Virus record (IMG/VR): IMGVR_UViG_3300020576_003687
Reading direction: 5' to 3' (one strand)
DNA length: 20,000 nucleotides
DNA from: an uncultured virus (IMG/VR IMGVR_UViG_3300020576_003687)
Taxonomy: Duplodnaviria; Heunggongvirae; Uroviricota; Caudoviricetes
The translations under genes and the position numbers were made by a program. Of the stretch, positions 1 through 20,000 are shown one piece after another. The notes below the pieces were generated by a model. The model was not told the origin of the DNA. It did no database searches and saw nothing but the letters and a program-made list of their open reading frames with translations. Every line of letters starts with the position of its first letter. The stretch's first letter is position 1.

Positions 1-933
1 TCTGTAAATGACAAGAAAGGCATGAGCCTTACGCCTGATTTGAATGATCCTGATATTCAGGCAATCTTTGAAGGTAAGTCTGTTGATGTTATGGAGTTTG
101 ACGCTGGCTCAAAAGGTAAGATTGAAGAAATCAGAGACCTAAAGGAAGCGATACGTTATTCTCCTATAACTCTTAGGCATCGTTTTGTTATTATTGACGA
201 GGCTCATCGTCTGACTGGCGCTGCTGCTGAGGCTGCTCTTAAGATGATTGAGGAGCCGCCGCCAAACTGCATTTTCATTCTTTGTACAACCAATGCGGAA
301 GATTTGAAGGACACGATTCATAGTCGCTGTATGCCCTTGCGATTTAACAAGGTTTCTTGGGACCAGTTGTATATGAATCTTGTTCGAGTTGCAAAGGCTG
401 AAGGTCTTGATTATGACGAAGCTGCGCTACGAATTGCAGCCAAGCTGTCTAAGGGTTCTGTTAGAAACTCTCTACAGAATTTACAGACAATGCTTACCTT
501 TGCAAATGGATCAAAGCTTTCTGCTGAAATTGCGCAACAAGCATTAGCAGCAGTTGATGAGAACAAATACTTCGATATTGTCGATATGATCCTTAAACCC
601 GACGCCGGAGAGGCTATGCGCATCATTGACCAGACTTTAGGTGATGGGCGCGAAGTTGGGGAGGTTCTTGATGGACTCGTTGGACATATTAGAACATTAT
701 TGGTCATAAGGACCGCCAAAGACACTTCAAAGCTTTTGTTTCTGACTGAAGAAGAGAAAAAGAGATTCGTTGTACAATCGCAATCTACATCTGTTCCATT
801 GCTAATACAGATGATAGACTTGCTTGGGGAAGTTATGAGAGGAATCTCTCTAAACATAAATCCTCAAACGATGTTGGAAAAGTTTGTTGTTTGCTCAATT
901 ATCTTCAACAGGACGGAGGCAAAAGCGGCATAA
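1..933 (+). CDS. dnaX: DNA polymerase III gamma/tau clamp-loader ATPase (5'-truncated by window; short gamma-like form)
   Basis: Frame is open from base 1 (SVNDKKG-MSLTP...). Has DVMEFDAGS, Walker B IIDEAHRL, ALKMIEEPP, FILCTT, arginine-finger TIHSRC and sensor-2 GSVRNSL. Walker A must lie upstream of the window. Ends after the collar domain with no tau C-terminal domains. Confidence 0.93.
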   Translation, partial: SVNDKKGMSLTPDLNDPDIQAIFEGKSVDVMEFDAGSKGKIEEIRDLKEAIRYSPITLRHRFVIIDEAHRLTGAAAEAALKMIEEPPPNCIFILCTTNAEDLKDTIHSRCMPLRFNKVSWDQLYMNLVRVAKAEGLDYDEAALRIAAKLSKGSVRNSLQNLQTMLTFANGSKLSAEIAQQALAAVDENKYFDIVDMILKPDAGEAMRIIDQTLGDGREVGEVLDGLVGHIRTLLVIRTAKDTSKLLFLTEEEKKRFVVQSQSTSVPLLIQMIDLLGEVMRGISLNINPQTMLEKFVVCSIIFNRTEAKAA

Positions 934-945
934 GGTTATCAACTG

Positions 946-1737
946 ATGCCCAGACCAAAGAAAAATACAAAGAAGGCTGGAGCAAAAAGAGTTAGCAAGA
1001 CATTATCAGCGGAAAAGCAAAAACTACTTGCTGATAAGGAAAAACTAGAACAAGATTACCAAAATAATCTAAGATGTATCAAACTGATCAATAATATCAG
1101 GAAAACGAAAGACGAAACAGAGGCAAATAAGGCATTTGAAGAGTTATTATCAATGCTTTTGCCTAAGATTCAGAAGGTAGTTTCTAAGTTTAACATACCT
1201 GGATATGAGTATTCAGATATCTTGCAGGAAGCTCTTTATGCTCTCCGCTATAAAGCAATCAAAGATTATGACAAGGCCAGAGGTACAGGCGATGGCCCTG
1301 CGCCGTTTGATAAGTTCGCTCTTTTATGCATAAGAAGACATTTAGCCACAGAGTTCAAGTCTTCTTATCAAAACAAGAAAAGAGTTCTTAATCAATCGGT
1401 TTCCATATACAAAGAATCCTCAAGAAATAGTGATAACGAAGAAGAAGTTTCGTTATCTAACATCATTTCAGATCCTGACGCTCTTGATATTTGCGAACTC
1501 ACAGCAGAAAATGAGTATTACAAAAACTTGCAAGATTTATTGTTGTCGTCGCTTTCTAGTTTCGAAAAAGAAGTGTATCTTTTGTATGCACAAAAATACT
1601 CTTACGAAGAGATAGCTGAAAAAATCAACAACAAAAGGTCTAAAGTTAGAGTGAATATCAAGGGGGTAGACAATGCTCTTAGCCGAATAAAGCATAAGGC
1701 CAGAGAAATTCTGACGAAGTACGAAGAAAAGAAGTAA
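946..1737 (+). CDS. SigH-like (sigma-70 family) RNA polymerase sigma factor with basic N-terminal extension
   Basis: Region 2 DILQEALYALRYKAIKDY...FDKFALLCIRRHL and region 4 LSSFEKEVYLLYAQKYSYEEIAEKIN...KGVDNALSRIKHK match the Bacillus/Clostridium SigH pattern (F..FAELCI.R; SY.EI...KSIDNALQRVKRK). Confidence 0.88.
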   Translation: MPRPKKNTKKAGAKRVSKTLSAEKQKLLADKEKLEQDYQNNLRCIKLINNIRKTKDETEANKAFEELLSMLLPKIQKVVSKFNIPGYEYSDILQEALYALRYKAIKDYDKARGTGDGPAPFDKFALLCIRRHLATEFKSSYQNKKRVLNQSVSIYKESSRNSDNEEEVSLSNIISDPDALDICELTAENEYYKNLQDLLLSSLSSFEKEVYLLYAQKYSYEEIAEKINNKRSKVRVNIKGVDNALSRIKHKAREILTKYEEKK

Positions 1738-1750
1738 CAAGGAGATAACG

Positions 1751-3007
1751 ATGAAGTTTACGGCTCAAGTTGGCGGTTTGCTCAAAGGTTTGAAGCCTGT
1801 TTTGGTTGTTGCAACGAAAGGAATTTTGAAAGACTACCAGTTTGGCGGTCTAATTACCTTGAACGTTGTCAATGGCTATATTCAGGCAATTGCGGACGGC
1901 GGTAAGGTTAGCGCTACGAATGAAATTGGCAATGATACCTATAGCATTGATTATGTCTGCGATATGGACGGAACAGTTACTGTCAATGCCGTAGACCTTG
2001 AGAATGCTCTTTCTTCGTATGCTCCTTCTGATAAGATATCTTGTGAGCTTGTTAATGGTTCAACGGTAAAAATCTCCAGCATAACTGATAGCGATGAAGT
2101 TCAAACCATGCCGGTTGTTGGAACTCCATGTCAGTTCCATGACATAAATGCTGACGGACAAAAGCCGACGAAGCTTTCTATTCGTAGAGATATTTTCCAG
2201 AGCTACGCTAGCAAGATTATGTTTGCTTATGGAGACCAAGAACAGTATAAGCAGTTTACTTATTGGGTTCTCCGTTCATTCGGAACAAATTCTCTACGAT
2301 TTGTTTCTGGTACAGGAACAATCTTTGCTGTCGCAGAGGTTGATGGAGCTAATATGACTGATGCTAAGGGCGACATTAAGATGTTGTTCCCTAATGAGCA
2401 AACAACAATCCTGCTTGGCATGCTTAAGGAGCTTACTTGCGATAAGATTTTGATTGAATCTGGCGAGCGATACATTTGCGTTACTTGCGGAGCAATCAGA
2501 GTCAATATTTATTCTTGCGATCCGAATGTTGAATGGCCTGACGAGAACCGCTTCCTCAAGAGAGACAGCAAGTATAAGCTGACAACGAAGGCTGCAAATT
2601 GGAAGAATGCAATCAAGGGTATTCTTGCTACAAACAATGTAGACCTCAAAGAAGAGAATAAGGTTCATAACTGCGTTCTCAATATTGACCTTTCTAAGAA
2701 GGTTATCAACGCAAAGACGGACCATACGCTGAAGTCTTCCAGAAAGGTTCCGATTGAGGACATTGGAACAAATGAGACGACAAAGGAAGTCAAGATCAAC
2801 TGTGTTTCTAAGTATATGAGCGAGATTATCAATCGTTCTAATGACGAGGAATACTTGCAGTTTGAGATCGAGGACGCTAATCAGCCTGTTGTTGTAAGAC
2901 ATTATGCTGACCCCAATGGCGTTGGTAACTACTTGGCCTTCAATAAGCCAAGCGAAGACGGTCTTCAGGAAAGATACTCAGTGTTCTTTGCAACGCTGAA
3001 GGATTGA
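1751..3007 (+). CDS. dnaN: Divergent DNA polymerase III beta sliding clamp-like protein
   Basis: N-terminus MKFTAQVGGLLKGLKPVLVVA, alternating alpha/beta three-domain layout, LRFVSGTG (cf. LRLVATDG), EWPDENRFL (cf. .FPDY..V), INCVSKYMSEII (cf. FN.KYL.D.L), LQFEIEDANQPVVV. 418 aa. SD GGAG at 1741-1744. Flanked by dnaX and holA-like genes. Confidence 0.72.
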   Translation: MKFTAQVGGLLKGLKPVLVVATKGILKDYQFGGLITLNVVNGYIQAIADGGKVSATNEIGNDTYSIDYVCDMDGTVTVNAVDLENALSSYAPSDKISCELVNGSTVKISSITDSDEVQTMPVVGTPCQFHDINADGQKPTKLSIRRDIFQSYASKIMFAYGDQEQYKQFTYWVLRSFGTNSLRFVSGTGTIFAVAEVDGANMTDAKGDIKMLFPNEQTTILLGMLKELTCDKILIESGERYICVTCGAIRVNIYSCDPNVEWPDENRFLKRDSKYKLTTKAANWKNAIKGILATNNVDLKEENKVHNCVLNIDLSKKVINAKTDHTLKSSRKVPIEDIGTNETTKEVKINCVSKYMSEIINRSNDEEYLQFEIEDANQPVVVRHYADPNGVGNYLAFNKPSEDGLQERYSVFFATLKD

Positions 3008-3011
3008 GTGG

Positions 3012-3047
3012 ATTGTTGCAGTCAGAAATGGCTGCAACAGTTTTATT
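3012..3047 (+). terminator. Stem-loop with GAAA tetraloop followed by T-rich tract; intrinsic terminator/attenuator-like
   Basis: TGTTGCAGTCA-GAAA-TGGCTGCAACA (3014-3039; 11-bp stem with one G:U) followed by GTTTTATT, filling the dnaN-holA gap. Confidence 0.55.
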
Positions 3048-4202
3048 ATGGCTGAAAATAAGAACAATGCAGCGTGGGTAAGCGGTGCTTACTACCTGGC
3101 AAAGCCGTTGCTTTCTAAAATCAGAGAGAAGTTCAAAGGGGCAGAGTCTTTTGACTGCTACGAGAATACTCCGTTTAGTAAGCTCATGACATGGCTTTCG
3201 TCGAACTCATGTTTTGCGGATAACCGCTTAGTTGTTATTCACGCGCTTCCTAAGATGACAGAAAGCGAAAAGGATAAGTTCAAGCTTGTTTTAGAAAAGC
3301 TTGAAGGCAATGTATGGGTTATCTTCTTTATGATAGACCCGTCCGATGCAAGAGCTATATACAATACGGTTAAGAAGTTTGGTAAGCTCTTTGAGTTTGA
3401 CGACACTGTTGTTTCTAGTAGCGCTACAGATTGGATAAACAAGCGAGCAAGAGAACTTGGTTTTGAGCTTGAACAAGAAGCAGTTCTTGCAATTGCAGAA
3501 AACGCTTTACTTGTCAAAGATAAAGAAACCGCTCTTGATCCTTTGGAGTCAACGCTTCAACGATTAACGTTATATGCTCCAGGCAAAAAGGTTTATTCTT
3601 TAGAAGATGTTATTTCAACCGCTGCATTCTACAACAACTTTGTTATATGGAATCTAATGAATGCTTGCGACGAACGTAACTATGAAAAATGCTTGAACGC
3701 TTTCAACAAGTGCGTTGCAGCGAATGCAGATCCAATCAAGGCTATCAATGAAATACTACCAATGATGGCTTGGAAGTATCGCATGCTTCTTTGTATGAAA
3801 GAATTGCTTGCTAATGGAGCGTCTACCGAAGAAGCAGTATTGAAGGCTTCTTCGATTAGGAAAGTTGCTTTTGAAAGTTCGGGCTTGAAGGCTATTAGCA
3901 AAACCAATTTGATAGAATCAGGCCAAGATAAGGATAAGCCTGTTCCCGTTTGGAATCAAAGAGCTTGTTCTATGGCTGTTTCTGGTAATTATGGAAGAAA
4001 GCCTCAGATAGAGATTTATTCTCGAAAAGATCTCTACCTTATAGTCAAGTGCATTGAAGATAGCTTGATTCTATCAAGAACGTGTAGCTCTCAAGGAGAA
4101 GCTAGTTTGATTGCCGATGTTCTTTTTATGACGATTTGTTCTGTAATGGATTCTGCGTCGGTGTCAAAAATAGTCAAGTCTCTTAATAAAGTAAGGGTAT
4201 AA
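3048..4202 (+). CDS. holA: DNA polymerase III delta subunit-like clamp-loader protein
   Basis: SNSCFADNRLVVIHALP (cf. HolA SLF...RLVVV), WINKRARELGFELEQEAVLAIAE, LQRLTLY, and FVIWNLMNA (cf. IF.L.DA). 384 aa. Context with dnaX/dnaN. Confidence 0.75.
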   Translation: MAENKNNAAWVSGAYYLAKPLLSKIREKFKGAESFDCYENTPFSKLMTWLSSNSCFADNRLVVIHALPKMTESEKDKFKLVLEKLEGNVWVIFFMIDPSDARAIYNTVKKFGKLFEFDDTVVSSSATDWINKRARELGFELEQEAVLAIAENALLVKDKETALDPLESTLQRLTLYAPGKKVYSLEDVISTAAFYNNFVIWNLMNACDERNYEKCLNAFNKCVAANADPIKAINEILPMMAWKYRMLLCMKELLANGASTEEAVLKASSIRKVAFESSGLKAISKTNLIESGQDKDKPVPVWNQRACSMAVSGNYGRKPQIEIYSRKDLYLIVKCIEDSLILSRTCSSQGEASLIADVLFMTICSVMDSASVSKIVKSLNKVRV

Positions 4203-4204
4203 TT

Positions 4205-4474
4205 ATGGACGAGGGCTTGCATTTGAGTAAAGTACAAACAAAATGTTTGCAGGCATTTTCTGCAATGACAAAGTTACATGATGCTTGTCAGAAACTTGTT
4301 ATTTCTCCATCTCAAGAAGCGGTTGACGAAATAGCGGGGCTTGCTACTGTTTATCAGTCTGCAACCGAAGAATTTCAAGGCGCTCTTATGGACTTTCTCA
4401 AGAATATTGCAGAGCCTTCTGAGGAAATACAAATAACTTCGTCTCAAACTGATATTGGATACAAAATCAACTAG
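4205..4474 (+). CDS. Hypothetical small helical protein (89 aa)
   Basis: Fills the gap 2 nt after the holA stop on the same strand; no recognisable motif. Confidence 0.6.
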   Translation: MDEGLHLSKVQTKCLQAFSAMTKLHDACQKLVISPSQEAVDEIAGLATVYQSATEEFQGALMDFLKNIAEPSEEIQITSSQTDIGYKIN

Positions 4475-4483
4475 GAGGCTTGT

Positions 4484-4852
4484 ATGTCGGAAAAAGATCC
4501 AAAAAATCCAAAAGATAATGATCAAAATCCACCGCTTGATGATTATGGCATAGATCATGATCGTCTTCTTGAAATATGCGAAAAGATAATTGAGATTACT
4601 CATAAACGGTATGTAGAAGACGGTCAACTTCCAAAGAATGCCGCCGAACTAAGAGATGTTGCTGAAACTCTTGAAAAGGTTTGGTCGCTTACAAGCAACA
4701 TTCTTAATCTTGACGACTTCATTAGGTCTGCTATGCAGGCTTTTGCTACTGGAAAAGGAATCCCACAAGATGGTGAAGATTTCCGTTTAGAAGACATTAT
4801 TGACGAAGAATTTGACGACGAACTCGATGACGACGAAGACGATACGGAATAA
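4484..4852 (+). CDS. Hypothetical acidic protein (122 aa) with poly-D/E C-terminal tail
   Basis: SD AGGAGG at 4473-4478; C-terminus EDIIDEEFDDELDDDEDDTE. Confidence 0.72.
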   Translation: MSEKDPKNPKDNDQNPPLDDYGIDHDRLLEICEKIIEITHKRYVEDGQLPKNAAELRDVAETLEKVWSLTSNILNLDDFIRSAMQAFATGKGIPQDGEDFRLEDIIDEEFDDELDDDEDDTE

Positions 4853-4855
4853 GCA

Positions 4856-5980
4856 ATGAAAGACTATTACGGTATTTTAGGGGTCTCTGAGGGAGCAACG
4901 GATGAGGAGATCAAAAAGGCTTATCGCTCATTGGCGATGAAGTATCATCCTGACCGTAATCAAGGCGATTCGACTTCAGAAGAAAAGTTCAAAGAAGTAA
5001 CTGAAGCTTATGATGTTCTTTCAGACCCTAAGAAGAAACAGAAGTACGATCATTACAAGAACAGAGGCGGACCTGATATAAACTTCAATAGCGATGCCCC
5101 TGATTTTCAAGGGTCCGTACATGACGTATTCAGGGACTTCTTTAGAAGCCAAAATCATCATAACTCGGCGCAGGGAAGAGATACGTTTTGTGATATTTCC
5201 TGCTCATTTGAAGACTCTATTCATGGAGTCAAGAAGAGTGTTAGCTTTTCTACAACAGAGGTTTGCGGTTCTTGCAATGGCGAGGGAGTTAAAGCGGGAG
5301 CCAAGAAAGACAAATGCAAAAAGTGTCGAGGTTCGGGTCGTATAGTCATGAATCATGTTATGGGACAGAACCAGGTTATGCAGATGGTTTCGTCATGCGA
5401 TGAATGCCAGGGTTCTGGCGTTTCCATTAATGATAGTGATTTATGTAAAGATTGTATTGGCGGTTTGAATGAAAAGCATATTAGGGTAGACGTAGATATT
5501 CCGCCTAAGTTTGTTTACGGTACTGCTCTTAGAGTTGCGGGACAAGGTTATCATTCTTCTCCTAAAGGTAGAAAAGGTGATTGCTATATCAGAGTTCATC
5601 CAGAAGAACATGAACTTTTTGATATGACAACAAGCTATGATCTTGTTATTGAAGCATACATAACGATGTCAGAAGCTATTCTTGGCACCACAATAGAGAT
5701 ACCGATTCCTGAGGGAGGCTCTGAAAGGATAATAATTCCTTCGGGAGTTTCTACTAATGACAAATTCGTAGTTCATGGTAAAGGTCTTTATAGAAAAGGC
5801 GGTCGAGGCAATATAATTGTCGTTGTCGTTGTTGAAACAGTGGCTAATACCGCAGAAGTCAAAAAGATAGCGACTAAGCTTGCTGTTGAAGAAACGGTCG
5901 ATAACACTCCAAGAACTCATGAGTTCAAGAAGACTGTATCGAAGTATCTCAAAAAGGAGAAGAAAAATGCCAAAGTCTGA
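4856..5980 (+). CDS. dnaJ: DnaJ (Hsp40) co-chaperone, class A architecture
   Basis: J-domain KDYYGILGV...YHPDRN...[14 protein letters not shown]; Zn repeats [32 protein letters not shown]-terminal GDCYIRV and [11 protein letters not shown]. Confidence 0.95.
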
Positions 5981-6305
5981 TAGAGATCAATCCATTCTTT
6001 TTCATGGTGAAATCATTAGTAAAAGTGTTGCAGAAAGTCACGCTTTTCCGGTTGGACAAAAGTTTCATTACAAAAACTCGTCTTATAATGACGATTTTGT
6101 TGTTGTTGCAATTAAGAAAGACCCTGGCGCAGAATATCGTCAGATAGTCGGAAAAGTTGCAGGAGAGGTTTGGATGCTACTTTCTAGTTTGCAGAAAGAA
6201 GCCGCTCTTGGTGCTGTAACTTTCCCTGAAAAGGCTGTTGAGCAGAAGGAAAAGTCGGCCAAAAAGTCGAATACCAAAAAGGCTAAGGCTAAGGGTAAAA
6301 AGTAA
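5967..6305 (+). CDS. Hypothetical protein (112 aa) with Lys-rich C-terminal tail; start revised from 5880 to 5967
   Basis: SD AGGAGA at 5955-5960 precedes ATG 5967 (MPKSDRDQ...), overlapping the dnaJ end by 14 nt; tail [17 protein letters not shown]. Confidence 0.7.
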
Positions 6306-6339
6306 GTTATATACCCTTAACGCCCTAATAAGGTGATAT

Positions 6340-7275
6340 ATGAGGGTATTGATAACTGGCGGACTCGGTTTCATAGGATGCAACCTCGCGCTCAAGTGTC
6401 TATCGCTTGGGTGGGAGGTTGTTATCGTTGATAGCGGTAAAACAGAGCAGCACGCTTTTCGAAGAGATGTTTTAGCTAAAGCTGGAAGTGTTGATGTTTA
6501 TAATCAAAGTCTTAAGTCTTTTGTCATAACTTCTAAGTTTGATAATTTTGATACTGTTTTTCATTTAGCTGCACTGCCGAGTGTTTCTTATTCAGTAGAG
6601 AGGCCATATGCGTCTTTCAAGGCTAATGTTCAAGAAACAACTCTTATGATGCTTAATGAGATTAGCAAAGCCTCAAATATAGGCCGAGTTGTTTTTGCTT
6701 CCTCTGCTGCGGTATATGGTAATACAACTGTCTTCCCAACAACAGAAGGTTCTGATAAAAAACCAGAATCGCCTTATGGATTACAAAAGCTGTTATGCGA
6801 GCAACTTGTTGAGTTCAGTAGTAGAACTCAAGGTTTTGATTCTGTATCGTTAAGGTATTTCAATGTTTATGGTCCGTATCAGTACCTTACAGGGGCATAT
6901 GCAACAGCAGTTAGCGCTTGGCTAAATGCTATCAAGAATAATATGCCTCTCAGGAAAGACGGTACTGGCGAACAAAGCCGAGATATGGTTTATGTTGAAG
7001 ATGTTGTGCAAGCCAACATACTTGCAGCAACATATAAAGGCGAGTTGAAAGGCGTTCCAATTAATGTTGCCAGCGGAACAGAAATTAGTAATAACGAAAT
7101 ACTTGGAATGATTACTTCAAGATTCAATGTTGATATAGAGCAAGCTCCGTTTAGGCCTGGTGATGTTATGAGGACATGCCCCTCTATTCAACTTGCCAGG
7201 AAAGTTCTTGGATATGAACCTAAGTTTAGTTTCGAAGAAGGTTTACAACGTACCATAGAGTCTCTTGGCCTTTGA
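6340..7275 (+). CDS. NAD-dependent nucleotide-sugar epimerase/dehydratase (extended SDR, GalE/WbpP-like)
   Basis: Rossmann motif ITGGLGFIG, HLAA, ASSAAVYG, catalytic YxxxK (SPYGLQK), LRYFNVYGP, RDMVYVEDVVQAN, RPGDV. Confidence 0.93.
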   Translation: MRVLITGGLGFIGCNLALKCLSLGWEVVIVDSGKTEQHAFRRDVLAKAGSVDVYNQSLKSFVITSKFDNFDTVFHLAALPSVSYSVERPYASFKANVQETTLMMLNEISKASNIGRVVFASSAAVYGNTTVFPTTEGSDKKPESPYGLQKLLCEQLVEFSSRTQGFDSVSLRYFNVYGPYQYLTGAYATAVSAWLNAIKNNMPLRKDGTGEQSRDMVYVEDVVQANILAATYKGELKGVPINVASGTEISNNEILGMITSRFNVDIEQAPFRPGDVMRTCPSIQLARKVLGYEPKFSFEEGLQRTIESLGL

Positions 7276-7325
7276 TTTCAAATGATTGAAAATACGATAA
7301 TCTTTATAACAGAGGAGATTATCGT

Positions 7326-7970
7326 ATGGCAGAAGAGTCTTATTTTATCGGTATAGACCCTGGGCTTGGCGGGGCTTATTCCGTTATAACTCAGAAGGAT
7401 GGAAAAGTTATTGACGCCAAAGTTTATGGTGTTCCTGTCATAAGAACAAAAGCAACAGGCAAAGCAAAAGCTAAAAACGAATACAACGTTAAGCTTATAT
7501 CAGAAACTCTTAGGCCATATCAAGGTAAGAATGTTTTGGTTTGTCTTGAAAAGGTTTCTGCCATGCCTGGTCAAGGCACTGTGAGTATGTTTCATTTTGG
7601 AGAAGGCTTTGGGATTTGGAAGGGTATTATTGGATGTTTAGGTTTCGAGTTAAAACTCATTACTCCCCTAACATGGAAGACTGAATGGCCCGATGATTTG
7701 CTCAAAAAACTTGATAAACCCGATATCCTTAAGCTAAAGCCTGTGGAAATCAATAGATTATCTGCGACTGATAGAAAGAAACATAAAGACGCAAAGAAAC
7801 AATACAAACAAGATATGGATAAAGCCAAAAAACTTGCAAAAGACAAAGCAAGAGAATTGGCCGGAAAATTGTATCCTGAATTGAAGGAGTGTTTTGAGCT
7901 AAAGAAGGACGACGGTAAAGCCGAATCACTTCTAATAGCTGAATACATTAGGAGGCATGCGAATGGCTGA
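7326..7970 (+). CDS. Phage-type RuvC-like Holliday junction resolvase (RNase H fold)
   Basis: IGIDPGLGGA, VCLEKVSAMPGQGTVSMFHFGEGFG, ITPLTWK, KDDGKAESLLIA; SD GAGGAG at 7312-7317. Confidence 0.85.
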   Translation: MAEESYFIGIDPGLGGAYSVITQKDGKVIDAKVYGVPVIRTKATGKAKAKNEYNVKLISETLRPYQGKNVLVCLEKVSAMPGQGTVSMFHFGEGFGIWKGIIGCLGFELKLITPLTWKTEWPDDLLKKLDKPDILKLKPVEINRLSATDRKKHKDAKKQYKQDMDKAKKLAKDKARELAGKLYPELKECFELKKDDGKAESLLIAEYIRRHANG

Positions 7971-8673
7971 TATACCCTCAACAAGAGGACAGAAAGAGAT
8001 TATCGACGGTAAGACGGTCGATATGCATGGCGTTCATAGCAACGATAGCTTTTTGGAAGCTGCGCTTTTGAAGGCAGGAAAAGGCGAGGCCGTTAGTGCT
8101 GACGAGGGCGTAGAAGACCATGACATAACCGAGGGCGAGGTTGAGAAGGACGACGAGTTTGTAATTGACAAGAACGGATGCCATCTTGATAAAGACTCTT
8201 TGCTTTCGAGTATAAGTTCTTTTGCTTCTGTTCCTCAAATGAAAATGTCGGTAAGTAAGGGGAAGGCAACCAAAGCCGCAAAAGCGGATTTTGGTATTTA
8301 CAATCCGATTCTCGAAGAACTTGTAAAGATACCCCTTTCTCAAGAAACATATGAAGCAGATATGGAAATCCTAAGAGGAGCCATAAGAACTGCTGCTAAA
8401 GAACTAAAAGTTAGAAGAATTGTTGCCAATACGAAAGCGATTGCTAAGAATGCACAAAACTTCTATCAAAGCGAAGAAGGTATGAGGGTTGTTTTTAGCA
8501 TACTCGGTAATAAGTTCTCTATGGCGGTCAAGGGAGAGCTTACGGGTATGGAAGCCTTCTATATTCAGGTTAATGGTGACAGTTTAGAGGGTATAGTATT
8601 ACAGAAGTCTCCAGATGGAGATTTTGCTGACGCTACAGAAAACTTTGATATTCAAATCAAAAAGGTGAACTAA
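7963..8673 (+). CDS. Hypothetical protein (about 236 aa), acidic N-terminal half; start revised to 7963
   Basis: SD AGGAGG at 7950-7955 is spaced 7 nt from ATG 7963 but only 1 nt from ATG 7957; overlaps the resolvase stop. Confidence 0.7.
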   Translation: MADIPSTRGQKEIIDGKTVDMHGVHSNDSFLEAALLKAGKGEAVSADEGVEDHDITEGEVEKDDEFVIDKNGCHLDKDSLLSSISSFASVPQMKMSVSKGKATKAAKADFGIYNPILEELVKIPLSQETYEADMEILRGAIRTAAKELKVRRIVANTKAIAKNAQNFYQSEEGMRVVFSILGNKFSMAVKGELTGMEAFYIQVNGDSLEGIVLQKSPDGDFADATENFDIQIKKVN

Positions 8674-9071
8674 TGTGGTATAAGAAGAGCCAGCAAATGT
8701 TTGACGAGGATCAATCTTTCAAGATTGATAACTTTTCTGACAGAAATCTTGTTAATTCAAGAATTGAATCCTTGACAGGCATCGCTGATATGCTTGATTA
8801 TTGCGCAAGGTTAGTTTATCAAACACAAAGAGGAGCAAGAGGTGTTGTTGCCGAGTTGAGGGCTAATAAGAAGATTTCATCATTTCCGATTGTTATGGAG
8901 CTTTTGGAACAAGCTGATAAAGTTGCAATGGATTCTCCTTCAAAGTTTGCCGATCTTTGTAAAGAGGCTGCAATAGAACTTGACAGAAGAATCTCTAAGC
9001 TTGTAGAACTTAGGGAAGAGTTCTCAGACGGCCCTAAAGACTACATCAAGCCTAAAAAAGGTTTGTTCTAA
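8673..9071 (+). CDS. Hypothetical helical protein beginning MWYKKSQ (132 aa)
   Basis: TAATG stop/start overlap with the upstream gene; no known domain recognised. Confidence 0.72.
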   Translation: MWYKKSQQMFDEDQSFKIDNFSDRNLVNSRIESLTGIADMLDYCARLVYQTQRGARGVVAELRANKKISSFPIVMELLEQADKVAMDSPSKFADLCKEAAIELDRRISKLVELREEFSDGPKDYIKPKKGLF

Positions 9072-9083
9072 TAGGAGAAAGCT

Positions 9084-9752
9084 GTGGCTGAAGACAAAGA
9101 CATACAAAAAGCAGAAACAAAAGCTCTTGCGAAAGACCCAAGAGAGTATTCTAGCATTATAGATTATGCTAAAGACCTAACATGCCATCCCATAGTCAAA
9201 ACAAACTGCAAACTCTGTAATTCAATCTATAGAACAGAAGCTGAAGAAATGTTTGCTGAAGGCAAGAATCCTCATTATGTTTATAAGTGGTTGAAGAGTA
9301 AGAAAGAGGATATTTCTGATAAAGCTGTTCATAATCATTTTGTTCAGCATTATCAGAAACCAATGATAGAAGCCAGAATAAAGGCTTATGCGGAAAACTT
9401 AGAAGACTATTCTAAAATCAAGATGCAAGACGAAGATCGTCTAAGGCTTTATTCATCTTTGCTTGATCAGCAAATACATATGCTTGCATCTGCGATTCAT
9501 CAAACAAATCCTGAGGAAATGAGAAAGAGTCATGAGACTCTAATAAAGCTTATTGATCAGGCGACTAAGGTTCAAGAGCGAATTAAGGCATTGCAATCAG
9601 AAAATGAACCAGTTAAGATATTGATTGAAAGGCTCAATAACGTTATGACAATCAAATGGAATGATGCGAAAAGTCCAGAGGCTAAGCAAGCCATACAGGA
9701 TATTCTAGATGTAGTAGTTAAGGAAACGGAGACATTGAATGTCACTAAATGA
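9084..9752 (+). CDS. Hypothetical CxxC...HxxxH zinc-binding / HTH-like protein with coiled-coil C-terminus
   Basis: GTG start with SD AGGAGA; CKLC (9207-9218) and HNHFVQH (9330-9350) bracket a helical segment; heptad-like C-terminal half. Confidence 0.65.
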   Translation: MAEDKDIQKAETKALAKDPREYSSIIDYAKDLTCHPIVKTNCKLCNSIYRTEAEEMFAEGKNPHYVYKWLKSKKEDISDKAVHNHFVQHYQKPMIEARIKAYAENLEDYSKIKMQDEDRLRLYSSLLDQQIHMLASAIHQTNPEEMRKSHETLIKLIDQATKVQERIKALQSENEPVKILIERLNNVMTIKWNDAKSPEAKQAIQDILDVVVKETETLNVTK

Positions 9753-9966
9753 TATCATACAGAAGAAAAGATTGTTTCAGAAGATTGGTCTTGGAACCCC
9801 GCAGATGAAACCAGCAACAGTAGTTTCTCAATCTCAAACTCCACCAAGTCAACCAAACCAGCCAAAAACATCCCCTCCACCAGCGGCTCCTCCGTCGCCT
9901 CAGACTACTCCTGCTCCAAAGCCTGCTAAACCTGGTTGCGGAGGGTGTAGGAGAAAGAGGTCTTAA
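9739..9966 (+). CDS. Small Pro/Gln/Ser-rich protein with C-terminal GCGGCRRKRS
   Basis: Fills the gap between flanking genes with a 14-nt overlap upstream and a 2-nt gap downstream; GGAG upstream of the ATG; low-complexity PQ linker. Confidence 0.62.
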   Translation: MSLNDIIQKKRLFQKIGLGTPQMKPATVVSQSQTPPSQPNQPKTSPPPAAPPSPQTTPAPKPAKPGCGGCRRKRS

Positions 9967-9968
9967 CA

Positions 9969-12656
9969 ATGGATTTCGAAACGATCATCAAAGACACGAT
10001 TACGGTTTATCAGCAGAATTGCGGTCAGAAGTTGACTGAAGATCTTGCTAAGGATATAATTCGCGCTCTTCTCTCTGTTAGAGATACAGAAAGAATTTTG
10101 CAGGTTTCTCCAAGACATTTATTACAGGTCGTTTTCGAGAATAAGGAGTTTTATGGCAAGTCGGTTTATCCATGCGATATCGTTCAACTTCGTAGGATAC
10201 TAGAGACAAAGAGAGTTACCGCTCCTTCTAGCATTCTATTGTTCTCCAATGCCGCTTCTGACAGAATTTTCAAAGAACAGAAATGCAGATTGTTCTTGTC
10301 GTTAGACCCGAACAAAATTGCAGAAAAGAATGGCTGCGAAGTCAAAACTTATGGTGGTCTTGCGATTTTTGATTCCAATGAACTCGATATAACAGATGCG
10401 ATTAACTGCATCGTTGTTGAGGGAGGCGGGTATGAAAATGTTCGAGTAGTTGAAACAATCTCCAAAGAGAGCAACATTGGATGTCCTGTCTATACGACTT
10501 CTTTCATACCTGGTATAGACAAGTATAAGTTCGCAAGAACGATGCACTTGTTTGAGGTTGATATCCCTTCTCTTGGTATTCATAAAGAGAAGTGTAGGTC
10601 TATTAGCCCAATGCAGGCTTTGCAAGACGTATTATCAATAAGATGGGACAGGCATCCTGATAGCAAAGTTTATAAGAGAAGACCAGAGAGATATATAGCA
10701 GAATATTGGGCTAACTCTGGATTTTTTGACAGCATAGTTCGACATATTGGACGCAAAAAAGAAGCAGCAGCAATGCCTCAAATTAATCTAACTCCTCAAG
10801 AGCAAACAATCTTTGCAACCCTCATGGATATCAATACAAAGATGTCTTTGGGTATTACTTTCAGAGTTGCGGGCGGCTGGGTTCGAGATAAACTTCTTGG
10901 AACTCCAAGCGACGATATTGATATTGCTCTTGATAAAATGACTGGACAACAGTTTGTCAATAAGGCCATCGAATACACAAAGATGGTCCCAGGTTCTCCC
11001 ATTAAAGTTGACTCTGCATATGTTGTAAAGCAGAATGTTGAGAAGTCGAAGCATCTTGAAACAACCGCTCTTGACATTGGTGGTTTGAAGATTGATTTCG
11101 TTAACCTTAGAGACGAGAGTTATGGCGATTCTCGTATTCCGACAATGACTCTTTCTGACGATCCAAAGGTTGACGCACTAAGGCGAGATTTAACAATCAA
11201 TGCCATGTTTTATAATGTCAATACTGGTCAGGTTGAGGATTATGTTGGAGGTCTAAAAGATCTTCAATCTATGGTTCTCAGGACGCCTCTTGATCCGAAA
11301 AAGACATTCATGGATGACCCCTTAAGGATGCTTAGGGTTTTCCGCTTCTATAGTCGTTATCCAAACGCAAACATTGACGAGGGGACTCTTAATGCAATGA
11401 GAGATCCTGAGGTCCATAACGCCTACAGAAGTAAGGTTGCTCCTGAGAGGGCTGGTCCTGAAATCATTAAGATGTTTGGCGCAGAAAGGCCTGCGGCTGC
11501 TATCCGAGCCATGTTTGCAACAGGGCTTGACGCTGCTATTTTTGACGCAGAAGAAACAAGGAACCTGCTTCCTCTTAACATGGACCAAAGGAATAGGCAT
11601 CACAAGTTCAATCTTCTTGAGCATACTTTGAGGGTTGTCGAAAATCTTGACAAACTCATGAAGCAGAAAAATGTTTCCAAGAAAGATCGAATCAACATGC
11701 TTATGGCTGCGGTCTTTCATGATTATGGTAAGGCTCATCCTGAAATTGGAAAGCCAAAAGAGCATGATCCAGGCGAATACACCTATGTTGGTCATGAGGA
11801 TAAGTCTGCTGATATAGCTGACGCCATCATGAAGAGAATTGGTATTGGTGAAGACGACCGTAAGTTTGTCAATGTTGTTGTTCGTCAACATATGAGGCCT
11901 CACACTGACTCTTGGACTAACAAATCCATTGGTAAGTTTATGCGTGATACGCAAATCCCAGGTAGCGACCGAAAGGATCTCTGGGAGTTTGTTATGATGC
12001 ATGCTCAAGCAGATACAATGGCAAAGTCTGAGGAAGGCGATCAGGCTGACTTTGACCTAAAAGGTCAACATGCCGAGCAAATGAGAGAATACCTGAATAG
12101 GCCTGTTCCAATTCAGATGAAGCCGCTTGTTGACGGCAACCGTTTACAACAGATGTTTCCTACTCTAACTCCTAAGCCGCCAAAGGGATTGCCCTCTTTC
12201 ATTAAGTATATTCAAGACAAGCTTCTTGAAGAGCAGCTTGGCGGTAATATCGCGGACGAACAGCAAGCAATTGCATTTGTTGAGTCTATGCGAATGGAGA
12301 TAGAGAATATGTATGGTCCAAAAAAAGCTCAAGGTTGGTATAATAGAGTAAAAGAGGCAGACGCAAGTTCTGCTTCTGAATTTGGCACTGGCGGTAGATT
12401 GCCTGGTGAAGGTTCGCCTTCAGAATGGGAAGGCGTTAAGTCGATGATTTATAGAGAGCCTGGCTCTTCTTCAATGGTTGCTGTTGGAGATAGATTTAGA
12501 AGTAAGTCTTCAGGTATTGCTTTTGAAGCAAGTCAAGAAGAATCTTTTAGAGTTGTTTCAAAATCTGATGGATATGTTGTTCTGGAAGATTCAAATGGCA
12601 AAAAGAAAAGAGTTGAAGTTGGCATAGAGCTTCCTGGCAAGTATGTAAAGGTCTGA
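9969..12656 (+). CDS. cca: Class II tRNA nucleotidyltransferase (CCA-adding/poly(A) polymerase family) with HD domain and extra N- and C-terminal modules
   Basis: Motif A RVAGGWVRDKLLG...DDIDI (10863-10925), SKHLET, IDFVNLRDESY, DALRRDLTINAMFYN, FMDDPLRMLRVFRF, APER; HD domain EHTLRVV...AAVFHDYGK (HD at 11718-11723)...GHEDKSA...QHMRPH. Catalytic core starts near M269 (10773). Confidence 0.9.
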   Translation: MDFETIIKDTITVYQQNCGQKLTEDLAKDIIRALLSVRDTERILQVSPRHLLQVVFENKEFYGKSVYPCDIVQLRRILETKRVTAPSSILLFSNAASDRIFKEQKCRLFLSLDPNKIAEKNGCEVKTYGGLAIFDSNELDITDAINCIVVEGGGYENVRVVETISKESNIGCPVYTTSFIPGIDKYKFARTMHLFEVDIPSLGIHKEKCRSISPMQALQDVLSIRWDRHPDSKVYKRRPERYIAEYWANSGFFDSIVRHIGRKKEAAAMPQINLTPQEQTIFATLMDINTKMSLGITFRVAGGWVRDKLLGTPSDDIDIALDKMTGQQFVNKAIEYTKMVPGSPIKVDSAYVVKQNVEKSKHLETTALDIGGLKIDFVNLRDESYGDSRIPTMTLSDDPKVDALRRDLTINAMFYNVNTGQVEDYVGGLKDLQSMVLRTPLDPKKTFMDDPLRMLRVFRFYSRYPNANIDEGTLNAMRDPEVHNAYRSKVAPERAGPEIIKMFGAERPAAAIRAMFATGLDAAIFDAEETRNLLPLNMDQRNRHHKFNLLEHTLRVVENLDKLMKQKNVSKKDRINMLMAAVFHDYGKAHPEIGKPKEHDPGEYTYVGHEDKSADIADAIMKRIGIGEDDRKFVNVVVRQHMRPHTDSWTNKSIGKFMRDTQIPGSDRKDLWEFVMMHAQADTMAKSEEGDQADFDLKGQHAEQMREYLNRPVPIQMKPLVDGNRLQQMFPTLTPKPPKGLPSFIKYIQDKLLEEQLGGNIADEQQAIAFVESMRMEIENMYGPKKAQGWYNRVKEADASSASEFGTGGRLPGEGSPSEWEGVKSMIYREPGSSSMVAVGDRFRSKSSGIAFEASQEESFRVVSKSDGYVVLEDSNGKKKRVEVGIELPGKYVKV

Positions 12657-12663
12657 AAATAGA

Positions 12664-15600
12664 ATGGCTCAATCATATGTATCAAACATAAACTTTCGAG
12701 AACAAAGGTTTATTGGTTCTTCAATGACCTATGACGGAGTTCCCGTTGACGTACCAGCGCCTGGCCCCTTTCTTTCGAATATATCAATCTCGTCTCAGGT
12801 TCCGAATCCTGAAACGAGTGTTTGTACAATGACGGTTGTTGGCGTTCCTGGACAAGACCCTGACGGCACTATTTATAGCGGTCAGTTTAGAGTTAAAAGA
12901 AACGTTTCAACAGGAAACCCTGTTATTACCGTTTCAGGAACTGGTCTTACAAATTCTCAGCTTTCCATTATTAGAAGTTCAATCTTTTTGGTTGAAACGC
13001 CAGCTTCAAATGGTATTGATGACATTGCGACTTTTACGGTAAATCTAACTCCTATTGCAAGTTCTGGCATAAGAGAGTTTACTGTAAACATACCATTCGA
13101 AGATTCAAACTTAGATGTTCCAAGCAATAACATCGTAATACCGTTCTTGAATTTTGACGGAAGTAATGCTCCTCCTTCAAGTTTTCCAAATCCAATCATT
13201 GTTTCAGTTGATAATGGCGAGTTATCCATTAATGCTGGCAATATAAGGCAGACTGTTCCTGCTATTTCAATACAGAGAAACTGGCCAACTTCTAGAAACG
13301 TAGTTTCAGCATCAGTTTCTTATAACAATGTAAGTCCTCCTGATTATACTTTGCGTCTTGATGTTTATGAAGACTTTACAAATCAAGAAGGTATAAGAAT
13401 TGTTCCTGCAAATCTAACTCCGTTACCGTCAACAGATGGAACGATAACTACAGACCTAAACCTTAATATGTCGGTCTCTGCTGGTTTATGGAGGCTTCCA
13501 TCGGGTTCCGCTGGTGGCGGCGCTATTCCTTATAGAGAATCAAGCATATACAGAAGACTTAAGTATTCTTTGCAATATGGTATTGCAAGATATGCTAGCG
13601 GAGTTTTACAGTCTGGTGAAATGTTTCGATATACCATTTACGCAGCTACATCTGTAAAACTTGATTCTTTGGTTACAGGAACTGGAAATAATCGTAAAGT
13701 CAATATGTATTACAACTGTAACGATTCCGGTGCAGTTGCTCGAAGACCTTTTAATCTTCAAAATCAAACCGGAAGTGTTTTTGTATCTGTTACTCTAAAT
13801 ATAGATAGAACAAATTCCTTAAATAACTATTTTGAACTTGTTGGCTATCATAATGGTCCAGCAACTTTTAGATATGAAGATTTTTCGAATGACATGACTG
13901 TTAAGGATTTTGTTGCAGAAGTAAGAAGTCGATTGCTGGCCCAATACCCATTATGGCATAATGGACTTTCTTTCAATATTACAACCATATATCAATACGG
14001 CAGAATGGGAGATGTTAGATCTGAATCTGTTACAGATTTGGCTTCTGCTCCAAATACTCCAAATTCCGTTGTTTTTGTACTTGAACCAGAAGATGCAAAT
14101 GCTTCTTTATTTCAAAGAGAATTTGTCCCTCATGATTTAGTAACAGACCCATCTAATCCTGTAAGAAAAACGTTTAGAGAGTTTGAGCAATGGCTTATAC
14201 AATCATTTGGTAGCTATGGCCTTGTTATAGAATGGTCAATCCCAAACGTACCTGAATGGAGAGATCTTGCTTTAATTCCGTTTGGTCTTTCTCTTGTAGA
14301 TACATATGTTACTTTGGCTCAAAATAGAATTCAATATGGTCATACTATAAATTCTAATCCTAAATGCCTGCTTGATATATCTTCTGATAGCACTCATTAT
14401 TCACAGTATAATACAGGATTGCTATTACAAGGAATTCCTATAATAGTTAATACGCAAATTAATGCAACAATTCAACAAGTTGCAACGGACATTGCAAATC
14501 AAATTAATGCGGTTATAGCAAATCCAAGCGTTAGATATTCTTATCCATCTTATATATCATTTCCGCCAAGATTACAAGTAAATTGTTCTATTCCTGCATC
14601 TATGTATGCAAATTTATCAGCCGCAAATCTTATTGCTCCGCAAACGCCAAATGGCAGTGATGTACCTGTATCTGTTTTTGGTTATGGCCCCAATCCTCCT
14701 ATTTGGTCTAGATACTTTAGAATTCCAAGTTCTTTACAAATTCTAACTGGACTTTCAACCGGACATTCAATTGCGAATACTTTTTCCAATTTTAAGCTAA
14801 CTGGTAATAGTTCTATTAGTGTACAAGTTCAAGCGGATGCGTTTAGGACACTGGGTGATTTTGTAAATCTAATAAACTCTAATGCTTCAAATTACATATC
14901 AGCTTCTCTTGTTGATTCGAACTATGGTAATTCTATTATATTGCTAAATTCATTTCCTATTAGTTCTTGGAATATAGTAACTCAAGGCAATATAAATATG
15001 AATGCTCAAACTGAAATACCTCTTATTAGAAGGTATCAATTATCTCAGCATTTTACCCTTGTTTCCTTGGTTAATGCTATTCAAAACGATTGGGCTTCTA
15101 ATATTGATGTAAGCGTAAATATCACAACAAATCAACATTCAGACGCTAGGCCTTTAAGACTTATTTCTCCATTTACAACAGGAGATATAAGGACTAACCC
15201 TCTTCCAAAAACGCTAAATGGAACTGTAACTAATATCTCGAATGTTCTAATACCAACAGAAGACGTAACAATTTCTTATAATATTGCTTTCGCAAATAAT
15301 GGAGGCCCAGGCGGTCCTCCTGGCGGAACCATAACAAGCGGCATACAGGTTGCTCTTGGCGGATATGAAAAAGACGGCGTTTTCTATCCTTATAATGCTC
15401 CGAATGCTTTCTTTGAGCCTGTTTACAATACTGTTTTCCCAATTAACTTTACAACGATAGACGCTGATGTTGTTTATCTTCTAGTTAAGAGTAGAACGAC
15501 CGAAGATTCAGTAACAACATATACTTCAACTGCTTCTTGTTATTCTGGCTTAGTAAGGTATAGCAATGGTTATAATCCATATTCTATAAATGCATTTGTG

Positions 15601-16896
15601 CCTACTGATTCTAAGTTTACAAGCGTTTGGACAGAACAGGGGCTTGGAGTTCCTGTTACAATATCAGTCCCTGTTTATTCAACGCTTATGGATGTAACAA
15701 TTGAGGATTCATGTATTCTCGATTCAATAACATTGAAAATAACAAACAAGCCAGCAGAGCTTGATCAGTTTGGCTTCTTGGCAGTGAATCGAACCAATAA
15801 TACGAAGTCTCAAACAGAATCTAAGGTTGCAAGAGTCTTTGGTCTTGTTCTTGACAATAGGGGATCTTGGGACGTTCTTATTTCTCCAGAAGCCACTCTT
15901 ACTCTTGATCCTTCAGGGACAATTCCTCATCTTGGTTCTTACTACAATAGAAATGTATTTGACGACGACGAAGGTTACGATTTCAGCATTACTACCAATC
16001 TCCCGTCAGAAGTTTCAAATGCAATATCTTTGATTCCTGTTCCTGGAAATCCTCAAGTTTGGATTCTAAGAATTGAGCATGCGGTCAAGAGGTATCTTGC
16101 TTCATTGTTGGCGCAAAATGACGACGAAGAATCATTGGTTGGATGCTATTTGAATGTTGATATTCTTGTCAAGGGTAGAACGACTGAGGTTGAAGGCACA
16201 GCGAGAGTAACTATTTATCATGATTACACTTGCGTTTATGATATTGGTCTTTGTGATTTCTTCTGGAATCTTATTGACCCTCCAAAGCCAACTGGACCAG
16301 AGATTATTCAGAACAGAATTGAAGTGGCTTATGAAACGCTTGTTGATTGTTCAAACTTGACAACGCCTATAAACTACAACATAGCAGTTAATGCGCCTAT
16401 ACTTATTACGGCAACAAACATTCCAACATTCAAAAATGGCAATGCGTTGTTACTTATCAAGTCGAGCTATACTCCTGAGGTTCAAGGGTTTTACTTTCCA
16501 GTTGGTAATCAACTTGATGTTCTTCAGTTTGCTTCTTGTTCTAGTTTGAATTCGAACTTGCCATTGATGCAAAGGCTCAATAGAGAGTTCTTACTTCTCC
16601 CTGATAGAACATCTCCAATTACTGACATTTTCGAGATTAGAAATCTATTGAACTCAGAAAGTTCGTATTTGTATGTCAAGCCGCAGTTTAGTTTCCCTCC
16701 AGACGATAATATCAAAGACTGTAGCAATAACGAGATTGTTGTTGTTGGTATTGGGTACACCTTTAAGAATTGGGTGAATGGCGTTAGAGAAGACGATGTG
16801 GTTATTGGATTGAACCTTCTCTTCCCTCAGGGTCTATTTACCTCTCCAGAAATTGATATCTGTTATCGCTACTATTACAATCAGAAGGAAACTTAA
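12664..16896 (+). CDS. Large (1410 aa) Ser/Thr/Asn/Pro/Val-rich beta-rich protein, putative virion structural/adhesion protein
   Basis: 4.2-kb uninterrupted ORF; Lys-poor composition unlike the cytoplasmic genes upstream; no signal peptide evident; degenerate internal T-L-x-D-[FL]-V-x-x-I-N repeats. Function is inference. Confidence 0.6.
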   Translation: MAQSYVSNINFREQRFIGSSMTYDGVPVDVPAPGPFLSNISISSQVPNPETSVCTMTVVGVPGQDPDGTIYSGQFRVKRNVSTGNPVITVSGTGLTNSQLSIIRSSIFLVETPASNGIDDIATFTVNLTPIASSGIREFTVNIPFEDSNLDVPSNNIVIPFLNFDGSNAPPSSFPNPIIVSVDNGELSINAGNIRQTVPAISIQRNWPTSRNVVSASVSYNNVSPPDYTLRLDVYEDFTNQEGIRIVPANLTPLPSTDGTITTDLNLNMSVSAGLWRLPSGSAGGGAIPYRESSIYRRLKYSLQYGIARYASGVLQSGEMFRYTIYAATSVKLDSLVTGTGNNRKVNMYYNCNDSGAVARRPFNLQNQTGSVFVSVTLNIDRTNSLNNYFELVGYHNGPATFRYEDFSNDMTVKDFVAEVRSRLLAQYPLWHNGLSFNITTIYQYGRMGDVRSESVTDLASAPNTPNSVVFVLEPEDANASLFQREFVPHDLVTDPSNPVRKTFREFEQWLIQSFGSYGLVIEWSIPNVPEWRDLALIPFGLSLVDTYVTLAQNRIQYGHTINSNPKCLLDISSDSTHYSQYNTGLLLQGIPIIVNTQINATIQQVATDIANQINAVIANPSVRYSYPSYISFPPRLQVNCSIPASMYANLSAANLIAPQTPNGSDVPVSVFGYGPNPPIWSRYFRIPSSLQILTGLSTGHSIANTFSNFKLTGNSSISVQVQADAFRTLGDFVNLINSNASNYISASLVDSNYGNSIILLNSFPISSWNIVTQGNINMNAQTEIPLIRRYQLSQHFTLVSLVNAIQNDWASNIDVSVNITTNQHSDARPLRLISPFTTGDIRTNPLPKTLNGTVTNISNVLIPTEDVTISYNIAFANNGGPGGPPGGTITSGIQVALGGYEKDGVFYPYNAPNAFFEPVYNTVFPINFTTIDADVVYLLVKSRTTEDSVTTYTSTASCYSGLVRYSNGYNPYSINAFVPTDSKFTSVWTEQGLGVPVTISVPVYSTLMDVTIEDSCILDSITLKITNKPAELDQFGFLAVNRTNNTKSQTESKVARVFGLVLDNRGSWDVLISPEATLTLDPSGTIPHLGSYYNRNVFDDDEGYDFSITTNLPSEVSNAISLIPVPGNPQVWILRIEHAVKRYLASLLAQNDDEESLVGCYLNVDILVKGRTTEVEGTARVTIYHDYTCVYDIGLCDFFWNLIDPPKPTGPEIIQNRIEVAYETLVDCSNLTTPINYNIAVNAPILITATNIPTFKNGNALLLIKSSYTPEVQGFYFPVGNQLDVLQFASCSSLNSNLPLMQRLNREFLLLPDRTSPITDIFEIRNLLNSESSYLYVKPQFSFPPDDNIKDCSNNEIVVVGIGYTFKNWVNGVREDDVVIGLNLLFPQGLFTSPEIDICYRYYYNQKET

Positions 16897-16906
16897 GGAC
16901 TAAAGA

Positions 16907-18826
16907 ATGCCTGGTGAATCAATTGGAAAAAGAAAATGGTGGCATTGTATTCTTAATATCAAGGATAGAGAGAGTGGCGATACGCTAACGACTATAACGA
17001 GCGTAGACCCAAACGATCCTGCTGATAATGCTAATCCTCGTTCGGTTTTGGCGTATTCTTCTTATTTTGTTGGCTGCTATCCTGTTGAGGTTCCTGTTCG
17101 TTCATTTGACAGGTCTAGATCTCCAGGATACTTTGTTATGATGCCTTCTGTCTCGGCGCTTTCGGATTCAATTGTTGATGTCGAAACCTATCAAGACGCT
17201 ATCAATCTAAATAATAGAAGAATATTCGAGTTCATAAGAACAGCCGGTTATAATGCCAATTGCGAAGCTCAAGTTCCAAATAGATATGATACATTTGCAT
17301 ATGAAACCATAACAAACGATCTTAGCAGCAACGTATTTAGGTATCCGCAAATTCCGTTGTATACTCAAATAGGATGTTGCGAAGTTGAGCTTTCTATTCC
17401 AAGTACGGATCTTCCTCAACCTGGCGTTATTGGAAGAGCAACAAGAATTTGGTATCTTACTAGAGTCATAGATCAAAATACTGGCGAAGCAACATATTCC
17501 TTATATTCTTATGATTTTGCGTTACTTTCTGGCGCGCTAGTTTTTAGAGGCAATATTGATGTTTCAGTATCTCCAAATATTGTATTGTATGATATAACTT
17601 GGATACCTATTGACAATACGCTGCTTGTTTTAACAAATGACGGTATAAGAAGACTTTATCCTGGATCTTTAACTTCAAACGCAAGATTAGGTGAAGTTGC
17701 TACATTTGATAGGGGCGGTCTTGGGCAGAATGTTTGTATTTTCTCTAGCGACAATTCTTGTAGCTTTACTATACCTTCCAATGCTCTTGATGGATATAGT
17801 CCTAAAATTGAATACAATATTTACGATGCTTCTCTGTATCTTTTTCATCCAGTACACACTAATAACCAGTTTGGTATCAATTCTCAACCTGCTTATATTA
17901 GAATGGAATATTCGGAAAGAACGGGAGTTAGGTATTTATCTCACTCTCTTATAAATGCGACTTTTTCTGGATCATATAGTATTGGAGGATTGGCGTACCC
18001 GTCAACTTATTCTTCTTCTTTACAGGCATATTGTATGCTGAATGATTCGTTAGCAAATATAGGCGTTACTGGAGATATAACACCTGTTTCTCCAACTAAT
18101 AATCTCTTTGCAGGACTTGAAACTCTTGCATTTATTGAAGATCCTGACAATACTCTTACTGGACAAGTTCTTTATACAAGCAATCCTGCCGGTCAACTCT
18201 TTAGAGTCAATATAGACGCTGTAACTCCAGTTGATACGGGTTATACTTTGTCTGCCTCTCCGATAGGTTCAACAACAACAATAAACGGAGAAGATACAAG
18301 GGTTTCGCCATTCCCATTTGTTCTTGGTCGTTCTCATTGGTTGTTCTTGGTTGACATTAGTGCTTCTATGTCTGGTCAAAGAATCAGCATGATTATTGAC
18401 GCTTTCAGAGGAATGATGCAGTCTTATGTCAGATATAATGACAAGATTACGATTATTGGATTCAACGATAGAAGCCCGATTAGAATAAGCAAAGAGCTTA
18501 AAACATATTCGGACGCAAATGAAATAATCTCTTATCTTGAAACATTCTTTATACCGTCAGGGGTTTCAACAAACTTCTGTTCTGCTATTTCGAATCTGTA
18601 TACAGAGTTTAATGACTTGAAGAATATTTTCATTCTTTCAGACGGAACGTTTGATGATTGCGGACAAGACGCAAACTTCCCGTTTACTGTTAGAACGAGT
18701 TTTGCTCAGCTACTGTCGGCTAATCCTGGAATGGTTGTTACTTCAGTTGGAGTTATGACCTCATCGCCGCCGCCAGTATTGCAGTATCTTTCAACTCTTT
18801 TTGGTCCTTATGTCGATTGGAGATAA
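16907..18826 (+). CDS. vWA (MIDAS) domain protein with beta-rich, possibly propeller-like middle region
   Basis: WLFLVDISASMSG (DxSxS at 18353-18367), DKITIIGFN, STNF, IFILSDG (D at 18641), VTSVGV; middle region has LYDITW / IGGLAY / LETLAF / GQLFRVN blade-like strings. Confidence 0.8.
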   Translation: MPGESIGKRKWWHCILNIKDRESGDTLTTITSVDPNDPADNANPRSVLAYSSYFVGCYPVEVPVRSFDRSRSPGYFVMMPSVSALSDSIVDVETYQDAINLNNRRIFEFIRTAGYNANCEAQVPNRYDTFAYETITNDLSSNVFRYPQIPLYTQIGCCEVELSIPSTDLPQPGVIGRATRIWYLTRVIDQNTGEATYSLYSYDFALLSGALVFRGNIDVSVSPNIVLYDITWIPIDNTLLVLTNDGIRRLYPGSLTSNARLGEVATFDRGGLGQNVCIFSSDNSCSFTIPSNALDGYSPKIEYNIYDASLYLFHPVHTNNQFGINSQPAYIRMEYSERTGVRYLSHSLINATFSGSYSIGGLAYPSTYSSSLQAYCMLNDSLANIGVTGDITPVSPTNNLFAGLETLAFIEDPDNTLTGQVLYTSNPAGQLFRVNIDAVTPVDTGYTLSASPIGSTTTINGEDTRVSPFPFVLGRSHWLFLVDISASMSGQRISMIIDAFRGMMQSYVRYNDKITIIGFNDRSPIRISKELKTYSDANEIISYLETFFIPSGVSTNFCSAISNLYTEFNDLKNIFILSDGTFDDCGQDANFPFTVRTSFAQLLSANPGMVVTSVGVMTSSPPPVLQYLSTLFGPYVDWR

Positions 18827-18878
18827 TGTTGTGCAGCTTGATTGCGAATCGCTTTTTGAACCGATGAGAAAATAAACC

Positions 18879-20000
18879 ATGACAGATCCATTTGACCTAT
18901 CTCAATATGTGACTTCTTTCAAGAAGGTATCAAATTACGTTCCGCAAACATTTCAGTTTGCGGACTTTGATACTATTTTTTCGCAGGTAGCAGAAGCTAT
19001 TCGTATGAGACAGGCTGGAGTTTCGATTGGTTTTTCAATCCCAGAAAATGCATTTATTAACGTTGAATCTTATGATACAACCAGTCCAACAGGCCTTATT
19101 GACTCTATAGAAAGATTTCAAGACGCCATTAGAGAGCTTGTCTATGGTAATATTCTAGAAGAATACGGTAAGCTTCCTGATTGCGATGTTTATGTTGGGT
19201 TTTTCCACTATAGCGGCGGTTTGCCTATTATTGGCGTATCAGCTATAGCTCCAAATGGAGTTGATTTTACTCCGCCTCCAGACCCGTTTGCTTCCGCAAA
19301 TATAATCGAGTTTGCTAAAGATATAGGTAGTCGAATTAATGAACTTATCTATGCGTTAAACATTCTTAGGTATCTTCATGGTAAGATGTATATCCCGTAT
19401 CCTCATGACGACGGGTGTAATCCTCCGCCTTCTCTTGATTGCACTCCAATCATAGATCAAACTCAAATTAGAATTCAATATGAAACATATACAGTTAAAG
19501 ACCATGTTATAGTATTGTCTGCTTTAGCTGATCCGAATGATATTACGACAAACTTATGCAACTTTGGAGGCGGTCCTCCTCCTTATCCATATGGAGTTGA
19601 TCCGGCTCATATCTTGTTTGATTCAGGATGTTGCGGTTGCAATGGAGACGTTATAGTTGACGTTAATCCTTCTGATTTGCCGCCGCAGCTTGTTGTTATT
19701 CCAAATTGTGATGGCGGTTCAGGAACTGCTTGGTGGGTTCATATTTACTATCTTGACGGTCCTGGCATCTGTCAGCTTATACATACGGCTGGCCGTGATG
19801 TTGGTCATTGTCTTTCCCCGCCGCCTATTTCTCCACCACCACAATCATCATCTCTTTCTCTGTCTCCTGGCGTGTCACTGAGTCCATCGTCTATTGTTAG
19901 TCTTTCTCCTGGAAGCCCACCGCCCCCGCCACCGCCGCCACCGCCGCCACCGCCGCCACCGCCGCCGCCACCGCCGCCACCGCCGCCGCCGCCGCCGCCG
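18879..20000 (+). CDS. 3'-truncated Cys/Pro-rich protein (at least 374 aa) with polyproline tract; not in supplied ORF track
   Basis: Manual translation from ATG 18879 (MTDPFDLSQYVTSFKKVSNYVPQTFQF...LFDSGCCGCNGD...SLSPGSPPPP...) has no stop before the window end; an in-frame TAA at 18873-18875 bounds the start. Confidence 0.85.
   Translation, partial: MTDPFDLSQYVTSFKKVSNYVPQTFQFADFDTIFSQVAEAIRMRQAGVSIGFSIPENAFINVESYDTTSPTGLIDSIERFQDAIRELVYGNILEEYGKLPDCDVYVGFFHYSGGLPIIGVSAIAPNGVDFTPPPDPFASANIIEFAKDIGSRINELIYALNILRYLHGKMYIPYPHDDGCNPPPSLDCTPIIDQTQIRIQYETYTVKDHVIVLSALADPNDITTNLCNFGGGPPPYPYGVDPAHILFDSGCCGCNGDVIVDVNPSDLPPQLVVIPNCDGGSGTAWWVHIYYLDGPGICQLIHTAGRDVGHCLSPPPISPPPQSSSLSLSPGVSLSPSSIVSLSPGSPPPPPPPPPPPPPPPPPPPPPPPPPPPP
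19917..20000 (+). repeat. (CCN)n trinucleotide repeat, mostly CCG/CCA, encoding at least 28 prolines
   Basis: Direct reading: cca ccg ccc ccg cca ccg ccg cca ... ccg to the window end, in frame with the ORF at 18879. Confidence 0.95.

What the first reader, a model, noticed from the sequence alone, without database searches (positions are those of the whole stretch)
10773..12320. CCA-adding enzyme with a fungal/plant (Cca1)-type catalytic head joined to a bacterial-type HD domain, in a phage-like genome
Seen: the head/neck reads INLTPQEQTIFATL...RVAGGWVRDKLLG...DIDIALD...EKSKHLETT...IDFVNLRDESY..SRIP...DALRRDLTINAMFYNVNTGQVEDY...LRTPLDPKKTFMDDPLRMLR. From my recollection of the family, GGWVRDKLLG, SKHLET, DFVNLR.E.Y..SRIP, NALFYN and RTPL.P..TF.DDPLR are hallmarks of yeast/plant Cca1 (ancestral eukaryotic type), whereas typical bacterial enzymes have GG.VRD.LLG, G..FGT and E.TT.R.E. 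Downstream it has a complete bacterial-style HD phosphohydrolase (HH...EHT, HDYGK, GHE, HMRPH), which eukaryotic Cca1 lacks as an intact domain. Inference: a prokaryotic-virus lineage sister to, or exchanged with, the eukaryotic CCA enzymes. It could repair tRNA 3' ends, e.g. after toxin or defence cleavage, since HD domains remove 2',3'-cyclic phosphates.
Basis: partly seen in the sequence, partly recalled or inferred. Interest (0 to 1): 0.8.

Follow-up and report, generated by a model that had tools for sequence, protein, structure and literature searches.

The report
Huge-phage CCA enzyme, eukaryote-like
A very large bacteriophage encodes a multi-part enzyme for finishing and mending the 3' ends of transfer RNAs, and its catalytic part is the closest non-eukaryotic relative found here of the enzyme used by fungi, plants and protists, which bears on where eukaryotes got that enzyme.

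Summary
It has four parts: an N-terminal ADP-ribosyltransferase-fold domain like Tpt1/KptA/DarT, a class II CCA-adding head and neck, an intact HD phosphohydrolase, and a helical tail ending in a small SH3-like barrel. The head/neck is about 50% identical to eukaryotic "ancestral-type" eCCA (PDB hits 1e-54, against 1e-20 or weaker for other enzymes; about 210 bits, against 90 for Bacteroidota and 74 for other prokaryotes). In an LG+C20 tree, the phage HD-bearing enzymes and eukaryotic eCCA form an exclusive clade (100/99). Eukaryotes nest among the phage lineages in the best tree, but a plain sister relation is not rejected (p-AU 0.17). The protein is not a chimera. Bacteroidota enzymes share the head+HD layout, both halves have Bacteroidota as nearest cellular relatives, and the eukaryotic body aligns collinearly with the phage HD region without its catalytic residues. 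No named cellular prokaryote carried this type. About 40 viral contigs (up to 548 kb) do. A near-identical phage carries 42 tRNA genes, none encoding CCA. Likely role: CCA synthesis on phage tRNAs and 3'-end healing. No activity was tested.

The parts
9969..12656 (+). Whole gene: 895-aa multidomain tRNA nucleotidyltransferase (stop codon included)
   Evidence: A single ORF. A 99%-identical 895-aa copy lies in the 333,623-bp viral record G001. More than 20 metagenomic clusters share the same length and architecture.
9969..10772 (+). N-terminal domain (res 1-268): helical bundle 1-59, ADP-ribosyltransferase-fold core about 60-184, then an alpha/beta part
   Evidence: AF2 model with mean pLDDT 90.4. 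Foldseek best hit is yeast Tpt1 7yw4, E 3.4e-5. VIA: 7yw4 Z 9.8 (105 aa, rmsd 3.2), DarT 7omx Z 9.0, other Tpt1/KptA Z 6-7.6. The domain is homologous in 93 stored proteins by phmmer. R75 is invariant in 33 of 33. No Pfam Tpt1 hit in 0 of 33 members.
10863..11282 (+). Class II nucleotidyltransferase head (res 299-438) with GGWVRD, DxD (D316, D318), SKHLET and RRD
   Evidence: Pfam PF01743 E 1.3e-24. Invariant catalytic residues. Aligns with 9kma and 9ns4.
11373..11543 (+). Neck / RNA-binding region (res 469-525). The DDPLR nucleotide-selection motif lies just upstream, at res 449-453.
   Evidence: Pfam PF12627 E 3.8e-4, 20.6 bits, just under its 22-bit cut-off. The PDB alignments run to residue 525-530.
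11601..12014 (+). HD phosphohydrolase domain (res 545-682): H545, H552, H584-D585, K588, H609, H641, H645, D682
   Evidence: Pfam PF01966 E 2.8e-7 over 550-649. All the listed residues are invariant in 36 of 36 family members. It hits 30 of 30 Bacteroidota CCA enzymes at E<1e-3.
12114..12314 (+). Helical tail (res 716-782) beginning KPLVDG, shared with the short forms of the family
   Evidence: phmmer of residues 720-895 matches the C-termini of the short forms over the first 60-80 residues. AF2 helices with pLDDT 90-97. Aligned with the eukaryotic 'kplldG' tail by hhalign.
12486..12653 (+). C-terminal small beta-barrel (res 840-895) after a low-confidence linker (res 789-839)
   Evidence: AF2: five strands, pLDDT 88-94, linker below 50. 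Foldseek finds only generic SH3-like, CPH and PWWP barrels, best E 0.027.

Best explanation
The gene encodes a phage tRNA 3'-end maturation and repair enzyme built from four modules. The class II head/neck adds C, C and A to tRNAs that lack them. The HD domain is a metal-dependent phosphohydrolase that can clear 2',3'-cyclic or 2'/3'-phosphate ends left by RNases, so that the head has a 3'-OH to extend. The N-terminal Tpt1/KptA/DarT-like domain probably uses NAD+ to remove a 2'-phosphate or otherwise act on a nucleic-acid end. The C-terminal barrel may help bind RNA. Its everyday substrates are most likely the phage's own large set of tRNAs, none of which encodes CCA, with repair of host or phage tRNAs damaged by defence nucleases as a second role. 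In evolutionary terms it belongs to a deep, HD-bearing lineage carried by huge phages. That lineage forms an exclusive clade with the ancestral eukaryotic enzyme (eCCA), and Bacteroidota-type HD-CCA enzymes are the nearest cellular prokaryotic relatives of both halves. What is shown: the domain content, the conserved catalytic residues, the clade, and the CCA-less tRNAs in the near-identical phage. What is inferred: every enzymatic activity, the substrates, and the direction of descent.
For: Domains and catalytic residues. Closeness to eCCA: PDB E 1e-54 against 1e-20 or weaker. Among the best 150 of 1.84 billion representatives, HD-bearing proteins are interleaved with proteins lacking an HD, six of which carry eukaryotic names: Aphanomyces, Cyanophora x2, Spirogloea, an MMETSP transcript and Golovinomyces. 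Head/neck scores from the window: viral HD median 210 bits (38/38), eukaryotes 209 (18/18), Bacteroidota 90 (30/30), other prokaryotes 74 (25/25). Reciprocally, six named eukaryotes score medians of 187-214 against viral HD enzymes and 93-112 against Bacteroidota. Tree (102 rows x 265 columns, LG+C20+F+G4 PMSF): the phage+eukaryote clade has 100/99 support and a stem of 0.75. The 212-row FastTree agrees, with support 100. Phage carriage: 159 relatives in IMG/VR, about 40 of them with the eukaryote-like head (at least 170 bits), all with an HD motif, on contigs up to 548 kb. Window neighbours are a DnaX clamp loader, sigma factor, clamp, DnaJ and RuvC. 24 of 31 neighbours at eight other viral loci hit phage families, including Srd anti-sigma, endonuclease VII and endolysin. 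Not a chimera: 80 of 81 Bacteroidota genomes match the head+HD core at E<=0.001, the best at 30-42% identity across both parts. The HD half hits 30/30 Bacteroidota but 4/25 other prokaryotes, maximum 43 bits. hhalign of phage against eukaryote profiles covers 468 collinear columns at probability 100%. Function context: G001 (99% identical protein) has 42 tRNA genes, 0 of 42 encoding CCA, and a single PolyA_pol gene. Relatives are fused to a 2H-SAK phosphoesterase, and one has a weak Pfam Tpt1 hit. The jumbo-phage review places phage CCA-adding enzymes and KptA-type ARTs among RNA-repair functions (PMC7824862, passages read).
Against: No activity was measured. The N-domain has no sequence-level match to Tpt1 (0 of 33 members at E<=0.05; no PDB sequence hit better than E 0.026). 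Its fold scores (Z 7-10) fall in a range the tool itself calls only moderately specific, and the Tpt1 catalytic tetrad was not mapped. The window has Gln where 28 of 33 relatives have Tyr104. The window's own genome is not held, so the tRNA evidence comes from a relative that shares only 24% of sampled 31-mers. No RtcB was found in G001 (1 of 5 related records has one), and no RNase Z, so a complete repair pathway is not evident. Whether the enzyme adds full CCA, only CC or only A cannot be read from the sequence. Its PDB hits include both 'cca1' and 'cca2'. Heimdallarchaeaceae, Chlorobiota and Rhodothermota sequences, which a 2026 preprint groups with eCCA, could not be added to the tree.
Confidence: 0.72

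Rival explanations
1. Chimera by capture: a phage took a Cca1-type head from a eukaryote, and recombination joined it to the HD half of a bacterial CCA enzyme.
For: The head is about 50% identical to eukaryotic eCCA, while the HD half gives no phmmer hit to eukaryotes (0 of 18). One viral group is the immediate sister of the main eukaryote clade.
Against: The HD half has no close bacterial donor (best 43 bits over 185 aa), and its nearest cellular group, Bacteroidota, is the same as the head's. Head+HD is the normal Bacteroidota layout. The eukaryotic body/tail aligns collinearly with the phage HD and tail. HD-bearing viral lineages branch at the base of the clade. The viral family is itself deep, down to 34-40% identity across the core.
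Confidence: 0.08
2. Hidden cellular owner: the family really belongs to an unsampled or poorly binned cellular lineage (for example Asgard archaea or uncultured bacteria) that is the true sister of eCCA, and phages merely borrowed it.
For: Most family members are unnamed metagenomic proteins, many on short contigs. Atlas clusters near the head are labelled Bacteria for the few members with a record. A 2026 preprint reports Heimdallarchaeaceae CCA2 grouping with eCCA (10.64898/2026.05.29.728689, abstract and sections 8-9 read). Those sequences could not be tested here.
Against: In one genome per 185,579 bacterial and archaeal species, the profile scan kept 80 loci and only two exceeded 35% identity. 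One is a 2-kb contig in a MAG that also has its own CCA gene. The other pairs with a fungal Cca1. All organism-named hits to a basal member are eukaryotes: 12 NCBI-named plus 3 eukprot, and 0 prokaryotes, in 120 rows. The nearest named Atlas cluster to that member is 64% Viruses, commonest Uroviricota. The preprint itself calls direct Heimdall-eukaryote similarity 'weak'.
Confidence: 0.15
3. A different activity: the head is not a full CCA-adding enzyme. It might be an A-adding or CC-adding enzyme, a poly(A) polymerase, or a counter-defence nucleotidyltransferase acting on other RNA ends.
For: Class II enzymes with these motifs include CC-adding enzymes, A-adding enzymes and poly(A) polymerases. 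PDB hits include both 'cca1' and 'cca2'. All 16 NCBIfam matches are far below their cut-offs, e.g. 126 bits against 438.8.
Against: The best relatives are CCA-type enzymes. Only one PolyA_pol gene was found in G001, so a split CC/A pair is not evident, though that record is only 66% complete. The phage has 42 tRNA genes that need all three nucleotides.
Confidence: 0.12

Closest known systems
Ancestral eukaryotic-type CCA-adding enzyme (eCCA; yeast/plant Cca1 type; Betat et al. 2015, PMC4538823, passages read)
   Same: The head/neck is about 45-55% identical and shares GGWVRDKLLG, SDDIDIAL, SKHLET, DFVNLR, RRDLTIN and DDPLR. The whole length is collinear. The two form an exclusive clade with 100/99 support.
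   Different: The phage protein is encoded by a phage of bacteria. It keeps an intact HD active site, which the eukaryotic alignment lacks, and it adds a 268-aa N-terminal ART-fold domain and a C-terminal barrel.
Bacteroidota HD-containing class II CCA enzymes (the 'BCR' group of preprint 10.64898/2026.05.29.728689)
   Same: The same head-neck-HD-tail layout, in open frames of about 470-510 aa. They are the nearest cellular prokaryotic relatives of both halves.
   Different: Only 30-42% identical. The one Bacteroidota enzyme read (L004) has FGT where the phage and eukaryotic enzymes have SKHLET. They form a separate clade.
E. coli multifunctional CCA/phosphohydrolase (cca, b3056) and the usual phage CCA enzymes (e.g. 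Escherichia phage 4MG)
   Same: A class II head plus an HD motif. The known HD phosphatase and cyclic-phosphodiesterase activity (recalled from the literature, not read here) gives the mechanistic model.
   Different: Very distant: 44-46 bits to the head/neck. They served as the outgroup. All 378 matching GenBank phage records are below 60% identity, and the listed ones are at 25-30%.
Tpt1/KptA RNA 2'-phosphotransferase and DarT (ADP-ribosyltransferase fold)
   Same: Residues about 60-184 of the N-domain superpose on the NAD-binding lobe (Z 9.8 and 9.0).
   Different: No sequence-level match. Extra helical and alpha/beta parts are present. The catalytic residues were not mapped. The domain is fused to a CCA enzyme.

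Membership tests
Class II tRNA nucleotidyltransferase (CCA-adding; Pfam PolyA_pol head) | Head domain scoring above the Pfam gathering cut-off | tested here: met
   PF01743, 87.4 bits against a cut-off of 23, residues 299-438
Class II tRNA nucleotidyltransferase (CCA-adding; Pfam PolyA_pol head) | Catalytic motifs: GGxVRD with DxD carboxylates, RRD, and [ED]DxxR (motif definitions recalled) | tested here: met
   G302-G303, D316, D318, R405-R406-D407 and D450-P-L-R453 are invariant in 36 of 36 family members
Class II tRNA nucleotidyltransferase (CCA-adding; Pfam PolyA_pol head) | Template-independent addition of C, C, A to tRNA | not testable with these tools
   Needs an enzyme assay. The only context is 42 CCA-less tRNA genes in the related phage.
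eCCA (ancestral eukaryotic-type CCA-adding enzyme) | Groups with eukaryotic eCCA to the exclusion of bacterial enzymes | tested here: met
   Clade support 100/99. Bit scores about twice those to any prokaryote group.
eCCA (ancestral eukaryotic-type CCA-adding enzyme) | Encoded by a eukaryotic nuclear genome | tested here: not met
   The window and G001 carry a bacterial-type clamp loader, a sigma factor and phage families
eCCA (ancestral eukaryotic-type CCA-adding enzyme) | Body domain without HD catalytic residues | tested here: not met
   The phage protein keeps the H...HD...H...H...D set. The eukaryote profile has no conserved residues at those columns.
Bacterial multifunctional CCA addition/repair protein (NCBIfam NF008137) and actinobacterial CCA (TIGR02692) | Score above the curated family cut-off | tested here: not met
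   94.1 bits against 451, and 126.1 against 438.8. All 16 NCBIfam matches are below their cut-offs.
HD-domain phosphohydrolase | HD domain above the Pfam cut-off with conserved metal ligands | tested here: met
   PF01966, 31.3 bits against a cut-off of 22. H545, H584-D585, H609, H641, H645 and D682 are invariant.
Tpt1/KptA RNA 2'-phosphotransferase | Match to Pfam PF01885 | tested here: not met
   0 of 33 long-form members at E<=0.05. One relative outside that set, P0139, has E 9.3e-4 at 19.7 bits, below the 26-bit cut-off.
Tpt1/KptA RNA 2'-phosphotransferase | ART-fold NAD lobe | tested here: met
   7yw4: Foldseek E 3.4e-5 and VIA Z 9.8. DarT scores nearly as high, Z 9.0.
Tpt1/KptA RNA 2'-phosphotransferase | Catalytic Arg-His-Arg-Arg tetrad (recalled) | tested here: inconclusive
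   R75 is invariant, and R38, S93 and an acidic residue at 167 are conserved in 26-29 of 33. No residue-by-residue mapping to Tpt1 was made.

The most novel reading that the evidence does not exclude
The eukaryotic CCA-adding enzyme (eCCA) descends from an HD-bearing lineage that survives today only in huge phages. On this reading the phage family is the missing link between Bacteroidota-type enzymes and eukaryotes, eukaryotes lost the HD active site, and a virus may have been the vehicle that delivered this core translation enzyme to the eukaryotic stem. The best ML tree has exactly this shape, with HD-bearing viral lineages basal and eukaryotes nested beside one viral group.
Probability: 0.3. 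Interest if true: 0.9.

Novelty: new variant of a known kind. Interest (0 to 1): 0.72.

Why it matters
Where eukaryotes got their class II CCA-adding enzyme is an open question. The most recent work I found is a 2026 preprint that links eCCA to Heimdallarchaeaceae and to Bacteroidota/Chlorobiota/Rhodothermota on what it calls weak similarity. A term search of its main text found no occurrence of 'phage', and its three uses of 'viral' concern gene transfer in general. Its supplements could not be opened and might list viral sequences. Here a large phage-borne family turns out to be about twice as similar to eCCA as any prokaryote sampled. It also still has the HD domain, which gives an intermediate form that can be placed in trees and tested at the bench. 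Separately, the Tpt1-like + CCA + HD fusion is a compact candidate tRNA-end healing machine. It is relevant to phage counter-defence against tRNA-cleaving systems and may be useful as an RNA-end repair reagent.

Tried and rejected
- The window's own assembly is not held, so the related record G001 was used instead.
- A single-sequence scan of cellular genomes found nothing. The profile scan was needed.
- GenBank phages hold only distant relatives.
- The NCLDV capsid family search on five clade-B viral records gave 0 of 5, but the control rang nowhere, so it says nothing.
- The phage tail-sheath family gave one sub-threshold hit in 5 records. Phage identity was argued from neighbouring genes instead.
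- RtcB was found in 1 of 5 records and not in G001. RNase Z was not found in G001. Both records are incomplete.
- The Pfam Tpt1 family was not detected in the N-domain. PDB sequence search of the N-domain gave nothing better than E 0.026.
- The C-terminal barrel got no specific fold assignment.
- The AU test did not reject holding all viral and HD-bearing rows together (p 0.166, delta lnL 18.45). That group was named after seeing the tree. I therefore do not claim that eukaryotes arose within the phage radiation.
- Earlier notes of this scan held nothing.
- Literature searches found no report of a phage-eCCA relationship or of this fusion. The search for 'Swiss Army Knife' + 'RNA repair' + 'CCA-adding' returned 0 papers, and the paper behind the Pfam 2H-SAK name was not seen.
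- Heimdallarchaeaceae sequences could not be obtained with the tools.
Full report
**What is there.** The finding lies inside a single 895-aa ORF, 9969..12656 on the + strand. All the quoted motifs are present. Pfam finds the PolyA_pol head (299-438, E 1.3e-24), an HD domain (550-649, E 2.8e-7) and, just under its cut-off, the RNA-binding neck (469-525). All 16 NCBIfam CCA/PcnB/GlnD models match far below their curated cut-offs, the best at 126 bits against 438.8. The protein is therefore not a member of any curated bacterial equivalog.

**Genome context.** The window is a run of tightly packed + strand genes. They include a DnaX-type clamp loader, a sigma factor, a sliding clamp, a delta-like subunit, a complete DnaJ, an epimerase and a RuvC-like resolvase. 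The window's assembly is not held. The nearest record, G001, is an IMG/VR viral contig of 333,623 bp estimated at 66% complete, and it encodes the same protein at 99% identity. This is a huge phage of bacteria.

**The eukaryote-like head is real.**
- Against all PDB sequences the top three hits are 9kma (E 1.9e-54), 9ns4 'cca2' (3.3e-54) and 9ns2 'cca1' (6.4e-47). The next is 3.6e-20. Human TRNT1 scores 1.3e-11 and 1miv scores 9.5e-10.
- An exhaustive HMMER search of 1.84 billion representatives with residues 269-530 gave 31,226 hits at E<=0.001 and 1,170 at E<=1e-30.
- The 150 best interleave HD-bearing proteins with proteins that lack an HD.
- Of 20 proteins looked up, six carry eukaryotic names: Aphanomyces, Cyanophora x2, Spirogloea, an MMETSP transcript and Golovinomyces. 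Four carry only a generic enzyme name and ten have no name.
- Using a basal family member (P0234) as query, every organism-named hit in the 120 rows is eukaryotic: 12 NCBI-named dictyostelids and fungi plus 3 eukprot entries. No named prokaryote appears.

**Who carries the HD-bearing form.**
- A word-indexed search listed 120 clusters, nearly all with PolyA_pol and most with HD. They fall into a short form (about 510-590 aa) and a long form (about 800-950 aa) with the N-terminal extension.
- In IMG/VR, 159 stretches encode relatives. About 40 of the 80 kept loci have the eukaryote-like head (at least 170 bits), all with an HD motif, on contigs up to 548 kb.
- At eight such loci, 24 of 31 neighbouring proteins hit phage families, including a DnaQ-like exonuclease, endonuclease VII, Srd anti-sigma/sigma-70 decoy, endolysin and homing endonucleases.
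- In one genome for each of 185,579 bacterial and archaeal species, the profile scan found 576 relatives. Among the 80 kept, only two exceed 35% identity. One is a 2-kb contig in a Verrucomicrobia MAG that also has its own, ordinary CCA gene. The other is the end of an 18-kb 'Tabrizicola' MAG contig whose gene pairs with the Golovinomyces Cca1 in the tree, so it is probably a fungal fragment.
- GenBank phages hold only distant relatives. All 378 matching records are below 60% identity, and those listed are at 25-30%.

**Phylogeny.**
- Data set. I extracted the head/neck from 212 proteins, none dropped for length. FastTree put all eukaryote-like heads in one clade of 152 with support 100.
- Careful analysis. 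I chose a balanced subset of 102 rows: the window, 25 viral loci, 34 metagenomic proteins, 6 named eukaryotes, 22 unnamed HD-less proteins, 10 Bacteroidota and 12 other prokaryotes or phages. The rest were left out for run time. It ran under LG+C20+F+G4 (PMSF) with 265 columns, rooted on E. coli Cca and phage 4MG.
- Main result. An 80-row clade of phage, metagenomic and eukaryotic enzymes has 100/99 support and a stem of 0.75, apart from Bacteroidota (85/64) and the others.
- Inside the clade. HD-bearing viral lineages (L138/L148; L140/P0234/P0182/P0252) lie at the base. The window sits in a 27-row viral/HD clade (95/92). An 18-row viral/HD clade (100/90) is sister to the 27-row main eukaryote clade (98/95). 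Aphanomyces branches just outside that pair.
- Limit. Eukaryotes nest among phage lineages in the best tree. Forcing all 51 viral/HD rows together costs only 18.45 lnL and is not rejected (p-AU 0.166; group defined after seeing the tree).
- Bit scores tell the same story without a tree. From the window: viral 210, eukaryote 209, Bacteroidota 90, other prokaryotes 74 (medians). From six named eukaryotes: 187-214 to viral HD enzymes and 93-112 to Bacteroidota.

**Not a chimera.**
- 80 of 81 sampled Bacteroidota genomes match the core at E<=0.001. The best matches run across head and HD at 30-42% identity.
- The window's HD half hits 30 of 30 Bacteroidota (median 24 bits, maximum 43) but only 4 of 25 other prokaryotes, so it has no close donor.
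- Profile-profile alignment of 36 phage cores against 25 eukaryotic proteins is collinear over 468 columns (probability 100%) through the HD region to a shared KPLxDG tail. The eukaryotic consensus has no conserved residues at the phage H...HD...H...H...D positions. That stretch is weakly similar and is held in register by strong flanks.
- The simplest reading is joint descent of head+HD from a Bacteroidota-like ancestor, with the HD active site lost in eukaryotes.

**The extra domains.**
- N-domain fold. Residues 1-268 fold with mean pLDDT 90.4. Foldseek's only hit below E 0.001 is yeast Tpt1 (7yw4, 3.4e-5), followed by archaeal and human Tpt1/KptA and DarT. VIA gives 7yw4 Z 9.8 (105 aa), DarT Z 9.0 and other Tpt1/KptA Z 6-7.6, all over residues about 30/60-184. 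This is the ADP-ribosyltransferase fold.
- N-domain sequence. There is no sequence-level support in the window. One relative has a sub-threshold Pfam Tpt1 hit, and others carry 2H-SAK phosphoesterase, DnaJ or peptidase fusions.
- N-domain conserved residues. R75 is invariant. S93 is conserved in 26 of 33, an acidic residue at 167 in 28 of 33, and Tyr at 104 in 28 of 33 (the window has Gln).
- C-terminus. It consists of the family's helical tail, a disordered linker and a small five-stranded SH3-like barrel with no specific match.

**Function.** G001 carries 42 tRNA genes within its first 30 kb. None encodes CCA, and all 42 are followed directly by TT. The window has no tRNA genes. Only one PolyA_pol gene was found in G001. 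The most likely everyday job is therefore CCA synthesis on the phage's own tRNAs. The HD domain and the Tpt1-like module would then heal phosphate-blocked 3' ends before CCA is rebuilt. This is the role the jumbo-phage review assigns to phage CCA enzymes and KptA-type ARTs (PMC7824862, passages). All activities are inferred.

**Literature.**
- Betat et al. 2015 (passages) defined eCCA. A term search of its main text found no occurrence of 'phage' or 'HD domain'.
- The 2026 preprint by Cassidy et al. (abstract, sections 8-9 and term search) groups eCCA with Heimdallarchaeaceae and Bacteroidota/Chlorobiota/Rhodothermota. Its main text has 0 occurrences of 'phage' and 'HD domain'. Its supplements could not be opened.
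- Al-Shayeb et al. 2020 only lists CCA-adding enzymes among huge-phage translation genes (figure legends).
- The Acanthamoeba paper's main text has no occurrence of 'phage' or 'HD domain'.
- Six searches found no report of the phage-eCCA link or of this fusion.

**Verdict.** The 'joined' (chimera) reading is replaced by ancestral retention of the HD domain. The protein is a new variant of a known kind of enzyme, and its phylogenetic position is interesting.

Noticed in passing
G001 (L202-L203), record positions 50-29439: 42 tRNA genes, all on one strand. 0 of 42 encode CCA, and 42 of 42 are followed immediately by TT after the discriminator base, which may be a 3'-processing signal. One tRNA has a CUA anticodon (amber-suppressor type; ARAGORN calls it Pyl), hinting at TAG recoding.
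   Followed up: partly
L136, L137, L160 (IMG/VR loci): The CCA/HD module sits inside stop-to-stop frames of 2021, 2635 and 2375 aa, with the head starting at residue 1066-1334. These are either giant fusion proteins or a sign of another genetic code.
   Followed up: no
window 8673-9071 and many short-form family members: The 132-aa ORF upstream begins MWYKK. Many unrelated-length family members begin MNWYK(K) or similar (P0160, P0166, P0154, P0141). A shared N-terminal tag of unknown meaning.
   Followed up: no
window 9739-9966: A 75-aa ORF directly upstream of the gene is proline-rich (PPSQPNQPKTSPPPAAPPSPQTTPAPKPAKP) and ends CGGCRRKRS. It has no family hit.
   Followed up: no
window 12664-16896 and 16907-18826: A 1410-aa protein with no Pfam or PHROG hit lies directly downstream, followed by a 639-aa protein with a C-terminal von Willebrand A domain.
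   Followed up: no
window 4856-5980: The phage encodes a complete DnaJ (J domain, zinc-finger centre and C-terminal domain). One family relative (P0145) has a DnaJ domain fused to its CCA/HD enzyme.
   Followed up: no
L002 and L003 (genome contigs): Two public MAGs (Verrucomicrobia, Tabrizicola) contain short contigs with this gene type that look mis-binned. One is phage-like. The other pairs with a powdery-mildew fungal Cca1.
   Followed up: partly
P0169, P0277-P0294 and others (metagenomic relatives): A subfamily of about 650-690 aa fuses the eukaryote-like head + HD to a C-terminal 2H-SAK phosphoesterase (PF22547). This is a second RNA-end-healing fusion in the same clade.
   Followed up: no
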